From: Escherichia phage vB_Eco_Jura
Sequence record: LR999871
Length of the DNA: 64,000 nucleotides
Strand: one strand, 5' to 3'
In this document: one piece after another, positions 1 through 64,000 of the stretch
How positions within the stretch are numbered: the first letter of the stretch is position 1
How the letters are laid out: every line of letters begins with the position of its first letter
Notes under the pieces: model-generated
The model's database searches: none
Told to the model about the DNA's origin: nothing
The model's input: the letters and a program-made list of their open reading frames with translations, nothing else
Made by a program: the position numbers and the translations under genes

Positions 1-11200: not shown

Positions 11201-12785
11201 TTGCTTCAACAGCATCACGAATAGTAACTTCTGCTTCTGGTGCTTGAGCCATAGCTTCTTGTGCTGCCTGTGCAACATAGTCATCAGCAACAGGAGATGC
11301 TTCTTCATTCTGCTTCATAACCCGTTCACCACGAGCTACCAAAGTGTTCTTAATAGGAGAAACAACCTTACCTGCTACACTACCAGCAGCTTTAACACCA
11401 GCCATTGTGGTACGCAATACAGGAGCAGTTGCAGCACCTGCTAAACGAGCAGCACCAGCCGGAGCCTGTACAACACCAGCAGAACCAAAGCCATAAAGAG
11501 CACCTAAACCAGCTTGTGTACCGACACCTTTAAGCAGGTCTTGGTTCTTATCAATGTTTTGTTGCTGTGCAATATTCTGAGCCAGTTGGCCTGTAGCACC
11601 CTGAACACCTTCTTCCACTGTTTCACGGGCAAGGTTCATACCTACAGCACCTAAAGAACCAGCACGGAAAGGAGCCATCTCAAAACGAGATACTAGAGGA
11701 CCAGTTGCAGCAGCAATAGGTAATTGAATAGCAGCAGCAGTAAGACCAGTTTCAGATGCAGTCTGACGACGAGCCTGTTCTGGAGACATACCATCTTTAA
11801 TATGTTGTTGATAAACAGGAGACTTCTCTAAGTCTTTAAGACTCATCTTCATAATTTCATCAGCAGTTTGTTGGTATGCACCACCAGCTTCCATTGCACC
11901 AACACCAACCATACCTGGTGCAGCTCTGCCTACAGTAGAAGCAATACGAGCCAGTGACTGAGTACCAGTACCTGCATCAATAGCACCAGCCAATGCAGCA
12001 CTACGAAGAGTATTTGCTGGAACAACTGCTTTACCCAGTAAAGATGCACCCCTTAATACAGGACCAGCACCTAATAGAGAACCTACCCCTTCTGCTAACC
12101 CATCAGAAATAATAGAGTCAGTTTGAGCAGCGTTCTCAATTGAACCTACAAAATCACGTCCAAATTTAGATAAGGAAGCTACTATGTCATTAGTGCCTTC
12201 TTTCTTATCTGTTTGATACTGACGTTCACTCTCTACTTCACTCATTAAGTTACGAGCAGCAAAGAGCTTACGTTTATCTTGTAATGCTTGGCTTTGGGTA
12301 GCATGGACAGCATCATTAAACTTACTCAATTGTTGAGCAATGACAGCACCTGCATCATCGTTGAGTAAGCCTGCTCCAAGAGCACCAATGCCCCCAAGGG
12401 TATTAACAAAACCAAGACCAACACCAGTAGCAATATCCCCCAGTTCTTCCCCAGGAGTTCTTGTAGTAATCGAATCATTGAATACTTGGTTCCCTGCATC
12501 AGCACGAGCGTTGATAAGTTGTAAGCCTTGCTCAACACCATACTTATTCATGATTTGCATTGGAGTCAGATTCATAAAATCTGATTGCACTGTCCCTGGT
12601 TCAAATGCATTAGCCCCAACATTACCAGTACGGGCAGCTTGCATTTGATAAGCAGCATCAGGAGAAACAAGAGGAGTAGTGACACCTTGTTCAGCTTTCT
12701 TCTGGGCGGTTGCAGTAGAGACGTCAACTTGCTTTGCATTGGTTACGCTGTCTGCGAACCCAGCCAGTCTATCAAATACTGACAT
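2283..12785 (-). CDS. Virion RNA polymerase (giant vRNAP, N4 gp50-like), 3500 aa
   Basis: ATG at 12785 with AGGAAA RBS (track ORF begins at TTG 12803); T7-like motif A (YVEADGVTNGPINAMM) and motif B (TITIYGSGARGIAGK) in the central region; size and position match N4-type vRNAP. Confidence 0.9.
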   Translation of the reverse strand: MSVFDRLAGFADSVTNAKQVDVSTATAQKKAEQGVTTPLVSPDAAYQMQAARTGNVGANAFEPGTVQSDFMNLTPMQIMNKYGVEQGLQLINARADAGNQVFNDSITTRTPGEELGDIATGVGLGFVNTLGGIGALGAGLLNDDAGAVIAQQLSKFNDAVHATQSQALQDKRKLFAARNLMSEVESERQYQTDKKEGTNDIVASLSKFGRDFVGSIENAAQTDSIISDGLAEGVGSLLGAGPVLRGASLLGKAVVPANTLRSAALAGAIDAGTGTQSLARIASTVGRAAPGMVGVGAMEAGGAYQQTADEIMKMSLKDLEKSPVYQQHIKDGMSPEQARRQTASETGLTAAAIQLPIAAATGPLVSRFEMAPFRAGSLGAVGMNLARETVEEGVQGATGQLAQNIAQQQNIDKNQDLLKGVGTQAGLGALYGFGSAGVVQAPAGAARLAGAATAPVLRTTMAGVKAAGSVAGKVVSPIKNTLVARGERVMKQNEEASPVADDYVAQAAQEAMAQAPEAEVTIRDAVEATDATPEQKVAAHQYVSDLMNATRFNPENYQEAPEHIRNAVAGSTDQVQVIQKLADLVNTLDESNPQALMEAASYMYDAVSEFEQFINRDPAALDSIPKDSPAIELLNRYTNLTANIQNTPKVIGALNVINRMINESAQNGSLDVTEESSPQEMQNVALAAEVAPEKLNPESVNVVLKHAADGRIKLNNRQIAALQNAAAILKGAREYDAEAARLGLRPQDIVSKQIKTDESRTQEGQYSALQHANRIRSAYNSGNFELASAYLNDFMQFAQHMQNKVGALNEHLVTGNADKNKSVHYQALTADREWVRSRTGLGVNPYDTKSVKFAQQVALEAKTVADIANALASAYPELKVSHIKVTPLDSRLNAPAAEVVKAFRQGNRDVASSQQKADSVNQVKETPVTKQEPVTSTVQTKTPVSEPVKTEPTTKESRPQAIKEPVSQSEKRDVNLTNEDNIKQPTESVKETETSAKESTVTEELKEGIDAVYPSLVGTADSKAEGIKNYFKLSFTLPEEQKSRTVGSEAPLKDVAQALSSRARYELFTEKDVANPAFNGEVIKRYKELMEHGEGIADILRSRLAKFLNTKDVGKRFAQGTEANRWVGGKLLNIVEQDGDTFKYNEQLLQTAVLAGLQWRLTATSNTAIKDAKDVAAITGIDQALLPEGLVEQFDTGMTLTEAVSSLAQKIESYWGLSRNPNAPLGYTKGIPTAMAAEILAAFVESTDVVENIVDMSEIDPDNKKTIGLYTITELDSFDPINSFPTAIEEAVLVNPTEKMFFGDDIPPVANTQLRNPAVRNTPEQKAALKAEQATEFYVHTPMVQFYETLGKDRILELMGAGTLNKELLNDNHAKSLEGKNRSVEDSYNQLFSVIEQVRAQSEDISTVPIHYAYNMTRVGRMQMLGKYNPQSAKLVREAILPTKATLDLSNQNNEDFSAFQLGLAQALDIKVHTMTREVMSDELTKLLEGNLKPAIDMMVEFNTTGSLPENAVDVLNTALGDRKSFVALMALMEYSRYLVAEDKSAFVTPLYVEADGVTNGPINAMMLMTGGLFTPDWIRNIAKGGLFIGSPNKTMNEHRSTADNNDLYQASTNALMESLGKLRSNYASNMPIQSQIDSLLSLMDLFLPDINLGENGALELKRGIAKNPLTITIYGSGARGIAGKLVSSVTDAIYERMSDVLKARAKDPNISAAMAMFGKQAASEAHAEELLARFLKDMETLTSTVPVKRKGVLELQSTGAGAKGKINPKTYTIKGEQLKALQENMLHFFVEPLRNGITQTVGESLVYSTEQLQKATQIQSVVLEDMFKQRVQEKLAEKAKDPTWKKGDFLTQKELNDIQASLNNLAPMIETGSQTFYIAGSENAEVANQVLATNLDDRMRVPMSIYAPAQAGVAGIPFMTIGTGDGMMMQTLSTMKGAPKNTLKIFDGMNIGLNDITDASRKANEAVYTSWQGNPIKNVYESYAKFMKNVDFSKLSPEALEAIGKSALEYDQRENATVDDIANAASLIERNLRNIALGVDIRHKVLNKVNLSIDQMAAVGAPYQNNGKIDLSNMTPEQQADELNKLFREELEARKQKVAKAKAEVKEEIVSEKEPVNPDFGMVGREHKASGVRILSATAIRNLAKISNLPSTQAATLAEIQKSLAAKDYKIIYGTPTQVAEYARQKNVTELTSQEMEEAQAGNIYGWTNFDDKTIYLVSPSMETLIHELVHASTFEEVYSFYQGNEVSPTSKQAIENLEGLMEQFRSLDISKDSPEMREAYVDAIATIEGHLSNGFVDPAISKAAALNEFMAWGLANRALAAKQKRTSSLVQMVKDVYQAIKKLIWGRKQAPALGEDMFSNLLFNSAILMRSQPTTQAVAKDGTLFHSKAYGNNERLSQLNQTFDKLVTDYLRTDPVTEVERRGNVANALMSATRLVRDVQSRGFNMTAQEQSVFQMVTAALATEAAIDPHAMARAQELYTHVMKHLTVEHFMADPDSTNPADRYYAQQKYDTISGANLVEVDAKGRTSLLPTFLGLAMVNEELRSIIKEMPVPKADKKLGNDVDTLLTNAGTQVMESLNRRMAGDQKATNVQDSIDALSETIMAAALKRESFYDAVATPTGNFIDRANQYVMDSIERLSETVIEKADKVIANPSNVAAKGVAHLAKLTAAIASEKQGEIVAQGVMTAMNQGKVWQPFHDLVNDIVGRTKTNANVYDLIKLVKSQISQDRQQFREHLPTVIAGKFSRKLTDTEWSAMHTGLGKTDLAVLRETMSMAEIRDLLSSSKKVKDEISTLEKEIQNQAGRNWNLVQKKSKQLAQYMITGEVGNNLLRNAHAISRLLGERITNSPVADVAAIDKLTTLYSLELMNKSDRDLLSELAQSEVEGMEFSIAYMVGQRTEEMRKAKGDNRTLLNHFKGYIPVENQQGVNLIIADDKEFAKLNSQSFTRIGTYQGSTGFRTGSKGYYFSPVAARAPYSQGILQNVRNTAGGVDIGTGFTLGTMVAGRITDKPTVERITKALAKGERGREPLMPIYNSKGQVVAYEQSVDPNMLKHLNQDNHFAKMVGVWRGRQVEEAKAQRFNDILIEQLHAMYEKDIKDSSANKSQYVNLLGKIDDPVLADAINLMNIETRRKAEELFGKDELWVRRDMLNDALGYRAASIGDVWTGNSRWSPSTLDTVKKMFLGAFGNKAYHVVMNAENTIQNLVKDAKTVIVVKSVVVPAVNFLANIYQMIGRGVPVKDIAVNIPRKTSEINQYIKSRLRQIDAEAELRAAEGNPNLVRKLKTEIQSITDSHRRMSIWPLIEAGEFSSIADAGISRDDLLVAEGKIHEYMEKLANKLPEKVRNAGRYALIAKDTALFQGIQKTVEYSDFIAKAIIYDDLVKRKKKSSSEALGQVTEEFVNYDRLPGRFRGYMESMGLMWFYNFKIRSIKVAMSMIRNNPVHSLIATVVPAPAMFGNVGLPIQDNMLTMLAEGRLDYSLGFGQGLRAPTLNPWFNLTH

Positions 12786-12844
12786 AGTAGGTTTCCTATA
12801 CAAACTTATATCTATTAGAAATCACACTATACCTAGTGTAAGGA

Positions 12845-12870
12845 CGAGAAAAAAGCCCCGAAGGGCTTTT
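12845..12870 (-). terminator. Hairpin plus T-run upstream of the vRNAP gene
   Basis: GCCC-cgaa-GGGC hairpin with T-run on minus strand. Confidence 0.45.
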
Positions 12871-12885
12871 GTATTATGGTAGAAA

Positions 12886-14820
12886 TTAACGAGGAAATAT
12901 ATCAGGGATACCCAATCGACGCCCGGCATCTCTGCCTAAACTTCTCCGGTTTGCCTCGCTCTCTTCCTGTTTAATATTTTGTAGGCTCTTAATATCCAAA
13001 TTCTGAGGGTCAGCAGCTACAGCACTACGAGCACCATCAAGAAGACGTTTAGCAGTGTTAACTCGCTCCTGATAGCGAGGTAGTACACTTCTAAGGTTTT
13101 CCTGACCGGTTTGAATACGACGCTGTACTTCACGTAAATCAGCAAGTGCAGTATCTAACGTATTCTGTGCTGCATAGATGTTTGATTGAATTTGTGCAGT
13201 AAGCTGATTACGAGCATTCTGTTCAATAGCAGTACCAGTAGTTGCAAGTTTTGCATTTGCTTCTACGGCTGCTTTATCCAGTTGGTAATCACCACCCAAA
13301 TCAATAACATCAGTATCAAAGGCATTTCGAATACCACTAAACCATCCCTCTGGTTTACCAGTGATACTACGTTGAATGATTGCTCCTGCCATAGCGGGAG
13401 AAATAGCATTCTGTTTTGCTACCTCATTGATTTGTCGAACCAGTGCACCTTGGTTAATACCTTTCAATTCGTTGCTATCAATAATACGTTTAGCTACCTG
13501 ACCAGTCGTAGAAGGGTCAACAGTAGCTGCTTGGTATTCTGGCAGCAGAGTATTACCAATATTCTGCATATTACGAGTACCAACAGTATTACCAGCAACA
13601 GAAGTGAATGCTTGTTCCTGTAATGGATTAATAGAATTACCTGTTTCTGCTTGAGCAATGTAATCCTTCATTTCATCCCATGACAAGTTCTTATAAGCAC
13701 CAGGAGTATCATCTGGTAAAGCAGCCCATGTACTCTTCAAATTACCATTCTTACGAGCATTAAAAATAGCTTCACCCAGTTTGTCTTGGTTTTCTGGAGA
13801 CATAGGAATGTTCTGCCAATCTTCACCAAATACCTTTGGAGCAAAGTCTTTAAGGGTATCTTGGTTAATCTGGTATGCACCAACAGGAGAAGCACCTAGT
13901 GTCTTCTTCATAGTGTCTTGATGCTGAACCACCTCACCTAAGTTCATCTGAGTAATAGGTACATCAGTTGGTGTGAACTTATAGGTAGTGTCATATGCAG
14001 AACCATTCCGAGTACCCTGAGTACCAGGAGGAGATAGAGATGCAGAACCAGTTCCCGGAGTATATGCACCTGGATATGCTCTATCTAACTGAGATAGTGC
14101 ACGACTTACTGCTCCTGGTGACATTTGGTCGAACGTACCCTCTGCAAGCATACGAGCATCGTCAGAACTGTATGCACCACGACGAATATTATTCAGTAAC
14201 TGCATAGCAGCCTGAGTATCCGCATCGTTACGCATATCAACACCTAAGTCGAATAAGCTACGACGTTGACCAATACCAGCAGTACCCTGTCCTTGAAGGT
14301 TGTTCATGTAGTCCATAACAACACCAGCAGGAAGGGTTTTTAATACATCCCCATACTGAGCCTGTGCTGCCTGAACCTTTCTTGGGTCACCAGATTGATA
14401 AGCCAGAGCCAATTCCTGTAATGCAGGGGCAGCAGCATCAGTAGCTGCATTTACCTTCATGGTTCTGTCATTACTGTATCGAGTGAAATCCAGATTTTGT
14501 TGTTTAGATGCTTGGTCTAACAGATTGCCAGCACGATTATCTAAGTTCTCCATAGTACGAGAAGAAATTAGAGAAGGGTCATAGCCAGCAAATAATGCTC
14601 CAGAAGCTAAGGCATTACGATACTCATTAGGGTCTTGGTAGCGCATGGCTTCAGCCATAATTGCATCACCAGCTTGCTGTCTTGCAGAGTTTCGAAAATC
14701 ACCTAATGCATTACTCAATCCGGCAGTGGCATTACCCAGCATATTGGAGAAAGTACGAATACTATCCCCAACACCAGAGAAAGAAGGAGCATCAACATTA
14801 CGCCATGTAATTTGAGCCAT
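12886..14820 (-). CDS. Virion protein (N4 gp51-like), 644 aa; weak lytic-transglycosylase-like stretch
   Basis: Synteny next to vRNAP; GAYQINQDTL resembles the SLT GLMQI motif only weakly. Confidence 0.6.
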   Translation of the reverse strand: MAQITWRNVDAPSFSGVGDSIRTFSNMLGNATAGLSNALGDFRNSARQQAGDAIMAEAMRYQDPNEYRNALASGALFAGYDPSLISSRTMENLDNRAGNLLDQASKQQNLDFTRYSNDRTMKVNAATDAAAPALQELALAYQSGDPRKVQAAQAQYGDVLKTLPAGVVMDYMNNLQGQGTAGIGQRRSLFDLGVDMRNDADTQAAMQLLNNIRRGAYSSDDARMLAEGTFDQMSPGAVSRALSQLDRAYPGAYTPGTGSASLSPPGTQGTRNGSAYDTTYKFTPTDVPITQMNLGEVVQHQDTMKKTLGASPVGAYQINQDTLKDFAPKVFGEDWQNIPMSPENQDKLGEAIFNARKNGNLKSTWAALPDDTPGAYKNLSWDEMKDYIAQAETGNSINPLQEQAFTSVAGNTVGTRNMQNIGNTLLPEYQAATVDPSTTGQVAKRIIDSNELKGINQGALVRQINEVAKQNAISPAMAGAIIQRSITGKPEGWFSGIRNAFDTDVIDLGGDYQLDKAAVEANAKLATTGTAIEQNARNQLTAQIQSNIYAAQNTLDTALADLREVQRRIQTGQENLRSVLPRYQERVNTAKRLLDGARSAVAADPQNLDIKSLQNIKQEESEANRRSLGRDAGRRLGIPDIFPR

Positions 14821-14830
14821 GTGATACCTC

Positions 14831-15283
14831 TTAACGAGTTAAGCGATTAGCTGCAATGTAAGCATCAGCCGTAGATTGGTCACGATTTTCTGCAACAGCA
14901 CGACTACGAGCACGGTCTTCCAGAGCAGTGTTATAGGACTTAATCTGGTTATTCAGATTAGTGTTAGTAACATCTTTAGCAAAAGAGAACTGATTCTTAG
15001 CTAACTTGTTAGCCTGTAATGCACCATAGATATTACCCAGTGCATTAAGACCACCTAACCCCAACTGGAAGGTAGGAATGTTCAGACCCAGTTGGTCAGT
15101 AAGCCCTTGAGTCTGTCCACCGGTATTCCCTGTAGCACCACCAGTAATGTTCTGAAGCCAGTCATTACTAAGGATGCCGGATTGCATAGGGTTATAGTTC
15201 ATGGTTGGGGTATTAAAGGAACCATATCCATAGCCAAAATTGCTTTGTGCAGATGGGGTTCCAAAAAGGAAATTAGTATCCAT
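14831..15283 (-). CDS. Small Gly-rich virion protein (N4 gp52-like), 150 aa
   Basis: ORF in structural operon; Gly/Asn/Thr-rich low-complexity composition. Confidence 0.55.
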   Translation of the reverse strand: MDTNFLFGTPSAQSNFGYGYGSFNTPTMNYNPMQSGILSNDWLQNITGGATGNTGGQTQGLTDQLGLNIPTFQLGLGGLNALGNIYGALQANKLAKNQFSFAKDVTNTNLNNQIKSYNTALEDRARSRAVAENRDQSTADAYIAANRLTR

Positions 15284-15296
15284 AAGGATTCTCCTG

Positions 15297-17954
15297 TTAC
15301 GTATCTAAATCAAGCTGCAACGTTATATCTGCAAAGTTGGTAATCATGTTGTTAGACATATCAGCTATATCATGACCAGTCATAAGAGTACGGCTAAGGA
15401 ATGAATCCAGTGGTTCAAATTGTTGGCCTACATTAGTTAGGTTCATTGGGTCAATGTAACCCATGCCCTCAGTGCCAAACATTTCCTCGTACTTTTCCTG
15501 AATGGTTTTCATCTGGTCACGGTACTCTGCCATAAGTTTCTCTGTCTTTTTGACAGTTTCCATAGCAGAAGCATTGATGTAATCACTTATGCCATTTCCT
15601 ACAGATGAAGTGAGTTTAATGATGTTGTCTGCTTTCATCATTTCACCCAGCATCGTAGACATGGATGAACCAGTGGATAAAGCTGTGCCGACATTCATGG
15701 CTACCATAGAGGCAATAGTAGCAACAATGATTCCAATCTTATCCCCAAGTAGACTAACAGAGACTGTTTGAATAATGGACATCAGAATCATAGCTGCAAT
15801 GGCATTAGCCACAGCCCCAACGATAATAGCAGCTAACCCTGCAAAACCTAATGCAGCACCAATAGAAGCAGCAGTACCCATTACCCCAGCACCAGCAGCA
15901 GGGGTAAAGAACACAGACACTACTACTGCAACAACAACCACTACTACTTTAAAGATGCCAGACTGATACCATTTCTTCTTAACTTTCTTATATGAGTTAA
16001 GAACCAGATAACAACATGCTGTAGATAACTGAGTACCATTTACCAAAGACATACTACGGTAAATGTTGTTATGAAGAGGGATGATAAATCCAGACTCTTC
16101 ATCATCATTTAGTGCATCTACACCAGAAATGCTTACAGATTTATTCTTGTAAACATTATTGTTATGGTTCAGGCCATAGACAGAAATCTTCCTCCATGAA
16201 TTATCCCCATCCTGCCAATACATTGTTATCTTATCTAGCCTGTAGATAGTAAACCCAACTTTGTCATTACCCTTTTCAGAGTACATAACAGCTTTCTGCA
16301 TAAGGACTACAGTACCTTCATAAGCAAACTTGAGCTGCCCTTTCTTGGCTCCAGAGAATGCTTTACCTGAACCAACGGACTCTTCAATGAAGTTCCAACT
16401 AATAGTCATGTTGTAACGGTATCCACCGTTAGAACGGATATTAATGGATTTAGAAGGTATTGTTGGGTATACGGGTCTTTTAGGGGGCTTCCCTATGGGA
16501 ATATCCCTATTACCACTACGAGATTCCCACCATTCCTGGTAAGCATCAAAGTCCCTGTTAGCCTGAGCAAAGCCTTCTACCAAAGCATCCATAGTTGGGT
16601 AGTTTGGGTCAGCAGGCATTGACTGATTCACTAACTGGAAGAATCTGTAGATGTACTCTTTAGCTGTATTTTCAGGGCTATTAAGAGAACAACCAAATAC
16701 AGCATAGATATACTGAATATCACCAATATCTTTGTTCTTCTTCAGGTCATCCATAATGTCAGAAATCTTACCCCCTGTAGCCTTCTTAAAGGCTTTCTTA
16801 CAAAGAGTATATGTAGAACCAGAAATCCAGTTCTTATCACTACGGATAGGGATGAATGAATAGAATCTGTTATTGGTCGTCTTATTAATAAACAGAGCAT
16901 CAAGGACGGCATTACCACTGTTCTGTTTATAAATAAACAATTGAGGCATACCACCAGCAGACATAGTAGTAACTACATCTGTATTCTGATAAGACCATGT
17001 ATAACCTAAAGTATCTGTAGTTACTGTAGTAGTTCTGGTTTCAGTAACCCCACCACCTAAATCAATAACTTCAGTGTTTGTAGTGGAACCAGTGGATACA
17101 GTGCCAGTCTGTACCTGGGTCATTGTAGTCTTACGAATAATGATTAAGCCTACTTCACTTGGTTCACGAAATTCTTTCTCGTAAACATCTGAGAAATTAG
17201 TCCAACTAACCTGTTCTTCTTCAGTATTGGTACTTTCCTCATCAGGTCTGCCATCAGAGAATACACTCTTAATATGAGTAACTGTCTTCAGGGTAGCTGA
17301 CTTAGGAGTATGGTTCTGAGATACCTGAGTCCATTCAGAAGTAGAAGGTAAGTCATCAGCAGATGATACAGATACAGCAGGGTGAACCACTGGGTCTGCA
17401 ACACTAGTAGGCTGTATGTAGTAATAGTTCACATACAGATACATTGCATCCTGACTGAAATTCTCTGGGTAAAAGGATAACTCACTACCATCAGTAGCAG
17501 TGAGTACAATCCTGTCATCATCCATGATGTCTATTTCAAACTCTTCAGTAATACGGTCTGGATAATTCTCATAGAGGAATTTATCAGCCCATTCCTCAAA
17601 ATCACCAAATCCAATCCTACTGCTCTGAACCTGTACCTCATAACCTGCTTTTTGAGGAACTTGCCATTTAACTACTTCAGGGTCTATCTGAGACAGTATT
17701 GACAAGTTCCCGTAAGCAATACCAATTGAAGGGTCATAGTTAGTTGCAGCCCAACCAGGGAATCTACGTAAACGAATACCAGGTCCATTTAAATAAGAGT
17801 CAGTGATGGTATCACCCATACTAAAGTCAGATTTACTGACGATGTTACCAATCACCGTAGTCTTTAAATAATTTGGACGTTTATGTATATCCCCTGCCAA
17901 ATTGTAGACAGAGGATGCTACGTAGATTTTAGTCTTACTGCTAAACAGTCCCAT
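15297..17954 (-). CDS. Large virion protein with multi-pass hydrophobic region (N4 gp53-like), 885 aa
   Basis: About 100-aa run of predicted TM helices (VVVVVVAVVVSVFF...AGAGVMGTAASIGAALGFAGLAAIIVG...); synteny. Confidence 0.65.
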   Translation of the reverse strand: MGLFSSKTKIYVASSVYNLAGDIHKRPNYLKTTVIGNIVSKSDFSMGDTITDSYLNGPGIRLRRFPGWAATNYDPSIGIAYGNLSILSQIDPEVVKWQVPQKAGYEVQVQSSRIGFGDFEEWADKFLYENYPDRITEEFEIDIMDDDRIVLTATDGSELSFYPENFSQDAMYLYVNYYYIQPTSVADPVVHPAVSVSSADDLPSTSEWTQVSQNHTPKSATLKTVTHIKSVFSDGRPDEESTNTEEEQVSWTNFSDVYEKEFREPSEVGLIIIRKTTMTQVQTGTVSTGSTTNTEVIDLGGGVTETRTTTVTTDTLGYTWSYQNTDVVTTMSAGGMPQLFIYKQNSGNAVLDALFINKTTNNRFYSFIPIRSDKNWISGSTYTLCKKAFKKATGGKISDIMDDLKKNKDIGDIQYIYAVFGCSLNSPENTAKEYIYRFFQLVNQSMPADPNYPTMDALVEGFAQANRDFDAYQEWWESRSGNRDIPIGKPPKRPVYPTIPSKSINIRSNGGYRYNMTISWNFIEESVGSGKAFSGAKKGQLKFAYEGTVVLMQKAVMYSEKGNDKVGFTIYRLDKITMYWQDGDNSWRKISVYGLNHNNNVYKNKSVSISGVDALNDDEESGFIIPLHNNIYRSMSLVNGTQLSTACCYLVLNSYKKVKKKWYQSGIFKVVVVVVAVVVSVFFTPAAGAGVMGTAASIGAALGFAGLAAIIVGAVANAIAAMILMSIIQTVSVSLLGDKIGIIVATIASMVAMNVGTALSTGSSMSTMLGEMMKADNIIKLTSSVGNGISDYINASAMETVKKTEKLMAEYRDQMKTIQEKYEEMFGTEGMGYIDPMNLTNVGQQFEPLDSFLSRTLMTGHDIADMSNNMITNFADITLQLDLDT

Positions 17955-17957
17955 GTA

Positions 17958-18866
<909 letters not shown>

Positions 18867-18879
18867 TCATTGGTTCATT

Positions 18880-18915
18880 AAAAGAAAACGGCTCACGGTT
18901 TTACCCAGTGAGCCG
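18880..18915 (-). terminator. Rho-independent terminator (minus strand)
   Basis: 8-bp stem CGGCTCAC/GTGAGCCG followed by T-run on minus strand. Confidence 0.55.
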
Positions 18916-18936
18916 TGCTGACTTACAGATTAACTC

Positions 18937-19563
18937 TTATTGCGAGTCTACGCTACCAGCAGCAATCTGAGCAGCAGCCAGAGTTTGCAATTCTTCCTTA
19001 GTCAGTGGAGGCAGAACTTCAATGGCAAACTCACGTACCCATGCAGACGTAATATTAGGCTGACCATTCTTACCTTTGGTAACTCGAATGTTCAGGAACT
19101 TACGTTCTTTGAGGAAGTTATAAATACAGTAAGGGATGTGATAGCCCTCATCAGTAGCTTCACCAAATGGAACGAATTTACGAACAGTACCAATATATTC
19201 GTTAGCTACTGTAATAATCTCACCAGGCAGGTCTTTCTTCTTAGGGTCAAGGTTCTGAATACGTACTCGAACCAGCTTTAATTGTTCTAAGCGTTGCTGG
19301 TGACGTAAAGAAGTTGCCGTAGTTACTGTACCTGTAGACAGAGCCAGAGGATTAGGCTGAGGTTCTACTGGTTCCTGAGCTTTATTTTCCTGTGCTGCTT
19401 CAATCTTCTTACGAAGAGTTTCAGCACTAATATTATTTGAGTATGAAATACCCATCATATTAGCTCGTTGTTTCAGCAGAGAAAGTTCATCAACCTTAAC
19501 TTCATCAACGGTGTCATCGTTGCCCTGAGTTAAATCAGCGGTCGGTTTATCGTTAATGCTCAT
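18937..19563 (-). CDS. Structural module protein (N4 gp55-like), 208 aa
   Basis: ORF directly downstream of the capsid gene; synteny. Confidence 0.55.
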   Translation of the reverse strand: MSINDKPTADLTQGNDDTVDEVKVDELSLLKQRANMMGISYSNNISAETLRKKIEAAQENKAQEPVEPQPNPLALSTGTVTTATSLRHQQRLEQLKLVRVRIQNLDPKKKDLPGEIITVANEYIGTVRKFVPFGEATDEGYHIPYCIYNFLKERKFLNIRVTKGKNGQPNITSAWVREFAIEVLPPLTKEELQTLAAAQIAAGSVDSQ

Positions 19564-19625
19564 GTGTATATATCCTATTCATAAAGTAAGGGGAGGTTTC
19601 CCTCCCCCTGATGTTAGCCCAACTA

Positions 19626-20831
19626 TTACAGCGGAGCTACAGTTTTAATAAGAGCCAGACGTTCTGGACGTTTAACCAGAATACCGTAGTACCATTTGAT
19701 GCTGGAGAAGCCAGTTTCACCATATGGGTCATTACGGTCAGCAGTTTCTTTACCAGGCATCTTAGTCATAACGGTAAATTTAAGTGACTTACCGTCAGTC
19801 TGGAAGCCAATGGAGGTAAAGGAATCATCACCTACTACCAGCATTGGGTAAACGTCATAGTGCTCTTGGCCAGATACCATAGAGGTACGGTAACCAGGGT
19901 TAGCTCCAGTAGCCTGTGCACCAGCACCCGCCCAGTGCAGCATCTCTGGAACCTGAATGATACGGAACTTATCAATAGAACCGACTTCACCATTCATGAT
20001 AGTACCTGCATCAGCATAGTGCTGAGTTTCGATAAAGGCTTTATTACCGAACAGGTCTTTCATTGCTTTCAGTTCTGGAACCAGTTCAGAACCTACATAC
20101 ATGACACGAGTAGCACCGATGACTTTAGTATCAATCATACGGGAACCAGTGATGATGGTAGTCTGAGTAGGAGTACGGTTCTCCGTCAGAATCTGGTCAA
20201 GACGCATCAGGTTCTTATAAGAAACTACAGACGGGGTAGAACCTTCACCAGTGATGGTGGAATCAGAAGTAGCAGCACCAGCATACAGAACAGTACCAGC
20301 AGCAGCCAGCAGGTCTTTTTGCAGTACAGCTTCAGTAATCTGAGTAGCACCATTCATCAGTTCACGGGACAGGTGTTCCATCAGGCCATCATCAGAATCG
20401 AAGTCAATAGATTCCTGAGTGAACTCATAGAAGAAGCCAAACTTGTGAATAGAACCTTCACGAGCAATACGAGTAAAGCCAACACGGTTAACTCGACCAC
20501 CGTTTTCAGTCAGTAGAGGCAGTTTGGAGGTAATGTTACCGATGTCTTTGCTGGAACCATACAGGTTACCGTTAACGATGGTAGCACCACTTGCATCAAT
20601 ACCCTGGTCATTGATGTTACGGTCATCCAGCAGAGGAACATATTCATATACCTTGATGGTCTTACCGTAATGCTTCGGCATGTTAGTTACAGAGGCCAGT
20701 GGCATGAAGTACTGCTCTTTACGGGCAGTGATGATTGCTTTCTTCAGCCAGAAGAAGGTTTGCATCTGGTCAGAGTTAGCACCATCAATACTAGATTTCT
20801 GACCGTCAATAGGAGCGTTATAGTTCAACAT
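19626..20831 (-). CDS. Major capsid protein (N4 gp56-like), 401 aa
   Basis: Follows portal and acidic scaffold-like gene; size typical for N4-type capsid protein; synteny-based. Confidence 0.7.
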
Positions 20832-20842
20832 GTCTCAATTCC

Positions 20843-22060
20843 TTATAGGCCGTTCAGCCGAGGTAGTTTCATAAAGTCCTCGTCACTCATTGCAAGAGGA
20901 TTAACAAGGACTTCTGTCTTACGCGGTGTAACCCGTGATGGGGATGCCGCTGCTGCCTGTTGAGTATTAGTGATTTCAGACTTAGGAGTTGCAACACGAG
21001 TTGCTACTGGCTGAACCACTGGTTTAGGTTGTTCAACAGGTTTCTGCTTAATCAAATCATTAAAACCACCATTAGCAGCAAGGTAGTTACCGACTTGATT
21101 ATAAGCATCCAGGAATGCTGTACCGATTGGGATTTGGCCTAAGATTTTGAGTCGTTCAATTTCAGAAACAATACGGTCGTAAATACCGTTAGCTTTCTGT
21201 TCAACGATGGTATTAACCAGACCACGATTTTCCAGCAATGCCTGTTTGCTGTGGTCATCCCACGTAGTCGAAATTAACTGAAGAGTAGCTTGTCCTTCTG
21301 GAGTGGATTTAGCATCTTCCAGTTCGGTTGCAAATGCTGCTTCAGCATCTGACACACGGTGATTACCAGCTTGGTATTTAACTTCCTCTTCTGGATTAAT
21401 ATCCAGAACATCAATACCAGATTCTTTAACCAACTTCTTAATAGCATCAGGATTCCCTTTAACTAAATCGATAGCATAAGAGAGTTGCCCTTCATCTAAT
21501 AATCCGTTGTTTTCTAACATCAGGAGATACTTACGATACGGCTGAATCTCCTGCATTTTACGGGTATAGTTAGCTCCCATTTGCATCAGGCTAATGACCT
21601 CTTCAGGACTCTGAGGAGTAATCATTTTGCCGTTAGCTTTAAACGGAGCCATTATCCGTTCATAACCAGCCTTATAGTCGAAGTCAGTTTTCTGGTCTGA
21701 TACCTGCTTGTCTTCTTCTACTTTTGCTTGGCCTTGCTCAGTAGTAGAAGGTGCATTATCAGTAGCAGGCTTACTGTTGCTGTCAACCTTATTTGGGTCA
21801 ACTGTAGCACTATCATTACCAGTTGTGAATGCATCTGAATTGCTTTCTGATTCAGAAGTATTTTCTACTTCAGTTGGTTCAGTAGTTACTTCTGGTTCAT
21901 CAGTTTGTTCAACTTCAACAATTGGGTCTGGTTGTGCAGGAGTATTATTTTCTACCGGTTCCGGGTTGTTCTGAATGCTTGATGGACCAGGCATGTTCAG
22001 AATCTCTTCATCCGACATTTTAAAAATGTCGGAAGCTGTTTTTGCAGCTTCCGTAGTCAT
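20843..22060 (-). CDS. Scaffolding-like protein, 405 aa
   Basis: Very acidic Glu/Pro/Thr-rich N-terminal half; position between portal and capsid genes. Confidence 0.55.
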   Translation of the reverse strand: MTTEAAKTASDIFKMSDEEILNMPGPSSIQNNPEPVENNTPAQPDPIVEVEQTDEPEVTTEPTEVENTSESESNSDAFTTGNDSATVDPNKVDSNSKPATDNAPSTTEQGQAKVEEDKQVSDQKTDFDYKAGYERIMAPFKANGKMITPQSPEEVISLMQMGANYTRKMQEIQPYRKYLLMLENNGLLDEGQLSYAIDLVKGNPDAIKKLVKESGIDVLDINPEEEVKYQAGNHRVSDAEAAFATELEDAKSTPEGQATLQLISTTWDDHSKQALLENRGLVNTIVEQKANGIYDRIVSEIERLKILGQIPIGTAFLDAYNQVGNYLAANGGFNDLIKQKPVEQPKPVVQPVATRVATPKSEITNTQQAAAASPSRVTPRKTEVLVNPLAMSDEDFMKLPRLNGL

Positions 22061-22085
22061 GGGAGTATCTCCGAGTTAGGATTAA

Positions 22086-22433
22086 TTAAACTTCTTCAGG
22101 TTCACCACGAGCAACATCCAATGCATTCTCAATATCTGATTGGACACCTACCAGTGTTTCTGCTTTCTGAAGAGTAATTTCCAGGTAACGTTTTAAACAA
22201 CCAGCAGCTTGAGCCATAGCAAGAGCATCAGCACGTTGACGGTCTTCAAGCAATGGGTCACAGGATTCTTGTACGTAACGAGCACAGTCTACAGTACAGA
22301 ATTGCTCAAGAATTACTTTACGGAAAAGGGAATTACCCATCAGCTTACGAACATCTTCTGCATAAGCACGAGCAGCTTTAATACCCTTCAGTTGATGTTC
22401 CAGTCCTTCAATTTCTTTTTCTTTGCTGTACAT
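22086..22433 (-). CDS. Hypothetical head-module protein, 115 aa
   Basis: ORF tightly packed between portal and scaffold genes. Confidence 0.5.
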   Translation of the reverse strand: MYSKEKEIEGLEHQLKGIKAARAYAEDVRKLMGNSLFRKVILEQFCTVDCARYVQESCDPLLEDRQRADALAMAQAAGCLKRYLEITLQKAETLVGVQSDIENALDVARGEPEEV

Positions 22434-22435
22434 AA

Positions 22436-25219
<2,784 letters not shown>

Positions 25220-25239
<20 letters not shown>

Positions 25240-25846
25240 TACACCTCTCCAGAGGGACATTACCAATACGATTAGCAATCCATCCTGTAGTGTACTCAGG
25301 CATATTAAGAGATAAATAGTAGTTTAACTGTTTACCATCCAGAGACTTCAAAATGAGCTTACAGGCTTCTACTTTGCCTCGTTTATTCTGAAGGCTTTTA
25401 TATGCACTTAGAGTTCCAGAACCGACTTTACCATCAACTTGTATTTTAGGGTAGTCTTTGCCATTTCTGGAGAAAGCATTAAGAGATTCTTGTAACCAAC
25501 GAGATGGTCTTGCAGGTCCAGTATTAACACCAGCATCTACTAGTTTTTCTGTTACCGCTGGTGATACATCTGCAAACTTAACAAAGCCAGGCTTCAAGAT
25601 GTAATCGTTGTAATAAATACTTGATGCCATTTCCTGAGTTAAGTTCTTCATTGAACCATCCCAGTTATACATCGACTCTAGTTCTTGCTTATGCTTTTGA
25701 GCAACCTGAATAGTTACACCATGATTAGTTTCACCTCCTGGGTCTTTGGGGTCATTAACGTATCCACCCTCAACAGCAAATACAGCAGCAATGATTGCTG
25801 CAATAACCCCTCCAACACCGCCAACCTTCTTCTTACTTATTGCCAC
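25220..25846 (-). CDS. Endolysin, GH108-type N-acetylmuramidase with SAR-like N-terminus (N4 gp61-like), 208 aa
   Basis: EGGYVNDPKDPGGETNHGVT matches GH108 signature; Gly/Ala-rich weak TM segment at N-terminus; adjacent to spanins. Confidence 0.8.
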
Positions 25847-26096
25847 ACCAATCCTCCTTTGGTTTCAAACGAACCAGTCGGCAAATAATATTCAGCACAA
25901 AGAGTGCTATAGCAATGTTATTGCCATGTGGAATATCTTTGAGGATATGTTGGGGTAATGCAGAGAAAGAACTGGATAAGACATCCACACAAGAGAAGAA
26001 CAATATTGCTAATGTGCTAATCTGAATAGATGCCCATTTCCAACAACGTTTCCAATTAGGAACCATTTCCACATGTTTGGTTAACTTGCGAACCAT
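25833..26096 (-). CDS. Holin-like two-TM protein (start uncertain)
   Basis: Two hydrophobic helices and charged C-terminus RLKPKED; immediately upstream of endolysin. Confidence 0.4.
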   Translation of the reverse strand: MVRKLTKHVEMVPNWKRCWKWASIQISTLAILFFSCVDVLSSSFSALPQHILKDIPHGNNIAIALFVLNIICRLVRLKPKEDWCGNK

Positions 26097-26413
26097 GCAA
26101 AAATCTCCCGTCTGGCAGCAGCCAGTATACCAATAATGATACCTGCTCCAGCCCATACCCATTTACCAAACAATCCAGCACCAACAACTTTGTGTTTGAT
26201 GGTAATGAACTCTTCAATAGTAGGGGCAGACTCAGCCAGAGACTTTTCTACATTCTCTAGTCGAGTGTCCATCTTATTAATAGACAGTTGAAGGTTACGT
26301 ACAGCATCATCTAAATCTTGCCGAGATTTAGCATCACGGGCATTATTTTCGAAGAGTGTCTTCATACGTTCCTCCATTCGAGCTAGGAGCACCTCTACGG
26401 ATTCATGACTCAT
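26081..26413 (-). CDS. Coiled-coil protein with C-terminal TM anchor (lysis regulator candidate), 110 aa
   Basis: Charged helical N-terminus, C-terminal GAGLFGKWVWAGAGIIIGILAAA segment. Confidence 0.5.
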   Translation of the reverse strand: MSHESVEVLLARMEERMKTLFENNARDAKSRQDLDDAVRNLQLSINKMDTRLENVEKSLAESAPTIEEFITIKHKVVGAGLFGKWVWAGAGIIIGILAAARREIFAWFAS

Positions 26414-26426
26414 GCTAAATCCTTAT

Positions 26427-26450
26427 CGAAAAAGCCGGGTATCCCCGGCT
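26427..26450 (-). terminator. Rho-independent terminator (minus strand)
   Basis: AGCCGGG-tatc-CCCGGCT hairpin with T-run on minus strand. Confidence 0.55.
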
Positions 26451-26516
26451 CTGTTAGTCCTAATGAACAGAGAGTGTGTTTATACACCCGTCAAATAGTA
26501 CCGATATTTACTAATA

Positions 26517-27773
<1,257 letters not shown>

Positions 27774-27802
27774 TTAATACCCCCATTGCTGGGGGTTCCT
27801 TG

Positions 27803-34376
<6,574 letters not shown>

Positions 34377-35969
34377 TCACACGATATATGAAGAGAGTGG
34401 GTTAACACTTCCAGTATCATCACCATCATCCCACAATGGGTCACCTGATGTATTAACTGGAACCATACCTGCTTGTGGTTTCCACGGGTTCAGGTAGCCA
34501 AGCATTGAAATGGTATCAATACAGTCATCCTTACCTTTAAGACCATTGATAGTGGCTAAACGAATTTGCCCCATAAAGAGTGTCATGATTGGGCTATCTT
34601 TCATCTCAGCAGGAAAATACATCTTACCAGCTTTGAACCAGGGAACCACGAGGTTAAACCTTGATAGCTTACTGGTTACAGGATGAATACCAGGTTGACC
34701 TCCACGACTGGATGCAAAGTTAAAGAACACATTACGGTTAAGCATTTCCTTCTGAAGAAGACAAATAAAACCACCTTGCTGTCCAGTAGTTTCTACACCA
34801 ACTTGTTGTGGTTGATATTCCTGAACCAGACGGAATAAGTCATCAAAGTTCTTATCCATAGTTTGACGGCAAGCAATACCATCTACCCAGAACCAGTCAC
34901 CGTTAGAACCATATGCCCATACTGATATTACAGAGTAGTCAGATACCTGCTTCTCGCTGGTAGCAAAGTCAGTGGTGATATAGAAGTTATAACAAGAACG
35001 TAGACGTAATAGCTGCGTACGGGAATACCATTTAATCTCTGAATCTTGAATCAGACGTTCATCTTCAGAGCTGATACGTAACATCAATTCCTGATAAAAG
35101 GATGCCAGCTTACCTGTCTTCAATGCCATCTGGTATTGGTCATTGATGTAGTCATAGGAGAAACGGTCTTCCCAAGCACCTTGAAATTCTTCTCGCGTAC
35201 ATGGGAATTTCTCACATACAGGCCATACGTTGACATCCCAAGCACCAGATTCAACTGCTTCAATAAGAATATCTTCCTTATTAAAGGGAGTACCATTAAA
35301 GATTACCTTACGTCTTGTTGGGTCAAGAGCATGGTTCACACCCTTATATACCGTGTCTTTAATGGCTTCCATTGATGTACGTGAGCGAGCATCATCATCG
35401 CTAACTAAGTCATCCAGTACACAAAGAACAGGACGTTTACCAAAAATCTTAGTACCACGAAGACCTGTCTTAGCACCAAACATCTTCACACCAAGACGGT
35501 GACCTTCAGCATTTACAAACTCAAGGTAGTTATCTGTGAAGGTAGCTTTAGGAATCCATTGTTGTAGGAATGGTGAATTGTTGTATCGAAACTCAATGTT
35601 CTTACGGGCAGACTTAACACCGTTATCCATAGAGTCAGATACATAAATCATTCCCTCTACTTTACCCAAGCTAGGTAGATGCCCAAACACCGCTAAGAAC
35701 AGAGTAAAGTATTCCATGAACAAAGTTGTCTTTGCTGCACCACGGAAACATAAGTTAGCAATGTACTGATTCTTACTGGTTATCTTATCCAGCATCTTTA
35801 AGTGAACAGGAGGGGTTTTGTTTGATTCCCCCTCCTTACCATTAACCAGCTTAATAAAGTTAGCAAAGGTCAGTGCAAACTCAGTTGGTATATACGTAGG
35901 GGTATTCAGAACGGAATAGTCCACTTGGTCTAGCCATTCATCCAACTCCTGTTTAATTAGTTCAGACAT
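34377..35969 (-). CDS. terL: Terminase large subunit
   Basis: Deviant Walker A (FRGAAKTT), Walker B (VLCVLDDL), C-terminal nuclease-like domain; start MSELIKQ with GAGGA RBS, overlapping upstream stop. Confidence 0.85.
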   Translation of the reverse strand: MSELIKQELDEWLDQVDYSVLNTPTYIPTEFALTFANFIKLVNGKEGESNKTPPVHLKMLDKITSKNQYIANLCFRGAAKTTLFMEYFTLFLAVFGHLPSLGKVEGMIYVSDSMDNGVKSARKNIEFRYNNSPFLQQWIPKATFTDNYLEFVNAEGHRLGVKMFGAKTGLRGTKIFGKRPVLCVLDDLVSDDDARSRTSMEAIKDTVYKGVNHALDPTRRKVIFNGTPFNKEDILIEAVESGAWDVNVWPVCEKFPCTREEFQGAWEDRFSYDYINDQYQMALKTGKLASFYQELMLRISSEDERLIQDSEIKWYSRTQLLRLRSCYNFYITTDFATSEKQVSDYSVISVWAYGSNGDWFWVDGIACRQTMDKNFDDLFRLVQEYQPQQVGVETTGQQGGFICLLQKEMLNRNVFFNFASSRGGQPGIHPVTSKLSRFNLVVPWFKAGKMYFPAEMKDSPIMTLFMGQIRLATINGLKGKDDCIDTISMLGYLNPWKPQAGMVPVNTSGDPLWDDGDDTGSVNPLSSYIV

Positions 35970-36654
35970 CAATAATATCCTCGTCTTCTCGAACCAGTGT
36001 GGAACCTGCAATTACTTTAGTAGGTGTACCGGCTTCAATAGCTGCTTTCTGAGCCTCAGCCAACTGGGTTAGTGTGTTCTTGAGTTCAGTCAATCCAGAG
36101 TTTTCTCTCAAATCCAGATTGATATTAGTAACAGCATCCTTCGGTTTCTGGAGGTGAGTAAGGATAGAGTTGGCAGCATCACACTGTACCTTCTCACTGG
36201 TAGCATTCTTCATGAGCCATGCCTGATGGTTCAATGCTTCCTGAAACAAATCCTGATTAACAATCCATACTGGAATCAGTGATTGTTCCATAATGAGGTT
36301 TACTAACTTACCTCTATGGTAAGCAGATACATAAGCAGAGATGTCCTTCTCACTGGTTCCCCTTGCTACTAATTCAGCTTGTCTGTTGGGGAATGTTTTG
36401 AAGTAAGCATCTTTGTTGCTATACCCCATGTGTTTGTAAGTAACATATTGAACAGCATTAAGGTAATCCTGGGTCTTAAACTTCCCATCCTTCATCACCC
36501 CAGCATAAGTCACAAAGTTATTTCTAATTTGCTCTGCTGCTGTCTGGTCTTGGGTCACATTGTTAATCATGTTTACCAGTTGGTCAGTAACACTGCTTTT
36601 AAACTGGGGAGGCAATGCAGAAACAATGTCTTTCTTCGTCAGTAGTGTGCTCAT
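35962..36654 (-). CDS. Putative terminase small subunit (N4 gp69-like position), 230 aa
   Basis: Immediately upstream of and overlapping terL; no motif recognised. Confidence 0.45.
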   Translation of the reverse strand: MSTLLTKKDIVSALPPQFKSSVTDQLVNMINNVTQDQTAAEQIRNNFVTYAGVMKDGKFKTQDYLNAVQYVTYKHMGYSNKDAYFKTFPNRQAELVARGTSEKDISAYVSAYHRGKLVNLIMEQSLIPVWIVNQDLFQEALNHQAWLMKNATSEKVQCDAANSILTHLQKPKDAVTNINLDLRENSGLTELKNTLTQLAEAQKAAIEAGTPTKVIAGSTLVREDEDIIDV

Positions 36655-36781
36655 AGTCTTCCTACAAATTATCTAGAGTGAAGAGGATTCTTTTCTTGGG
36701 GTTAGCACCCCTTGCAGAAACCTATACATAGATTTAGACTTTAGACTTTCTTTAGTCTCCTTACAATAGTAAGACAGAGAC

Positions 36782-37123
36782 ATGGGGAGCCTATTGCCCA
36801 AAGGAACCAGTAACATGAGACTATTCTATAGTTTTGACGGTAATGACCAATGGAATGAGATAGACTTCAGTAAAATAGGTGGAGCTATCCCAGTTGGAGG
36901 GGCTATGCCAGGTGACCATATCTTATGTCACGATGAGGAGTCTTTCCATTACATCTCAGGTATGATGTTAATCAATAACGTCACTGGGTTTACTGTCCAT
37001 AAACCTGCACCAGTACGTGTCATTACCAAGCCTATCGAGGGTCTTGCATTCTTTACAAGAATACCTCAAAGTATCTCTATCAAACGACAGCGTGACGCCA
37101 TCGAGATGACCGTGGTTGCTTGA
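36782..37123 (+). CDS. Hypothetical protein (113 aa) in junction region
   Basis: ORF followed by hairpins; weak RBS; could be non-coding. Confidence 0.3.
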   Translation: MGSLLPKGTSNMRLFYSFDGNDQWNEIDFSKIGGAIPVGGAMPGDHILCHDEESFHYISGMMLINNVTGFTVHKPAPVRVITKPIEGLAFFTRIPQSISIKRQRDAIEMTVVA

Positions 37124-37286
37124 TAAGCCATTGCCCGCCCAGGAGTTGGTGGCGGGAAACAGGGAACTGTTTGAATAACCACTCCAGCTACATTCACCTA
37201 TCTCCAAGACACCTTTGTTATCTGCCATTGGGTGATGAGTAGTATCAGAGAGAACTGATTTAACAAACACACTCGGTATAGGAATT

Positions 37287-37314
37287 GGGAGCCAAATGGC
37301 TCCCTTTTTCTTTT
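37287..37314 (+). terminator. Rho-independent terminator
   Basis: GGGAGCC-aaat-GGCTCCC followed by TTTTTCTTTT. Confidence 0.6.
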
Positions 37315-37333
37315 ATGAACCAAGGAGTTCTAT

Positions 37334-37699
37334 ATGAACATTCGTCCTAATGAAGTTTATGGTATCAACCTAGAATACACTACAAACAAACCTGCTCTAT
37401 TTCACTGTGGTTCCACCAATCTATTCCATGCTATGTGTGGTAATACCAAACCTCTTTACTTACCCGAATCAGACGATACTCATGCCCTACTAGGTAACTG
37501 GTTCTTAGAAGGTAAAGACATTAGTACCATTCTCCTTGAACCAAGGAAGAAAGTAGCAATACCTACTAATGCATGGAATAACGAAGTCATTTACTTCCTC
37601 GCACCTGAAGGCTTTGAACCAGTGATAGAACAGAATCACTTTAATCATGCAGTTACTTTCTACTTCAGAGAGACTTCAAAGTTATCTGCTTATAAATAA
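37334..37699 (+). CDS. Hypothetical protein, 121 aa
   Basis: ORF with AAGGAG RBS. Confidence 0.6.
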   Translation: MNIRPNEVYGINLEYTTNKPALFHCGSTNLFHAMCGNTKPLYLPESDDTHALLGNWFLEGKDISTILLEPRKKVAIPTNAWNNEVIYFLAPEGFEPVIEQNHFNHAVTFYFRETSKLSAYK

Positions 37700-37707
37700 G
37701 GAAAGCT

Positions 37708-37836
37708 ATGTGGTATATAACAGTTAAAGGTTTACCCGAACCAGTGATGATAGATAGCCTGGCATTCGTAGAAGTAGGTCATCCTATTCTTATAGAAGGT
37801 AAGTTGTATGAAGTTGTTAGTATTTATAAGAGATAA
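37708..37836 (+). CDS. Small hypothetical ORF (42 aa)
   Basis: ATG with AAGGAAAG RBS; below track size cutoff. Confidence 0.3.
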   Translation: MWYITVKGLPEPVMIDSLAFVEVGHPILIEGKLYEVVSIYKR

Positions 37837-37943
37837 ATAGGAAGTCTATTAGATAGATACCCTATAATTTTTTCTTAGTGAAAATAGTCATAGTTACTTA
37901 TGAGTTCAGTATTTGGTGGGGCTACACCCCTTACACCATAAGC

Positions 37944-37953
37944 ACCCCCCCCC
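37944..37953. repeat. Homopolymeric C tract (about 10 C)
   Basis: gcaccccccccccctg within C-rich repeats just upstream of first hairpin promoter. Confidence 0.7.
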
Positions 37954-38003
37954 CTGTCTTTACTAGTGTAGCCTTAGCCTACCCCACCTTGTACACGTTA
38001 CAC

Positions 38004-38022
38004 GTTGCTTCGCAACTTATGG
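38004..38022 (+). promoter_or_regulatory. Hairpin promoter P-a, N4 vRNAP type (GTTGC-TTC-GCAAC, then ttatGG)
   Basis: 5-bp stem, 3-nt loop; GG at +11/+12 from loop centre, same spacing as the other two; template-strand loop GAA. Confidence 0.55.
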
Positions 38023-38067
38023 ACATGTTGTCCGTATCTTATCAATCAACTATTGGAGACTAATACT

Positions 38068-38394
38068 ATGACTACTCAGGCTAACGTTCGTATGACTGTA
38101 GGAACTCTGTTGGGTACTGTTAACGAAGCAGCAACTACTGTAGCTGATACATTCGGTACTGCTACTAAAGCAGTAGGTATGCTTAATCGTTATGTAACTA
38201 AACAAGCAGATAAACAAATCATTCGTGACAAATTAGAAATGCATGAGTTTACCAATAAACTTATTGAAGAAACTGCAATGCAAGAAGCTATTCGTCAGAA
38301 ACAAATCTTAGACTTCTGCAAAGATGAACAAAACAAAGAATTGTTCTCTAATGCCTATGACCGTCTTAGCAAAATCTTAGCAGACTCTAAATAA
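38068..38394 (+). CDS. Early hypothetical protein, 108 aa
   Basis: ATG with GGAGAC RBS downstream of P-a; followed by terminator. Confidence 0.6.
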   Translation: MTTQANVRMTVGTLLGTVNEAATTVADTFGTATKAVGMLNRYVTKQADKQIIRDKLEMHEFTNKLIEETAMQEAIRQKQILDFCKDEQNKELFSNAYDRLSKILADSK

Positions 38395-38406
38395 TAACAA
38401 ACAAAT

Positions 38407-38430
38407 GGAGGCTCCTCGGAGTCTCCTTTT
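38407..38430 (+). terminator. Rho-independent terminator
   Basis: GGAGGCTCC/GGAGTCTCC hairpin followed by TTTT. Confidence 0.55.
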
Positions 38431-38470
38431 ACATAGAACCGATAGTTCAATAACTATCTACTTTAAAGAT

Positions 38471-38491
38471 AAGAAGCTCCGCTTCTTTTGG
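38471..38491 (+). promoter_or_regulatory. Hairpin promoter P-b, N4 vRNAP type (AAGAAGC-TCC-GCTTCTT, then ttGG)
   Basis: 7-bp stem, 3-nt loop; minus-strand reading CATCCAAAAGAAGCGGAGCTTCTT matches my recollection of N4 early promoter P2. Confidence 0.65.
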
Positions 38492-38595
38492 ATGAAGTAA
38501 TGCATCCAATCCTGTATGAAATCTTAACCTTTTGTCTGGGATTACTTACCGACAAAGTAGTCTCAACTAATCAAAATCAACTATCTGGAGAGTAC

Positions 38596-38985
38596 AAAAT
38601 GGCTATCACTACTTTTGCTAAAACCTTTGGTCAGGCTTCTACTAAAACCGAATCCAACAATGGTTCTCGTCCAAAAGCTCAGTTCTGGATTAACGTTGGC
38701 TATGTAGCTAATGAAGGCACTGAAGATGAACGTTTCATCTCTCTGCCTACTGGTATTCCACTGGATACTCAGGAGCATCTGCCAACCAATTCCTCTAACG
38801 AAGACTTCCGTGCAATGCGTTGTGCACAGAACGATTTGTTAGACCAACTGATGGAATTTGCTAAGACTCTGGAACCGGGTCAAGAAGGAGTTATCTCACT
38901 GCAAGTTCAACTTCGTCGAGTTAAAGAAGAAGCTCCTGCTATCTCAGCAAGTGAGAATAAATATGCTCGTAAACTGACTTTCTAA
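38596..38985 (+). CDS. Early hypothetical protein, 129 aa (alternative start at 38500)
   Basis: Start MAITTF with GGAGAG RBS; in-frame upstream ATG at 38500 lies 10 nt past predicted +1. Confidence 0.55.
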
Positions 38986-38993
38986 TCTCTATA

Positions 38994-39018
38994 GGACTAC
39001 CTTCGGGTAGTCCTTTTT
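38994..39018 (+). terminator. Rho-independent terminator
   Basis: GGACTACC-ttcg-GGTAGTCC followed by TTTTT. Confidence 0.65.
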
Positions 39019-39127
39019 AATTTTAACTATCTAAATACTAAAGTAGAGATTTTGACCCTTTTCGACGAAGGGATACTAAAAAGTAATGGATAGTTTGAGC
39101 AGATGTTTTAGAAGAAGGAGTATACAG

Positions 39128-39442
39128 ATGCATCCTCTTATAAAACGATTCCTGATGGACTATCAGGAGTGGTTAGATAATGGAGCCAGTGAACCTCATT
39201 ACCTGTTTGATAGGGGTAGTGGACTGTGTGTTCAACTAGGCAAATATCTTAGAAGACAGCCAATCAGTGAAGAAACAGTAGATACTCTGTGTAAGAGCTT
39301 TACTCATTTACTTCCTGATAATGATACCAATCTACCATTCAATGTAGATGTTCTCGACTACATGATGGAATGTTCTGATGGAAGATGTCATCTGAACCAA
39401 AGTCGAATTAATTGGATTAAGAGTCAGTTGGAGAGTAAGTAA
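39128..39442 (+). CDS. Hypothetical protein, 104 aa
   Basis: Start MHPLIKRF with GAAGGAG RBS. Confidence 0.55.
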   Translation: MHPLIKRFLMDYQEWLDNGASEPHYLFDRGSGLCVQLGKYLRRQPISEETVDTLCKSFTHLLPDNDTNLPFNVDVLDYMMECSDGRCHLNQSRINWIKSQLESK

Positions 39443-39445
39443 ATT

Positions 39446-39883
39446 ATGTCATATGAAATTGTAAAACATTGGACTTCTAAGGCTGGGCTGAAGGCTTGGG
39501 TATTGCTGGTAAATGGTGGTAGCCATCATTGTGGTTATGTGGAAATACCAGAAGCATTACTGGATAAAAACTTCTATGACTATATATGTGATGATGAAGA
39601 AACACTTCATATTACAGTACATGGTGGAGTTACCTATCAAGGTGTTCCTCAGTGGGCTGATGGGATTAAAGTCATAGGTTATGACTGTGCTCATGCAGGG
39701 GATAAACTGAAATGTCCTAAACAATTCATTGGCTCTCTTAGGGAGAGACTCTATGAGGATTCTTATGGAGTATGGCGAGATGAAGAATACTGCATCAATG
39801 AATGTGAAAGCATGGCAGACCAGTTAATTAACCTGATACCAAAATTAGGGTTTAACGATGAAATTCAGAACAGTAATGGTTAA
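39446..39883 (+). CDS. Hypothetical protein, 145 aa
   Basis: ORF 3 nt after previous stop. Confidence 0.6.
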   Translation: MSYEIVKHWTSKAGLKAWVLLVNGGSHHCGYVEIPEALLDKNFYDYICDDEETLHITVHGGVTYQGVPQWADGIKVIGYDCAHAGDKLKCPKQFIGSLRERLYEDSYGVWRDEEYCINECESMADQLINLIPKLGFNDEIQNSNG

Positions 39884-40055
39884 TGCTCTTGATACCAGGG
39901 GTAATGAAATCATTAGCTATAAAGTGCAAGGCTTTAAATGGTTCAAATGGAAAACATTAACTAGCTTTAAAGAATTTGAGAAAGATAAAGCTATTAAGTT
40001 AACCAAGAAATTGAACCAACGTAAGAAGATTAAATTAGTTACTGTAATTAAATAA
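39876..40055 (+). CDS. Small basic hypothetical protein, 59 aa
   Basis: ATG overlapping previous stop; Lys-rich. Confidence 0.4.
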   Translation: MVNALDTRGNEIISYKVQGFKWFKWKTLTSFKEFEKDKAIKLTKKLNQRKKIKLVTVIK

Positions 40056-40065
40056 GGATAAGGCA

Positions 40066-40224
40066 ATGCGTAAATCACTAATCATGGGAACCAAAGAAGA
40101 CGTTGCTAAGATGAAAGCTAAACGTCAGATGAATAAAGCAGTAACGTTTGCAGAACGTTATAGTACGTCTGAACCAGTACGTCGTATTGTTACTTTCAAC
40201 CATCCAGCTATTAAGGGTATGTAA
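40066..40224 (+). CDS. Small hypothetical ORF (52 aa)
   Basis: ATG with AAGGATAAGG RBS; stop overlaps next start; below track cutoff. Confidence 0.35.
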   Translation: MRKSLIMGTKEDVAKMKAKRQMNKAVTFAERYSTSEPVRRIVTFNHPAIKGM

Positions 40225-40433
40225 TGCAAACTAAAGATAAGAAAGACTTAGAACGTCTTCTCCGTGTATATGGTGATTATGCATTGTTAGCAGAGATAAC
40301 TAATATTATCGAAGAAGACTGTCGTAACGGTTATGCCAATAACCCACAAGCAATAATTCATCGTGATGCAGTAGTGCTTAGAGAAGCAGTCAGTAAGATG
40401 CAAGCATTACATCCATTAAGACAGCGAGCATAA
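40224..40433 (+). CDS. Hypothetical protein, 69 aa
   Basis: ORF followed by terminator. Confidence 0.5.
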   Translation: MQTKDKKDLERLLRVYGDYALLAEITNIIEEDCRNGYANNPQAIIHRDAVVLREAVSKMQALHPLRQRA

Positions 40434-40436
40434 ATA

Positions 40437-40470
40437 GGAGGGGGCTACTAAGCCCTCTTCTTATTTTTAT
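40437..40470 (+). terminator. Rho-independent terminator
   Basis: GGGGGCT-acta-AGCCCTC hairpin followed by T-rich run. Confidence 0.55.
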
Positions 40471-40506
40471 CGTGGTTATTAAGCAACTATCTTAGAGGAA
40501 GGAATA

Positions 40507-40722
40507 ATGGAACAGTTAAACTACGGTTATAAGATTAAACGCAATCAAGTAAGAGGTTCTTGGTTATTTCTCGTTTATGGTAAACCAATCTATGAATTAC
40601 ATCGTGGAGAGAAATCCAAGACCTATTACGTAACTCATATTGCTACAGGAAAAACTCCTGCATGTGCAGGATTGCTTCGTGATGCAATTATGAAAGCATG
40701 TATGTTAGAAGGACTTCTATGA
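40507..40722 (+). CDS. Hypothetical protein, 71 aa
   Basis: ORF with GGAAGGAA RBS. Confidence 0.5.
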   Translation: MEQLNYGYKIKRNQVRGSWLFLVYGKPIYELHRGEKSKTYYVTHIATGKTPACAGLLRDAIMKACMLEGLL

Positions 40723-41033
40723 ACCAAATCATTGCTATCCCGCAGCATAAAGCTCGTATTGCTGACAGGAATATTCGTATTCATTATCCAATGCCTTTGA
40801 GTAATCCATTTCAGAAAAATGAGAGAACCACGGATGAAGATATAGCAGCAGCTTATGAGGCATATCTTCGTAACCGTTTGGTAAGTGGTGACAAGCTCAT
40901 TACGGCTGAAATGGAACGAATTGCTAAATTCGTTATAGATGATACTGACAAACCCGTTGGCCTCATTGGTAATGAACTGGAAGTGAATGTAATCCGTAAG
41001 ATTATTATGGAGGCTCTTAATGGGAATCAGTGA
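40719..41033 (+). CDS. Hypothetical protein, 104 aa
   Basis: Start MNQIIAIP overlapping previous stop (ATGA). Confidence 0.5.
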   Translation: MNQIIAIPQHKARIADRNIRIHYPMPLSNPFQKNERTTDEDIAAAYEAYLRNRLVSGDKLITAEMERIAKFVIDDTDKPVGLIGNELEVNVIRKIIMEALNGNQ

Positions 41034-41196
41034 ATCCCAGGCTATGGCTATTAAACAGTTAGCCTTCAACTGCCTTAGTGCTATGAAGGCATTTAATGAA
41101 GCAAAAACTTTCCCTGACCAGAATAAAGCTCGTATTCGACTTTATCAGTCTAAGAAAGATTTTGAAGAATATCTGGAAAGTATTACGGTGAAATAA
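41023..41196 (+). CDS. Small hypothetical ORF (57 aa)
   Basis: Bridges two genes with overlapping start and stop; below track cutoff. Confidence 0.35.
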   Translation, partial: GISESQAMAIKQLAFNCLSAMKAFNEAKTFPDQNKARIRLYQSKKDFEEYLESITVK

Positions 41197-41516
41197 TGAA
41201 AACAATATTAATTGTTCATGATGCTGATTTTAATGATGTTGATAAAATGATGCGTAATATTGATTATGTAGCTCAGACAACTCCAGCATTTAAAGAAGAA
41301 TTTACTCTATATTGTGATGCTAATTCACCATTAGTTCCCATTCTGAAAGAAGCTGGTTTACCCTTCTCTACAGATAATTTCCCTGAAGAACCTGATTATG
41401 TAATTTCATTTATTTATGACTTACATGATGGCTCAGAACCAAGTGAATTGACTATGAGTCAATGGAAATCCAGAAGACCTGTATATGCATTTCAGGTAGT
41501 TAAATCAAGGAGTTAA
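41196..41516 (+). CDS. Hypothetical protein, 106 aa
   Basis: ORF in tightly packed array. Confidence 0.55.
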   Translation: MKTILIVHDADFNDVDKMMRNIDYVAQTTPAFKEEFTLYCDANSPLVPILKEAGLPFSTDNFPEEPDYVISFIYDLHDGSEPSELTMSQWKSRRPVYAFQVVKSRS

Positions 41517-41518
41517 CT

Positions 41519-41887
41519 ATGTTAGGTGATAACACTAATGCTCTGTTTGGAGTGTCAGCCAGACCTATTATCATTGTTAATAAACATCATGGTAAAAAGG
41601 GTGAATATATTGGGCGTGGTTCTCCTCTGGGTAATCCATTCGTTATTGGTAAAGATGGAACCAGAGAAGAAGTAATTGCCAAATATAAAGTATGGCTACA
41701 AGAACAGATTGATAAAGGTAATCCAGTTGTACTGGATGAATTAAATCGTCTTGGTAATAAAGCCATTGATGAAAAAGGATTAGCTTTACAGTGCTTCTGT
41801 TATCCAAAACCTTGTCATGGCGAGGTTATTAAAGAGAAGTTAGTAAAAGCTATGTATAACTACTTTGTGGAAAATCCTAATGGATAA
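41519..41887 (+). CDS. DUF4326-like protein (GNPF ... CxCxPxPCHG motifs), 122 aa
   Basis: RGSPLGNPF and QCFCYPKPCHGEV match my recollection of the DUF4326 signature. Confidence 0.6.
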   Translation: MLGDNTNALFGVSARPIIIVNKHHGKKGEYIGRGSPLGNPFVIGKDGTREEVIAKYKVWLQEQIDKGNPVVLDELNRLGNKAIDEKGLALQCFCYPKPCHGEVIKEKLVKAMYNYFVENPNG

Positions 41888-42065
41888 ACAATGCAAATGT
41901 GGTAAAGGCTATGTATCCCAATGGGATGGTAAATGTGGTCATTGTAGAACCAAGAAAGAACAACGTGACCATGAATATGCACTTCAGGAAATGATTGTAC
42001 CTGTTGAGAATTTAGGTATGGCTCCACTTGAGGCTTACAAATACATAAGGAGATTATGCAAATGA
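41880..42065 (+). CDS. Small Cys4 zinc-ribbon protein, 61 aa
   Basis: CKCG...CGHC pattern; start overlaps previous stop. Confidence 0.45.
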   Translation: MDKQCKCGKGYVSQWDGKCGHCRTKKEQRDHEYALQEMIVPVENLGMAPLEAYKYIRRLCK

Positions 42066-42442
42066 AAGAAGTATTCGTATTTGGTTCTAACCTTGCTGGT
42101 GTACATGGTGCAGGTGCTGCAAAGACAGCATATAAGAAACATGGAGCCAGATGGGGTAAAGGGCATGGTCATTATGGTGACAGCTACGCTATTCCCACTA
42201 AAGATACCAATATCAAAACGATGACTATTGAAGACATTCGTACATTTGTAAACGCCTTCATTGTCTATGCTGCTAATCATCCAGAACTTAACTTTAAAGT
42301 TACTCGTGTAGGTTGTGGATTAGCTGGTATTGATGATTCTGTTATGGCCTCTATGTTTGAAAATGCCACTGATAACTGTTCCTTTGACTTAGCATGGAAA
42401 AGTTACTTAGGGGATGATTTCAACTACTGGGGAACGTTCTAA
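42062..42442 (+). CDS. Hypothetical Gly-rich nucleotide-binding-like protein, 126 aa
   Basis: VFVFGSNLAGVHGAGAAKTA and VTRVGCGLAGIDDSV; start MKEV with AAGGAG RBS; fold not assigned. Confidence 0.55.
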   Translation: MKEVFVFGSNLAGVHGAGAAKTAYKKHGARWGKGHGHYGDSYAIPTKDTNIKTMTIEDIRTFVNAFIVYAANHPELNFKVTRVGCGLAGIDDSVMASMFENATDNCSFDLAWKSYLGDDFNYWGTF

Positions 42443-42460
42443 CTCATACGTTAGGCAATA

Positions 42461-42480
42461 AGCTGCTCCGCAGCTTTTGG
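42461..42480 (+). promoter_or_regulatory. Hairpin promoter P-c, N4 vRNAP type (AGCTGC-TCC-GCAGCT, then tttGG)
   Basis: 6-bp stem, 3-nt loop TCC identical to P-b; same spacing to GG; 37 nt upstream of RNAP II gene. Confidence 0.6.
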
Positions 42481-42516
42481 TAATTAATATGTTTAACCAA
42501 TTTTGGAGAATATGCG

Positions 42517-43329
42517 ATGTCTACTATCGAACATCAGATGCACCTCGAAAAGCTGTACAACAAGAACCAACTGTTACCAAGAATGCGTCAGGAGTTTGAA
42601 GAAAACTCTGGTATTGATTTCAAAGCCTTCTTTGCACATATAGGCATTGATTACAAATTTGGCATTGATGCAATGGTTCAAATGGCTCTGCATAAGCGAG
42701 CTGACCTACCAACATTAGTTGGTACATTGCGTCATCATTGCAAATCTGCACAGGAAGTAGCAGACAACCTTTTTAAGATGGCAAGTGAGGATTGCTTTAA
42801 CTTTGACCCGACCATCGACAAGTTCATTGTCATTTATACAATCAGCGATGACGTACAGCATGAACTGGATTCATTTCAATATCCACTACCTATGGTAGTA
42901 CGTCCTAAGCTGTTAACTAAGAATTATGGTACTGGGTACTTCACATGTAATAAGAGTGTGATTCTTAAGAAGAACCATACTGACGATGACATCTGCTTAG
43001 ACCATCTGAACCGTATGAACAAGATTCCATTGTCTATCAATTGGGATGTAGCTCATATGGTTAAAAATGAATGGGCTAATCTGGATAAACCGAAAGAAGG
43101 TGAAACTCGTCAGGAGTTTGAAAAACGTGTACGTGCATTCCAGAAATATGACCGTACTGCACATGAAGTAATGGGTTTATTGACCCAGGAAGGCAATAAG
43201 TTCTATCTGACTCATCGTCCGGATAAACGTGGTCGTACCTATTGCCAAGGTTATCATGTAACATACCAGGGAACTTCTTGGTGTAAAGCCGTGATTGAAC
43301 TTGCTGATAAGGAACTTATCAATGATTAA
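42517..43329 (+). CDS. Phage RNA polymerase II, small subunit (T7-like RNAP N-terminal homolog), 270 aa
   Basis: HRPDKRGRTY resembles T7 RNAP DxRGRxY; paired with downstream catalytic subunit as in N4. Confidence 0.75.
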   Translation: MSTIEHQMHLEKLYNKNQLLPRMRQEFEENSGIDFKAFFAHIGIDYKFGIDAMVQMALHKRADLPTLVGTLRHHCKSAQEVADNLFKMASEDCFNFDPTIDKFIVIYTISDDVQHELDSFQYPLPMVVRPKLLTKNYGTGYFTCNKSVILKKNHTDDDICLDHLNRMNKIPLSINWDVAHMVKNEWANLDKPKEGETRQEFEKRVRAFQKYDRTAHEVMGLLTQEGNKFYLTHRPDKRGRTYCQGYHVTYQGTSWCKAVIELADKELIND

Positions 43330-43831
43330 AGACAGAATGCCTATGGGTTACTGGAACAAACCAATAGAAGAATTAGCAATAGCTCACCCAAAAGAAGCTG
43401 CTAATAGTGCTAGTGGTTACATACGTATATCCAGAAACAATAGGATTCATTATTTACATCGTTGGTTGTGGGAACAAAAACATGGTGCTATCCCTGCTGG
43501 ACACACCATTGACCATCTTAATGGAATCCGGACTGATTGCCGTTGGGAAAACATGCGTTGTATCCCTTGGGCAATTAACTTACGTAATAGTACAAAGCGT
43601 GCTGATAACACGTCAGGAGTAACAGGTGTCTCACTATGGAAATCTCCAAAAGGAGTGTTCTGGAGAGCAACTTGTACTGACAACTTAACAGGAAAACAAC
43701 GATGTAAGGTGTTTTCCATAAATAAATACGGTTACAACTTTGCATTTGAATTAGCATGTGATGCTCGTGCCGATATGATTGAACGCCTGAACCAACAAGG
43801 TGCAGGTTATACCGACCGTCACGGTCAATAA
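43322..43831 (+). CDS. HNH homing endonuclease with AP2-type DNA-binding domain
   Basis: HTIDHLNGIRTDCRWENMR HNH motif plus GVTGVSLWKSPKGVFWRA...YGYNFAFELACDARA; start overlaps upstream stop. Confidence 0.8.
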   Translation: MIKDRMPMGYWNKPIEELAIAHPKEAANSASGYIRISRNNRIHYLHRWLWEQKHGAIPAGHTIDHLNGIRTDCRWENMRCIPWAINLRNSTKRADNTSGVTGVSLWKSPKGVFWRATCTDNLTGKQRCKVFSINKYGYNFAFELACDARADMIERLNQQGAGYTDRHGQ

Positions 43832-43885
43832 TCCCTATAAGCAGGCTCTCCATAGTGGGGAGCCAAGAAGCAAGAGGAATATACA

Positions 43886-45100
43886 ATGCAAACTTTTACT
43901 GCCCGTGAATATCTGAAAATTGACATTGCTAATAACTATGGTCTGGATAAAGAAGACTGGGATGACCGTATTGCATGGTTCGATAAGAATGAGAACAACC
44001 TGCTGAACCTTGTAAGAGAAGCTGAAGAACCAGCCCTGTTCTATGCTGGTGTTAAAGCATGGATGGACGTTAAGGAAGGTAAGCCAATTGGTTATCCTGT
44101 TGCACTGGATGCTACATCATCTGGTCTACAGATTCTGGCTTGCCTGACTGGTGACCGTAGAGCTGCTGAACTATGTAACGTTGTTAACTATCGTGATGAA
44201 AGTGGCAAAGTTAAACGTCGTGATGCTTATACAGTTATCTACAACAAGATGCTGAACACTCTTGGTAAAGGTGCTCGTATCAAACGTAATGACTGTAAAC
44301 AAGCAATCATGACTGCTCTGTATGGTTCAGAGGCTAAACCAAAGGAAGTATTTGGTGAAGGCATTATGCTCAACGTATTTGAAAGCACAATGAATGTGGA
44401 AGCACCTGCTGTATGGGAATTGAATAAATTCTGGTTACAGTGTGGTAATCCAGAGGCTTTCGTATATCACTGGGTAATGCCAGATGGCTTTAACGTATAT
44501 ATCAAAGTAATGGTAAATGAAGTGGAGACTGTCCACTTCTTAGATAAGCCGTATGACTGTGTTCGTAAAGTACAAGGTACTGAAGAGAAGACTCGTATGC
44601 TATCTGCCAATACCACCCACTCTATTGATGGCCTAGTAGTACGTGAGCTGGTTCGTCGTTGTGACTATGACAAGAACCAGATTGAATACATCAAGGCTCT
44701 TTGCAATGGTGAAGCTGAATATAAGACTTCTGAAAAGAACTATGGCAAAGCAATGGAACTGTGGGGCTACTATGAGAAGACAGGATTCCTGACTGCTCGT
44801 ATCTTTGATTATCTGGATTCTGAAACTATTAAATTAGTAAATACTCAGGACATTCTAGACCTGATTGAATCCATGCCTAAGAAACCATTCCATGTACTCA
44901 CTGTACATGACTGCTTCCGTTGCCTGCCTAACTATGGCAATGACATTCGTCGTCAGTACAACAACCTGTTAGCTACTATTGCTAAAGGTGACTTACTATC
45001 TTTCATTATGAGCCAGGTTCTAGGCCAAGAAGTTACTATTGGCAAACTAGACCCGACTCTATGGGAAGATGTATTAGAAACCGAATACGCTCTATCTTAA
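43886..45100 (+). CDS. Phage RNA polymerase II, large catalytic subunit, 404 aa
   Basis: T7-like motif A LDATSSGLQILACLTGD, motif B KQAIMTALYGS, motif C LTVHDCF. Confidence 0.85.
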   Translation: MQTFTAREYLKIDIANNYGLDKEDWDDRIAWFDKNENNLLNLVREAEEPALFYAGVKAWMDVKEGKPIGYPVALDATSSGLQILACLTGDRRAAELCNVVNYRDESGKVKRRDAYTVIYNKMLNTLGKGARIKRNDCKQAIMTALYGSEAKPKEVFGEGIMLNVFESTMNVEAPAVWELNKFWLQCGNPEAFVYHWVMPDGFNVYIKVMVNEVETVHFLDKPYDCVRKVQGTEEKTRMLSANTTHSIDGLVVRELVRRCDYDKNQIEYIKALCNGEAEYKTSEKNYGKAMELWGYYEKTGFLTARIFDYLDSETIKLVNTQDILDLIESMPKKPFHVLTVHDCFRCLPNYGNDIRRQYNNLLATIAKGDLLSFIMSQVLGQEVTIGKLDPTLWEDVLETEYALS

Positions 45101-45105
45101 TAACT

Positions 45106-45140
45106 AAGGCTATCCCTACGGGGGTAGCCTTTATTTTTTT
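45106..45140 (+). terminator. Rho-independent terminator
   Basis: AAGGCTATCCC/GGGGTAGCCTT hairpin followed by T-run. Confidence 0.65.
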
Positions 45141-45184
45141 AGTAAATCATAATGGATAGGCATTTAACCTATGAGGAAATTAAA

Positions 45185-46024
45185 ATGCCTGTTCTTAAAG
45201 TGATGTTCCATAAAGACACCAACGTAGCTACTGTACTGGATGCCAGTGGTAGCCTTAGTGATGGTTCCGTTGAGGTGGGTACTTTCCATCATCCTGATGA
45301 AACCTATCCCGATAGTGTAACTATCTATCATGGTGTACGTGACCTGCTGTATAAACGCAGTGCTAAAGACCCATCTCAAACTGCTTCTTACCCAAATAAC
45401 ATTATCAATATGCAAGTTATCAGTATTGATATGAAGGCAACTCCTCGCCTGATTTTGGGTACTGCATTGCCTCGTGTAATCTCTACTATTGAAGGTAAAG
45501 ATGTAACCTGGCATGTAGATGTTGCTGGTGGTAAAGCACCATTGACTTACAAGTGGCAGTTTAAAGCTAATACTGTAGGTGCTGCTTTCGCTGATATTGA
45601 TTCCGGAGAGAATCCTACAGCTAAAACTGCAACTCTTATTAATCATGCAGTAACTGCTGAATCTGCTGGTACTTATAAAGTCATCGTTACTGATGCTAAC
45701 GGTACTACTATCGAGAGTTCTTCTCTGCTGGTTGTAGGAGTTCAGGAACCACCTGAAGTAGCTTCTATTGTTGCTTATCCAAGTCCACTGGCTCTATCAG
45801 TAGCTGATGATATTACCAATGGTAAAACAGTTAAGTTTTCTTCCCTGCCTGCTGGCTCTTTGATTGGTACTCTGTCCATTAAGACCCAGCCTGACAGTGG
45901 TAAAGCTACTGCTGAGATTAGTGGTAATGTACTGACAGTTAAACCTGTAGCCGCAGGTGACACTACTGTAGTGGTCACCAACGGAACCAAGGAAGTAACT
46001 GTTACGGTTAATGTTACAGAGTAA
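45185..46024 (+). CDS. Ig-like (BIG2-type) domain protein, candidate capsid decoration protein (N4 gp17-like position)
   Basis: Two Ig-like segments; lies immediately after the RNAP II genes; start MPVLK with AGGAAA RBS. Confidence 0.6.
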   Translation: MPVLKVMFHKDTNVATVLDASGSLSDGSVEVGTFHHPDETYPDSVTIYHGVRDLLYKRSAKDPSQTASYPNNIINMQVISIDMKATPRLILGTALPRVISTIEGKDVTWHVDVAGGKAPLTYKWQFKANTVGAAFADIDSGENPTAKTATLINHAVTAESAGTYKVIVTDANGTTIESSSLLVVGVQEPPEVASIVAYPSPLALSVADDITNGKTVKFSSLPAGSLIGTLSIKTQPDSGKATAEISGNVLTVKPVAAGDTTVVVTNGTKEVTVTVNVTE

Positions 46025-46045
46025 TGTGATTGTTTTTATGAATGT

Positions 46046-46068
46046 AGCCCTCCTTGTGAGGGCTTTTT
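46046..46068 (+). terminator. Rho-independent terminator
   Basis: AGCCCTC-cttgt-GAGGGCT followed by TTTTT. Confidence 0.65.
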
Positions 46069-46093
46069 AGTATCTATAGGAGAGTAAATAATT

Positions 46094-46408
46094 ATGGCTA
46101 ATAAGAACCGTCTTCGTGTATGGCATATCCCTCAAGTACCCGGCAAAGCCTTCTATGTTGAAGTAGATTCAGTAGAAGAAGGTGTACGTATCATTGATAT
46201 ACTAGCCAACTATGACCTATTCCAGTATGAGAACAATATCAAAGGTGATTACTGCAATGTCTCTGGTTTACAGATGTATGATGAACATATCACTGATGAT
46301 GAAATGGAAGAGATGGGTCTGACTGACCGTTGGGTAGACTGGTACTATGAAGATGACCAGAGCTTTTTTGATAACCCGAAAGAGTATTTGAATAATCTCA
46401 AGAAGTAA
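46094..46408 (+). CDS. Hypothetical acidic protein, 104 aa
   Basis: ORF with GGAGAG RBS. Confidence 0.55.
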   Translation: MANKNRLRVWHIPQVPGKAFYVEVDSVEEGVRIIDILANYDLFQYENNIKGDYCNVSGLQMYDEHITDDEMEEMGLTDRWVDWYYEDDQSFFDNPKEYLNNLKK

Positions 46409-46448
46409 TTTCTTGGGGTTAATGACCCTTATTAATTCCTTATCCTTT

Positions 46449-46471
46449 GCCCTCCTATGGAGGGCTTTTTT
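46449..46471 (+). terminator. Rho-independent terminator
   Basis: GCCCTCC-tat-GGAGGGC followed by T6. Confidence 0.65.
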
Positions 46472-46482
46472 ACGGAGTACAA

Positions 46483-46689
46483 ATGTTTAAGTTCTTAGAC
46501 CTTATCTGGGCAGTCATTTTGCTGGTTGCTACAGGCTTTGTATATGGCTTCTTGCTCCCATCAATGATGTCTGCTTTAGACAGCATCATTGTTGTTATGG
46601 GCTTGATAGTCTGTATTGTGTGGCCTCTTATCGTAGGCCGTATCGTTTATCTTACAGTTAAGAAAAGGATGAGAAGAAAACATGTATAA
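46483..46689 (+). CDS. Small two-TM membrane protein, 68 aa
   Basis: Two hydrophobic helices, basic C-terminus KKRMRRKH. Confidence 0.5.
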   Translation: MFKFLDLIWAVILLVATGFVYGFLLPSMMSALDSIIVVMGLIVCIVWPLIVGRIVYLTVKKRMRRKHV

Positions 46690-47518
46690 GTACATTGCAG
46701 TAGCAATTGCAGGGCTAATCATTGCTCTAAGTTTAACGAGCTGCTATGACCGAGTTGAACCAGGTAATGTAGGTATTATCGTTAATCGTCTCGGTGAAGA
46801 TAAAGGTGTGGAAAATGAGGTTAAAGGTGTAGGCCGTTACTGGCTCACTTGGAATGAAGAACTTTATACATTCCCGACCTTTAAGCAGATGAAGACCTAT
46901 GATGGTCTGTTTTACTTCCAACTGTCTGATGGTACTCAGATAGGCCACCAGATGGCTATCAGCTATAAAGTGAACCCTACTAAGGTAACTAATATCTTCC
47001 AGACGTATCGTAAGGGAGTTAATGAAATTACCGAGCAGGATTTACGACAACGTATTGCTGATGTACTTAACAGACAGGGTAACCTGATTAACACTGATAC
47101 ATTTATTGATGGTGGTAAATCTAAGCTACTGGATAGTGTCACTGACACAATCCGTAAAGAGATGGAACCAGTAGGGATTGATATTATTGCTATCTCCTGG
47201 ATTGGTGCTCCTGAATACCCTGATAATGTTAAACGTGCCATTAATGCCAAAGTAGAAGCTACTCAGAAAACTCTGCAACGTGAGCAAGAGATTCAGCAAC
47301 GTGTAGCTGAAGCTAATATGGAACGTGAACAAGCTAAGGGTGTAGCAGATGCTATCCTGATTAAAGCTAAAGCAGAGGCTGATGCTATTCGTTTACGTGG
47401 TGAAGCACTCACCGAGAACCCAAATGTAATGCAACTGGAAGCCATTAATAAGTGGAATGGTACATTACCTACCACAATGATTCCTGGGGCTACTACACCT
47501 TTCGTTAATGTGAAATAA
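46682..47518 (+). CDS. SPFH (band 7) domain lipoprotein, 278 aa
   Basis: Lipobox LSLTSC; SPFH-like core and C-terminal coiled coil. Confidence 0.7.
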   Translation: MYKYIAVAIAGLIIALSLTSCYDRVEPGNVGIIVNRLGEDKGVENEVKGVGRYWLTWNEELYTFPTFKQMKTYDGLFYFQLSDGTQIGHQMAISYKVNPTKVTNIFQTYRKGVNEITEQDLRQRIADVLNRQGNLINTDTFIDGGKSKLLDSVTDTIRKEMEPVGIDIIAISWIGAPEYPDNVKRAINAKVEATQKTLQREQEIQQRVAEANMEREQAKGVADAILIKAKAEADAIRLRGEALTENPNVMQLEAINKWNGTLPTTMIPGATTPFVNVK

Positions 47519-47524
47519 CTAAGC

Positions 47525-47554
47525 AAACCCACCATTACGGTGGGTTTATTTTTT
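47525..47554 (+). terminator. Rho-independent terminator
   Basis: AAACCCACC/GGTGGGTTT hairpin followed by T-run. Confidence 0.65.
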
Positions 47555-47580
47555 GAAGTTATCTAACACTGGGTATTCCT

Positions 47581-47805
47581 ATGAAAGTAAATATTTTACG
47601 CCGTAAGAAAGTTCCTTTCTTTCAAATCAATTGTGGTTCATGCTTTCAACACGATGATGACTACTATATGAAGTGTAGTTATCAATCCAAAGAACACTTC
47701 TATGGTGTGAATTTACAAACAGGTCATCTGTTCACATTTGATAATAATGACTTTGTTTATCCTGTGACCTTAGAAGCATGTATTCCTGACCCATTTAATA
47801 AATAG
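47581..47805 (+). CDS. Hypothetical protein, 74 aa
   Basis: ORF. Confidence 0.45.
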   Translation: MKVNILRRKKVPFFQINCGSCFQHDDDYYMKCSYQSKEHFYGVNLQTGHLFTFDNNDFVYPVTLEACIPDPFNK

Positions 47806-47806
47806 T

Positions 47807-48163
47807 ATGGCTCAAGAAAAGAATCGTCGTCAGACACTTATCGAACGTATTCAGGCCAGAATCAAATTACAGGACTTAGGCTATACCGTTAATGGTCAGC
47901 CTAGTCTCTGTCACATCTGGACTGGTTCACATTCAGGTAATGGACGTGGTGGGCAATATGGCAGGATTTCCGTGAATGGAGTTACCTCTGCAACTCACAT
48001 TATTGCCTATACCCATTATCATGGTTATATCCCCAATAAGATGCAAGTAGACCATCTCTGTAATAATCGTCTGTGCTGTAACCCTGAACATCTTGAATTG
48101 GTTACTCACCAAGAGAACCAGAGAAGAAGGGCTAAGCGTTCTAAATCTAAAGGAAATAAATAA
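47807..48163 (+). CDS. Free-standing HNH endonuclease, 118 aa
   Basis: HIWTGSHSGNGRGGQYGRISVNG...QVDHLCNNRLCCNPEHLELVTHQEN. Confidence 0.8.
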   Translation: MAQEKNRRQTLIERIQARIKLQDLGYTVNGQPSLCHIWTGSHSGNGRGGQYGRISVNGVTSATHIIAYTHYHGYIPNKMQVDHLCNNRLCCNPEHLELVTHQENQRRRAKRSKSKGNK

Positions 48164-48334
48164 ATGATTAAAAAACTTATTTGTAAACTTATTGCAGCAA
48201 TCTTAATTAGTATTATTGGTATTGCATGGGTAATTTCTACTCCAGATAACGTTATGCAACAAATTTATTATGCTGTGTATACATCAACCTCTTTTGTTTG
48301 GGTTTATGTAATGTACCGTATTTGTAGCGACTAA
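48164..48334 (+). CDS. Small membrane protein (56 aa)
   Basis: ATG 1 nt after HNH stop; hydrophobic; below track cutoff. Confidence 0.35.
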   Translation: MIKKLICKLIAAILISIIGIAWVISTPDNVMQQIYYAVYTSTSFVWVYVMYRICSD

Positions 48335-48363
48335 TACTTAATATAGCTTAACTGGAGAGTAAA

Positions 48364-49422
48364 ATGGCTAGTATTGATTCTATTGCCGTATGTAATCCAC
48401 GGCAGGTACGTAAATTTGTTGAACACTGTATCCGTTCAGGATTGGTTCCATTTATCACTTCATCTCCTGGTATGGGTAAATCTGCAATTGTTCATCAGAT
48501 TGCAGAAGATTTTGGTCTGAAACTGATTGACCATCGTCTGTCTACTTCAGCACCAGAAGACCTGTCAGGTCTGCCTCGTTTTAAAGAAAATGGTCGTGCT
48601 GAATTTGCTCCATTTGACGAGCTATTCCCACTGGAAGGGGATACTGTACCTGAAGGATTTAATGGCTGGCTCCTTTTTCTCGATGAGTTTAACTCTGCTC
48701 GTAAAGAGATTCAGGCTGCTGCTTATAAACTGGTACTCGACCGTATGACTGGTCAGAAGAAGCTACATCCTTATGTAGCTATCGTATGTGCTGGTAACAA
48801 AGCAACTGACCGTGCCATTACTAATAACCTGTCTACAGCTATGCAATCACGCCTTATTCATCTGGAAATGGAGACTGATTTTGATGTCTTTATGGAAGAT
48901 GTAGCTATCCCTAACAAGTGGGATGAACGTGTAATTGCATTCCTGAATGCTAACCCAAATAAACTGAATGATTTTGAACCAGACCATCAAGAGAAGACTT
49001 TCTGTTGTTCTCGTACATGGGAGTTCGTTAACAAGATTGTTTCCATTCTCCCACCGGGACCGATTGATAGTGAAATGACTCTGCTGTTAGCAGGCACTAT
49101 CACTTCTGGTGTAGCAACATCATTCGTCCAGTTTACTCAGGTCTATAGCAACATGGTGTCTTTGAATGAGATTTTGGATAATCCTAAGAAAGCTCGTATG
49201 CCTGAAGACAATAACCTGTTGTGGGCTGTAGTCACTTCACTAATTAACAATACTGACGAAGATAATCATTCGAAAATCTTTGATTACGTTGAACGTATGC
49301 CGTTTACGTTCAAGGTTTTGTACTACCGTTCTGTAGGTAGTTTGGTTCCAGCTTTGGTTAAATTACCAAACTGGCGTGTTGCTGCAATCACATTATCTAA
49401 ATACGTTCATGGTTCCAATTAA
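48364..49422 (+). CDS. AAA+ ATPase (MoxR-like), 352 aa
   Basis: Walker A SSPGMGKS, Walker B LLFLDEFN. Confidence 0.8.
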   Translation: MASIDSIAVCNPRQVRKFVEHCIRSGLVPFITSSPGMGKSAIVHQIAEDFGLKLIDHRLSTSAPEDLSGLPRFKENGRAEFAPFDELFPLEGDTVPEGFNGWLLFLDEFNSARKEIQAAAYKLVLDRMTGQKKLHPYVAIVCAGNKATDRAITNNLSTAMQSRLIHLEMETDFDVFMEDVAIPNKWDERVIAFLNANPNKLNDFEPDHQEKTFCCSRTWEFVNKIVSILPPGPIDSEMTLLLAGTITSGVATSFVQFTQVYSNMVSLNEILDNPKKARMPEDNNLLWAVVTSLINNTDEDNHSKIFDYVERMPFTFKVLYYRSVGSLVPALVKLPNWRVAAITLSKYVHGSN

Positions 49423-49588
49423 CAAGAAAGGAGTTACAGACCTCCTGTATGTTGCTGGCTTTAACGGTGAAGAAATTACCGTATATGCCCCAAGTCTGGC
49501 TGCTGCTAAACAAAAGGCAGTTGAATACTTTCGTCCAAAGAAACGTGTAGCCCATACTATTTGGGTTCATCTCGCAGAGGAAAACTGA
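49409..49588 (+). CDS. Small hypothetical protein, 59 aa
   Basis: Start MVPINK overlapping ATPase stop. Confidence 0.4.
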   Translation: MVPINKKGVTDLLYVAGFNGEEITVYAPSLAAAKQKAVEYFRPKKRVAHTIWVHLAEEN

Positions 49589-49589
49589 T

Positions 49590-50732
49590 ATGTCCATGAC
49601 AGATGCTCAATTAACCCGTGAATATGACAGATGTCAGGCTAAAGCCTTTATGGGCAAAACTGCTGCATTCTTTGGTTCACTGTTATGTTCTCTGAAGTTC
49701 CGTTGGGTAAAAGATGGCTGTGATACAGCACAAACCGATGGTGAGCATCTCGAATGGAATCCTGATTGGTTTGAGAGTCTATTACCTGAATCTCGTGTAA
49801 CAGTACTCATGCATGAACTATGGCATGTCGGCTTACTGCATTCTGTTCGTATGGGTTCTCGTGACCCAGAAGTATGGAATTATGCCTGTGATATTTATAT
49901 CAACAATCAGCTTATTCAGGATGGCTACAGCTTTATAGGAATCGAAAATTGCTGGAAAGACCCTAAGTATGCTGGTTGGGCTGAAGAACAAATCTATGAT
50001 GACCTCATGAGCAAACAGATACGTCCTCCTAAAGCATCAGGTGCTTTTGGGACTGGCTCAGGTGGTGACATGAAACCTTCCACTTCGAAGGCTAGTCAGG
50101 TGAATATTGTCAATAATGTAGTAAGAGCCATGCACCAACAGAAACTATCTGGTGGTTCTTTGCCTGGGGTATTACCTGGAAAAATGGAAGAAGTTATTAC
50201 TCAATTCCTGAAACCAGTAGTACCGTGGCAGGTTTTACTTGAACGCTTCTTCAATGACCTGCAAGAAACTTACTACTCATGGCAACGGCCTAATCGTAGA
50301 TACCCTGATATGTACCTACCATCCCCTATGGATGATGACGGTAGACTGGAACATCTGGCTTATTTCCTCGATACATCTGGCTCCATTAAACCTAAAGATG
50401 CTTTACGCTTTAGCTCTGAAGTGGCCTATGTAAAAGAGAAATATCAGCCTCAGAAGATGACTCTAGTTCAGTTCACTACAGAGATTGTAGATGAACAAGT
50501 CGTTGAAGATGGTGATAAGTTTACTGATGTCACTATCAAAGGACGAGGTGGTACTAGTCTGGTTCCTGTACGTGAGTGGATTATTAAGCATAAGCCTACT
50601 GCTGCCATTATCTTTACTGACTTAGAAGTCAGACCGATGGAACCATTGCCATTTGATATTCCTGTCATATGGGTAGTTATTCGTAACCCTGGTGCACAAG
50701 TTCCATTTGGGAAAGTTATTAACATTACATGA
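49590..50732 (+). CDS. VWA-domain protein with N-terminal HExxH metallopeptidase-like module (partner of the AAA+ ATPase), 380 aa
   Basis: VLMHELWHVGLLH; C-terminal VWA/MIDAS-like LDTSGS...TDL. Confidence 0.65.
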   Translation: MSMTDAQLTREYDRCQAKAFMGKTAAFFGSLLCSLKFRWVKDGCDTAQTDGEHLEWNPDWFESLLPESRVTVLMHELWHVGLLHSVRMGSRDPEVWNYACDIYINNQLIQDGYSFIGIENCWKDPKYAGWAEEQIYDDLMSKQIRPPKASGAFGTGSGGDMKPSTSKASQVNIVNNVVRAMHQQKLSGGSLPGVLPGKMEEVITQFLKPVVPWQVLLERFFNDLQETYYSWQRPNRRYPDMYLPSPMDDDGRLEHLAYFLDTSGSIKPKDALRFSSEVAYVKEKYQPQKMTLVQFTTEIVDEQVVEDGDKFTDVTIKGRGGTSLVPVREWIIKHKPTAAIIFTDLEVRPMEPLPFDIPVIWVVIRNPGAQVPFGKVINIT

Positions 50733-50738
50733 GGTTTT

Positions 50739-51245
50739 ATGGTTGTTAATGGAAAACTATTGTTAGGTGCTATGCCCATTAAAGGCATGGTCAACAGTAA
50801 ACTCAGTTCAGGTGAGACTACGTTTGGACTGGGAGAAGCTGGTTATGACATCCGTATTAAACAGGATGTTACCTTCTACCGATTTCTTGGTTTGATTCCC
50901 TGCATCAAGATTAAGGATGAAGGAAAGACCAAGTGGAAGTTTGGCACTTTCACATTAGCTTCTGCAATGGAACGTTTCAATGTACCTGCTGGCCTAGTAG
51001 GTATTGTCCATGACAAATCTACATGGGCAAGGCGTACATTATCCGTATTCAATACCGTTATTGAACCAGGATGGTCAGGCTATCTGACTTTAGAACTGGT
51101 TTATCACGGTCGTAAAAAACTTCATATCCCTGCTGGTTCAGGTATTGCTCAGGTCATCTTCCATGAGACAGTAGAGAATACTGCTTACAATGGACGATAC
51201 CAGAACCAGCCTAATCAACCTGTAGCTGCTAAGTCAGCTCGTTAA
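50739..51245 (+). CDS. dcd: dCTP deaminase/dUTPase-superfamily protein, 168 aa
   Basis: GYDIR and EPGWSGYLTLELVYHG...GSGIAQVIFHE. Confidence 0.65.
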   Translation: MVVNGKLLLGAMPIKGMVNSKLSSGETTFGLGEAGYDIRIKQDVTFYRFLGLIPCIKIKDEGKTKWKFGTFTLASAMERFNVPAGLVGIVHDKSTWARRTLSVFNTVIEPGWSGYLTLELVYHGRKKLHIPAGSGIAQVIFHETVENTAYNGRYQNQPNQPVAAKSAR

Positions 51246-51258
51246 TTAAGGAAATATC

Positions 51259-51459
51259 ATGTCTATCTTTACTACTAAGGTTAATGGTCAAAAAGTTACT
51301 GTTGTTGCTCGTAACGTAGCTTACGTTACTGAAAACAGTGAAGGCCGTGGTGTAATTACTTTTACTAACGGCGATTCCATTGATACCCAAGTAGGTTATG
51401 ACTCTATCCGTCGTAACGTAGCTAAAGCACTTGATGGTGCTAAAGACATCGCAGAGTAA
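51259..51459 (+). CDS. Hypothetical protein, 66 aa
   Basis: ORF followed by terminators. Confidence 0.5.
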   Translation: MSIFTTKVNGQKVTVVARNVAYVTENSEGRGVITFTNGDSIDTQVGYDSIRRNVAKALDGAKDIAE

Positions 51460-51534
51460 GGTGTTTACAGTAATGGGGCTATATAGTAGCCCCATTTATG
51501 GAAATTCCTTTCTCCATTGCTTAGTCCCAACTAT

Positions 51535-51557
51535 GCCCACTTTATGTGGGCTTTTTT
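51535..51557 (+). terminator. Rho-independent terminator
   Basis: GCCCAC-tttat-GTGGGC followed by T6. Confidence 0.65.
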
Positions 51558-51572
51558 AATTAGAGACTATGT

Positions 51573-51815
51573 ATGAGCAAACTAGGTATACACGTTTACA
51601 TAGATGAAGCCGAGAAGATATACCCCTATACATTATTTAGTTCCAGTGATTTACTTCAGATGAAGGTAAACTCCATCATCGTAAACTACTGGTATAACGA
51701 TAAGAATTGGGATTACTGGGCTGCACGACAGAAGAGTAAGAACAAGAAAGATATATTCAAAAGCAAATCAACTCCACACATGTTTCCTTGGTATCACAGA
51801 AACCGGAGATATTGA
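51573..51815 (+). CDS. Hypothetical protein, 80 aa
   Basis: ORF. Confidence 0.45.
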   Translation: MSKLGIHVYIDEAEKIYPYTLFSSSDLLQMKVNSIIVNYWYNDKNWDYWAARQKSKNKKDIFKSKSTPHMFPWYHRNRRY

Positions 51816-52276
51816 TGACAAGAATACCATTTTTAAAACCCAGAAAACGAACACCAAAGCTGTATCAAAAGACTTCAGAAGACGGTTTAGCCTTGAACCA
51901 GAAAGCTATTAAGGCTGTTAGTGCACTGGTTCAAGGTAAACAGGATGCTGTTGCTTTACGTCTTGTTGTTGAGCAAATCTTAGTTGCTCTGACACTGGCT
52001 CAAGTAGCTAAACAAGAAGGTAAACAAGAAACCTGTAAAACAGCATTAGGTGCTTTGTACTGGTTGTATAAAGACCTTGCTAACAACTTTGAAATGTCTA
52101 TGGATAAGTGGCAGGGCATTTCTTGTGTACTTGCTCTTAGAGAAGGGCAGGAATTACTGTCTACTCTACCAAAAGCAGAATTTAAACTAGCCTACACTGG
52201 AGCACATAAGATTGTTCTTGGTTCCAGTAAGGACATCTTTAACCACCTCAAGCTATTCAAGGCTTTCTATGATTAA
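51815..52276 (+). CDS. Hypothetical protein, 153 aa
   Basis: Start MTRIPFLK overlapping previous stop. Confidence 0.5.
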   Translation: MTRIPFLKPRKRTPKLYQKTSEDGLALNQKAIKAVSALVQGKQDAVALRLVVEQILVALTLAQVAKQEGKQETCKTALGALYWLYKDLANNFEMSMDKWQGISCVLALREGQELLSTLPKAEFKLAYTGAHKIVLGSSKDIFNHLKLFKAFYD

Positions 52277-53210
52277 TGCAAAAATCCTCGCTGATAGTAT
52301 TACTCTTTCTGGTGACCGTCTGGTAACAATGGAGCTGGTTTATCCACGTTTCATTCATTCAGAATTTATGACTCACCGAGCACTTAATCGTAATGCTTCT
52401 AGTAGTCGTGCTATTCCTACCCAACGCCTTATTGAGCAAGTTCGTAATGAACCAGTAATGCCAGTACATTGGGGTAAGAACCAGAAAGGAATGCAGGCAA
52501 GTGAAGAACTCACTCCTATGGAAATTAAGGATGCCGAGTTCATCTGGGAAAATGCTGCCTCTGCTGCTGCTGTGTATGCTGAACAACTTCGTCGTGGACA
52601 AGTACATAAGCAGATTGTGAATCGTATTCTGGAACCATTCACGCATATCCGTGTAGTAGTGACAGCTACTCAATGGAATAACTTCTTTGGTTTACGCATT
52701 CATCCCGATGCTCAACCAGAGATTTGTGAATTGGCTACTAAGATGAAGGAACAGTATGACCAATCAAAACCCCGTACCTTGTTGGCTGGGGAATGGCATT
52801 TGCCGTACATTACTAATAGTGATTACCTCGATGCTTACGATTATTGCAAACATCAACGAATTACTCGTGATGAACCAAGTAGTGATGAGATTAATTGCCT
52901 GTTAGTAAAAATCTCTGCTGCTCGTTGTGCCCGTGCTTCCTATAACAACTTTAAAGGTACTCCTTCTACTATCGAAGAAGACCTGCGTTTGTTCTCTAAA
53001 TTGGTTGAAAGTAAGCCTGTTCACGCAAGCCCTACTGAACATCAAGCAACTCCTCAGCATGTAATGAGTAAAGGCTTAAATGAGCCTACTGACCCATCTA
53101 CATGGGAAAATGGCATTAGCCACATGGACAGAGATTTACGTTTATACTCAGGTAATCTGTGTGGCTGGATTCAATTCCGTAAGCTGCTTGCAGATGAATG
53201 CATCCACTAA
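52269..53210 (+). CDS. thyX: Flavin-dependent thymidylate synthase (ThyX)-like, 313 aa
   Basis: PRFIHSEFMTHRALNRNASSSRA resembles the ThyX RHR-x7-S signature region. Confidence 0.5.
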   Translation: MINAKILADSITLSGDRLVTMELVYPRFIHSEFMTHRALNRNASSSRAIPTQRLIEQVRNEPVMPVHWGKNQKGMQASEELTPMEIKDAEFIWENAASAAAVYAEQLRRGQVHKQIVNRILEPFTHIRVVVTATQWNNFFGLRIHPDAQPEICELATKMKEQYDQSKPRTLLAGEWHLPYITNSDYLDAYDYCKHQRITRDEPSSDEINCLLVKISAARCARASYNNFKGTPSTIEEDLRLFSKLVESKPVHASPTEHQATPQHVMSKGLNEPTDPSTWENGISHMDRDLRLYSGNLCGWIQFRKLLADECIH

Positions 53211-53255
53211 GTAGGTCTTTTGTGGGTGTAGACCACTCATAATAAACTCCGCTAT

Positions 53256-53284
53256 TTGCCTCCTACATGGAGGCAATTTTTTTG
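53256..53284 (+). terminator. Rho-independent terminator
   Basis: TTGCCTCC-tacat-GGAGGCAA followed by T8. Confidence 0.65.
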
Positions 53285-53307
53285 ATTCCATGTACATAGG
53301 AGGCTAT

Positions 53308-53541
53308 ATGGCTAAACCACGTAAATTCCGTATTAAGGATAAGCCTGTAATGGGTAGTGCTGCTGGTCAGTCACATGAGAAAGGAGACATTGTTTATGAA
53401 TGCCTTCAGTATGATTACGGCGTTGCTCATGATGACACTCGTGCTACTGGTGTCCCACATACCTCAGTAACTCTTGAGGAAGATGGTAGTTACCCATTCT
53501 TCACTGTTCCTACTCATAACCTGGAAGAAATTCATGATTGA
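53308..53541 (+). CDS. Hypothetical protein, 77 aa
   Basis: Start MAKPRKF with GGAGG RBS. Confidence 0.45.
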   Translation: MAKPRKFRIKDKPVMGSAAGQSHEKGDIVYECLQYDYGVAHDDTRATGVPHTSVTLEEDGSYPFFTVPTHNLEEIHD

Positions 53542-53860
53542 CCCAAATATCATCCATGCCAAAACAGGCGAATCCCATAAGCTGTCTGAATATTCCAAAG
53601 TAGAAGATATTGCAGTTTGTCCTGCAAATATTGCTTCTCTTTGTATCTGTATTGCAGAGCTATCTAAAGAACGCCAACTATGGTTATCTCCTAATAAAAC
53701 AATGGTTCAGGCAGGTCTGGCAGAAGTACAACGTATGCTGGATGAATGGTCTGAAGACCAGATGTTCATTGATGGCAATGCAGAAGCAATAACCGATGAC
53801 ATGGCCTCTGATATGGCTGTGTTTGTATTACAAGCAATGGCTGAAAAGCGTAGTAGTTAA
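53534..53860 (+). CDS. Hypothetical protein, 108 aa
   Basis: Start MIDPNIIHAK overlapping previous stop. Confidence 0.5.
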   Translation: MIDPNIIHAKTGESHKLSEYSKVEDIAVCPANIASLCICIAELSKERQLWLSPNKTMVQAGLAEVQRMLDEWSEDQMFIDGNAEAITDDMASDMAVFVLQAMAEKRSS

Positions 53861-53885
53861 TTAATAATTTACTGGAGAAAATTCG

Positions 53886-56411
53886 ATGCAAGTAGCTGAC
53901 TCTACTGAACTGACCACATCAGCAACGTTGGGTGCTCAAGATGCTATGGCCTTCGGTATTTCTGAAGACCCAGCATTCTTCCAAATACTCAGTGCTAACC
54001 TCTATTCTAATCAGAAACTGGCAATGGTACGTGAGACATTGTGCAATAGCTGGGATGCTCATATTGAGGGGAATAAAACAGATATTCCTATTCGTGTAAC
54101 CATTGATAAAGATGGTTTTCTTATCTTCCGTGACTATGGTTCTGGTATTCCTAAAGATAAGATTCAAGAAGTCTATGGGGTATATGGTGCATCTACCAAG
54201 AAAGCTAATACTGCTTCCACTGGTGGCTTTGGCTTAGGATGTAAATCCCCTATGGCCTATACAGACAGTTTTACTGTCACATCTATGTGTGACGGAACCA
54301 AGACTGTTTATCACATTGCTAAATCTTCTGTTGAGACTAACGGTAAACCAGGGATTATTCCTATCGTTAGCGTACCTACTGAAGAATCAGGGCTTGAAGT
54401 TAAAATTCAGCTTCAGTCAGAAGATATTTTAGAAATTGATTCATACATTCGAGCCATTGTATTACATGGTGAGATTAAATGTATTTACTGCAATCAGTAT
54501 ACAGGACCAAATACAGTAGAATTACTGCCTGTACTGGGTATGTCTTTTGAACCAGGTAGCTATAACCTAGACCATAGCACATGGCATAAATATTACATGG
54601 GCAGTCATTCAATATTTATCCGTTATGGTAATGTTATGTACCCTGCTTTGGATACCCCTGCTACACATGAAGCATTAAAACTGGTTAAACAGTTTATGCA
54701 GGTTATTAACTGTAGCCGTATCGTTGTTCAAGCTGCCCCATCATCACTAGCTGTAGCACCTAGCCGTGAAACACTGTCATCTCAAAAAATGACCGAAGAC
54801 GGTATCGTAAATTTGGCTGTAGCTTTAGTAGATAAAATGGAAGCAGATATTAAAGCTCGTCTTCCAAATGCTATTGAATATATTGGAAAAGCTATTAAAG
54901 AATATAGCCCTCACCGTTTTGAGGTAAATAGTTATTTGCCTTACACCAATTTAGTGCCTGATGTTATTGTCAGTCGTTATATGTCCTCTACTTTATTCAG
55001 TAAGCAATATGCTCACCTGTGTAAGAAATGGGGGAATATGGAGATTGACCGTCAACTTGAACATCCTGCACTGGCTCATTTCTCTGGTTCTCAAAAAGCC
55101 CATCTCCGTAAGCATTTAAAGAGGGCTAAGGATTTACGTAATTACAGGGAATTAACTAAAGTATTTACTGATATGGCTATTAAGCCGATGTTCAAAACCT
55201 TTGCTAAATTAGGGATTACTAAAGGTATTTCTCTATTTCACTATCAATATGGTGTTGAACTGTGGCGTAATAATATTGTTAATAGTGTCCGTAGAATACA
55301 CTCATTAAACTTCATGACTTATAGTTCTAAGAAGTGCCGTGTATTTGTTACCCCACGTATTACCAATATTGAAGATAGTCTGGTTGGGTATCCAGAGTTT
55401 GATAATCTTTCTACTGAGACACTGGTGAAATATAACTCAATCATTGTCAAAGTTGGAACCAAGAAAGGTGAAGCAGAAGCTATGACTAATCTGCTCACTA
55501 AAGCAGGATACGAAGTCATTAATATGGCTGAATATCATGAGTGGGATTGTATAGCTCGTAGACGTAAAGAGGAACAAGAGGCTAAATTAGCCATTTCCAA
55601 ATTACAAGCTAAGAAAGCTACTAATAAGAAAAAGGTTAGTCCTAATCGTCTTATTAGTATGAATATCCTTGAAATACCAAAAGAGCATCGTAGCTATTCG
55701 AGTGAAGTATGTGGTTCTCACTACGCTTCTCGTTCTCATGACCGAATGGTTGATGTAGATACTCCCCAGTATTACATCATACAGGAAGATATTAATAACT
55801 ACACAGGAAGACTTGGTGTTCTTTCTATGTGGCAATTAACCCCTGCTACCATTAAAGATGTGACTGTTGTTTGTCGTAATAAAATTGAACGTAATAAAGC
55901 TATTAAGCGAGGTGCTGTTCATTTGGATGAATGGACTGCTCCGTATATTGCTTCAGTTCTTACATCCAAACAATTCATTAAGTATGTCACTAAAGAACGT
56001 CAGAAAACGTTAAGTGATATTGGTATTTACTCCAAACACCTCAGATTACTGAGAAAACTAGATATTACATATGCCCCATTGAAAGGTCTGCGTTATGACC
56101 CAGAACTGGAGAATGCTTATCTCTTCTTACAAAGTAGTAGCTACCCTAAGCTACGTGCATTGTTAGGGAAGGGTCTGATTACTGAAGAAGAGTATCACTT
56201 CCTCAGTGATGTTGATGTGCATTGCAAGACTTTCAGTAAGTACTCGGAACTTCGTAGGATACCGAAGATGTTCCTTGATATTGATGCTGGGGGTTATATG
56301 TTGGCTGCATGTACTGTAGACACATTGCTTCGTGAAATCGAACAATTCCCTGAATCAATCCCTGCAATCAAACTGCTTGTAAAAGCTGCTCTTAAACGGA
56401 ATACAGACTGA
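53886..56411 (+). CDS. rIIA: rIIA-like protein with N-terminal GHKL (histidine kinase-type) ATPase domain, 841 aa
   Basis: Bergerat N-box ETLCNSWDA and G1 box FRDYGSGIP; size and pairing fit rIIA-like proteins. Confidence 0.55.
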   Translation: MQVADSTELTTSATLGAQDAMAFGISEDPAFFQILSANLYSNQKLAMVRETLCNSWDAHIEGNKTDIPIRVTIDKDGFLIFRDYGSGIPKDKIQEVYGVYGASTKKANTASTGGFGLGCKSPMAYTDSFTVTSMCDGTKTVYHIAKSSVETNGKPGIIPIVSVPTEESGLEVKIQLQSEDILEIDSYIRAIVLHGEIKCIYCNQYTGPNTVELLPVLGMSFEPGSYNLDHSTWHKYYMGSHSIFIRYGNVMYPALDTPATHEALKLVKQFMQVINCSRIVVQAAPSSLAVAPSRETLSSQKMTEDGIVNLAVALVDKMEADIKARLPNAIEYIGKAIKEYSPHRFEVNSYLPYTNLVPDVIVSRYMSSTLFSKQYAHLCKKWGNMEIDRQLEHPALAHFSGSQKAHLRKHLKRAKDLRNYRELTKVFTDMAIKPMFKTFAKLGITKGISLFHYQYGVELWRNNIVNSVRRIHSLNFMTYSSKKCRVFVTPRITNIEDSLVGYPEFDNLSTETLVKYNSIIVKVGTKKGEAEAMTNLLTKAGYEVINMAEYHEWDCIARRRKEEQEAKLAISKLQAKKATNKKKVSPNRLISMNILEIPKEHRSYSSEVCGSHYASRSHDRMVDVDTPQYYIIQEDINNYTGRLGVLSMWQLTPATIKDVTVVCRNKIERNKAIKRGAVHLDEWTAPYIASVLTSKQFIKYVTKERQKTLSDIGIYSKHLRLLRKLDITYAPLKGLRYDPELENAYLFLQSSSYPKLRALLGKGLITEEEYHFLSDVDVHCKTFSKYSELRRIPKMFLDIDAGGYMLAACTVDTLLREIEQFPESIPAIKLLVKAALKRNTD

Positions 56412-58501
56412 TGAAACGAAATTATCTCGCCATTATTGCCCTGTCAGTAGACAGCCGTAACCTCACCTTATGGCAACCAGATGGTTCTACTATGGTCATC
56501 CCCCAAGGGGATGCCCGTGTACCACGTATTGTTGCTGAAGCAAAAGAAAAGAATCTTACCCCAGGTAAGATTATCGAAGTGGATGTCACTATCGAAGCTC
56601 AGATTCGTCAGGAGTTTCTGGACGCTGAACGTGATACAGGTGGCTTTGTTAAATTCTTCCGTATTACTAAGAAGAAGCTACAAGAGTTCTTCTTAGGAGA
56701 AGAGGAAGAACAAGTCCCTCATGTATCACCTGTAGAGTTAGGTGCTAAACCAACTGCTTTCAATGCTTTTATTGCTAATGCTGTGGGCAAAACTCTTGCT
56801 GTACAACATGCATCATTAAAAGCACCTGAACCAGAAATGACAGTTACTCATGAGCGTTTTTACGGTAACTATGCTGTATGGATTACAGATGTAGACCCAC
56901 GGAATCATCGTATTGAGGTTATTCATGTTATCCGTGAAATCTCAGGAAGAACCAGTGAATATGTCAATAACCTGCTGGCTCAACCAACCCCATTCAAAGT
57001 ATTTGATTGGCTCACAGAGACTCAGGCTAAAGAGTTTGTAAGACGTTTGAATAACACTCAGGGTGTTATCTCTGTCTATAACAAACTGGAAGACGGTATT
57101 CCTGCTAAGGTTGCTGTAAAGGCCACAGAGCCAACCAATAAGGAAAAGCTAGAAGCTGCATCAACTAAGCTGAAAGCTATGGGTGCTGTCGCTACTGATG
57201 CTTATGAGTTTCATACTGACTTGAATGAGAATGAAGAGACTATCGTAGCTGTAGTGAATGATAAGGTGGTTCCTGATGTTCAGAACCTACACCGTCACAT
57301 CCGTCAATCTGCAAACCTGAAAGACTATAAAGGCTTTACTAAGTTCCTTGAACGTCTGTCTACTGTAATTGATAAACGTCGTCACTCTGTTGAAGACCTG
57401 ATGAAGTTTATGGAAAAAGGTGACCTGCCAATTGCAGATGATGGCTCCATTGTTATCTTCAAACGTCTGGAAAGCAAAGACAATCCTGAACATCTCAAAG
57501 ACGTAATGGATGATGTATTTGTTGATTGCCATTCTAAGAAGATTGAGCAATGCGTTGGTATGCGTGTAATGGTTAAAGAAAACCTTGTAGACCAGAACCG
57601 TCGTAAAGACTGTTCTCATGGTTTGCACGTAGCTTCTCTGCAATACATTCGTAATTTCTCAGGCAACGTAACCATTATTGGTAAAGTTGCTCCAGAGGAT
57701 GTATTTGCAGTACCAGAATACGATGTTACTAAGATGCGTGTATCTGCTTATCACATCATTACCAAGCTACCTGATGCTATTCGTGACCATGTTAATAATG
57801 GCAATCCAATCTCCACCATTGAGGGTGGTACGGAAATCCTGAACATGGTTCTCAGTGGTAATCACCCCGAACCTTCCCGTCAGGTGCTGGTTGGTGGTCA
57901 TTATGGAACCAATCTGACTTATTCAGAACTCACCCGTAATTATCTGGATGATGATGAAGACAGCGTTATTCCAGATGAACCGGTAATTAAGAAAACTGCC
58001 TTGAATATGGAAGAGAGCTTTACGGCAACTAATCCTAAAGCTGAACCAGTGAAGGCAACGGATGTTAAACCTATTAAGAAGACTAAGATGGAAATTCTTA
58101 AAGACCTTTGGAACCAGTTCCTGAAAGCAGAGACTTCTAATGAAGCTATTACACTGGCTGATGAAATCATTGCTGCTAAGGGCAAATGTAAGAAGTCATG
58201 GGCTTCTTTAGGCTTCAGTGGTGACATGGTTCAGAAACTGATTGATGCTCGTGCTAATAAGCCTAAGCCAGAAAAAGCAGTCAAACAGGATAAAACTGTT
58301 GCACCTAAGAAAACTACAGTCACTCGTAGTCGGAATGCTGATGTTATTCGTAGTTATCTGAATGACGAGGGTATGTCTGATTACTGTAAAGCTCATGCCA
58401 TTCACGATGTGAAACGTGCTGCTAAGAAATCTTATGCTGCACTGGGTCTGACTCCTGAAGAATGCAGCCAAATTGATAAACTGAAGCATCACCTGAAGTA
58501 A
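56411..58501 (+). CDS. rIIB: rIIB-like protein (partner of rIIA-like), 696 aa
   Basis: Start overlaps rIIA stop (ATGA); assignment by pairing and size only. Confidence 0.4.
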   Translation: MKRNYLAIIALSVDSRNLTLWQPDGSTMVIPQGDARVPRIVAEAKEKNLTPGKIIEVDVTIEAQIRQEFLDAERDTGGFVKFFRITKKKLQEFFLGEEEEQVPHVSPVELGAKPTAFNAFIANAVGKTLAVQHASLKAPEPEMTVTHERFYGNYAVWITDVDPRNHRIEVIHVIREISGRTSEYVNNLLAQPTPFKVFDWLTETQAKEFVRRLNNTQGVISVYNKLEDGIPAKVAVKATEPTNKEKLEAASTKLKAMGAVATDAYEFHTDLNENEETIVAVVNDKVVPDVQNLHRHIRQSANLKDYKGFTKFLERLSTVIDKRRHSVEDLMKFMEKGDLPIADDGSIVIFKRLESKDNPEHLKDVMDDVFVDCHSKKIEQCVGMRVMVKENLVDQNRRKDCSHGLHVASLQYIRNFSGNVTIIGKVAPEDVFAVPEYDVTKMRVSAYHIITKLPDAIRDHVNNGNPISTIEGGTEILNMVLSGNHPEPSRQVLVGGHYGTNLTYSELTRNYLDDDEDSVIPDEPVIKKTALNMEESFTATNPKAEPVKATDVKPIKKTKMEILKDLWNQFLKAETSNEAITLADEIIAAKGKCKKSWASLGFSGDMVQKLIDARANKPKPEKAVKQDKTVAPKKTTVTRSRNADVIRSYLNDEGMSDYCKAHAIHDVKRAAKKSYAALGLTPEECSQIDKLKHHLK

Positions 58502-58568
58502 GTAGGTTAACTATTCAAGTAGCTCCGGTTGAAATATACTGGAGCTATCTTTGAAGAGGATACATACT

Positions 58569-58964
58569 ATGGCCAAAGTTTATCGTGCTAACCGTAAAGC
58601 CCATGATGACGATATTATTCGTATGAATGCAGTCGGTTTATCATTGGGAACCATTGCTAAAACACTAGGTGTTCACCCCACTACAGTTACCTTACGATTA
58701 CGCTCTCTTGGTATTGAACCAGCCGACACACGTCGAACATTTATGGAGAACGTATTAGCACCATTACCTACTCACGTAGCTGATTGGTTATCGGAACAAG
58801 TAGGACCAAAGTATGAGATTCGACAATACGTTCGAGACTTATTACTGGAAGCCTACAATAATCGTCATAATCATAAGGAAACTGCCCATGAACGATTCCT
58901 CAAAAGATACGTTGGTACAAACTCAGAACTGGTTTCTGAAGGCAGTACCCAACCCAACGAGTAA
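58569..58964 (+). CDS. Helix-turn-helix DNA-binding protein, 131 aa
   Basis: HTH-like LSLGTIAKTLGVHPTTVTLRLRSLG; start MAKVYRA with GAAGAGGA RBS. Confidence 0.5.
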   Translation: MAKVYRANRKAHDDDIIRMNAVGLSLGTIAKTLGVHPTTVTLRLRSLGIEPADTRRTFMENVLAPLPTHVADWLSEQVGPKYEIRQYVRDLLLEAYNNRHNHKETAHERFLKRYVGTNSELVSEGSTQPNE

Positions 58965-59340
58965 AAACATTAGTACCCAGATTGGTTGCCATCTGGAAGA
59001 AGTAGCAGAAATGCTAGAAGCAATATGCAGCGTCTACAAGGAAGACGATAAGAAAATAGCTTATCTGAGAGAAGCCATTGTTCATGTAGCAGACCTCATT
59101 AAACAAAATGGGGGTATTGCTGTGAAAGACCCAAATGATCTTTTAGATAGTATTGCTGACCAGATTGTTACAGCAACTGGCGTCGGTACTTTCTTGGGTA
59201 TGAACGTACCTGGAGCACTCACTGAAGTGAACCGTTCTAATTATTCAAAATTTGAAGACGGTGAGCCTGTTTTCGATGAGAATAAGAAAGTAATGAAAGG
59301 TAAGGATTATACTCCGCCTGATTTAACCCCATTCATTTAA
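58888..59340 (+). CDS. MazG-like nucleotide pyrophosphohydrolase candidate, 150 aa
   Basis: HLEEVAEMLEA (EExxE) and ALTEVNRSNYSKF; AAGGAA RBS 7 nt upstream of ATG 58888; overlaps previous gene by 77 nt. Confidence 0.4.
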   Translation: MNDSSKDTLVQTQNWFLKAVPNPTSKNISTQIGCHLEEVAEMLEAICSVYKEDDKKIAYLREAIVHVADLIKQNGGIAVKDPNDLLDSIADQIVTATGVGTFLGMNVPGALTEVNRSNYSKFEDGEPVFDENKKVMKGKDYTPPDLTPFI

Positions 59341-59343
59341 AAG

Positions 59344-59368
59344 AGCCGCCCATATAGGGCGGTTTTTG
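59344..59368 (+). terminator. Rho-independent terminator
   Basis: GCCGCCC-atata-GGGCGG followed by TTTTT. Confidence 0.65.
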
Positions 59369-59382
59369 TATCTGGAGAACTC

Positions 59383-60702
59383 ATGTATAAAAGTACTACT
59401 AAGCTGCCACTAAATCCTGGTCAAGAGGCAGCGGCAGAAGGCTTCTTCGACTTTCTGCTCGACCCCAATGCTTCTGAACTTCGTATTAGTGGACCTGGTG
59501 GTACAGGCAAGACATTTACAATGGCTCATATGATTGACGAGATTATGCCCCGTTATCATGAGACATGTAGTCTGATGGGAATCCCTGCTCTCTATAACGA
59601 AGTTATTATGACTGCTACTACTAATAAGGCAGCAGAAGTATTAGCCCGTGCAACAGGGCGTCCTACGTCTACCTATCATTCCTTTCAAGGTCTGACAGTA
59701 CGGAATAACCTAAAGACTGGGGAAGCAGACCTGATTCCGTCTAAGTCCTTCAGTATCAAAAAGAATAAGGTCATTTTTATTGATGAAGCATCAATGATTG
59801 ACCGTAAACTGAAGAAGTTTATTAACGAAGGTACTCACCAAAGTAAGATTGTTTACTTAGGCGATAAATGCCAATTGTTACCTGTAAAGGAAACTTCTTC
59901 ACCTGTCTACAATGACAGTAGCATTAAAGAGTTTATGCTGACCCAGCAGATGCGTACTGATGTCCCTGAACTCCATGCACTGCATGAACAGCTTCGTGGA
60001 ACTATTGAAGGTAAGCACGGATTCCTGCCTATTAAAGCAGTTCCGGGTATTATCGACTGGATTGAAGATGGTGATGAAATGAGAAAAGAAGTCGAAGGTC
60101 ATTTCATGACTAAGACTGACACTCGTATTGTTGCCTATACCAACCAACAGGTTGTTAACTATAACACCTTCATTCGAGCCATGAATGGATTCCACGGAGA
60201 GTTCTGTATTGGTGAAGAGTTAGTAAGTAACTCTGCTATTCAGATTGGTGCTGGTGACCGCCTCAGTATTGAACAGGAATGCCAGATTGTTGACCAGGAT
60301 TCTGCTACTCGTAAGATTCTGATTGATTCCTCTGGCATCGAATTAGAAGTACGTGATTGCACCCTGGATACTGGTTATGGTGGTGTCTTTGAAGGTATCC
60401 CTATTCCGGTAGATATGGATTATTTCATTCGTTTGCAAAAGTACTATGCACACCAAAAGAACTGGGAACGTCACTTCTATTTGAAAGAAACATTCCCTGA
60501 ACTTCGAGCATTACATGCTTCTACTGTGCATAAGTCTCAAGGTTCTACCTACGACACCATCTTTATTGATGCTACTGATTTATCTACTTGCCGTCAGCCT
60601 GATGTAGTAGCACGTCTGCTTTATGTAGCAGTATCTCGTGCTCGTCATCGTGTTGTGTTCTATGGCTCTTTGGCAGAGAAATTTGGTGGTCTGGTTCGCT
60701 AA
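59383..60702 (+). CDS. SF1 DNA helicase (Dda/RecD-like), 439 aa
   Basis: Walker A GPGGTGKT, FIDEASM, TVHKSQGSTYD, YVAVSRAR. Confidence 0.85.
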   Translation: MYKSTTKLPLNPGQEAAAEGFFDFLLDPNASELRISGPGGTGKTFTMAHMIDEIMPRYHETCSLMGIPALYNEVIMTATTNKAAEVLARATGRPTSTYHSFQGLTVRNNLKTGEADLIPSKSFSIKKNKVIFIDEASMIDRKLKKFINEGTHQSKIVYLGDKCQLLPVKETSSPVYNDSSIKEFMLTQQMRTDVPELHALHEQLRGTIEGKHGFLPIKAVPGIIDWIEDGDEMRKEVEGHFMTKTDTRIVAYTNQQVVNYNTFIRAMNGFHGEFCIGEELVSNSAIQIGAGDRLSIEQECQIVDQDSATRKILIDSSGIELEVRDCTLDTGYGGVFEGIPIPVDMDYFIRLQKYYAHQKNWERHFYLKETFPELRALHASTVHKSQGSTYDTIFIDATDLSTCRQPDVVARLLYVAVSRARHRVVFYGSLAEKFGGLVR

Positions 60703-60711
60703 GGAGAACTT

Positions 60712-61239
60712 ATGCAACTGGGTGAAAAACAAATCCGTGAAATGACTAATAGTAGTGAACTGGTTCAGGAATTATTCTTAGCCGAGTTACGTCGGCTAGA
60801 TAAAGTACTGGATAGTATCATTACACGTAATGGGGAAACATTCGCTGTATACAACTCAACAGGGTTCCTGTATTTAGGGGAGTTCTATTCGAGTTCCCGT
60901 TCATCACAACAACCCCCTTCTGGTCATCGTCTGGCTCTAGCTAATCACCTACTGGATGATATGCGGGAGTATCTGGAACAAGCAGGTAAACTTCTGCTAG
61001 AAGTCCATATGGTAAATCAGATGGTCTTTCGTCTGGTTCAGGGCTGTAAGACTTATCAAGACGTTCGTGATGCATTGCCAGAATGCCTCATTGCTATGGA
61101 TAAACAGGGTCATCTGAAATCCTTACAGAGAACCAGAAAGGCAGCATTTACTCTGGATAATGATGCTATGGCTCTCCGTCAGTATGAGAAAATCTTACCG
61201 ATTATCGAATACTATGCGGGAACCCATCTTATCTTTTGA
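60712..61239 (+). CDS. Hypothetical protein, 175 aa
   Basis: ORF between helicase and polymerase. Confidence 0.55.
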   Translation: MQLGEKQIREMTNSSELVQELFLAELRRLDKVLDSIITRNGETFAVYNSTGFLYLGEFYSSSRSSQQPPSGHRLALANHLLDDMREYLEQAGKLLLEVHMVNQMVFRLVQGCKTYQDVRDALPECLIAMDKQGHLKSLQRTRKAAFTLDNDAMALRQYEKILPIIEYYAGTHLIF

Positions 61240-61246
61240 GGTCTGT

Positions 61247-63211
61247 ATGCGTCACATTACATTCAACAATGAGGGTATCTACCCTATTGCTATCCTTACT
61301 ACAACGTTACGTAAGGATGATATTGTCAAAGCATACATGGAACCCTGGGATGTAGATAAAGATTCAGTAATGATTCTTGAACTTCATACAGCCCCAGGGA
61401 AAAAGAAAACTCCTGCTAAAGAGATGCAGGAGTTTATTACCCAAGAATTAGTGCCAGCATTCGAAGCAGCACAAACTCAGTATATCATCTGTGGTGATTC
61501 TGAATATTACAAACAGCTAACCAAACAAGGTAAAGCTGATGCCAATATTGGCTATGTAATGGATTGTGCTTATGGGAACCAGAAAGTTATTTACGTTCCC
61601 AATTACAGACAAATCTTTTATGACCCGGATAAGGTAAAGACTAAGATTGCTTTATCTATGCAGGCTCTGATTGATTATGTCTCTGGTTCTTATGTTGAGC
61701 CAGGAACTAAGATTATCCACTATGCTGATTATCCATTAACTCCAGAAGCTATATCTAAGTGGTTAGATAAGTTACTGGAGATGAATGTTCCGTTAGCAGT
61801 GGATATAGAAACTTTCAGTCTGAAGCATTATGACTGTGGTATAGGCACTATTACATTCTGTTGGAACAAGCATGAAGGGATAGCATTCCCTGTGGATTAT
61901 GAACCAATTGAGGGGGCTACTGAAGCTCCTTATGGTAGACAAGTTCACAACATGCTTGTTCGTTCTATGCTCAGGGACTTTTTTATTAAGTATCTGAACA
62001 GGCAGATGTATCACAATATTGCCTTTGACGTATATGCACTCATTTACCAGTTATTTATGACAGACCTTCTGGATACGGAAGGGTTGTTGCATGGCATGAG
62101 TATCATGCTAAGAAACTGGGATTGCACTAAGTTAATTACCTATCTGGCCACTAATTCTTGTGCTGGTAATAAGCTAAGTCTTAAAGACCAGGCTCAGGAA
62201 TATGCTGGTAACTATGCTCAAGAAGAAATCAATGACATTACCAGAATCCCATTAGCAGAGTTGTTGGAATACAACTTAGTGGATGGATTATGTACCTGGT
62301 ATGTCTATGAAAAGCATTGGGATACTCTGGTTAATGACCAACAGTTAGATGTTTATACAAACATCTTTAAACCTGCATGTGAAGATATTATTCAAATGCA
62401 GTTAACTGGTATGCCTATCAATATGAAGACAGTATTGGAGGTAGAAGAAGCATTAACCCAAGACTATAACAATGCGTTAAAAACGATTGCTGACAGTAAA
62501 GTAATCAAAGATTTTACCCGTCTTCTTAATGAAGAATGGGTAGAAAAACAGAACCAGATTCTGAAGAAGAAACGAGTAACTTTAGCTGATGCTAAAGAGC
62601 AGTTTAATCCAAACTCAGGTGTTCAATTACAGAAGCTACTTTTTGAGTTCCTGGAGTTACCTGTGCTGGGTCTGACTGCAAGTAAACTACCCGCTACTGG
62701 TAGTGGCATACTCAAGTCTTTGAAGAACCATACTCAAGATGCCAGTATTCTGGAAATTCTTGATGCTCTGATTGATTACAAAGCTGTAGATAAAATTCTG
62801 ACAGCATTTATTCCAGCATTAAAAAATGCCAGACAAGGACCAGATGGTTGGCATTATCTCTTTGGTAATCTGAACTTAGGTGGGACTGTATCAGGTCGTC
62901 TATCCAGTAGTGAACCAAACCTACAGAACCTACCTTCTGGTTCCAGATATGCCAAGATGATTAAGAAATGCTTTGAGGCTCCCCCTGGGTGGATATTCTG
63001 TGGGCTAGACTTTGCTTCTCTCGAAGACCGTATATCTGCTTTAACAACCAAAGACCCTAACAAGCTGAAGGTGTACATGGGTGTGACTGTTTATACAGTT
63101 ACTATAGAAGGAGTTGACCATCATATCCGAGATGATGATACAATCGTTTATGATGGTAAAACTTATACCGGTGAGGAGTTCTATGACGCTTTTACCCGTG
63201 GCCTTCTATGA
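61247..63211 (+). CDS. DNA polymerase (family A), N-terminal part: 3-prime-5-prime exonuclease domain through motif A
   Basis: Exo motif LAVDIETFS; Pol A motif A LDFASLEDRI near C-terminus; ORF stops at 63211 before motif B; start MRHITF with GAGGT RBS. Confidence 0.8.
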   Translation: MRHITFNNEGIYPIAILTTTLRKDDIVKAYMEPWDVDKDSVMILELHTAPGKKKTPAKEMQEFITQELVPAFEAAQTQYIICGDSEYYKQLTKQGKADANIGYVMDCAYGNQKVIYVPNYRQIFYDPDKVKTKIALSMQALIDYVSGSYVEPGTKIIHYADYPLTPEAISKWLDKLLEMNVPLAVDIETFSLKHYDCGIGTITFCWNKHEGIAFPVDYEPIEGATEAPYGRQVHNMLVRSMLRDFFIKYLNRQMYHNIAFDVYALIYQLFMTDLLDTEGLLHGMSIMLRNWDCTKLITYLATNSCAGNKLSLKDQAQEYAGNYAQEEINDITRIPLAELLEYNLVDGLCTWYVYEKHWDTLVNDQQLDVYTNIFKPACEDIIQMQLTGMPINMKTVLEVEEALTQDYNNALKTIADSKVIKDFTRLLNEEWVEKQNQILKKKRVTLADAKEQFNPNSGVQLQKLLFEFLELPVLGLTASKLPATGSGILKSLKNHTQDASILEILDALIDYKAVDKILTAFIPALKNARQGPDGWHYLFGNLNLGGTVSGRLSSSEPNLQNLPSGSRYAKMIKKCFEAPPGWIFCGLDFASLEDRISALTTKDPNKLKVYMGVTVYTVTIEGVDHHIRDDDTIVYDGKTYTGEEFYDAFTRGLL

Positions 63212-63728
63212 ACAACGGTATAAGATTTCCGATGAAGGTTTCATCTTAAATCTTGCAAACAATCAACCCCTAAAACCGACTCTCAATCCTAACGGATACC
63301 TTAAGGTTGGGTTAGCTAATGGGGATGGTACACATCACCAAGAGCTACTTCATATTCTGGTAGCTAAACACTTCATCCCTAATCCTTATGGCTATGAACA
63401 GGTGAACCATAAAGATGGTAATAAACTGCATTGTCATAAGGATAATCTGGAATGGTGCTCTGCTACTCAGAATGTTGAACATGCACTTAAAACAAGGCTA
63501 CGTCCTGGTTACATGTCTGCTGACGATAAAGAAAAGTATCTCTTTGAGGTGCTGGCGGGTAAGCAAGTTAAAGACATTGCTTTTGAAATAGGTAGACGTC
63601 CTGAAACTTTGCATAAGATGCTCAGAACTACTGCTGACCGACTTGGTGTTCGAAATGAGTGGGATGATGTTATGAGGAGAAATAGAAAAGATGTTGCTTT
63701 ACGACAGCTTGCCAAAATCAACTCATGA
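63183..63728 (+). CDS. HNH homing endonuclease interrupting the DNA polymerase gene
   Basis: YEQRYKISDEGFILNL N-terminus and VNHKDGNKLHCHKDNLEWCSATQN HNH motif; GAGGAG RBS before ATG 63183 (track ORF extends to 63114). Confidence 0.8.
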   Translation: MTLLPVAFYEQRYKISDEGFILNLANNQPLKPTLNPNGYLKVGLANGDGTHHQELLHILVAKHFIPNPYGYEQVNHKDGNKLHCHKDNLEWCSATQNVEHALKTRLRPGYMSADDKEKYLFEVLAGKQVKDIAFEIGRRPETLHKMLRTTADRLGVRNEWDDVMRRNRKDVALRQLAKINS

Positions 63729-64000
63729 CTTCACTGGCAAGAAAATTGACAACGTAGTCAAAGCCGGGAGTTCATCAGGTTACGATGGGCATAGTCTTCG
63801 TGCATATGCTTACTTCGGTGAGATGATGCCCGACATTAAAGATACGGTAGAGTCTGTTAATTCTATTCAGGAGAAGTACAAAGCATATCGTCAGGATTCT
63901 AAAGCACCTACCTTTGCTCTTACCTATCAGGGTACGTACATCACTTTGATGAAGAACTGTGGTTTCCCTGAACAGAAAGCTCGAATGGTTGAGGAACGTT
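63691..64000 (+). CDS. DNA polymerase (family A), C-terminal part beginning before motif B (partial, runs off window)
   Basis: Frame open from 63676 to window end; DGHSLRAYAYFGE and motif B RQDSKAPTFALTYQG; possible ATG 63691 with GAGGAG 11 nt upstream. Confidence 0.7.
   Translation, partial: MLLYDSLPKSTHDFTGKKIDNVVKAGSSSGYDGHSLRAYAYFGEMMPDIKDTVESVNSIQEKYKAYRQDSKAPTFALTYQGTYITLMKNCGFPEQKARMVEER

What the first reader, a model, noticed from the sequence alone, without database searches (positions are those of the whole stretch)
36655..38067. Late/early junction with stacked hairpins, a C10 homopolymer and C-rich repeats: candidate genome terminus or packaging region
Between the divergent terminase-side and early-side genes lies 1.4 kb with little convincing coding and several hairpins (for example 37134-37156 CCCGCC/GGCGGG, 37157-37175 AAACAG/CTGTTT, terminator 37287-37314), a 10-C tract at 37944-37953 and C-rich repeats, ending at promoter P-a. 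In N4 the vRNAP promoters lie just inside the left terminal repeat, so the physical ends of a linear genome with direct terminal repeats would map here if the assembly was circularised. The C10 tract is also a possible slippage site.
Basis: partly seen in the sequence, partly recalled or inferred. Interest (0 to 1): 0.5.

Follow-up and report, generated by a model that had tools for sequence, protein, structure and literature searches.

The report
Phage N4 genome end and repeat
The flagged stretch is the already-mapped place where the linear genome of coliphage N4 begins and ends, joined here because the assembly collapsed the terminal repeat; it also holds three small real genes, so it is mostly ordinary.

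Summary
The window is a permuted assembly of a phage 98% identical to coliphage N4. The direct terminal repeat runs rightward from 37914 to about 38325 (N4 range 390-440 bp, so 38304-38354). That lies mostly outside the flagged interval and inside gene gp1. It contains early promoter P1 (hairpin 38004-38016, start 38021). "Little convincing coding" is wrong: gp70, gp71 and gp72 fill 57% of the interval and each matches a phage protein family. The stacked hairpins and the terminator are real but sit between gp70 and gp71; the hairpins occur only in close N4 relatives. The C10 tract is real (37945-37954, off by one) and is the longest homopolymer in 64 kb. It varies from C8 to C12 among near-identical genomes. 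A C-tract of 6 or more, with TACAC repeats and a CCCTACCCC box, precedes only the terminal promoter across two subfamilies and several metagenomic relatives. Sequence upstream of the cut is conserved too. Separately, the gp69/gp70 spacer holds a strongly conserved sigma-70-type promoter plus a structured leader.

The parts
35962..36654 (-). gp69, annotated elsewhere as putative small terminase; overlaps large terminase gp68 and is the first gene of the leftward late block
   Evidence: PHROG 2109. The fold gave no significant match to solved small terminases.
36662..36744 (.). Module A: non-coding stretch conserved about 80% with G7C-like phages; contains hairpin GGGGTTAGCACCCC at 36698-36711
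36712..36740 (+). Sigma-70-type promoter for gp70: -35 TTGCAG (36712-17), 17-nt spacer, -10 TAGACT (36735-40); predicted start near 36747
   Evidence: TTGnnn-17-TA(G/C)ACT, always with a 17-nt spacer, in 21 of 21 Enquatrovirinae- and Rothmandenesvirinae-like loci. The start site is inferred.
36734..36808 (+). Module B: very conserved -10 plus gp70 leader, with hairpins 36755-36781 and 36784-36799
   Evidence: 92% identical to Pseudomonas phage inbricus and Achromobacter phage Axy13, against 69-72% for the terminase genes. 99.2% of cells paired, 4 compensatory pairs, 0 of 500 shuffles as good.
36815..37123 (+). gp70, 102 aa, function unknown
   Evidence: (PHROG 7213 aligns from residue 12 of the longer ORF)
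37134..37172 (+). Two stacked hairpins just after the gp70 stop codon; found only in close N4 relatives
   Evidence: z -2.96; no match beyond Enquatrovirus for 37124-37233
37287..37314 (+). Intrinsic terminator (7-bp GC-rich stem, then TTTTTCTTTT) 20 nt before gp71; it lies inside a stretch, 37234-37327, that is conserved with KP8-like phages
37334..37699 (+). gp71, 121 aa, function unknown
   Evidence: PHROG 9160
37708..37836 (+). gp72, 42 aa, function unknown
   Evidence: (PHROG 19797)
37837..37913 (+). Last 77 nt of the unique right end. Terminator-like hairpin plus T6 (37837-37873), palindrome TCATAG/TTATGA (37888-37903), and CAGTATT (37907-37913) abutting the cut. Conserved across subfamilies although it is outside the repeat.
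37914..38325 (+). Direct terminal repeat, present as a single collapsed copy. The left physical end is 37914 (plus or minus 3). The right boundary is inferred at 38325 from KP8 and IME11; the N4 range of 390-440 bp gives 38304-38354.
   Evidence: literature
37923..38003 (+). Terminal module: TACAC repeats at 37923, 37932, 37992 and 37999, and the CCTACCCCACC box at 37978-37988
37945..37954 (+). C10 tract, variable in length (C8-C12 within the species; C6-C13 in relatives), 53 nt before the P1 heptamer and 32 nt from the end
38004..38021 (+). Early promoter P1 for the virion RNA polymerase: hairpin GTTGC-TTC-GCAAC, centre (-11) at 38010, start G at 38021
   Evidence: Matches the promoter rules in PMC4496689 and KP8 P1.
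38068..38394 (+). gp1; the repeat ends inside this gene at the TTCTGCAAAGAT motif (38314-38325)
38473..38490 (+). Early promoter P2 (GAAGC-TCC-GCTTC, start 38490); outside the repeat and lacking the C-tract and TACAC repeats

Best explanation
The interval spans the end-to-start junction of a linear N4-type genome whose short direct terminal repeat was collapsed to one copy by assembly. This is the same arrangement as a concatemer junction. Read left to right, it holds the following. First comes the promoter and leader region between the divergent gp69 and gp70 genes. Then come three small rightward genes (gp70-72) with their own hairpins and terminators. Next is a conserved 77-nt flank ending in CAGTATT, followed by the left physical end at 37914. 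The repeat of about 412 bp follows. It opens with TACAC repeats, a C-tract and a CCCTACCCC box, then carries early promoter P1 and the first 258 nt of gp1. Shown here: colinearity with the N4 record ends, agreement with ends mapped in relatives, the identity of P1, the coding status of gp70-72, and the length variation and conservation of the C-tract. Inferred: during packaging, terminase recognises the conserved sequence on both sides of 37913|37914 and cuts there to make the precise left end. The right end is cut about 400 bp further on and the repeat is duplicated by DNA synthesis, as in T7-type short-repeat phages. N4 shows a ladder of right ends at 390-440 bp. After ejection, the left end enters first and the virion RNA polymerase starts at P1, 108 nt in.
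For: N4 record base 70153 maps to window 37913 and base 1 to 37914, with 98% identity on both sides and no repeat shared between the record's ends. Records of KP8, G7C, PhAPEC7, PD38, PBM-2 and UE-S5a start or end within a few bases of the homologous position, several with two copies. KP8's 404-bp repeat maps to about 37912-38325. IME11 read pile-ups start at GTGGCTGGGGCTACACCC and lie 401 bp apart. PhageTerm reports a 401-bp repeat in UE phages. The literature gives N4 a repeat of 390-440 bp, 3' extensions, a unique left end and several right ends. P1 meets the promoter rules. The repeat occurs once in the window. Conservation spans both sides of the cut in eight genomes from two subfamilies and in distant metagenomic relatives. 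The upstream side adjoins the left end only in concatemers. The C-tract and TACAC module precedes the first promoter in 10 of 10 loci and none of 14 later promoters.
Against: No reads, coverage or virion DNA data were available, so the ends in this particular phage are inferred by homology. The N4-type records that start at this base may simply follow the N4 convention. Independent metagenome assemblies carrying the identical gp72 all run through the junction, and none breaks at it. The right boundary of the repeat is not known for this species; in Axy13 it lies 16 nt past the motif used in KP8 and IME11. The role of terminase at the conserved flank is untested, and gp69 could not be confirmed as a small terminase by fold.
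Confidence: 0.88

Rival explanations
1. The terminal module (TACAC repeats, C-tract, CCCTACCCC box) is not a packaging signal. It serves ejection and early transcription instead. For example, it could be a binding site that anchors the incoming DNA end, so that gyrase can supercoil the first 100 bp and extrude the P1 hairpin.
For: The module lies inside the repeat, between the end and P1. Its spacing to the P1 heptamer is fixed within each subfamily (53-54 nt or 46-47 nt) although the intervening sequence diverges. It occurs only at the terminal promoter. P1 needs supercoil-driven hairpin extrusion (PMC4496689), which a free end 100 bp away would not sustain; that last step is my inference.
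Against: In locus L041 an insertion of roughly 90-100 nt separates the module from P1, so the spacing is not obligatory. Conservation also extends upstream of the cut into DNA that is absent from the injected left end, and this idea does not explain that. No binding protein is known.
Confidence: 0.3
2. One reading: about 1.4 kb of largely non-coding DNA whose stacked hairpins are structural packaging or terminus signals.
For: The hairpins are real and more stable than shuffled sequence.
Against: 57% of the interval is conserved protein-coding sequence. The hairpins lie 600-780 nt before the end, directly after the gp70 stop codon and before gp71. The double hairpin is absent outside close N4 relatives, whereas the terminus architecture is conserved widely.
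Confidence: 0.04
3. The C-tract length differences are sequencing or assembly errors in a homopolymer, not biological slippage.
For: Homopolymers of 9-12 are error-prone on several platforms. Every value comes from a consensus assembly.
Against: Five lengths (C8, C9, C10, C11, C12) appear across about 15 independent records and assemblies. These show no other indel in the repeat, apart from one metagenome assembly (L114) that apparently carries one further indel between gp72 and gp1. Relatives range from C6 to C13.
Confidence: 0.3
4. The genome has no fixed ends here: packaging is headful with circular permutation, or the ends lie elsewhere.
For: One relative's record (Bp4) carries a note 'circularly permutated genome'. 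Assemblies run through the junction.
Against: N4 and many relatives have defined ends mapped at this homologous site by several methods.
Confidence: 0.02

Closest known systems
Coliphage N4 genome ends (Ohmori, Haynes and Rothman-Denes 1988, as cited in PMC3670811, PMC3715699 and PMC3896407)
   Same: Same species-level sequence (98% identity). The record junction falls at 37913|37914. The short direct repeat holds P1. The early genes run rightward from the left end.
   Different: The window has C10 where N4 has C9, plus a few substitutions. The repeat is collapsed to one copy in a permuted assembly. Overhangs and right-end heterogeneity cannot be seen in sequence alone.
Short-repeat termini of N4-like relatives: IME11 (401 bp), UE-S5a/UE-M3 (401 bp), KP8 (404 bp), Axy13 (404 bp)
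   Same: Homologous left end (GGGGCTACACCC or TACAC repeats), a C-tract about 32 nt in, P1 downstream, and a repeat of about 400 bp ending inside gp1.
   Different: About 76% identity or less. The tract is C7 followed by GGTA rather than C10 followed by TGTC. The genes between gp69 and the end differ in number and kind.
T7/T3 concatemer junction (short direct repeat, site-specific cutting, repeat duplicated by synthesis; from my own knowledge of that literature)
   Same: Short exact repeat, arrays of short sequence repeats near the repeat ends, and a conserved sequence in the unique right end next to the repeat. PhageTerm classes relatives as 'T7-like short DTR'.
   Different: N4 has 3' extensions and several right ends, a different terminase lineage, and a hairpin promoter for a virion RNA polymerase inside the repeat. 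No functional mapping of pac-type sites exists for N4 as far as I could find.
N4 virion RNA polymerase hairpin promoters P1-P3
   Same: GC-rich heptamer centred at -11, a 5-bp stem with a 3-nt loop, and template-strand -11 purine, -10 G, -8 G and +1 C.
   Different: None for P1 itself. Only P1 carries the upstream C-tract and TACAC module.

Membership tests
N4-type genome terminus (fixed left end plus short direct terminal repeat) | Sequence colinear with the end-to-start junction of the N4 reference genome | tested here: met
   N4 67500-70153 maps to window 35260-37913, and N4 1-3500 maps to 37914-41414, both at 98%.
N4-type genome terminus (fixed left end plus short direct terminal repeat) | Left end coincides with ends mapped experimentally or from reads in relatives | tested here: met
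   the IME11, KP8, G7C and UE-phage ends fall within about 3 nt of the homolog of 37914.
N4-type genome terminus (fixed left end plus short direct terminal repeat) | The same 390-440 bp is present at both ends of virion DNA | not testable with these tools
   The window holds one copy, and no N4-type record carries two. This needs reads or virion DNA.
N4-type genome terminus (fixed left end plus short direct terminal repeat) | 3' single-stranded extensions; unique left end and several right ends | not testable with these tools
   Known only from literature cited.
N4 virion RNA polymerase promoter | GC-rich heptamer centred at -11, flanked by an inverted repeat (5-7 bp stem, 3-nt loop) | tested here: met
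   GCTTCGC at 38007-13 within GTTGC-TTC-GCAAC at 38004-16.
N4 virion RNA polymerase promoter | Template strand has -11 purine, -10 G, -8 G and +1 C | tested here: met
   Read directly from the sequence: top strand T38010, C38011, C38013, G38021. Rules taken from PMC4496689.
N4 virion RNA polymerase promoter | Transcription by the virion polymerase with gyrase and E. coli SSB | not testable with these tools
   Biochemical property.
T7-like short-repeat packaging | Sharp read-start peaks at both repeat boundaries and doubled coverage between them | not testable with these tools
   Reported for relatives. No reads were available for this phage.
Intrinsic (Rho-independent) terminator, 37287-37314 | GC-rich stem-loop followed by a T-run | tested here: met
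   7-bp stem with 6 GC pairs, 4-nt loop, then TTTTTCTTTT; z -2.76.
Small terminase subunit (gp69) | Fold or sequence similarity to characterised small terminases | tested here: inconclusive
Sigma-70-type promoter (upstream of gp70) | -35 TTG and -10 TAnnnT at about 17-bp spacing, conserved where the spacer sequence is not | tested here: met
   TTGnnn-17-TA(G/C)ACT in 21 of 21 loci from two subfamilies. The start site was not mapped.

The most novel reading that the evidence does not exclude
The first 90 bp or so of the repeat (TACAC repeats, a C-tract that is always present but variable in length, a CCCTACCCC box), together with the conserved 30-80 bp just outside the cut, may form one dedicated end-recognition element. 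It is shared by at least two Schitoviridae subfamilies and several distant metagenomic relatives. It would be read by terminase to set the precise left end. It might also be read by an ejected protein that clamps the DNA end so that the P1 hairpin, only 100 bp from a free end, can be extruded by supercoiling. Slippage in the C-tract would then tune packaging or the onset of early transcription. The near-constant repeat length of about 400 bp, even where the boundary sequence differs (Axy13 against KP8), would reflect a ruler-type second cut.
Probability: 0.3. Interest if true: 0.5.

Novelty: already known. Interest (0 to 1): 0.25.

Why it matters
For this genome the practical value is correct annotation. 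The record should start at 37914, carry a terminal repeat of about 400 bp, list gp70-72 as genes, and flag the C-tract as a site whose length may be mis-called or may truly vary. More widely, the comparison shows that N4-like phages share a compact, terminus-specific sequence module whose function nobody appears to have tested. It offers a defined target for asking two questions. How does an N4-type terminase find its cut site? How does a hairpin promoter 100 bp from a free DNA end become supercoiled?

Tried and rejected
(1) Rfam scan of 36400-38700 at E up to 1 found nothing. ARAGORN found tRNAs only at 212-890.

(2) The first 80 nt of the repeat were folded on both strands. Neither is more stable than shuffles (z +0.35 and -0.63), so a strong terminal hairpin is not supported, despite the GGCTACAC/GTGTAGCC inverted repeat that flanks the C-tract.

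(3) I asked whether the module A hairpin (GGGGTTAGCACCCC) is a second copy of the terminal GGGGCTACACCCC motif. I rejected this because the resemblance does not hold in KP8 or G7C.

(4) A leftward -10 (TACTAT, the complement of 36766-71) looked conserved. It lies inside the palindromic leader hairpin and has no -35, so I do not claim it.

(5) TATAAT at 37863-68 as a promoter firing toward the end: not conserved. The conserved T-run there fits a terminator after gp72.

(6) gp69 fold search found no convincing small-terminase match.

(8) I looked for contig breaks at the terminus in public assemblies with identical gp72. There are none.

(9) The library held nothing on a C-tract at N4-like termini. 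Ohmori 1988 and Choi 2008 are not held.

Full report
IDENTITY OF THE WINDOW. A megablast of 36400-38400 against annotated phages gives 98-99.5% identity to coliphage N4 and its close relatives AL25, SPSP and PMBT57. The decisive result is the alignment to the N4 reference EF056009, a linear record of 70,153 bp. N4 67500-70153 aligns to window 35260-37913, and N4 1-3500 aligns to window 37914-41414. Both alignments are at 98%, and the two record ends share no repeat with each other. The flagged interval therefore spans the point where the N4 record ends and begins again. The window is a permuted assembly in which the terminal repeat was collapsed to a single copy. The repeat sequence occurs only once in the 64 kb.

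CHECK OF THE OBSERVATION. CCCGCC/GGCGGG lies at 37134-37156 and AAACAG/CTGTTT at 37157-37172. Together they fold at -11 kcal/mol as DNA, with z -2.96. The terminator at 37287-37304 plus its T-run is found by the pattern scan and is annotated in AL25. The C10 tract lies at 37945-37954, one base to the right of the stated position. It is the longest homopolymer in the window. The first 90 nt after 37914 are 40% C on the top strand, against 21% genome-wide.

The statement "little convincing coding" does not hold. N4 gp70, gp71 and gp72 are annotated here. Each matches a PHROG family at E 3e-31 to 4e-48. Together they cover 804 of the 1413 nt.

THE TERMINUS. Secondary sources state that N4 has direct terminal repeats of 390-440 bp and 3' extensions. 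They also report a unique left end and about six right ends (PMC3670811; PMC3715699; PMC3896407). Ends mapped independently in relatives fall on the same homologous base, as follows.
- In IME11, read-start pile-ups begin at GTGGCTGGGGCTACACCC and lie 401 bp apart (checked against the record).
- KP8 carries an exact 404-bp repeat at both record ends, and this maps to window positions of about 37912-38325.
- PhageTerm gives 401 bp for four UE phages.
- G7C and Axy13 carry annotated terminal repeats.
- Many records start or end within a few bases of the homolog of 37914.

The right boundary in KP8 and IME11 is the gp1 codon string TTCTGCAAAGAT, which is window 38314-38325. In Axy13 the boundary lies 16 nt further on, although the repeat is again 404 bp. 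For this phage I therefore place the repeat at 37914 to about 38325. Applying the N4 range gives 38304-38354.

PROMOTER P1. The heptamer GCTYCGC occurs on the + strand at 38007, 38476 and 42465, matching N4's three early promoters. P1 is GTTGC-TTC-GCAAC at 38004-38016. Reading the template strand gives -11 A, -10 G, -8 G and +1 C, with the start at 38021. This is as required by the published rules (PMC4496689), and it matches KP8 P1. P1 lies 108 nt inside the repeat. P2, which starts at 38490, lies outside it.

THE C-TRACT. The tract varies in length among about 15 near-identical N4-type records and independent assemblies.

| Group | Lengths seen |
|---|---|
| Seven records, including the window | C8, C9, C9, C9, C10, C10, C12 |
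| Ten assemblies carrying the identical gp72; two of these (AL25, SPSP) are the same records as in the row above | C9 x4, C10 x4, C11, C12 |

The roughly 500-bp repeat region otherwise has about six substitutions and no other indel in the seven records. One metagenome assembly, L114, apparently carries one further indel between gp72 and gp1. The variation may be slippage or homopolymer mis-calling. Consensus sequences cannot tell these apart.

A CONSERVED TERMINAL ARCHITECTURE. Junction alignments cover N4, G7C, KP8, a KP8-like metagenome virus, Axy13, JWAlpha and two further Achromobacter phages. They show a common order of elements:
- a T-run after a hairpin;
- TGATAGnTAnGTAC;
- (C/T)AGTGT at the cut;
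- two to four (N)TACAC repeats;
- a C-tract of seven or more about 32 nt from the end;
- CCCTACCCC;
- two more TACAC repeats (in Enquatrovirinae);
- the P1 hairpin, with compensatory stem changes in the Achromobacter phages (GACGC-TCC-GCGTC).

I then fetched 80 viral contigs through gp69 homologs of 51-100% identity. Every Enquatrovirinae- or Rothmandenesvirinae-like locus that reaches a promoter hairpin has C6-C13 placed 52-65 nt before the heptamer, plus three to five TACAC repeats. The one exception is L041, where an insertion separates them. Several much more distant loci show TA-Cn-GG at a similar place. The module precedes the first promoter in 10 of 10 loci and none of 14 later promoters. 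In the window it precedes P1 but not P2 or P3. The module is therefore specific to the terminus and is not a general promoter element.

Conservation also reaches 30-80 nt upstream of the cut. That DNA adjoins the left end only in concatemers, so I favour a role in terminase recognition. An anchoring or promoter-activating role at the injected end is not excluded. I found no paper describing this module.

They lie 600-780 nt before the end, in the 210-nt spacer between gp70 and gp71. The first half of the spacer, which holds the stacked hairpins, has no match outside close N4 relatives. The second half, which holds the terminator, is about 80% identical in KP8-like phages. They are best read as 3'-end and terminator elements of the gp70 transcript, not as terminus signals. 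A further terminator-like hairpin plus T6 follows gp72 at 37837-37873.

THE gp69/gp70 SPACER. A 75-nt stretch, 36734-36808, is 92% identical in Pseudomonas phage inbricus and Achromobacter phage Axy13. These belong to another subfamily, and the stretch sits at the same syntenic place. It is more conserved than the terminase genes, which are 69-72% identical.

All 21 loci of the two subfamilies have TTGnnn, exactly 17 nt, then TA(G/C)ACT. In the window these are TTGCAG at 36712-17 and TAGACT at 36735-40. This fits a sigma-70-type promoter, the kind of host-polymerase promoter that N4-like phages use late in infection (PMC9163698).

Downstream, the + strand folds into hairpins at 36755-36781 and 36784-36799. 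Of the cells, 99.2% are paired, four pairs show compensatory changes, and 0 of 500 shuffles score as well. Slid controls give 20-51% pairing. The likely reading is a structured 5' leader for gp70. Its function is unknown.

PROTEINS. The gp69 model is all-helical (pLDDT 77) with no convincing match to solved small terminases. gp70 has few homologs, and its confident model has no informative structural neighbour.

VERDICT. The description of the interval as mostly non-coding is wrong. The modest new content has two parts. One is the terminus-specific module with a conserved but length-variable C-tract. The other is the strongly conserved promoter and leader upstream of gp70.

Noticed in passing
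window 36712-36808: Non-coding stretch more conserved (78-92%) than the terminase genes between subfamilies. It holds a TTGnnn-17-TAGACT promoter plus a leader with covarying hairpins upstream of gp70.
   Followed up: partly
window 36662-36744: Module A, conserved about 80% with G7C-like phages. It contains hairpin GGGGTTAGCACCCC, which would lie in the 5' untranslated region of a leftward gp69 transcript.
   Followed up: partly
window 37234-37327: The second half of the gp70-gp71 spacer, including the terminator, is 78-92% identical in Klebsiella KP8-like phages. The flanking stacked hairpins are not conserved there. It could be a small RNA or a conserved 3' untranslated region.
   Followed up: partly
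window 36815-37123 (gp70): gp70 has only 11 representative homologs among 1.8 billion proteins. Its domain matches 7 and 4 separate stretches in two large proteins of 808 and 1415 aa. The model is confident but has no informative structural neighbour.
   Followed up: partly
L041 (IMG/VR 3300006879_000003), upstream of the first promoter hairpin: An insertion of roughly 90-100 nt separates the CCCTACCCC/TACAC module from the P1 hairpin. This is the only exception to the otherwise fixed spacing.
   Followed up: no
L030 (KP8-like viral contig): Its C-tract is C13, against C7 in sibling genomes. The tract therefore varies in length in other genera too.
   Followed up: no
L107 (ENA scaffold MUNK18-1...scaffold_13): A 142,545-bp metagenome scaffold carrying this phage is about twice the genome length. 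It is probably a tandem (concatemer-like) assembly artefact of the collapsed repeat.
   Followed up: no
window 212-890: Four tRNA genes (Asn, Ser, Thr, Pro) cluster at the start of the window.
   Followed up: no
window about 36000-39000: Cumulative GC skew reaches its minimum here. This coincides with the switch from leftward late genes to rightward early genes and with the terminus.
   Followed up: no
window 38068-38394 (gp1): Precomputed annotations list Pfam PF26891 (Phage_N4_Gp1) for this protein, but the Pfam copy I scanned returned no hit.
   Followed up: no
L008/L009 (inbricus, Axy13) 1762-2460: Rothmandenesvirinae carry an extra gene of about 232 aa between gp69 and the conserved promoter module. 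N4 lacks it.
   Followed up: no

Follow-up and report, generated by a model that had tools for sequence, protein, structure and literature searches.

Three early-region hairpins of Escherichia phage vB_Eco_Jura as probable equivalents of the coliphage N4 promoters P1, P2 and P3

Few phage promoters have been characterised as thoroughly since 1985 as the early promoters P1–P3 of coliphage N4, for which the complex of polymerase and hairpin has been solved by crystallography and cryo-EM. Their recognition by the virion RNA polymerase (vRNAP, gp50) was reportedly described by Haynes & Rothman-Denes in 1985, Glucksmann in 1992, and Gleghorn in 2008. Three short hairpins in a 64,000-nt stretch of Escherichia phage vB_Eco_Jura (LR999871; hereafter the window) raised the question of whether they are the same promoters and which transcription units they would serve. 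Based on the comparisons given below, the three hairpins almost certainly correspond to N4 P1, P2, and P3, read by vRNAP.

In N4 promoters, the centre of a GC-rich heptamer falls at −11; the template bases are A or G at −11, G at −10 and −8, and C at +1, and the template spacer consists of four A. The P2-vRNAP structure displays contacts at −11G, −10G, and −8G (PMC4496689).

Coordinates and geometry of the three hairpins

The hairpins were located by direct reading and by an exhaustive hairpin scan. Early promoter P1 occupies 38004–38022 on the plus (non-template) strand, covering positions −17 to +2 and equal to N4 90–108. Its hairpin, GTTGC-TTC-GCAAC (38004–38016), has a 5-bp stem and a 3-nt loop centred at 38010 (−11), and it is followed by the spacer TTAT (38017–38020) and GG at 38021–38022, with G38021 as the predicted +1. 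The template (minus) strand reads 5'-GTTGC-GAA-GCAAC-3'.

Early promoter P2 (38471–38491, plus strand) was found by the hairpin and motif scans, by identity with N4, and by a published oligonucleotide. The hairpin AAGAAGC-TCC-GCTTCTT (38471–38487) has a 7-bp stem, its loop is centred at 38479, and the spacer TTTT leads to GG at 38490–38491 (predicted +1, G38490). On the template strand it reads AAGAAGC-GGA-GCTTCTT, with a core 5-bp stem in which 38473–38477 pairs with 38481–38485.

Early promoter P3 (42460–42480, plus strand) was found by the same scans and by identity with the N4 genome. The first-pass annotation had placed the first two hairpins correctly and had given the third as a 6-bp stem at 42461–42475; it is in fact AAGCTGC-TCC-GCAGCTT, with a 7-bp stem at 42460–42476. 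Its loop is centred at 42468, and the spacer TTTT precedes GG at 42479–42480, with G42479 as the predicted +1. The proposed position of GG, 11 and 12 nt from the loop centre, was thus read directly at all three sites.

The three sites share the features of the N4 type. Their stems of 5, 7, and 7 bp fall in the 5–7 bp range with a 3-nt loop centred at −11, and the non-template heptamer GC-TYC-GC with a G:C loop-closing pair is centred there in each. The template loops, written 5'-G(−10) R(−11) A(−12)-3', are GAA in P1 and GGA in both P2 and P3. Non-template −8 is C at 38013, 38482, and 42471 (template −8G); eight nucleotides further downstream, past a 4-nt spacer rich in template A, comes template +1C. 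Template −12A, −11R, −10G, −8G, and +1C are therefore all present in P1, P2, and P3. When folded as DNA, the template strands of all three sites formed exactly the expected hairpins; the nearest-neighbour energies were modest, with only −3.7 kcal/mol (z = −1.4) for P1 in a model that omits the special stability of G-N-A mini-loops.

Occurrence of the motif in the window

Short hairpins are common in this DNA, and the three sites could in principle be chance inverted repeats without function. Of perfect hairpins with a 3-nt loop and 5 bp or more of stem, each strand of the window has 126, but only 4 on each strand are followed by GG at +11/+12. A search of both strands by sequence only for GCTYCGC-N7-GG returned three matches, exactly P1–P3, against an expectation of 0.16 ± 0.37, and none of 100 shuffles reached three. 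All three matches are intergenic, have extended stems, and cluster on the plus (coding) strand inside 4.5 kb of the early region. The sole other heptamer in the window, at 19634 on the minus strand, lacks GG, and its stem is 3 bp long. The sites are also kept in six related genomes with compensatory stem changes. The probability that chance alone produced them is negligible.

Identity with N4 P1–P3

At all three sites, hairpin, spacer, and start agree in every base with the N4 reference, in which the hairpin centres have coordinates 96, 565, and 4554 of 70,153. For P1, window positions 37973–38053 are the exact reverse complement of a published 81-mer template (PMC13434306), described there as 'P1 promoter with 30 bp of native DNA on either end'. 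For P2, the published 19-nt core CCAAAAGAAGCGGAGCTTC (PMC13492108) is the reverse complement of window 38473–38491, and it bears out the earlier suggestion that the minus-strand reading of the second site is N4 P2. The proposed alignment to published N4 promoters was therefore exact at the level of published templates for P1 and P2, and P3 was matched via the N4 genome record only. P3 is identified by this match, at the one motif site left over, and by reports that gp15/gp16 are transcribed by vRNAP; a full-text literature search with the P3 sequence on either strand returned only the KP8 paper and unrelated matches.

Compared with N4, the window has the same hairpins, loops, spacers, start dinucleotide, genome-end distances, downstream genes, and polymerase gene. 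It differs in the base 5' of the P2 stem, which is T38470 here and G in N4 and lies outside the known determinants, and in the P3 operon, where gp15 and gp16 are separated by an additional HNH gene. Since the window represents an N4-type genome, the result is a correct rediscovery of promoters that were already known, and it adds nothing new for biology. As far as the sequence can tell, nothing argues against their explanation as N4 P1–P3.

Genome orientation, left end, and terminal repeat

The window shares 99.0% identity with the N4 record EF056009, which places it as an N4-species genome, and 99.6% with phage vB_Eco_AL25. By alignment, it is a circularly permuted assembly of an N4-type phage, and for this reason the promoters appear in mid-window. 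Base 1 of the N4 record, the left physical end, aligns with position 37914 (no strand), 90 nt upstream of the P1 hairpin, and the final base of that record (70153) aligns with 37913. The records of four N4-species phages (N4, 3HA13, OLB145, and VEc25) all start at 37914. The first-pass annotation had set the genome's left end just upstream of about 38000; its location agrees with these four records, but in the window itself 37914 is, by the same alignment, an internal junction of the permuted assembly and not a DNA end. For annotation, these positions mark the window as a permuted N4-species genome with its left end at 37914.

The direct terminal repeat of N4 is 390–440 bp long (PMC3715699), and P1 lies within it. 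The repeat is collapsed to one copy in the window, and a second copy is absent both from the window and from every N4-species record in the phage collection. The packaged linear genome might carry a right-end repeat with a second copy of P1, perhaps with its own role in end handling or replication, although we regard this as unlikely. A second P1 copy at the right end would mean that the virion holds four vRNAP promoters. The N4 virion contains roughly four vRNAP molecules, so that, if true, there would be four promoters for about four polymerases.

One publication mentions 'four early promoters (P1-P4)' in one place and lists three elsewhere (PMC13492108), and a fourth promoter was therefore looked for. 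A relaxed scan of the whole window gave no further promoter candidates; it tolerated up to 2 mismatches where all pairs of the 5-bp stem were kept, or 1 mismatch where 4 of the 5 were. Every hairpin with a 3-nt loop and 4 bp or more of stem was listed for 37914–48000, and no fourth promoter was among them. The N4 segment that the window lacks contained no motif match.

Downstream genes and the cognate polymerase

The first-pass annotation had described the sites as lying upstream of the first early genes and of the RNAPII genes, and the gene order agrees. P1 precedes gp1 (38068–38394, plus strand), the first early gene, whose product is a proposed middle-transcription cofactor (PMC4496689). 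P2 precedes the early gene gp2 (38500–38985, plus strand), which encodes an ssDNA-binding cofactor recruiting RNAPII (PMC4496689). P3 is followed after 37 nt by the start codon of gp15 (42517–43329, plus strand), the RNAPII small subunit and first gene of the unit, and then by gp16 (43886–45100, plus strand), the RNAPII large subunit (Pfam RNA_pol, E 3.6e-14).

The cognate polymerase is encoded in the same window. The vRNAP gene (gp50; 3,500 aa) lies at 2283–12785 on the minus strand, within an ORF of 3506 aa (2283–12803) whose residues 7–3506 match residues 1–3500 of the PDB chains named 'Virion DNA-directed RNA polymerase'. The ORF also matches the mini-vRNAP structures 2PO4, 3C2P, and 3Q0A.

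The second and third sites lie just past stop codons and consist of GC-containing stem-loops followed by TTTT, an arrangement that would also suit intrinsic (rho-independent) terminators that end rightward transcripts of the genes before them. However, a terminator scan requiring a GC-rich stem-loop directly followed by at least 5 T in 8 bases called none of the three sites, whereas it does call neighbouring hairpins. Separate and much stronger terminator-like hairpins with T-runs are present just upstream of P2, after gp2, and after gp16. The first, after gp1, is called at 38407–38430 (plus strand; hairpin 38407–38426 with 8 pairs, then TTTT) and may form the 3' boundary of the P1 unit. The second is at 38993–39018 (plus strand), and the third, at 45106–45135 (plus strand), is a candidate for the end of the P3-gp15-gp16 unit; all three are calls of the consensus scan only. 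The first site lies 90 nt from the genome end, has no upstream gene, and has TTAT after its stem. In the relatives, the asymmetric TCC loop, its GC/GC closing pairs, and a GG at constant spacing are invariant, but the T-run is not (TTAAGG in ST4_c, TTGAGG in F22_c). Published biochemistry and structures have P1 and P2 acting as promoters (PMC4496689, PMC13434306, PMC13492108). It is highly improbable that the three sites are terminators.

Predicted initiation at P1–P3

The mechanism established for N4 was assigned to this isolate because its three sites are identical to those of N4; initiation, extrusion, and SSB dependence would then proceed here as follows. The left end of the linear genome would enter the cell first, along with vRNAP. 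The DNA, being topologically constrained, would be supercoiled by host DNA gyrase, and a small cruciform would extrude at the inverted repeats. Of its two hairpins, E. coli SSB would melt the non-template one and spare the unusually stable one on the template (minus) strand, in which the loop 5'-G-R-A-3' would form a sheared G:A pair closed by G:C.

The polymerase would recognise the hairpin shape together with template −11 (A or G), −10G, and −8G, and its beta-intercalating hairpin would set the junction between duplex and single strand at −5/−4. The four template A would serve as a ruler, with the start made by GTP opposite template +1C. Transcription would run rightward, with predicted 5' ends at G38021 (P1 to gp1), G38490 (P2 to gp2 and onward), and G42479 (P3 to gp15 and gp16, that is, RNAPII). 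For annotation, these positions define three predicted early transcription starts.

Conservation in related phages

The absence of the hairpins from related phages had been named as evidence against promoters of this type; they were found in six related genomes, with flanking identity of 77–99% and with covarying stems. Compensatory changes occurred in 3 of the 5 stem pairs, and the covariation score was 0.59, compared to 0.10 for shuffles and at most 0.09 for slid controls. The alignment was built from motif matches, so its 100% pairing is partly a result of selection. A non-circular stem check of all sequence-only matches in the six related left-end regions was therefore added, and a stem of at least 5 bp was present in 24 of 24, where the pattern itself fixes only 2 pairs.

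The sites also resemble palindromic operators that a dimeric phage or host regulator would bind as duplex DNA, being short perfect inverted repeats in intergenic positions upstream of genes. Their conservation, however, is not dyad-symmetric: the centre is an invariant, non-palindromic T-Y-C, and the invariant GG stands on one side only. The outer stem positions covary and are not conserved, a pattern that suits a structure but not an operator read by sequence in duplex DNA. Extrusion of the hairpins and structures of vRNAP bound to a hairpin are documented (PMC4496689). We consider the operator reading extremely improbable. The terminator, duplex operator, and chance readings were all rejected, with chance effectively refuted by the motif count and by the conservation and covariation of the stems.

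Predicted early promoters of other Enquatrovirinae (Klebsiella phage KP8, VLCpiP4a, Gamaleyavirus G7C, F22, and ST4) share with the window's vRNAP promoters the GC-TCC-GC heptamer, a 5–7 bp stem, a 3-nt loop, and GG at 11–12 nt from the loop centre, and they too stand before the homologues of gp1, gp2, and gp15. The pattern GCTYCGC-N7-GG recovered the four annotated early promoters of KP8 (PMC6950046) and 3–4 sites each, at equivalent positions, in F22, ST4, VLCpiP4a, and G7C. P3-equivalent hairpins lie upstream of the gp15 region in all five phages. The relatives differ from N4 in their outer stem sequences, with compensatory changes, and their loops are all TCC, whereas the N4-type P1 has TTC (template −11A). 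KP8 and VLCpiP4a have a fourth site, unlike N4 and the window. Across the Enquatrovirinae, the pattern combined with a stem of at least 5 bp thus finds annotated or predicted early promoters, and no match in the sequences examined was without such a stem.

Pseudomonas phage LUZ7, in which nine early TSSs were mapped by ONT-cappable-seq, also has hairpin promoters with a 3-nt loop, a G start, and an N4-like vRNAP, but its stems are at least 4 bp and its TSSs lie 13–14 nt from the hairpin centre, compared to 11 in the N4 type (PMC9163698). T7-type single-subunit RNAPs are homologous polymerases with equivalents of the specificity loop, the intercalating hairpin, and the upstream recognition element, and their promoters likewise span about −17 to +1 (PMC4496689). 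T7 promoters are read as duplex DNA by sequence, whereas N4 vRNAP promoters are read as an extruded template-strand hairpin.

Identity of the hairpin sites with the N4 early promoters

Direct reading of the window and an exhaustive scan for perfect 3-nt-loop hairpins confirmed three plus-strand sites, designated P1 (38004-38022), P2 (38471-38491), and P3 (42460-42480). The P1 hairpin (GTTGC-TTC-GCAAC, 38004-38016, loop centre 38010) was followed by the spacer TTAT and GG at 38021-38022. P2 (AAGAAGC-TCC-GCTTCTT, 38471-38487, loop centre 38479) and P3 (AAGCTGC-TCC-GCAGCTT, 42460-42476, loop centre 42468) both carried the spacer TTTT, with GG at 38490-38491 and 42479-42480, respectively. The GG therefore occupied centre +11/+12 at all three sites. 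The first-pass annotation had reported three hairpins with this spacing, which held, except that the third stem, placed at 42461-42475, is one pair longer (7 bp). DNA folding of the template (minus) strands returned precisely these hairpins, with the loop 5'-GAA-3' in P1 and GGA in P2 and P3. Template -8 was G and +1/+2 were CC in every promoter.

The hairpin, spacer, and start of each site showed no differences from the N4 reference, in which the hairpin centres lie at 96, 565, and 4554. The sole nearby change was at window 38470 (T, G in N4), which abuts the 5' side of the P2 stem and lies outside the known determinants. The P2 oligonucleotide used in the cryo-EM structure of the virion RNA polymerase (vRNAP) initiation complex contains CCAAAAGAAGCGGAGCTTC (PMC13492108), the reverse complement of window 38473-38491; the earlier suggestion that the second site is N4 P2 read on the minus strand thus proved correct. 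On sequence grounds, the assignment of 42460-42480 to P3 is secure, one of three reasons being that it is the only motif site left even when the N4 segment that the window lacks is included.

The published N4-type promoter consists of a GC-rich heptamer centred at -11 between inverted repeats, with the loop closed by a G:C pair and the loop 5'G and 3'A required for extrusion and stability (PMC4496689). Template -11A/G, -10G, -8G, and +1C are recognised by vRNAP, four template A residues serve as the ruler, and two GTPs initiate transcription (PMC4496689). The two outer pairs of the 7-bp P2 and P3 stems correspond to those melted by the intercalating hairpin in the P2_7a structure (PMC4496689). 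Identity to N4 and agreement with these determinants bear out the proposed vRNAP-type promoters, and the data support the three sites being the N4 early promoters, an already known feature.

From this identity, the mechanism established for N4 would be expected to hold in the isolate. The genome left end and vRNAP would enter the cell first, and supercoiling of the constrained DNA by gyrase would extrude the inverted repeats. SSB would melt the non-template hairpin while the template hairpin remains, and binding of vRNAP to the latter would unlock the active site for a start at the +1 G.

Chance expectation and conservation among related phages

Perfect hairpins with a 3-nt loop and at least 5 bp of stem numbered 126 per strand of the window, and only four per strand also had GG at +11/+12. 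The pattern GCTYCGC-N7-GG, which leaves the outer stem free, matched three times in total across both strands of the window compared to 0.16 expected; the matches were P1, P2, and P3, and none of 100 shuffles contained as many as three. The heptamer GCTYCGC by itself was not enriched in the window (4 compared to 3.9 expected), and its fourth copy had a 3-bp stem without GG. Relaxed scans found no additional promoter candidate in the window, and scans of the window and of the N4 segment absent from it found no canonical sites beyond three per single-copy genome.

In Klebsiella phage KP8, the same pattern recovered the four annotated early promoters (PMC6950046). VLCpiP4a, F22, ST4, and G7C each had three or four pattern sites at equivalent positions. 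Stems of at least 5 bp were found in 24 of 24 pattern matches, although the pattern fixes just two pairs. Among 20 aligned sites, both partners changed at three of five core pairs, with AU/CG/UA/GC at one and UA/CG/AU at another. Covariation scored 0.59, compared to 0.10 for shuffles and no more than 0.09 with slid partners, with the 100% pairing arising partly from selection of these sites by motif. For this reason, the stem result provides the less biased test.

The alternative explanations considered were terminators, duplex operators, and chance hairpins. However, conservation was asymmetric (the T-Y-C loop did not vary, and the GG lay on one side only), the stems covaried, and the terminator scan did not call the three sites whereas it called stronger neighbours. 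All three alternatives were therefore rejected in favour of early promoters.

In the more distant phage LUZ7, the early promoters that have been mapped likewise form hairpins with a 3-nt loop and start with G, but the start lies 13-14 nt from the hairpin centre, unlike in N4 (PMC9163698). In F22 (OP870143), the P1 hairpin region occurs twice, inverted, at 197 (-) and 317 (+) near the record start with N nearby, which probably reflects misassembly at the end of the genome. G7C (HQ259105) contains an extra hairpin, AACGC-TCC-GCGTT, centred at 509 (+), with the canonical heptamer and CG rather than GG at +11/+12; it is possibly an early promoter of degenerate or non-canonical type.

Predicted early transcription units

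The vRNAP gene was located at 2283-12785 (-) and encodes 3,500 residues, matched full length by N4 vRNAP PDB chains. As anticipated in the first-pass annotation, the promoters lie upstream of the first early genes and of the RNAPII genes (gp15 and gp16). The predicted P1 start at 38021 precedes gp1 (38068-38394), that of P2 at 38490 precedes gp2 (38500-38985) and beyond, and that of P3 at 42479 precedes gp15 (42517-43329) and gp16 (43886-45100).

Plus-strand terminator-like hairpins with T-runs occurred at 18 per 10 kb in the early/middle region compared to 5.3 expected. They include 38407-38426, 38993-39014, 40436-40461, 45106-45131, 46046-46064, and 46449-46465 (+); the terminator scan placed hairpins of this kind after gp1, gp2, and gp16, and one sits directly between gp1 and P2. 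Those after gp1, gp2, and gp16 may be used by vRNAP.

Between gp15 and gp16, a 169-aa ORF at 43322-43831 (+) carries HNH_3 (E 8e-17) and AP2 domains. In the N4 reference, this interval is no more than a 47-bp gap, and G7C has gp15.1, annotated as a 'putative HNH homing endonuclease', at the same place. The ORF looks like a homing endonuclease carried within the P3 early operon.

Genome left end

Over the region 37700-38700, identity was 99.0% with Escherichia phage N4 (EF056009/NC_008720) and 99.6% with vB_Eco_AL25. Window 37914 is the first base of the N4 record and of three other N4-species records, and the last N4 base (70153) aligns with 37913. Therefore, the window is a circularly permuted assembly, and the left end, previously estimated just upstream of 38000, is placed at 37914. 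The minus-strand late region lies left of this junction and the plus-strand early region right of it, and a GC-skew switch at approximately 38000 agrees with this layout.

The direct terminal repeats reported for N4 measure 390-440 bp (PMC3715699), so P1 and most of gp1 fall inside the repeat. No second repeat copy was found in the window or in any deposited N4-species record, the repeat being collapsed to one copy. The poly-C tract at 37945-37954, which lies approximately 30 nt from the left end of N4, is C10 in the window compared to C9 in the reference; this is due either to variation in homopolymer length or to ambiguous sequencing.

Follow-up and report, generated by a model that had tools for sequence, protein, structure and literature searches.

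Early genes gp12–gp14 of an N4-like coliphage encode a DUF4326 protein, a predicted zinc ribbon and a predicted macrodomain: a possible ADP-ribose-processing set

The window, the 64,000-nucleotide stretch of Escherichia phage vB_Eco_Jura (LR999871) that was analyzed, comes from a phage closely related to coliphage N4; the region described here is 98–99% identical to N4 and its relatives. Three small ORFs, annotated gp12, gp13 and gp14 in the records of N4 and its relatives, lie in the early region, directly 5′ of the genes for the phage RNA polymerase II (RNAPII) (Table 1). A preliminary description had reported three overlapping small genes here, and all three are present on the plus strand where it placed them; they are genuine genes, not chance ORFs. 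Among the protein clusters of the database, gp12 has 831 relatives and gp14 at least 7998. The gp12 and gp13 genes overlap by 8 nt and gp13 and gp14 by 4–10 nt, which suggests translational coupling. The promoter P-c, described earlier as lying just downstream of the cluster, corresponds to the hairpin between gp14 and RNAP1, the gene for the small RNAPII subunit; the loop reads GGA on the template strand, a hairpin of the same type occurs at 38471–38487, and we take it to resemble an early promoter of the N4 virion RNA polymerase. The terminator-like hairpin ahead of gp8, whose terminator function is putative, is likely the upstream edge of a gp8–gp14 transcription unit. No PADLOC model matched gp11–gp14, the examined part of the Jura genome showed no NADAR gene, and the literature yielded no experiment on N4 gp12–gp14. 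A by-eye proposal that gp11 (41196–41516) is a degenerate SLOG protein was unsupported by BLASTP and by profile–profile comparison with two SLOG alignments (E 16, 0.25 and 0.5).

Table 1. Features in and around the gp12–gp14 cluster (feature, coordinates in the window, strand, description)
N4 gp12 homologue	41519..41887	+	122 aa, DUF4326 protein
N4 gp13 homologue	41880..42065	+	61 aa from ATG, predicted zinc ribbon
N4 gp14 homologue	42056..42442	+	predicted compact macrodomain; 128 aa, or 126 aa from ATG 42062 (start in the N4 record)
N4 gp9 homologue	40698..41033	+	degenerate DUF4326 paralogue without the Cys/His motif; start in the N4 record is the internal ATG 40719
Hairpin AAGCTGC-TCC-GCAGCTT	42460..42476		gp14–RNAP1 spacer; 7-bp stem, 3-nt loop; downstream edge of the cluster
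Terminator-like hairpin 5′ of gp8	40436..40461	+	11-bp stem, then T run

A high-confidence structure model of gp14 adopts a three-layer α/β/α macro fold. This bears out the earlier guess of a nucleotide- or ADP-ribose-binding fold, which had been drawn from the motifs GSNLAGVHGAGAAK and VGCGLAGIDDS, both present in the protein. The solved structure nearest to the model is the macrodomain of the DarG antitoxin. Macrodomains hold the diphosphate and the distal ribose of ADP-ribose with two glycine-rich loops; in gp14 the landmarks are N12, a first loop G18-A-G20-A-A, the triplet P47-T48-K49 and a second loop G86-C-G-L-A-G91. Across 38 members of the gp14 family, H17-G-A-G20-A-A and G86-C-G88-L-A-G91 vary little or not at all, and both loops align with their counterparts in DarG, TARG1 and the phage macrodomain AdfM. 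P47 and T48 are invariant in the family and K49 is retained in at least 90% of sequences. This lysine aligns with K84 of TARG1 (ITK84), and the IPTK49 stretch aligns with the FPTK catalytic-lysine motif in the DarG structures from Mtb, T. aquaticus and T. africanus, the reference positions of the catalytic lysine being K84 in TARG1 and K80 in T. aquaticus DarG. At the position of TARG1 Asp125 the gp14 family carries an invariant Ala90; DarG and PhiKZ AdfM likewise lack Asp there (Asn/Gly). The protein does not match Pfam Macro PF01661 at E ≤ 0.1 and has no other Pfam match, a direct sequence search of the PDB returned nothing significant, and NCBIfam NF049995 is matched at E 1.4e-45. The best reading of the model and its motifs is a putative minimal macrodomain of the lysine type, in the TARG1/DarG/Poa1p-like class.

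Comparison with characterized macrodomains places gp14 more precisely. Among solved structures, its best relative at the level of sequence is human TARG1/OARD1 (hmmsearch E 0.54, hhalign E 1.8e-5), which is grouped with yeast Poa1p as Poa1p-like macrodomains; the GCGL motif of gp14 aligns with that of TARG1, whereas TARG1 has Ser in place of the first-loop Asn and differs at Asp125. Both glycine loops of gp14 and its IPTK stretch align in register with the loops and the FPTK motif of the DarG macrodomains (PDB 5m3i, 5m31, 7omu). Unlike DarG, it has neither a C-terminal DarT-binding domain nor a neighboring DarT gene, being flanked by gp13 and RNAP1, and it lacks a segment of ~20 residues ahead of the PTK strand; the profile-to-sequence hhalign score against Mtb DarG is not significant (E 0.12). 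PhiKZ gp104, AdfM, is a stand-alone phage macrodomain that counters DarTG2 experimentally (PMC13309987), and gp14 resembles it in having no partner toxin. The two align over 98 columns (hhalign E 3.2e-4), with the first-loop Asn, the G-x-G loop and the second glycine loop in common and PTKD identical. N12 of gp14, which is invariant, aligns with AdfM N23, mutation of which lessens the removal of ADP-ribose from DNA (PMC13309987). The two differ in length (155–162 aa for AdfM, 126–128 aa for gp14), gp14 falls in a separate family, NCBIfam A1S_2505, and gp14, with an activity that is predicted only, is conserved next to the RNAPII genes throughout a phage family. T4 Tk.4 is a second stand-alone macrodomain with experimental anti-DarTG2 activity (bioRxiv 10.1101/2025.11.20.689424); it matches Pfam Macro (E 2.9e-6), which gp14 does not, and has Gln at the position of the gp14 lysine. 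Homology of Tk.4 to gp14 at the level of sequence was unsupported (hhalign E 0.06), the likeness being one of fold only; in BFVD, a relative of Tk.4 scores E 6.5e-3. Phage NADAR proteins, in turn, counter DarTG1 experimentally (PMC11825919). The T4 protein AdfN (30.3; PMC11825919) follows the same logic, the ‘eraser’ half of DarTG being carried by a phage, with a different fold and a different substrate, the ADP-ribosyl-guanine made by DarT1.

By sequence, gp12 is clearly a full-length DUF4326 protein, as had been proposed from its GNPF and CFCYPKPCHG motifs: it matches Pfam DUF4326 (PF14216) at 81.1 bits against a cut-off of 25 (E 9.4e-23), over model positions 4–82 of 82. Conserved residues include R33, N39-P40, R49, Y56 and C92-x-C94-x-P96-x-x-C99-H100. 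A direct sequence search of the PDB gave nothing significant. A structure model of moderate confidence best matches the C-terminal domain of RapZ and, more weakly, cysteine phosphatases (PTP/DUSP), and would place the conserved Cys/His loop at the position of the phosphatase active site. The alignment behind this model is shallow because the homologue search gave almost only E. coli N4-like sequences; these were also nearly all that a diverse DUF4326 profile matched in the third homologue search. The loop itself, C-F-C-Y-P-K-P-C-H-G, has no Arg five residues past any Cys, and its pattern C-x-C-x-P-x-x-C-H thus departs from the C-X5-R of protein phosphatases; C92, C94, C99 and H100 might just as well be the ligands of a structural zinc. 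Related DUF4326 proteins match DUF488 weakly; both DUF488 and the C-terminal domain of RapZ have been proposed as relatives of DUF4326 within the rhodanese-phosphatase superfamily, and Burroughs and Aravind are said to have named the clade ‘RapZ-C-DUF488-DUF4326’ in 2023. To our knowledge, no DUF4326 protein has a known biochemical activity. The RapZ- and phosphatase-like features of the model agree with a published prediction that DUF4326 belongs to a rhodanese-phosphatase clade and targets the ribose-linked phosphates of ADP-ribose products (PMC9503650). The earlier statement that none of the three proteins has an assigned function holds experimentally, but GenBank records already label gp14 ‘macrodomain protein’ or ‘ADP-ribosylglycohydrolase’, and for DUF4326 the computational function prediction of the Aravind group is in print (PMC9503650, PMC7824862). 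Published fusions join DUF4326 to Macro, SLOG or NADAR domains (PMC7824862, PMC9503650); fusions with SLOG or NADAR also emerged from our searches, among them a DUF4326-NADAR protein of Bacillus phage AgentSmith. The domain is present in 893 phage records in our data and has been reported in published work from giant viruses.

For gp13, the length of 61 aa and the four cysteines given in the preliminary description stand, while the CxxC...CxxC spacing does not: the conserved pattern is C5-x-C7...C19-x-x-C22 (C-x-C-x11-C-x-x-C, CKCGKGYVSQWDGKCGHCRTKKEQ), that of a predicted zinc ribbon. The protein matches phrog_13804 and has 83 representative relatives, 81 of which share a 17-residue signature, written as a regular expression that includes the cysteine pattern. 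Most relatives are stand-alone proteins of 50–75 aa, some of them in T7/SP6-like phages. The longer ones carry N-terminal fusions: to DUF4326 (P0282, P0285, P0315, P0339), to DUF4326 and SLOG (P0338) or to SLOG (P0330, P0341, P0343, with P0288 SLOG-like by eye only). In a Pfam scan, DUF4326 and/or SLOG was found in eight of the ten longest ribbon-containing representatives. In Pseudomonas phage CRC2, the counterpart of gp13 is residues 150–205 of a NADAR-ribbon-SLOG protein (BLASTP E 7e-10), and a DUF4326 gene follows immediately, overlapping the end of the gene for that protein. No fusion of a gp14-like macrodomain to the ribbon was present among the 83 representatives.

Gene order ties these proteins together to differing degrees. 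Of 57 N4-like loci, 51 have a gp14 homologue 5′ of RNAP1 at a distance below 1.5 kb; DUF4326, SLOG or NADAR genes are nearby in 44 of the 57, and SLOG domains in 31 of the 57; in some N4-like phages, NADAR genes replace or accompany those for gp12–gp14. Wherever a ribbon was detected (12 of 12 loci), gp13 sits directly 5′ of gp14 with the overlap kept. The gp12 gene is absent from several close relatives or is parted from gp13 by another gene, and in Achromobacter phage Axy04 it lies ~2.7 kb from the gp14 homologue. Outside N4-like genomes, SLOG, DUF4326 or NADAR co-occurred in only 3 of 23 other loci; being mostly confined to N4-like phages, the co-occurrence could stem from inherited gene order instead of a functional link. 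An ‘ADP-ribosyltransferase’ seemingly beside gp14 homologues in Rhodobacter phages proved to be no neighbor: the gp14 homologue itself bears this label.

From these folds, motifs, fusions and synteny we infer a working model, which we hold tentatively, at somewhat less than an even chance: gp12–gp14 would form an early-expressed gene set that removes or processes ADP-ribose, with gp14 as an orphan antitoxin-like ADP-ribosylhydrolase. In this scheme, gp14 would bind ADP-ribose in the cleft between its two glycine loops and hydrolyze the bond that links the distal ribose to a macromolecule, the leading candidate substrate being ADP-ribosyl-thymidine on single-stranded phage DNA, as made by DarT2-type toxins. 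Like the AdfM proteins of PhiKZ and T4, it would act as an orphan antitoxin, produced in the first minutes of infection, ahead of replication. The gp13 protein would be a zinc-ribbon adaptor, of a kind covalently joined elsewhere to DUF4326, SLOG and NADAR-SLOG enzymes, and gp12 a DUF4326 enzyme that most likely targets ADP-ribose, or the end of an ADP-ribosylated nucleic acid, at a phosphate or ribose. The anti-defense role raised in the preliminary description is putative. Several observations speak against the model: the sequence similarity between gp14 and DarG is weak; the near-universal presence of gp14 in N4-like phages and its fixed place beside RNAPII suit a core function more than an accessory counter-defense aimed at a sporadic toxin; gp12 does not always adjoin gp13–gp14; and the family has Ala for TARG1 Asp125.

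Rather than modified DNA, the substrates might be small diffusible ADP-ribose derivatives, such as second messengers of immunity or products of NAD+ breakdown, with gp14 cleaving or binding the derivative and gp12 stripping its terminal ribose phosphate. We regard this as rather unlikely. The ribose-linked terminal phosphates proposed as DUF4326 substrates (PMC9503650) would suit it, as would the frequency of SLOG neighbors, SLOG proteins being ligand sensors or phosphoribohydrolases, and the anti-Avs protein ORF83, which is SLOG/LOG-like and has viral homologues with a C-terminal DUF4326. However, gp14 keeps the lysine found in TARG1 and DarG, two proteins that deconjugate adducts of macromolecules, its macrodomain clade has no known sponge-like or signal-degrading activity, and an adaptor rich in basic residues, as we interpret the zinc ribbon, would better suit a macromolecular target.

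A further alternative, which we consider improbable, is that gp14 reverses protein ADP-ribosylation within the transcription program, the writer being a host or phage transferase. TARG1 takes ADP-ribose off protein glutamate, and a role of this kind would explain the fixed place of gp14 beside the RNAPII genes, including its synteny with RNAP1. ADP-ribosyltransferase domains are fused to some N4-like virion RNA polymerases (PMC5512222), and one 2507-aa polyvalent protein of a crAss-like phage combines a gp14-like domain with an ART-PolyVal domain. Yet Pfam detected no transferase domain in the 3506-aa virion RNA polymerase of Jura, AlfredRasser, a close relative, has none annotated in its genome, and the crAss copy is degenerate in its second glycine loop. 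It is likewise doubtful that the three are functionally independent early genes, adjacent through inherited order, with gp13 a generic small zinc-binding protein: the distance of gp12 in Axy04, its loss or separation in relatives and the mostly stand-alone ribbons would fit, but the DUF4326 and SLOG fusions of the longest ribbon proteins, the CRC2 gene pair and the constant gp13–gp14 overlap argue otherwise.

Transcription in N4-like phages relies on single-stranded DNA, through the hairpin promoters of the virion RNA polymerase and through gp2, which recruits RNAPII to single-stranded templates. A speculative extension of the ADP-ribose-removal model, to which we assign only a slight chance, casts gp14 not as an optional counter-defense but as a family-wide guardian that keeps these templates free of ADP-ribose; together with a DUF4326 enzyme guided by the zinc ribbon, it would clear ADP-ribosylation from nucleic acids in two steps. 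If true, it would explain why gp14 is fixed beside the RNAPII genes and would provide the first biochemical role for DUF4326. N4 is a classic model phage, most early genes of which have no known role, and several members of its family are in therapeutic use. Should gp14 be an ADP-ribosylhydrolase, nearly every N4-like phage would carry an ADP-ribose eraser, and ‘orphan antitoxin’ counter-defense, demonstrated to date in T4 and PhiKZ, would extend to a whole phage family. The ties of the gp13 ribbon to DUF4326, SLOG and NADAR also offer a concrete handle on the widespread DUF4326 domain.

A second DUF4326-related gene lies upstream of the cluster. The gp9 product scores 21.7 bits against Pfam DUF4326, under the cut-off of 25, and aligns with the DUF4326 alignment in hhalign over 61 columns (probability 92%, E 5.2e-7). 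Its orthologues at three loci (L030, L036 and L076) keep the motif CFCAPKxCHG, which has been lost in the N4 clade.

The preliminary description had placed three small overlapping genes, encoding a DUF4326-like protein, a zinc ribbon and a protein with motifs suggestive of a nucleotide- or ADP-ribose-binding fold, just upstream of a promoter termed P-c. All three open reading frames, homologues of coliphage N4 gp12, gp13 and gp14, were located at the positions assigned to them, with overlaps of 8 nt (gp12/gp13) and 4–10 nt (gp13/gp14). The 1.5 kb around the cluster shares 99.3% identity with Escherichia phages vB_Eco_SPSP and vB_Eco_AL25 and 98.3% with N4, in whose record gp12, gp13 and gp14 stand in this order ahead of RNAP1 and RNAP2, which encode the two subunits of N4 RNA polymerase II (RNAPII). 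The gp8 homologue is the first gene past a terminator-like hairpin, so gp8 appears to head a gp8–gp14 unit. In each of three further hairpins, the template-strand complement of the 3-nt loop is GAA or GGA; no additional 7-bp-stem hairpin with a TCC loop was found within the 64-kb window. These hairpins fit the three early promoters of N4 that the injected virion RNA polymerase uses, which places the cluster in the early region. P-c corresponds to the third of them. The gp12–gp14 genes are early, overlapping and conserved.

Features of the early region, in window coordinates, and of two loci of other phages (L009, L094)
Feature	Position	Strand	Description
Hairpin	38004-38016		Intergenic, early region; stem 5 bp, loop 3 nt
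Hairpin	38471-38487		Intergenic, early region; stem 7 bp, loop 3 nt
Terminator-like hairpin	40436-40461		Upstream of cluster, after gp7
gp8 homologue	40507-40722	+	Pfam PF25713 'Bacteriophage N4 DNA replication inhibitor', E 1.1e-18
gp9	40698-41033	+	DUF4326 match over first 61 columns, hhalign probability 92%, E 5.2e-7
gp11	41196-41516	+	106 aa, phrog_7827
gp12	41519-41887	+	122 aa
gp13	41880-42065	+	61 aa
gp14	42056-42442	+	128 aa; 126 aa from ATG at 42062 (start in N4 record)
Hairpin	42460-42476		gp14-RNAP1 spacer; stem 7 bp, loop 3 nt; same form as 38471-38487
Homing-endonuclease gene (HNH + AP2)	43295-43831	+	Between RNAP1 and RNAP2, overlapping RNAP1 end; Pfam HNH_3 E 8e-17, AP2 E 5.6e-7
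Pseudomonas phage CRC2 (N4-like), OR687458.2	L009:530-1824		321-aa NADAR-ribbon-SLOG-like protein, then DUF4326 gene
crAss-like phage cr116_1, NC_055882.1	L094:6046-13569		Polyvalent protein, 2507 aa

Pfam returned no significant match for gp14, which belongs to phrog_2072, a PHROGs family with no assigned function, and to NCBIfam NF049995 ('A1S_2505 family phage non-structural protein', E 1.4e-45). The gp14 family comprises at least 7998 matching protein clusters and occurs in 401 phage records, spanning most N4-like phages, Bordetella phage BPP-1, crAss-like phages and some jumbo phages; several homologues already bear the GenBank labels 'macrodomain protein', 'ADP-ribosylglycohydrolase' or 'Macro domain Poa1p family'. 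The comparison list for gp14 contains M. tuberculosis DarG (9.8), alphavirus nsP (4gua, 9.7), the Chikungunya macrodomain (9.2), yeast Poa1p (8.8), human TARG1 (8.2) and Thermosipho DarTG (8.2). The top PDB match of the family profile was TARG1, sub-significant with hmmsearch (E 0.54) and at E 1.8e-5 with hhalign. In the latter alignment, gp14 P-T-K49 corresponds to TARG1 I-T-K84, which holds the catalytic lysine, and gp14 G-C-G-L-A90 to TARG1 G-C-G-L-D125, with alanine in place of Asp125. DarG structures carry F-P-T-K at the position of P-T-K49; ~20 residues of DarG ahead of this strand are absent from gp14. PhiKZ gp104, an anti-DarT factor macrodomain (AdfM), possesses a P-T-K-D identical to that of gp14, and its N23, mutation of which lessens ADP-ribose removal from DNA (PMC13309987), aligns with the invariant gp14 N12; kinship between the two is distant only (hhalign E 3.2e-4), and T4 Tk.4, likewise an AdfM, has no significant sequence-level similarity to gp14. 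With both glycine loops and the key asparagine and lysine, gp14 is thus a stripped-down lysine-type macrodomain that bears the residues expected of an active ADP-ribosylhydrolase.

The gp12 protein is a DUF4326 member over its full length by Pfam. Seven diverse phage members of this family, which numbers 893 phage records, have in common R33, N39-P40, R49, Y56 and C92-x-C94-x-P96-x-x-C99-H100; misleading 'NrdA-like' labels arise because the DUF4326 gene of T4-like phages is named nrdA.1. DUF4326 has been proposed to act on ADP-ribose products by processing terminal phosphates of their ribose (PMC7824862, PMC9503650). In the gp12 model, the Cys/His loop lies between a core strand and the next helix, the active-site place of cysteine phosphatases; however, it is not the C-X5-R loop of these enzymes and could equally be a zinc site. 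Membership of gp12 in the rhodanese-phosphatase superfamily is plausible rather than proven. A second, partial DUF4326 match was furnished by gp9, scoring slightly below the Pfam cut-off (21.7 bits). Orthologues of gp9 in some N4-like phages retain a C-F-C-A-P-K-x-C-H-G loop, the cysteines of which are lost in the N4 clade and in Achromobacter phages; hence, of the two DUF4326 proteins of N4, gp12 is intact and gp9 degenerate.

Among 1.84 billion representative proteins scanned, 83 proved to be relatives of gp13, the putative zinc ribbon; they are mostly stand-alone and 50–75 aa long, with the common N-terminal signature C-x-C-G-x-G-Y-x-S-x-x-D-x-K-C-x-x-C-R-T. When ten longer relatives were run against Pfam, the ribbon accompanied DUF4326 in four, DUF4326 and SLOG in one, and SLOG, at sub-threshold scores, in three; another relative, P0288, had no Pfam match and resembles SLOG by eye only. 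In phage CRC2, the record of which is without annotation, one protein combines NADAR (Pfam E 1.7e-29), the gp13 ribbon (matching gp13 at BLASTP E 7e-10) and a SLOG-like (YAcAr) domain (sub-threshold Pfam match), and a DUF4326 gene follows directly, overlapping its end. Bacillus phage AgentSmith encodes a DUF4326-NADAR fusion. The fusions in the longer relatives and in CRC2 make the gp13 ribbon a recurrent appendage of ADP-ribose/NAD-related domains, a module attached repeatedly in evolution to DUF4326, SLOG and NADAR-SLOG proteins. In N4, it appears as its own gene, wedged between two genes for such domains. No earlier description of this link was found in the literature; the link and the degenerate gp9 paralogue are two modest additions made here.

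Local profiles were used to scan 80 IMG/VR loci encoding a gp14 relative. The RNAPII small-subunit gene is present in 57, and in 51 of these gp14 lies on the same strand less than 1.5 kb upstream of it. One or more DUF4326, SLOG or NADAR genes were found in the flanks of 44 of the 57 N4-like loci; among the other 23 loci, 3 have such a gene. Twelve loci, all from enterobacterial N4 relatives, yielded a ribbon gene, which is directly upstream of gp14 in every one, even where gp12 is absent or split off by an inserted gene; in Achromobacter phage Axy04, 2.7 kb separate a DUF4326 gene from the gp14 homologue downstream of it. The stable unit is therefore gp13-gp14-RNAPII, with gp12 a looser member. 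As co-occurrence falls mostly within one phage family, neighbourhoods alone do not separate inherited gene order from functional linkage, for which the domain fusions argue more strongly.

PhiKZ gp104, a stand-alone phage macrodomain, protects against the DarTG2 toxin-antitoxin defence and has been demonstrated to take ADP-ribose off thymidines of single-stranded DNA (PMC13309987). Genetic protection against DarTG2 is also conferred by T4 Tk.4, with a mechanism inferred by its authors (bioRxiv 10.1101/2025.11.20.689424), and phage NADAR proteins (AdfN) protect against DarTG1 (PMC11825919). Since such anti-DarT factors are the closest experimentally characterised analogues, our leading hypothesis is that gp14 would strip ADP-ribose from phage DNA, a substrate that we infer from this analogy. 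N4 transcription depends on single-stranded DNA structures, and ADP-ribose removal from DNA would therefore be especially valuable to it. The near-universal presence and fixed position of gp14 in the phage family leave room for two other substrates, while disfavouring a narrow accessory role. Small ADP-ribose derivatives are the substrates favoured for phage Macro domains by Iyer et al. Action on ADP-ribosylated proteins is suggested by the cr116_1 polyvalent protein, in which an ART-PolyVal domain (residues 248–376) and a gp14-like macrodomain (near residues 985–1106) coexist; this macrodomain retains PTK, and its second glycine loop reads N-T-N-T-A-S, a degenerate form. The cluster is best filed as a candidate among the already known phage-encoded ADP-ribose erasers and processors. 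The preliminary reading is sound and the finding real, the three early overlapping genes encoding a macrodomain, a DUF4326 protein and a ribbon. Published tests of N4 gp12, gp13 or gp14 were not found in the literature; the result, unsurprising for a specialist, could yet be tested at low cost in a classic model phage, and the cluster offers a possible route to a first biochemical activity for DUF4326.

Gene content varies nearby. In three close relatives (N4-like IMG/VR contigs L015–L017), the gp9 and gp11 homologues have a SLOG gene between them. Just ahead of gp13, L015, L016 and L018 possess an extra gene of ~118–146 aa, which follows gp12 in the two of them that have gp12 (L016, L018); these differences mark this part of the early region as a hotspot of gene gain and loss. 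The gp11 gene, found together with gp9, gp13 and gp14 in 12 loci, was considered as a SLOG start on a by-eye likeness of ILIVHDADFNDVD to VAIVGGRDFTN, but comparison of profiles gave this no significant support (E 0.25). Further downstream, where N4 has only a 47-nt spacer between RNAP1 and RNAP2, the window holds the homing-endonuclease gene, an insert found in 0 of 43 matching phage records and flanked by sequence of ~89.6% identity, compared with 98–99% nearby. Its absence from these records and the diverged flanks fit a recent homing event with co-conversion.

Follow-up and report, generated by a model that had tools for sequence, protein, structure and literature searches.

A probable free-standing HNH-AP2 homing endonuclease gene and its imported flanks between the RNAP II subunit genes of an Enquatrovirus

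Free-standing homing endonuclease genes (HEGs) of the T4 family include segF, segG, segB and mobE, with segH/hef replacing mobC/mobE. In this family, mobE is located between the RNR subunit genes nrdA and nrdB (PMC2790892, PMC2988022). Endonuclease genes, HNH genes among them, have also been described between RNAP1 and RNAP2 of N4-like phages, in which zero to eight spacer genes lie between the RNAP II subunit genes, and an HEG was proposed to have split an ancestral T7-like RNAP (Amgarten et al. 2017, PMC5418858). That work presented no empty/filled allele pairs, co-conversion tracts or target site, and none was reported in Enquatrovirus. Proteins that combine HNH and AP2 domains are already known as a type of HEG product (Magnani et al. 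2004, cited in Barth et al. 2023, PMC10448857).

The DNA analysed here, referred to as the window, is a stretch of 64,000 nt from Escherichia phage vB_Eco_Jura (LR999871). It belongs to Enquatrovirus and is ~98-99% identical to N4, SPSP and PMBT57. When compared by blastn, N4 (EF056009) gave one collinear, circularly permuted match to the window at ~98% identity, and only two large insertions relative to N4 were found, at 43330-43861 and 63076-63777. The first of these lies between the two RNAP II subunit genes and is the subject of this study (Table 1).

Table 1 Features of the RNAP II operon and other HNH ORFs in the window
Feature	Position	Strand	Evidence or remark
RNAP II small-subunit gene (N4 gp15 orthologue, 270 aa)	42517-43329	+	phrog_2166, 1e-117
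Recoded, imported small-subunit 3' end (co-conversion tract)	43244-43329	+	26/86 nt vs SPSP, N4; 88% to L024
HNH-AP2 homing endonuclease gene (HEG), free-standing, 169 aa	43322-43831	+	Pfam, PHROG
Imported intergenic segment with hairpin	43832-43873	+	23 differences from N4-type phages
Shine-Dalgarno (SD) sequence of large-subunit gene, GAGGAA	43874-43879	+
RNAP II large (catalytic) subunit gene	43886-45100	+	RNA_pol PF00940; phrog_2051, 3e-172
Terminator-like hairpin 3' of RNAP II operon	45106-45131
HNH ORF, HNH_3 + zf-His_Me	47807-48163		N4's own gp22
HNH ORF, NUMOD4 + HNH_3	63183-63728		interrupts DNA polymerase gene relative to N4

The HNH-AP2 gene within the RNAP II operon

The HEG begins with an ATG at 43322 and ends with a TAA at 43829-43831, its 169 aa corresponding to 170 codons including the stop. 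The start falls within the final two small-subunit codons, and the small-subunit stop codon TAA (43327-43329) falls within the first HEG codons (AATGATTAA), giving an overlap of 8 nt. An SD-like AAGGA (43309-43313) lies 8 nt upstream of the HEG start, inside the small-subunit gene, and 54 nt separate the HEG stop from the large-subunit ATG. A promoter and terminator scan identified no promoter or terminator of the HEG's own beyond shuffled expectation. This arrangement suggests that the HEG is transcribed with the rest of the RNAP II operon and translationally coupled to it. The HEG is a separate ORF whose reading frame differs from that of the small-subunit gene, which rules out an intein. 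An intron-encoded origin was also ruled out, since an Rfam search across 43150-43950 at E-values up to 1 gave no match. Over the HEG region and the DNA polymerase insertion taken together, neither a group I intron nor any other pertinent RNA was found, and the sole match was a chance snoRNA (E = 0.28).

The protein matched Pfam HNH_3 (PF13392) at residues 43-87 with 61.2 bits against a cut-off of 24.8 (E = 7e-17), and its PHROG match was phrog_99, HNH endonuclease (6e-30). AP2 (PF00847) was matched at residues 112-153 with an E-value of 4.5e-7 and 30.5 bits, just below the gathering score of 33.3; most members of the clade described below are listed with AP2 in precomputed Pfam. Across 38 homologues, D64, N77 and N89 are invariant and conservation reaches 90% or more at H65 and N86, and all five residues are present in the window protein. 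D64, H65 and the Asn residues are catalytic-type positions (D-H general base and metal-ligand Asn), and the DH...N...N motif is kept. The AF2 model of the protein (pLDDT 90) places strands at 61-65 and 78-82 followed by a helix at 83-88 in the HNH part, the order of a beta-beta-alpha-metal fold, and strands at 103-108, 111-119 and 126-132 followed by a helix at 138-158 in the AP2 part. Foldseek matched the model to I-HmuI (1u3e) with a probability of 1.0 and an rmsd of 3.0 A over 65 columns, at an E-value of only 0.04, and also to AP2-domain proteins (6sy0, Toxoplasma mitoribosomal proteins) with weak E-values, all Foldseek E-values being above 1e-3. A sequence search against PDB chains gave no match at E-values up to 1. 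On the strength of the domain matches and the model, the HEG product is assigned to the HNH (His-Me finger) proteins of the HNH_3 / I-HmuI subclass. I-HmuI-type enzymes are nickases, so a double-strand break by the HEG protein is not assured.

Extent and source of the imported segment

Boundaries were drawn from explicit mismatch maps of the window against N4 and against SPSP. Relative to SPSP, the closest relative, 4/727 nt differ upstream (42517-43243) and 1/1227 downstream (43874-45100), which amounts to 0.1-0.5% per flank and to 5/1954 differences, or 99.7% identity, for both flanks together. The same stretches differ from N4 at 10/727 and 15/1227 nt. Between them, the small-subunit gene differs from SPSP and from N4 at 26 positions in its final 86 nt (~30% divergence), those against N4 falling within 43244-43322. 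Against SPSP, this count has P ~1e-46 under the flank mismatch rate. The recoded gene end reads CQGYHVTYQGTSWCKAVIELADKELIND in the window and SQGYHVNYQGTSWNKAVLEFAEKEVID in N4, and the tract holds the Ser codon TCT at 43276-43278 as well as the AAGGA and the HEG start codon described above. On the other side of the HEG, the intergenic sequence has a different arrangement from that of N4 as far as 43873, and the right-hand end of the converted tract falls in 43832-43873. This segment contains a hairpin (43844-43864) with a 9-bp stem, GGCTCTCCA-TAG-TGGGGAGCC, and an RNA fold z of -2.6; it is of the Gamaleyavirus empty-allele type (EC1-UPM, pSb-1, UE-S5b), unlike the N4 type. GC content gave no foreign-DNA signal (0.41 vs 0.412).

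A preliminary description of this DNA had placed the insertion at an ORF that contains HNH and AP2 domains, overlaps the small-subunit stop and precedes the catalytic-subunit gene. The ORF is as described and its coordinates stand, but the foreign segment relative to the other enquatroviruses, as delimited by the mismatch maps, is larger than the ORF and spans 43244-43873 (~630 bp). By the same maps, the small-subunit gene is a hybrid, in which 42517-43243 matches the Enquatrovirus backbone and 43244-43329 is donor-derived, and from 43874 to 45100 the sequence is again assigned to the Enquatrovirus backbone. The mobile unit comprises the recoded small-subunit 3' end, the HEG and the downstream intergenic hairpin. 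The presence of a ~30%-divergent tract inside nearly identical flanks indicates recent import by recombination.

Homologues of the HEG were sought in a collection of 5.8 billion proteins. No identical copy was found in this collection, and the closest protein, P0001, had 85% aa identity. P0001 is encoded on L024, a contig of a metagenomic N4-like phage, whose last 86 small-subunit nt are 88% identical to the window tract, including the unusual W-C-K codons. The two HEGs share 83% nt identity with a dS of ~1, whereas in the flanks, comprising the remaining small-subunit sequence and the beginning of the large-subunit gene, L024 is only 69-71% identical to the window. The closeness of tract and HEG to L024, set against flanks at this level, indicates that the cassette came from an L024-like phage, itself unsampled, into an Enquatrovirus backbone. 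The crossovers lie in stretches conserved between N4-like phages. These comparisons show that a backbone near-identical to SPSP/PMBT57 gained 43244-43873 from another N4-like phage through homologous recombination.

Empty, filled and scarred alleles at the subunit junction

In the phage collection, the RNAP II region (2.6 kb) matched 15 Enquatrovirus records at 97.6-98.8%. All 15 lacked ~512 nt in the middle of the region; none carried the HEG, and one identical empty allele was common to them all. Empty-site alleles were also found in Gamaleyavirus (EC1-UPM and phiG17). The earlier proposal that the HEG is a mobile insertion relative to N4, in which the small- and large-subunit genes are only 47 nt apart, is borne out by these alleles, and the comparison with related genomes that it called for yielded abundant empty sites rather than a gene carried by all relatives. 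Its premise of adjacent subunit genes is true of N4 but is not the rule in N4-like phages, as the inter-subunit gap ranged from -4 to >1800 nt in 80 IMG/VR loci. The preliminary description had also considered the genome unusually rich in HEGs on account of two further HNH ORFs (Table 1). Both ORFs were confirmed by Pfam, and a total of three is the most seen in Enquatrovirus but unremarkable among N4-like phages; G7C has 5 HNH genes and Vibrio N4-like phages have 4 (PMC3670811). The ORF in the DNA polymerase gene is 99-100% identical in 11 other enquatroviruses, where it is already annotated as an HEG. No group I intron was found in that insertion by Rfam at a permissive E-value, and an intron origin is unsupported.

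Gamaleyavirus provided a second, independent before/after pair in another genus. Isolates UE-M3, UE-S5a and UE-M6, from one study, carry an HEG orthologue with 77.5% aa identity, whereas UE-S5b from the same study, with flanks 99% identical to the UE-M3 group, has a 79-aa ORF in place of the HEG. UE-M3 and UE-S5b are identical up to ...GGCTATCAC, are then ~25-30% divergent to the gene end, and become identical again at the large-subunit Shine-Dalgarno sequence. Their left boundary lies within ~10-17 nt of the window boundary. The HEG is not discussed in the paper describing the UE phages.

A third arrangement was identified on the IMG/VR contig L006, whose HEG is 79% aa identical to that of the window. 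Immediately after its HEG stop, L006 retains part of a gene end of the HEG-less type, CAGGGAACCAGTTACAAC...GATGATTAA (CAGGGAACCAGT...GATTAA), and downstream of this remnant lies a 38-aa ORF of a kind usual in other Gamaleyavirus alleles. The remnant indicates that the cassette brings its own replacement gene end, which in L006 was joined upstream of the resident end. It further suggests that the break in the recipient occurs ~65-85 nt before the small-subunit stop, near the H-(I/V)-N-Y-Q-G-T-S codons.

The Ser codon of this stretch was compared among Enquatrovirinae alleles encoding ...Y(Q/A)GTS.... It is TCN in 10/10 alleles bearing any of three nucleases and AGY in 20/21 nuclease-free alleles and in the L006 remnant, an association that is confounded by linkage, as tract and nuclease move together and the alleles are not independent events. 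The exception, U1G, is nuclease-free and has TCG in a pSb-1-type tract that lacks the nuclease. In the window, TCT takes the place of the AGT of HEG-less alleles. No single synonymous change turns AGY into TCN or the reverse, and the codon thus labels separate tract lineages that move together with the nucleases. As a lead, the AGY to TCN recoding would fit a cleavage-resistant target, though linkage alone could give the same association. TCN is common to three unrelated nucleases and the marker is not specific to the HNH-AP2 enzyme.

The window HEG belongs to a clade of 165-170 aa proteins with 48-85% identity, found in 11 independent N4-like contexts (the window, UE-M3, L006, HN03, L023/24, L025, L028, L029, L121, L122 and L123). 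In all 11, the HEG starts within a few nt of the stop of a small-subunit orthologue (40-70% identity), and clade loci have 0-8 further small ORFs between the HEG and the large-subunit gene. Distant homologues (<=45% identity, with N-terminal extensions) lie at other sites, where they follow an RNR gene or a sigma-like gene. The clade occupies 4 of the 80 IMG/VR N4-like loci. This census was run through the small-subunit gene and was more informative than a query with the HEG protein alone, which returned one true orthologue (L006) and short HNH-motif matches. The slot between the subunit genes is also filled by a second HNH-AP2 family that is 23% identical (Mimir124, PW8, L038), by a third family of NUMOD1-type endonucleases (G7C, pSb-1, HK2, L056) and by several ORFans. 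Among the other occupants, Pfam gave no match for the 53-, 79-, 98- and 103-aa ORFs, the 169-aa ORF of L033 or pSb-1 gp54. A separate ORF, sporadic presence at a fixed site, empty alleles and flank co-conversion, by which intronless homing is recognised, are all found at this locus.

Proposed homing and comparison with known systems

It is very probable, judging from the alleles compared, that the gene is an active free-standing HEG belonging to an HNH(I-HmuI-type)+AP2 clade specialised for the RNAP II subunit junction of Schitoviridae. In a mixed infection, the enzyme would cut or nick the HEG-less allele in the small-subunit gene, ~65-85 nt before the stop, and the likely target site would lie around CAY-RTN-AAY-TAY-CAG-GGA-ACC-AGY. 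A nick may become a double-strand break through replication. The break would then be mended with the HEG-bearing genome as template, the HEG would be co-converted into the cut genome together with flanking markers, and nearby markers of the competitor phage would be excluded. The recoded tract (e.g. Ser AGY to TCN) would protect the carrier from self-cleavage and would at the same time embed the SD and start codon that translationally couple the HEG to the small-subunit gene. We infer cleavage of the HEG-less allele, repair copying, self-immunity and marker exclusion, with the target site and immunity derived from allele comparisons and marker exclusion, reasonably, from analogy with the T4 seg/mob genes.

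The dN/dS ratio was 0.08 between the HEGs of the window and L024, its closest homologue, and 0.13 between those of UE-M3 and L006. These values and the intact ORF suggest a protein under functional constraint, for which nuclease activity is predicted. Strong purifying selection (dN/dS 0.08), the tight translational coupling inside the RNAP II operon, the long-lived association with that operon across Schitoviridae and the sequence-specific DNA binding of AP2 domains (PMC10448857) would also suit a domesticated or dual-use protein, one that might, for example, regulate the RNAP II operon by binding DNA or serve as a weapon against co-infecting phages. This is improbable: 95% of N4-like loci and all other enquatroviruses lack the gene, which is thus unneeded for RNAP II function, unrelated nuclease genes interchangeably fill the same slot, and purifying selection is equally expected of an actively homing HEG.

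A dead or decaying remnant, or a chimera assembled in part from another N4-like phage present in the sample, is very improbable. The window is a single assembled sequence, and a mis-assembled bubble from a mixed phage sample could look the same; its junctions fall in stretches conserved between N4-like phages, as a graph mis-join would give, and AP2 scores below the gathering threshold. However, the ORF is intact and of the full length seen in all clade members, its catalytic residues are conserved and dN/dS is low, and the hybrid small-subunit gene is in frame and provides a coupled start. The same architecture and boundary were moreover found in independently sequenced cultured phages (UE-M3, UE-S5a and UE-M6 vs UE-S5b). 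An HNH-AP2 gene that was ancestral in Enquatrovirus and deleted in N4 and the other sequenced members would agree with the age of the clade at the RNAP II site across Schitoviridae, and with HEG identity that roughly follows small-subunit identity among distant lineages, but is extremely improbable given an 86-nt gene end 30% divergent from all enquatroviruses between flanks at 0.1-0.5%, a tract that matches a phage with flanks only ~70% identical, one identical empty allele in 15/15 relatives, and the fact that a deletion would not recode the neighbour's end or swap the hairpin type.

An active HEG specialised for this site might also be given a longer history. Mapped onto the T7-type RNAP profile, the two subunits are contiguous and do not overlap, the small one reaching position 423 and the large one beginning at 428. 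These contiguous halves and the wide, patchy distribution of the clade are consistent with a subunit junction that is the original wound, at which an ancestor of the HNH-AP2 clade would have divided a once single T7-like RNAP gene in the ancestor of Schitoviridae. Since then, the junction would have been a long-lived homing site, where at least three unrelated nucleases replaced each other, each linked to a recoded, self-immune gene end that supplies the translational start. We regard this history as unlikely; if it is true, the novelty would lie in naming the resident lineage and its target, the idea of a split by an HEG having come from Amgarten et al. 2017.

As a natural before/after comparison for a free-standing HEG, the locus is unusually clean, with a tract bounded to a few nt. 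Together with the second pair in another genus and the L006 scar, it makes the target site directly testable in the N4 system. The alleles suggest that essential transcription genes of N4-type phages swap short segments via nuclease-driven recombination, which bears on taxonomy from RNAP marker genes and on recombination forecasts for N4-like therapeutic cocktails.

Of the known systems, the closest are the orthologues of the same length in Gamaleyavirus UE-M3/UE-S5a/UE-M6, Burkholderia phage vB_BpP_HN03 and metagenomic N4-like contigs (P0001-P0027). These named orthologues are 59-85% aa identical to the window HEG, with the clade extending down to 48%, and have the same overlap with the small-subunit stop. 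They differ in residing on different genus-level backbones, the window copy being no more than 85% identical to any of them, and some lineages have 3-8 extra small ORFs 3' of the HEG. G7C has a putative endonuclease in the same genomic slot between the RNAP II subunit genes (PMC5418858), but this occupant is a NUMOD1-containing endonuclease, ~32% identical to pSb-1 gp54, without an HNH_3/AP2 match.

The likeness to the T4 seg/mob genes is that of free-standing nuclease genes located between conserved genes, with a patchy distribution, flank co-conversion, cleavage at some distance from where the gene is inserted, and one slot taken in turn by different nucleases. Most T4 seg genes belong to the GIY-YIG family and MobE is an HNH protein without AP2, unlike the HNH-AP2 protein of the window. 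Cleavage and marker exclusion have been experimentally demonstrated for the T4 genes, whereas both are predicted for the window HEG. In mitochondria of Allomyces macrogynus, Paquin et al. are said to have described in 1994 a hybrid atp6 in which a mobile endonuclease ORF came with a foreign 3' gene end. There the original gene end can persist downstream, as in L006, a resemblance we treat as a lead; the Allomyces enzyme differs in being of the GIY-YIG family, fused in frame and encoded in a fungal mitochondrion.

The domain order of the window protein, with an N-terminal HNH and a probable C-terminal AP2, is also that of the 'IPA-HNH' proteins of ICP1 phages, whose genes, like the window HEG, lie at recombination-tract boundaries between related phages (PMC10448857). 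The ICP1 proteins belong to another phage lineage with another target and have no canonical HNH_3 Pfam match, which is strong in the window protein. I-HmuI and I-HmuII of Bacillus phages SPO1 and SP82 have in common with the window protein HNH_3, the DH...N...N motif and, according to the model, the catalytic fold. I-HmuI is intron-encoded, binds DNA through NUMOD/helix-turn-helix elements and is a strand-specific nickase, while the window protein is free-standing and has a probable AP2 domain. The kind of phage parasite and the hotspot between the RNAP II subunit genes are thus known, and no new kind of system is described here. What is new is the first occupied site in Enquatrovirus, a precisely bounded conversion tract, the L006 scar, a site-specific clade and a concrete target-site hypothesis.

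Occupants of the slot between the RNAP II subunit genes

The small- and large-subunit genes of RNAP II flank a slot that is a hotspot. Loci L113-L120, L019-L022 and L031-L046 of N4-like phages have genes of three or more unrelated nuclease families in it, along with several ORFans (36, 38, 53, 79 and ~98-103 aa), and most of these genes had a start that overlapped the small-subunit stop codon. In Escherichia phage U1G (locus L119), a 53-aa ORF lies in the slot in place of the endonuclease, and the small-subunit 3' end is the recoded end of the pSb-1/HK2 type (YAGTSWNKAVVE, Ser codon TCG). The U1G allele may be a resistant, nuclease-free allele that remained when the nuclease gene was lost or replaced.

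Two further genes border the subunit genes (table). The metagenomic contig L023, which encodes the closest homologue of the window's homing endonuclease, has another HNH_3+AP2 gene just 5' of the small-subunit gene, and homing endonuclease genes therefore lie on either side of the latter. The 169-aa ORF of locus L033 contains the motif W..RC.N...YYGGRGI.VC.EW and gave no match to Pfam. It might encode a further nuclease or a DNA-binding protein with a target on the other side of the junction.

Coordinates and properties of the compared features
Feature	Location	Properties
Small-subunit gene	window 42517-43329	phrog_414 positions 229-423
Large-subunit gene	window 43886-45100	phrog_414 positions 428-596
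169-aa ORF	L033 3610-4119 (IMG/VR 3300045988_012749)	ends exactly at large-subunit start
Second HNH_3+AP2 gene, 158 aa	L023 1080-1556	directly 5' of small-subunit gene
Hairpin type A		AGCCAATAGGCT...AGACGC; N4, UE-M3, Mimir124, phiG17
Hairpin type B		GGCTCTCCA-TAG-TGGGGAGCC-AAGAAGCAA; window, EC1-UPM, UE-S5b, pSb-1
HNH_3 + zf-His_Me ORF	window 47807-48163	E 9e-20; N4 gp22 orthologue
NUMOD4+HNH_3 gene	window 63183-63728, within insert 63076-63777	DNA polymerase gene split relative to N4

Large-subunit leader and the proposed split of an ancestral RNAP

Two alternative types of conserved hairpin were identified upstream of the large-subunit Shine-Dalgarno sequence in the Enquatrovirinae by comparing window positions 43844-43864, L001 2326-2337 and the intergenic regions of L020, L019, L022, L002 and L021. 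The hairpin type was independent of the gene that occupies the slot; possible roles are RNA processing and translational control of the large subunit.

The two subunits matched non-overlapping, contiguous pieces of the T7-type RNAP profile phrog_414. This profile alignment fits the published idea that an ancestral single-subunit RNAP was split by insertion (PMC5418858).

HNH genes elsewhere in the window

The insertion point of the NUMOD4+HNH_3 element corresponds to N4 positions 24650-24656, ~20 aa past the DFASLEDR motif of the DNA polymerase. The N-terminal polymerase ORF continues past the insertion point as far as a stop at 63211, within the insert, and the C-terminal part picks up at 63778 in a different frame, for which ATG 63691 is a possible restart. 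No group I intron was detected in the insert by Rfam. The same NUMOD4+HNH_3 gene was found in 11 other enquatroviruses (99-100% identity), all of which have the DNA polymerase annotated as two CDS, and is absent from N4. Since the ORF at 47807-48163 is orthologous to gp22, N4 too has an HNH gene, which is at odds with one paper that describes N4 as free of such selfish elements.

Follow-up and report, generated by a model that had tools for sequence, protein, structure and literature searches.

The rIIA-rIIB gene pair of the N4-type coliphage vB_Eco_Jura: domain organisation and a probable role in counter-defence against RexAB

The window, i.e. the whole stretch of 64,000 nucleotides from Escherichia phage vB_Eco_Jura (sequence record LR999871), belongs to an Enquatrovirus and is 99.5% identical to vB_Eco_SPSP/AL25 and 98% identical to N4. 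Two genes of this window are described here. They lie in the same orientation with rIIA directly 5' of rIIB, an order also found in T4 and N4:

53886..56411, + strand: rIIA gene, ATG open reading frame of 841 aa plus stop, orthologue of N4 gp33
56411..58501, + strand: rIIB gene, ATG open reading frame of 696 aa plus stop, orthologue of N4 gp34

An earlier note, made from the letters alone, had described an 841-aa open reading frame with an overlapping 696-aa partner, and we found the coordinates and lengths exactly as given there. The rIIA stop and the rIIB start share one nucleotide (...GAC TGATG AAA...), the last A of the stop codon doubling as the A of the rIIB ATG at position 56411. A 1-nt overlap is typical of translational coupling and, judged from this arrangement, the two genes are probably translationally coupled. 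In N4 the same gene pair is known as gp33/gp34 (NC_008720, 15460-20075), with the same lengths of 841 and 696 aa, the same 1-nt overlap and the same neighbours (gp31 and gp32 upstream; gp35, gp36 and the helicase downstream). The identity to N4 is 98.0% at the nucleotide and 99% at the amino acid level. We counted 44 nucleotide differences but only 8 amino acid changes between rIIA and gp33, and 49 nucleotide differences but only 6 amino acid changes between rIIB and gp34. None of these substitutions falls in the GHKL motifs or in the invariant rIIB core residues described below. The small number of amino acid changes per nucleotide difference in both genes points to strong purifying selection and thus to real genes rather than chance reading frames.

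The pair is set in a block of nucleotide-metabolism and replication genes: dCTP deaminase and thymidylate synthase precede it, and helicase and DNA polymerase follow. Its immediate surroundings contain the following features:

53256..53283, + strand: terminator-like hairpin with a T7 run, upstream of the four-gene block (terminator scan; corresponding AL25 terminator annotation)
53308-53541: gp31-like gene, within the four-gene block
53534-53860: gp32-like gene, within the four-gene block
58514..58555, + strand: stem-loop 13 nt past the rIIB stop, followed by TCTTT (RNA fold)

The upstream hairpin bounds a block of four genes (gp31-like, gp32-like, rIIA and rIIB), which are presumably co-transcribed. 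The downstream hairpin has a folding energy of -24.4 kcal/mol (z=-4.76 vs shuffles) and probably marks where the transcription unit ends on its 3' side. The records of vB_Eco_SPSP and vB_Eco_AL25 (98-99.5% identical) list terminator features within their match to 53886-58501; the AL25 terminators whose positions were examined correspond to an inverted repeat inside rIIB at 56552-56572 and not to the hairpin at 58514..58555.

The earlier note had assigned the pair to rIIA/rIIB on the basis of motifs, sizes and pairing, and had proposed a comparison with the T4 proteins. We carried out this comparison and the assignment is now supported by homology. Among the PHROGs, rIIA matches phrog_2979 'RIIA' with E=7e-263 over aa 1-837 and rIIB matches phrog_2886 'RIIB' over its full length with E=1.3e-201. 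Both proteins also match the families of their T4 counterparts, rIIA phrog_612 (E=2.7e-65) and rIIB phrog_609 (E=1.9e-29), and reciprocally T4's own rIIA and rIIB match the same PHROGs. A direct BLASTP comparison gave E=7e-25 with 27% identity over 331 alignment columns for rIIA (aa 6-323) and E=6e-16 with 27% identity over 158 columns for rIIB, so similarity to T4 rIIA and rIIB is clearly detectable. Furthermore, profiles of the N4-type families recover T4 rIIA at E=5.7e-37 and T4 rIIB at E=4.1e-21. We also considered rIIA as a member of the MutL, Hsp90 or TopoVI-B families and rejected this, as the likeness is at the superfamily level only. The NCBIfam scores were 30.5 bits vs a cut-off of 274 and 24.7 vs 380.7 for TopoVI-B, and 23.9 vs 455 bits for HSP90, and the PDB sequence matches reach only E~0.03; the matches are confined to aa ~33-190. 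The rIIA/rIIB annotations are already present on N4 gp33/gp34 and on every close relative; the pair is known in N4-type phages, and its identification here is correct but ordinary and not a discovery.

We divided rIIA into the following parts:

53943..54470, + strand: GHKL (Bergerat-fold) ATPase domain, aa ~20-195 (motifs, AF2 fold)
54033-54056, + strand: motif I, ExxxNxxD, aa 50-57
54132-54146, + strand: motif II, DxGxG, aa 83-87
54222-54239, + strand: motif III, GGFGLG, aa 113-118, in the low-pLDDT 'ATP lid'
54471..54860, + strand: second domain, aa ~196-325, in the position of the GHKL 'transducer' (T4 homology to aa 323)
54756-54770, + strand: APSRE loop, aa 291-295, within the second domain
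54861..56408, + strand: C-terminal region, aa 326-841, mostly helical and poorly conserved

The two Bergerat motifs named earlier are present, ETLCNSWDA at aa 50-58 and DYGSGIP at aa 83-89, and GGFGLG at aa 113-118 adds a third. E50, N54, D57, D83, G85, G87 and G113-G118 are invariant in 37 homologues with 33-56% identity to the query. The AF2 model has a pLDDT of 83, with low confidence for the lid (aa 107-116), and a Foldseek search of the PDB with this model returned 505 matches at E<=1e-3, among them Hsp90, TRAP1, HtpG and MutL at E~1e-10 to 1e-8. At the sequence level the matches to TopoVI-B, Hsp90 and sacsin are weak, and the Pfam HATPase_c match, at 22.9 bits, falls short of the 26.4-bit threshold, so the basis of the GHKL call is the motifs together with the homology to the PHROG and T4 proteins and the predicted fold. 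In common with Hsp90/HtpG/TRAP1, the MutL N-terminal fragment and TopoVI-B, rIIA has the Bergerat fold, motifs I-III, a flexible lid and a domain in the transducer position, but it has none of the partner or C-terminal modules by which those families are defined. The model aligns with MutL LN40, which comprises GHKL plus transducer, over 355 columns (TMt 0.53). The second domain shares 'APSRE(A/T)LS' with T4 rIIA; P292, R294 and E295 are invariant in the homologue alignment, the surrounding loop (aa 289-301) has low pLDDT, and R294 is a putative gamma-phosphate sensor. BLASTP detected no significant similarity to T4 rIIA past aa 323. In this C-terminal region the column identity drops to 0.25-0.5 and the AF2 model is confident but helical, in line with the 'highly variable C-terminal domain' that a published comparison attributes to rIIA orthologues (PMC7824862). 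Sequence and model together suggest for rIIA a GHKL-type ATPase whose nucleotide-binding motifs are all intact; a transducer-like domain follows, and then a helical, lineage-specific C-terminus. T4 rIIA (725 aa) has homologous GHKL and second domains with ExxxNxxD, DxGxG, GGFGLGxKSP and APSRE in common, whereas the C-terminal ~500 aa of rIIA are unrelated in sequence between the two.

The partner rIIB is a multidomain protein built around a conserved core that is common to T4 rIIB:

56867..57088, + strand: putative bL12-CTD/ClpS-fold module, aa ~153-226, beta-alpha-alpha-beta-alpha-beta, a lineage-specific insertion
57320..57784, + strand: conserved core, aa 304-458, equivalent to T4 aa 170-312 (BLASTP, profile vs T4)
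58079..58498, + strand: pair of C-terminal three-helix repeats, aa 557-615 and 640-696, with a KK(S)W/YxxLG motif in each

The core is the only part homologous to T4 rIIB. It shares D372, H374, C401, S402, G404, L405, H406 and Y412 with the T4 protein, as well as P428, P435, K441, R443 and Y447. Conservation in alignment A1 is highest in this block, its invariant residues hold in A1 and in 101 diverse representatives, and the core family comprises 5945 cluster representatives at E<=1e-3. Two PDB fold searches with the model of the whole 696-aa protein returned no solved-structure match for the core; the significant matches were confined to the module at aa ~153-226. This bL12-C-terminal-domain-like module is the only new detail of the locus. 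T4 rIIB lacks it, as do ~90% of diverse rIIB-core proteins, and the window's own sequence of aa ~153-226 falls short of significance against the Pfam family of the bL12 CTD (PF00542). The module differs from ribosomal bL12 in being embedded in a phage protein without the bL12 N-terminal dimerisation or L10-binding domain. The C-terminal repeats are modelled as helices with pLDDT 81-90, and their motif is kept in the broad rIIB-family consensus ('KKxxKxSWxxLG ... KKxWxxLG'). The Pfam search found no HTH or other domain in these repeats and no HTH in the N4-type rIIB as a whole. The N4-type protein has more than double the length of T4 rIIB (312 aa). It lacks the HTH-like region at the N-terminus of the T4 protein, and has in addition a beta-rich N-terminal domain, the bL12-CTD-like module and the two C-terminal three-helix repeats.

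According to the earlier note the target of the pair in this host was unknown. [quoted passage not shown] 2025, PMC11879866). As the N4 genes are dispensable on Rex- hosts and needed on RexAB+ hosts, the module acts as a conditionally required counter-defence against RexAB abortive infection. RexAB has also been found not to restrict Enquatrovirus phages (PMC8594841). We thus regard it as very probable that the locus represents the rIIA-rIIB module of a coliphage of the N4 type (Enquatrovirus), orthologous to N4 gp33/gp34, and serves as such a counter-defence. The T4 and N4 pairs have the same A-then-B order and both are needed on lambda RexAB+ hosts; T4 is a myovirus and the phage studied here a schitovirus with a virion RNA polymerase. 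By analogy with other GHKL-plus-transducer proteins, rIIA may be an ATP-driven dimerising clamp in complex with rIIB, and rIIB would supply the target-binding modules. RexA is described as the sensor and RexB as the membrane effector (PMC12894663), and the two rII proteins together could block the activation of one or the other and so preserve the membrane potential. One way would be to mask or remodel phage DNA-protein intermediates, the presumed signal for RexA. No transmembrane helix is predicted for rIIA or rIIB (19-residue hydropathy at most 1.25 and 0.88, respectively), hence any membrane association must be peripheral. Since N4 rIIB has only ~155 aa in common with T4 rIIB, the partner-binding modules may differ between the two phages. 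In T-even phages rIIB also triggers gasdermin/CARD defence (PMC10312443), and RexAB may be only one of several rII targets in natural hosts.

T4 rII mutants were first isolated as rapid-lysis plaque mutants, and RefSeq and PHROG name the products 'RIIA/RIIB lysis inhibitor'. If the names were taken literally, rIIA and rIIB would be genuine lysis inhibitors that delay holin triggering and are responsible for the lysis inhibition of N4, a reading we find hardly credible. Lysis inhibition does occur in N4, but in more than 60 rapid-lysis mutants of this phage the changes lie in the pinholin gp63, the SAR endolysin gp61, gp50 and the DTR, an rII class not being reported among them, and the lysis-inhibition machinery of T4 consists of the holin T and the antiholins RI and RIII (bioRxiv 10.1101/2025.11.12.688109). 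Moreover, the two proteins have neither a transmembrane segment nor a periplasmic signal, and without RexAB the N4 knockdowns plate without defect (PMC11879866). For N4, then, 'lysis inhibitor' is a misnomer, since rapid lysis arises there from mutations in the lysis cassette, gp50 and the terminal repeats, and the rII module would not set the phage's own lysis timing.

It is also very unlikely that rIIA is a DNA-transaction GHKL enzyme of the topoisomerase, MutL or MORC kind and rIIB its DNA-binding or transcription-factor partner, the two serving N4 replication or transcription with any Rex phenotype being secondary. The fold and sequence matches of rIIA do extend to MutL, TopoVI-B and the topo II large subunit, but a Toprim, 5Y-CAP, endonuclease or DNA-gate domain is missing, the topoisomerase and Hsp90 family scores given above are far under their cut-offs, and the topo II PHROG match has an E-value of 7e-7 compared to 7e-263 for the rIIA PHROG. 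In one comparative-genomics study rIIB is termed a specific transcription factor (PMC7824862), and the T4 protein has an N-terminal HTH near threshold (HTH_7, 23.6 of 23.8 bits), whereas the N4-type rIIB has no such domain that could be detected. The location amid nucleotide-metabolism and replication genes would suit this explanation, yet the rII genes are dispensable on Rex- hosts (PMC11879866).

The locus adds little in itself, and its value lies in corrections and hypotheses. The product name 'lysis inhibitor' should not be taken as the function in N4-type phages. The domain map provides mutational targets for the rII mechanism, namely the GHKL site, the APSRE loop, the Asp/His/Cys/His set of the rIIB core and the bL12-like module. 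The C-terminal domain of bL12 recruits EF-Tu, EF-G, IF2 and RF3, and ClpS binds a ClpA-type partner. It is possible, though improbable, that the rIIB module likewise interacts with a translational GTPase or with a ClpA-type protein; if so, rII in enterobacterial phages of the N4 kind would link counter-defence of the Rex type to the machinery of translation or proteolysis and might protect against EF-Tu-targeting defences. To the separate idea that D372, H374, C401 and H406 form a catalytic or metal site we give the same low probability. These four residues are invariant from N4 to T4 and, were they catalytic or metal-binding, the 70-year-old rIIB would turn out to be an enzyme. About 1000 homologues are known for rIIA and likewise for rIIB, most of them on contigs of ~70-75 kb, and for rIIB there is a cluster, P0001, with 100% identity.

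We recovered both open reading frames exactly where the earlier note had put them, with the proposed sizes:

53886-56411, plus strand, rIIA, ATG start, 841 aa
56411-58501, plus strand, rIIB, ATG start, 696 aa

The two genes are coupled. The overlap that had been described is present and consists of the single base at 56411, which in the junction sequence GAC-TGATG-AAA belongs both to the stop codon of rIIA and to the start codon of rIIB. A Shine-Dalgarno sequence (GGAG) is located 8 nt 5' of the rIIA ATG. Compared to phage N4 we observed 8 amino acid changes among 44 nucleotide differences for rIIA and 6 among 49 for rIIB. As so few of the differences change the protein, both genes are under purifying selection. 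In neither protein is any stretch hydrophobic enough for a transmembrane helix.

To place the pair we compared both proteins with the rII proteins of T4. In PHROGs, rIIA matched phrog_2979 ('RIIA', E=7e-263) and rIIB matched phrog_2886 ('RIIB', E=1.3e-201), both end-to-end, with secondary matches to phrog_612 and phrog_609, the families that hold T4's own rII proteins. BLASTP aligned rIIA with T4 rIIA at E=7e-25 (27% identity over 331 alignment columns, N4 aa 6-323) and rIIB with T4 rIIB at E=6e-16 (27% identity over 158 columns, N4 aa 304-458 against T4 aa 170-312). An HMM built from 37 N4-type homologues recovered T4 rIIA at E=5.7e-37 and one built from 33 homologues recovered T4 rIIB at E=4.1e-21. 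Similarity to rIIA/rIIB is therefore detectable by all three approaches; the observation stands, and reading the two genes as rIIA and rIIB is supported.

The profile phrog_609 has 1055 positions and is labelled 'RIIB', and in N4-type and T4 proteins alike it is matched by the rIIA N-terminus (positions ~20-310) and by the rIIB core, the part homologous to T4 rIIB (positions ~750-1049). This double match hints at either natural rIIA-rIIB fusion proteins or a clustering artefact. Among the best 120-150 matches of three homologue searches there was no such fusion, the longest proteins having 875 and 759 aa. Resemblance of the pair to a known defence system was also considered and rejected, because PADLOC returned just a weak GHKL-level match of rIIA to TmtA (E=4.6e-5) and none for rIIB.

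A megablast search with the 4.6-kb region matched 15 Escherichia phages at 98.0-99.5% identity, among them vB_Eco_SPSP and vB_Eco_AL25 (both 99.5%), N4 (98.0%), PMBT57 and AlfredRasser/Bas69. The annotated records call the genes rIIA/rIIB-like, rIIA/rIIB 'lysis inhibitor' or 'membrane integrity protector'. The N4 counterparts are gp33 and gp34, so the pair is already known: the N4 genome record annotates it, and its function was tested in 2025.

The N-terminal part of rIIA carries an intact set of GHKL motifs. Both Bergerat motifs quoted in the earlier note are present (ETLCNSWDA, aa 50-58; DYGSGIP, aa 83-89) and we add a third, GGFGLG, at aa 113-118. In the AF2 model (mean pLDDT 83) aa ~20-195 form a Bergerat-fold domain whose lid (aa 107-116), which bears motif III, is disordered; a second alpha/beta domain reaches to about aa 325 and is followed by a long helical C-terminal region. 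Foldseek against the PDB gave 505 matches at E<=1e-3, with Hsp90, HtpG, TRAP1 and GRP94 at the top (E~1e-10); the N-terminal 40-kDa fragment of MutL reached a TMt of 0.53 over 355 columns. These Hsp90- and MutL-type matches are at the superfamily level only. The NCBIfam TopoVI-B and HSP90 models scored 24-31 bits against cut-offs of 274-455, Pfam HATPase_c stayed just below threshold, and NCBIfam and PDB sequence searches gave weak GHKL superfamily matches only; the PDB holds no deposited rII structure. In homologues with 33-56% identity, E50, N54, D57, D83, G85, G87, G113-G118 and K120 are invariant, as are P292, R294 and E295 of an APSRE loop that is common to T4. Judged from this conservation, rIIA is probably an active ATPase, and by analogy the APSRE arginine may act as the gamma-phosphate sensor, as the Lys/Arg of the transducer domain does in other GHKL enzymes. 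Past aa ~325 conservation is low and nothing resembles T4 rIIA, in line with the published account of rIIA orthologues as 'GHKL ATPase plus highly variable C-terminal domain' (PMC7824862).

For rIIB the AF2 model (mean pLDDT 70) consists of five confident pieces joined by low-confidence linkers:

aa 1-95, beta-rich N-terminal domain
aa ~153-226, module with the order beta-alpha-alpha-beta-alpha-beta
aa ~300-510, conserved core
aa 557-615, three-helix repeat with a KK(S)W/YxxLG motif
aa 640-696, three-helix repeat with a KK(S)W/YxxLG motif

Pfam gave nothing meaningful for rIIB itself, and its homologues carry PF26926 as a precomputed tag. The core is the best-conserved block and the sole part common to T4. 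With aa 296-512 as query, a search of all 1.84 billion cluster representatives gave 5945 proteins at E<=1e-3; these range from 317 to 759 aa in length and their flanks vary greatly. Within the core (57320-57784) the residues D372, H374, C401 and H406 show little or no variation between N4-like phages and T4 and across 101 diverse representatives, a pattern that resembles that of a catalytic or metal-binding site. No solved structure matched the core domain in PDB fold searches with the whole rIIB model. We had considered the C-terminal KKSWxxLG repeats as an equivalent of the N-terminal HTH of T4 rIIB and dropped this reading, because no HTH came up in Pfam at E<=10 and the loop between the modelled helices is ~10 residues long.

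The module at aa 153-226 is predicted to have the ribosomal bL12 C-terminal-domain/ClpS fold. Foldseek matched the modelled piece to bL12 C-terminal domains with a TMt of 0.82-0.86, and a 64%-identical homologue passed the Pfam Ribosomal_L12 threshold (29.2 vs 25.9 bits). With manually entered target sequences, hhalign gave 86% for bL12 (E=5e-6) compared to only 0.7% for ClpS. The module is lineage-specific: just 9 of the 101 diverse rIIB-core proteins have a detectable copy. Searching the literature for phage rIIB and L12 matched only Fc-gamma-RIIB immunology papers. The residual novelty lies in this module and in the invariant Asp/His/Cys/His set of the core; for neither did we find any discussion in the literature that could be searched. 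Each offers a testable lead into the long-unsolved mechanism of rII.

The target of such pairs, which the earlier note had left as unknown, has been identified in this genus as RexAB, the exclusion system of the lambda prophage. In the BASEL study, which noted the rIIAB locus of Enquatrovirus, N4 and Bas69 proved insensitive to RexAB (PMC8594841). Knockdown of RIIA or RIIB in T4, MM02, EdH4, SUSP1 and N4 left plating on Rex- E. coli unaffected in all cases and lowered the EOP on lambda RexAB+ cells in all cases (Adler et al. 2025, PMC11879866). Because this holds for N4, the target is known for the genus and the published need for the pair is conditional on RexAB+ hosts. RexA is viewed as a sensor that binds DNA and switches on RexB, a membrane protein (PMC12894663). 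In the mechanism that we infer, rIIA would be an ATP-driven dimerising clamp acting with rIIB, binding of the relevant partner, from host or phage, would fall to the variable modules of rIIB, and the joint action would block RexA/RexB activation and keep the membrane potential. The rIIB of T6 triggers a gasdermin/CARD defence and is toxic if expressed alone (PMC10312443).

Two other roles were weighed against this protection from RexAB. A true control of lysis timing would fit the 'lysis inhibitor' label, but the label is not supported for N4, as the changes in more than 60 rapid-lysis mutants lie in gp63 (pinholin), gp61 (SAR endolysin), gp50 and the terminal repeats (bioRxiv 10.1101/2025.11.12.688109), and we regard this role as extremely improbable. 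The pair could also be a GHKL enzyme of replication or transcription with a transcription-factor partner. The N-terminal region of T4 rIIB nearly reaches several HTH models, whereas N4-type rIIB has no detectable HTH, and we consider this role very unlikely. Protection from RexAB remains our preferred reading.

The surroundings correspond to the N4 middle-gene block, with dCTP deaminase, thymidylate synthase, gp31 and gp32 on the 5' side and gp35, an NTP pyrophosphohydrolase-like gene, helicase and DNA polymerase on the 3' side. Two hairpins flank the gp31-like and gp32-like genes, rIIA and rIIB:

53256-53283, terminator-like hairpin with a T7 run, from the terminator scan
58514-58555, strong hairpin, dG -24.4 kcal/mol, z=-4.8

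We infer that these four genes are co-transcribed. N4 middle genes are read by the phage RNA polymerase II, and a sigma-70 promoter scan, which found fewer sites than in shuffled sequence (8 vs 20.8), is therefore uninformative. Inside rIIB (codons 48-54, 56552-56572) there is a perfect 9-bp inverted repeat with a 3-nt loop (AATCTTACC-CCA-GGTAAGATT), which is labelled 'terminator' in vB_Eco_AL25 despite its place in coding sequence. A rough calculation (64,000 x 4^-9 per loop length) predicts that chance alone would give about one repeat of this kind in 64 kb, and beyond the genus the peptide that it encodes lacks conservation.

Just 3' of rIIB, the gp35-like gene (58569-58964, plus strand) encodes 131 aa with sub-threshold HTH matches at aa 16-46 (HTH_38, 18.8 bits; HTH_23, 17.7 bits) and may be a small DNA-binding regulator beside the rII block. 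Further downstream the DNA polymerase gene, starting at ~61247, contains a ~702-bp insertion relative to N4 gp39 (63076-63777), with flanks 97.9% and 98.2% identical to N4 and 7 bp of N4 replaced. It carries an ORF (63114-63728, plus strand) for a 204-aa HNH_3 and NUMOD4 homing endonuclease, and vB_Eco_AL25 is annotated with a split DNA polymerase. As Rfam found no group I or II intron at E<=1, the insertion may be either a free-standing endonuclease splitting the polymerase gene or an unrecognised intron. At the other end, a tRNA cluster at 212-890 on the plus strand (Asn-GTT, Ser-TGA, Thr-TGT and Pro-TGG) was found by both ARAGORN and Rfam.

Follow-up and report, generated by a model that had tools for sequence, protein, structure and literature searches.

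The family A DNA polymerase gp39 of Escherichia phage vB_Eco_Jura is very probably produced as two separate proteins with conserved extra tails, without RNA splicing, from a gene that carries a mobile HNH cassette. This reading is drawn from sequence comparison and from analogy with a described phage system. For the window, i.e., the whole stretch of 64,000 nt analysed here (record LR999871), the first-pass annotation had offered two explanations of the interrupted gene, an intron or a split polymerase. The split polymerase is the one favoured by our analysis, owing to the intact overlapping ORFs, the selected extensions, the conserved RBS and start, and the precedent of phage 10Gb, whereas the group I intron is disfavoured, as we have found no covariance-model match, no non-coding sequence and no covariation, and the substitutions are codon-periodic.

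Structure of the interrupted polymerase gene

We have aligned the gene to the uninterrupted gp39 of phage N4, a comparison that the first-pass annotation had proposed, and the junction is placed after the codons KVY and before TD/GYDGH of the N4 sequence. That is, the cassette falls between N4 codons Y610 and T611 and between motifs A and B of the polymerase, at a junction on the protein surface where palm motif A gives way to the fingers. The insert measures 701 nt if the diverged codons SS (TD in N4) are counted, and 695 nt otherwise, and three ORFs, each in a different frame and overlapping its neighbour, together span all 695 nt of the cassette (Table 1). In the cassette-free gp39 of N4 the junction reads AAGGTGTAT/ACCGATGGTTACGATGG, with a candidate HNH target around AAGGTGTATACCGATGGTTAC.

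Table 1 Features of the interrupted gp39 gene in the window.
Feature	Position	Strand	Evidence
gp39N, N-terminal DNA polymerase polypeptide, 654 aa	61247..63211 (including stop)	+	ORF list, Pfam, colinearity with N4, AF2
gp39C, C-terminal DNA polymerase polypeptide	63691..64000 (cut by window end)	+	Sequence; start position kept in 8 cassettes
Mobile cassette, 695 nt	63077-63771	+	Alignment to N4; 8 diverged copies; identity incongruent with exons
HNH homing endonuclease gene, 181 aa, I-HmuI-like, NUMOD4 + HNH_3	63183..63728	+	Pfam, PDB 1U3E
Shine-Dalgarno GAGGAG for the HNH gene	63173..63178	+	Sequence; inside the GEEF codons of the N-extension
Shine-Dalgarno GAGGAG for gp39C	63674..63679	+	11 nt upstream of ATG 63691, within the HNH coding sequence
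N-extension, 44 extra codons ending gp39N, MGVTVYTVTIEGVDHHIRDDDTIVYDGKTYTGEEFYDAFTRGLL	63077..63208	+	Codon-position bias, motif, protein search, AF2
C-extension, 29 aa, opens gp39C, MLLYDSLPKSTHDFTGKKIDNVVKAGSSS	63691-63777	+	Sequence, third-position bias

The N-terminal polypeptide, gp39N, has its true start at MRHITF and its stop codon at 63209-63211, and contains the exonuclease, the thumb and palm motif A (LDFASLEDRI, 63005-63034). It matches the Pfam family DNA_pol_A with E=1.9e-25 over profile positions 12-180 of 381, it is colinear with N4 gp39 in the alignment as far as codon Y610, and the AF2 model of gp39N alone reaches a mean pLDDT of 82.9. In the frame of gp39C, motif B RQDSKAPTFALTYQG is at 63889-63933. 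The complete C-fragment can be seen in AlfredRasser, a phage 99.5% identical, where gp39C has 276 aa and includes motif C (THIHDAQYF). Each polymerase half is encoded by an intact ORF that has start and stop signals of its own, and this is conserved across the copies.

The sequence landmarks given in the first-pass annotation all hold, namely a polymerase ORF with motif A that stops at 63211, a complete HNH gene with its own RBS, a motif B in another frame that opens at 63676 and runs off the window end, and an ATG at 63691 with GAGGAG 11 nt upstream. Its bounds for the whole feature (63076-63730), on the other hand, are corrected by the N4 alignment to those of the cassette in Table 1.

The HNH gene and the translation signals

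The HNH gene is free-standing, with its own RBS and start, and apparently lies outside any intron or intein. It runs from ATG 63183 to TGA 63726-63728, overlapping gp39N by 29 nt and gp39C by 38 nt, and its ORF is intact in 8/8 cassettes. The encoded protein scores 26.1 bits against Pfam HNH_3 (gathering cutoff 24.8) and 23.8 against NUMOD4 (cutoff 23.4), and its residues 6-103 match PDB 1U3E (I-HmuI) with E=8e-10.

The signals for translating the two downstream ORFs are conserved as well. The ATG of the HNH gene is kept in the context TTCTATGA in the window, Pylas, L011 and L012. For gp39C, the sequence (A/G)(A/G)GGAG is found 10-11 nt upstream of an ATG or GTG in all eight cassettes, and the HNH residues encoded at this Shine-Dalgarno site vary (RR, KE, RE) despite the conservation of the site itself.

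Conservation of the extension peptides

The extensions of 44 aa and 29 aa are part of the mobile cassette. The predicted peptides encoded in them include DDDTIVYDGK, TYTGEEFYDAFTR, STHDFTGK and IDNVVK. Across 12 sequences of 53-83% identity, the N-extension keeps the invariant motif HHIR.D..DG..TG..FY. In a search of 1.84 billion proteins, 31/34 matches carry the N-extension no more than 7 residues from the protein C-terminus, and no internal copy of it was found there in an uninterrupted polymerase.

The extensions are under codon-level purifying selection in the polymerase frames. For the N-extension we have compared the first 105 nt of the insert in pairs among the window, SP5M and Pollock. 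In the polymerase frame, the substitutions at codon positions 1/2/3 are 0/3/12 for window-SP5M, 1/1/9 for window-Pollock and 1/3/17 for Pollock-SP5M, and the ratios of synonymous to non-synonymous codons are 10:4, 9:2 and 14:5, respectively, against ~1:11 when the same 105 nt are read in the other frames. On the C-extension side, the last 48 nt of the insert show a weaker third-position bias.

According to the AF2 model, the N-extension is predicted to form four beta strands and a helix (pLDDT 63-78), and the palm segments of gp39N that adjoin the tail, modelled without a partner, have a pLDDT below 50. Both the conservation of these extra peptides and their membership of the cassette had been overlooked in the first-pass annotation.

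Distribution and horizontal movement of the cassette

This gene arrangement recurs in 18 GenBank records of phages belonging to 4 genera, and several independent metagenome contigs have it too. The 8 diverged copies of the cassette have lengths of 689-695 nt, always 2 mod 3. The cassette is absent from the close relatives N4, OLB145 and 3HA13, whose flanking sequences are ~98% identical.

The cassette is mobile and has moved horizontally between phages, since its identity disagrees with that of the polymerase exons. Actually, AlfredRasser and Pollock have exons 66-68% identical and cassettes 90.5% identical, and for Pylas and L010 the exons are 63-65% and the cassettes 98.3% identical, while Pollock and Pylas show the reverse, with 80-82% in the exons and 68.7% in the cassette. 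A modest cluster of 10 SNPs relative to N4 occupies the 130 nt that precede the junction (~7.7% vs ~2% in the rest of the gene), which can be taken as a weak indication of a co-conversion tract.

The fragmentation of these polymerases can go further than two pieces. In N4-like polymerases such splits are seen again at several conserved motifs, with up to three polypeptides as the outcome, and the three-piece polymerases are those of metagenomic relatives. Our short-query protein searches gave short proteins only, and three-piece polymerases are over-represented in the resulting lists, which are therefore uninformative on how frequent such polymerases are.

Alternative explanations

If the cassette were a group I intron, it would be removed from the mRNA and one full-length polymerase would be made. 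In its favour, the HNH protein has an intron-encoded homologue, I-HmuI, a two-piece join is annotated in GenBank for two of the phages, and U63078 (5') and G63770 (3') can be picked by eye to give an in-frame KVY-I-SS-GYDGH, although such pairs are expected by chance. We have carried out the search for group I structure that had been suggested in the first-pass annotation, and Rfam 15 returned no Intron_gpI match for 62500-64000 with a cutoff of E<=10, nor for the whole window at the gathering score, and no group I match at E<=1 in five related loci. This negative result weighs little alone, because Rfam can miss phage introns and did miss a g16 insertion that splices (bioRxiv 10.1101/542787). 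However, the ORFs leave 0 nt of the insert free for a ribozyme core, for which ~200 nt would be required, and substitutions in the flanking segments of the insert follow the codons of the polymerase frames. In the 5' part of the insert the covariation term of RNAalifold is unfavourable (+0.76), and the single conserved stem is broken in L012 with no compensation. The whole insert folds with z=-5.25, a value which we have discarded as evidence for an intron because in a sliding-window control the exons of the polymerase gave -3.6 to -7.6 and thus fold even "better". Moreover, RT-PCR was negative for the analogous insertion of 10Gb (bioRxiv 10.1101/542787). Overall, we consider the intron improbable.

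The tails themselves could also be explained in other ways. They might form an insertion domain native to certain N4-like polymerases, which an HNH gene then bisected by chance, and lineage-specific insertions do exist in relatives, such as one of ~55 aa in Vibrio phage MS02. The MS02 insertion, however, precedes motif A and shows no relationship to the extensions, and the MS02 polymerase, which seemed to span our probe without interruption, was rejected as a candidate since its insertion is located elsewhere. Among the matches listed, most other Schitoviridae polymerases cover only 63-64% of the probe, excluding the extensions (~360-370 nt); among 1.84e9 representatives, none of the uninterrupted proteins has the extension internally; and the extensions co-vary with the cassette, not with the exons. 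These points leave a native domain with a very low probability. Still less credible is that the HNH gene has fractured a tiny or degenerate split intein whose halves are now the extensions, in which case trans-splicing would ligate gp39N and gp39C. The order of the parts (N-part with tail, free-standing endonuclease gene, leader with C-part, the tails belonging to the mobile unit) does match the one reported for split-intein "fractured genes" (Dassa et al. 2009, PMC2677866), and THDF of the window and HHIR...DG...EF, read by eye, superficially resemble intein blocks F and B. But the first residue of the N-extension can be M, V, I, L, T or Q with no conserved Cys/Ser, the residue preceding T/S at the end of the C-extension can be N, S, R, M, K or Q with no conserved terminal Asn, and THDF is replaced by TLDI, TIEI, TVEI or RLEI in relatives. 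Both extensions together have ~73 aa, about half of a minimal Hint domain (Hint fold ~130 aa), they give no Hint or intein match in Pfam at E<=10, and their PDB profile matches contain no intein. As the tails, unlike fractured split inteins, are without any intein catalytic residue and have half the Hint size, the halves of the polymerase are presumably held together without ligation.

For a pseudogene or an assembly artefact, both of which the first-pass annotation had considered, nothing speaks except the interruption itself. The same structure is present in 18 independently sequenced viable isolates and several metagenome contigs, purifying selection acts on all three ORFs, none of which is broken, and gp39 appears to be the sole polymerase in these genomes. 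An assembly error is set aside because of the recurrence in 18 records and in independent metagenome contigs, and the recurrence together with the selection pattern already refutes this explanation as a whole, to which we assign a negligible probability.

Proposed mechanism of the split polymerase

For the split polymerase, we propose that an I-HmuI-type HNH gene together with two short flanking coding segments was copied into gp39 between Y610 and T611. The cassette would stay in the RNA, and one mRNA would be translated into three proteins from overlapping and probably coupled reading frames. The products would be gp39N of 654 aa (exonuclease, thumb, the motif A Asp and the 44-aa tail), the HNH enzyme of 181 aa, and gp39C of 276 aa (the 29-aa leader, fingers motif B and the palm motif C Asp). 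The two polymerase pieces are expected to assemble non-covalently, so that the active site would be built from two chains, and the tail and the leader most likely serve as a small inter-chain beta module joining the halves. In a mixed infection, the HNH enzyme may nick or cut cassette-free alleles such as that of N4, and repair of the cut allele would then copy the cassette in.

We are more tentative, with slightly less than even confidence, about the role of the cassette as a three-part unit (tail segment, HNH gene and leader segment) whose matched adaptor pair would re-join the bisected enzyme non-covalently; in this model the leader of ~29 aa may be a two-strand hairpin, as read by eye from its alternating residues. 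If it is true, homing endonucleases would have in the adaptor pair a third means, next to self-splicing introns and inteins, of offsetting the burden that their insertion places on an essential gene, and adaptors would account for the working of N4-like polymerases as three-chain enzymes after two or three such insertions. A family A polymerase with its two catalytic carboxylate motifs on different polypeptides would represent a natural split-enzyme design, and its tails may serve as reusable heterodimerisation tags. The cases with up to three polypeptides would show the extent to which a core replication gene can be fragmented by homing endonucleases without death of the phage.

Comparison with known systems

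Split forms of the family B polymerase gp43 have reportedly been described by Petrov and Karam in some T4-like Aeromonas phages, and Friedrich et al. are said to have found in 2007 that NrdA of phage Aeh1 is split by the HNH gene mobE. As in these two systems, a free-standing homing endonuclease gene here splits an essential replication enzyme into two functional polypeptides, of which the function is putative in our case. Unlike them, the split concerns another enzyme family and another site, motifs A and C with their catalytic Asp residues come to lie on separate chains, and two conserved tails (44 aa and ~29 aa) arrive with the cassette.

The cassette also resembles the I-HmuI and I-HmuII introns of the SPO1 and SP82 DNA polymerase genes and the polymerase introns of T7-like phages and cyanophages (for example I-PfoP3I, PMC3428280) in its endonuclease family and in its host gene, a family A polymerase that has a conserved motif region. 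However, the endonucleases of these introns lie inside a self-splicing ribozyme, whereas in the window no ribozyme is detectable and the flanking insert sequence is all translated.

A close likeness is to the HNH insertion in g39 of the G7C-like phage 10Gb, for which no spliced RT-PCR product was obtained and two polypeptides were seen by MALDI, with a Shine-Dalgarno sequence and an ATG inside the insertion (bioRxiv 10.1101/542787). By its description, not by its sequence, 10Gb shares with our case an N4-like phage, a family A gp39, an HNH ORF in an insertion of ~0.7-0.8 kb, and a Shine-Dalgarno sequence and ATG of the C-fragment within it. Conserved extension peptides, cassette movement between genera and three-piece polymerases do not appear in that preprint.

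The element itself is already in GenBank, where its annotation is inconsistent: AlfredRasser and Pylas carry an intron-style two-piece join, and VEc25, SP5M and Pollock carry two polymerase CDSs. In the collection paper of AlfredRasser, the intron boundaries come from comparative genomics without experiment. Reading the gene as a split polymerase would settle this inconsistency. What appears to be new is the conserved tails that travel with the cassette, as well as the three-polypeptide polymerases in metagenomic relatives.

Insertion in the polymerase gene

The phage is an Enquatrovirus, and the region is 99.5% identical to that of AlfredRasser (Bas69), AL25 and SPSP, 99.2–99.3% to VEc25 and PMBT57, and 97.7% to phage N4. 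In the alignment to the uninterrupted N4 gp39 gene, 701 nt of the window (63077-63777) replace six N4 bases, ACCGAT (codons T-D), between ...KLKVY upstream and GYDGHSLRAY downstream. Since TD before GYDGH is retained in more distant copies, the inserted DNA proper is 63077-63771 (695 nt), with the junction between KVY and TD/GYDGH. This length is 2 mod 3, which accounts for the shift of polymerase frame across the HNH region reported in the first-pass annotation; the shift is real, and the ORF and motif coordinates given there all agree with the sequence and the ORF list on re-reading.

No base of this cassette lies outside an ORF, and its ORFs overlap by 29 nt and 38 nt. The HNH protein is homologous to I-HmuI (PDB 1U3E, E=8e-10). 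The C-fragment, 276 aa in AlfredRasser, includes motif C (THIHDAQYF), while motif A lies in the N-terminal ORF, which puts the two Asp motifs that bind metal on separate ORFs. The codons for HHI and YDG, which are invariant in the N-extension, form an inverted repeat of 8 bp (CCATCATA...TATGATGG) some 30 nt before the HNH start. It is kept in five of seven copies and broken without compensation in the metagenome contig L012 and in Pylas, and it could modulate HNH translation or be a coincidence. Four clustered tRNA genes (Rfam tRNA, 50–77 bits) also lie close to the window's left end.

Features of the interrupted polymerase genes and other elements (window positions unless a contig is named)
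Feature	Position	Strand	Remarks
tRNA genes, four	212-887		
Family A DNA polymerase gene (N4 gp39)	start 61247	+	ORF list, Pfam, N4 alignment
Motif A, LDFASLEDRI	63005-63034	+	polymerase N-part
N-extension, 44 codons, MGVTVYTVTIEGVDHHIRDDDTIVYDGKTYTGEEFYDAFTRGLL	from 63077; stop 63209-63211	+	polymerase frame read on into insert
SD of HNH gene, GAGGAG	63173-63178	+	sequence
HNH gene	63183-63728	+	NUMOD4 and HNH_3 domains
gp39C frame	opens 63676; ATG 63691	+	GAGGAG 11 nt upstream of ATG
C-extension, 29 extra residues, MLLYDSLPKSTHDFTGKKIDNVVKAGSSS	from ATG 63691	+	gp39C frame; GYDGH follows
Motif B	63889-63933	+	gp39C frame
Three-polypeptide polymerase	metagenome contig L010, 3580-7700		595+116+289 aa; N4-like
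Three-polypeptide polymerase	metagenome contig L011, 396-4479		571+141+274 aa; N4-like

Intron or split protein

The first-pass annotation had left a group I intron and a split polymerase as alternatives. Five kinds of evidence favour a polymerase made as a split protein and not spliced: codon-wise substitutions, a conserved N-extension, a conserved SD and start, the absence of a ribozyme signal, and the precedent of phage 10Gb. Over the initial 105 nt of the insert, 5' of the HNH start, the differences at polymerase-frame codon positions 1/2/3 are 0/3/12 for window-SP5M, 1/1/9 for window-Pollock and 1/3/17 for Pollock-SP5M, with synonymous to non-synonymous ratios of 10:4, 9:2 and 14:5, respectively; in the other two frames nearly all changes would be non-synonymous. 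The last 48 nt show the same pattern, more weakly, in the C-fragment frame. Such selection in the frames of the host gene argues against a spliced-out RNA, which is not expected to evolve so.

The N-extension itself is conserved as VY.G..VY.V.I.G..HHIRDD..I.YDGK.YTG..FY; in the 12 sequences compared (53–83% identity), 14 columns are invariant. Among 1.84 billion representative proteins, 31 of its 34 matches are genuine; in all 31 (proteins of 42–688 aa) the match ends no more than 7 residues from the C-terminus, and it was never found inside an uninterrupted polymerase. The SD and start codon proposed earlier for gp39C keep their position in 8/8 cassettes, though the overlapping HNH residues vary.

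For the intron, Rfam gave no group I match in the region at E<=10, in the whole window or in five related loci, and RNAalifold no covariation in the 5' part of this all-coding insert. The only stem conserved there pairs the HHI codons (63118-63125) with the YDG codons (63149-63156) and is disrupted in L012 with no compensating change. A folding z-score of -5.25 does not set the insert apart, as the polymerase exons range from -3.6 to -7.6. The polymerase coding sequence at 61150-62724 is itself far more stable than dinucleotide shuffles (350-nt windows), exceeding the neighbouring helicase gene and the insert. The G7C-like phage 10Gb carries an HNH-containing g39 insertion with SD and ATG, for which RT-PCR gave no spliced product and MALDI confirmed two recombinant polypeptides; a g16 insertion in the same study was spliced and was also missed by Rfam, so that the Rfam negative is weak by itself (bioRxiv 10.1101/542787). 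The 10Gb insertion resembles our cassette by its description (HNH, SD/ATG) and may be the same one; SP5M and PD205, of the same genus as G7C (Gamaleyavirus), carry the window-type cassette.

A split intein was rejected, as the positions that would be catalytic hold variable, non-nucleophilic residues, the THDF motif of the window is not conserved, the extensions sum to only ~73 aa, and a profile search gave no Hint match. A native insertion domain cut in two by the HNH gene was also rejected, since no uninterrupted polymerase with it turned up among the 1.84 billion proteins.

For the split polymerase, a single transcript would yield gp39N, the HNH enzyme and gp39C through the overlapping ORFs, and the two polymerase chains would associate non-covalently. 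We infer that the gp39N tail and gp39C leader may form an inter-chain module stabilising the enzyme. In the AF2 model of gp39N alone (12-sequence alignment, mean pLDDT 82.9), the tail (residues 611-654) is predicted as four short beta strands and a helix (pLDDT 63–78), and pLDDT drops under 50 in the neighbouring palm segments (542-557 and 586-610), which is expected of a half-enzyme that lacks its partner. The alternating residue pattern of the C-leader looks like two beta strands.

Recurrence and mobility

Cassettes of 689–695 nt, always 2 mod 3, occur at the same codon in Pollock (Pollockvirus), SP5M, PD205, Pylas (Klebsiella, Pylasvirus) and four metagenome contigs. With 18 phage records in total carrying it at this site, besides the contigs, an assembly error or a decaying pseudogene, both considered earlier, is ruled out. 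Exon identity does not track cassette identity: AlfredRasser and Pollock share 66–68% in exons and 90.5% in the cassette, Pollock and Pylas 80–82% and 68.7%, Pylas and L010 63–65% and 98.3%. The close relatives N4, OLB145 and 3HA13 are without it. The cassette thus behaves as an active homing element would, and the extension-coding segments travel together with it.

Annotation and further splits

Replication enzymes that a free-standing homing endonuclease gene has split are already known, for example T4-like gp43 and Aeh1 NrdA, and gp39 of the window would be a further case. The element is already in GenBank with conflicting annotation (MZ501049, L002; MH899585, L008; MW175414, L003; MT682708, L005; KM236242, L004): AlfredRasser and Pylas have an intron-like two-piece join, VEc25, SP5M and Pollock two polymerase CDSs and an HNH gene, and in PD205 the HNH gene is unannotated. 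The AlfredRasser intron boundaries were derived by comparative genomics, according to its collection paper.

The features that seem new are the conserved extension peptides moving with the cassette, and the extra insertions and three-polypeptide polymerases of related metagenomic phages. These insertions lie before motif A, in L011 within the conserved upstream motif SSS.PNLQN(L/I)PS, directly after PNLQN. In L010 and L011, two endonuclease-type ORFs separate the pieces; motif A is on the small middle one, which has additional peptides at either end. In L010, the upstream cassette encodes an N-terminal leader, MQDLLNKLVSIK..., also present on the SP5M-like polymerase P0001.

In L012, a 48-nt insert (7236-7283), identical in contig L013 and four more metagenome contigs, breaks motif B of the C-fragment between ...APTFALT and YQGTY. 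An in-frame TGA comes at once, and a second in-frame stop, TAA, directly precedes the Tyr codon; the insert also contains a GC-rich hairpin of 13 perfectly matched bp (GATGCCCCCGGGG-ATT-CCTCGGGGGCATC) and lacks an endonuclease gene. In layout it resembles the bypass of T4 gene 60, but no take-off and landing codons that match are seen; alternatively, it is a third split in which the Tyr of motif B is dropped, or a very small mobile hairpin element. In contig L014 (7230-7250), the frame is shifted by one additional base that directly follows the motif B codons APTF (ACTTTTCGCCCTTACT), and a similar shift occurs in the unrelated metagenome protein P0031; sequencing error or a site of recurrent frameshifting could be the cause.
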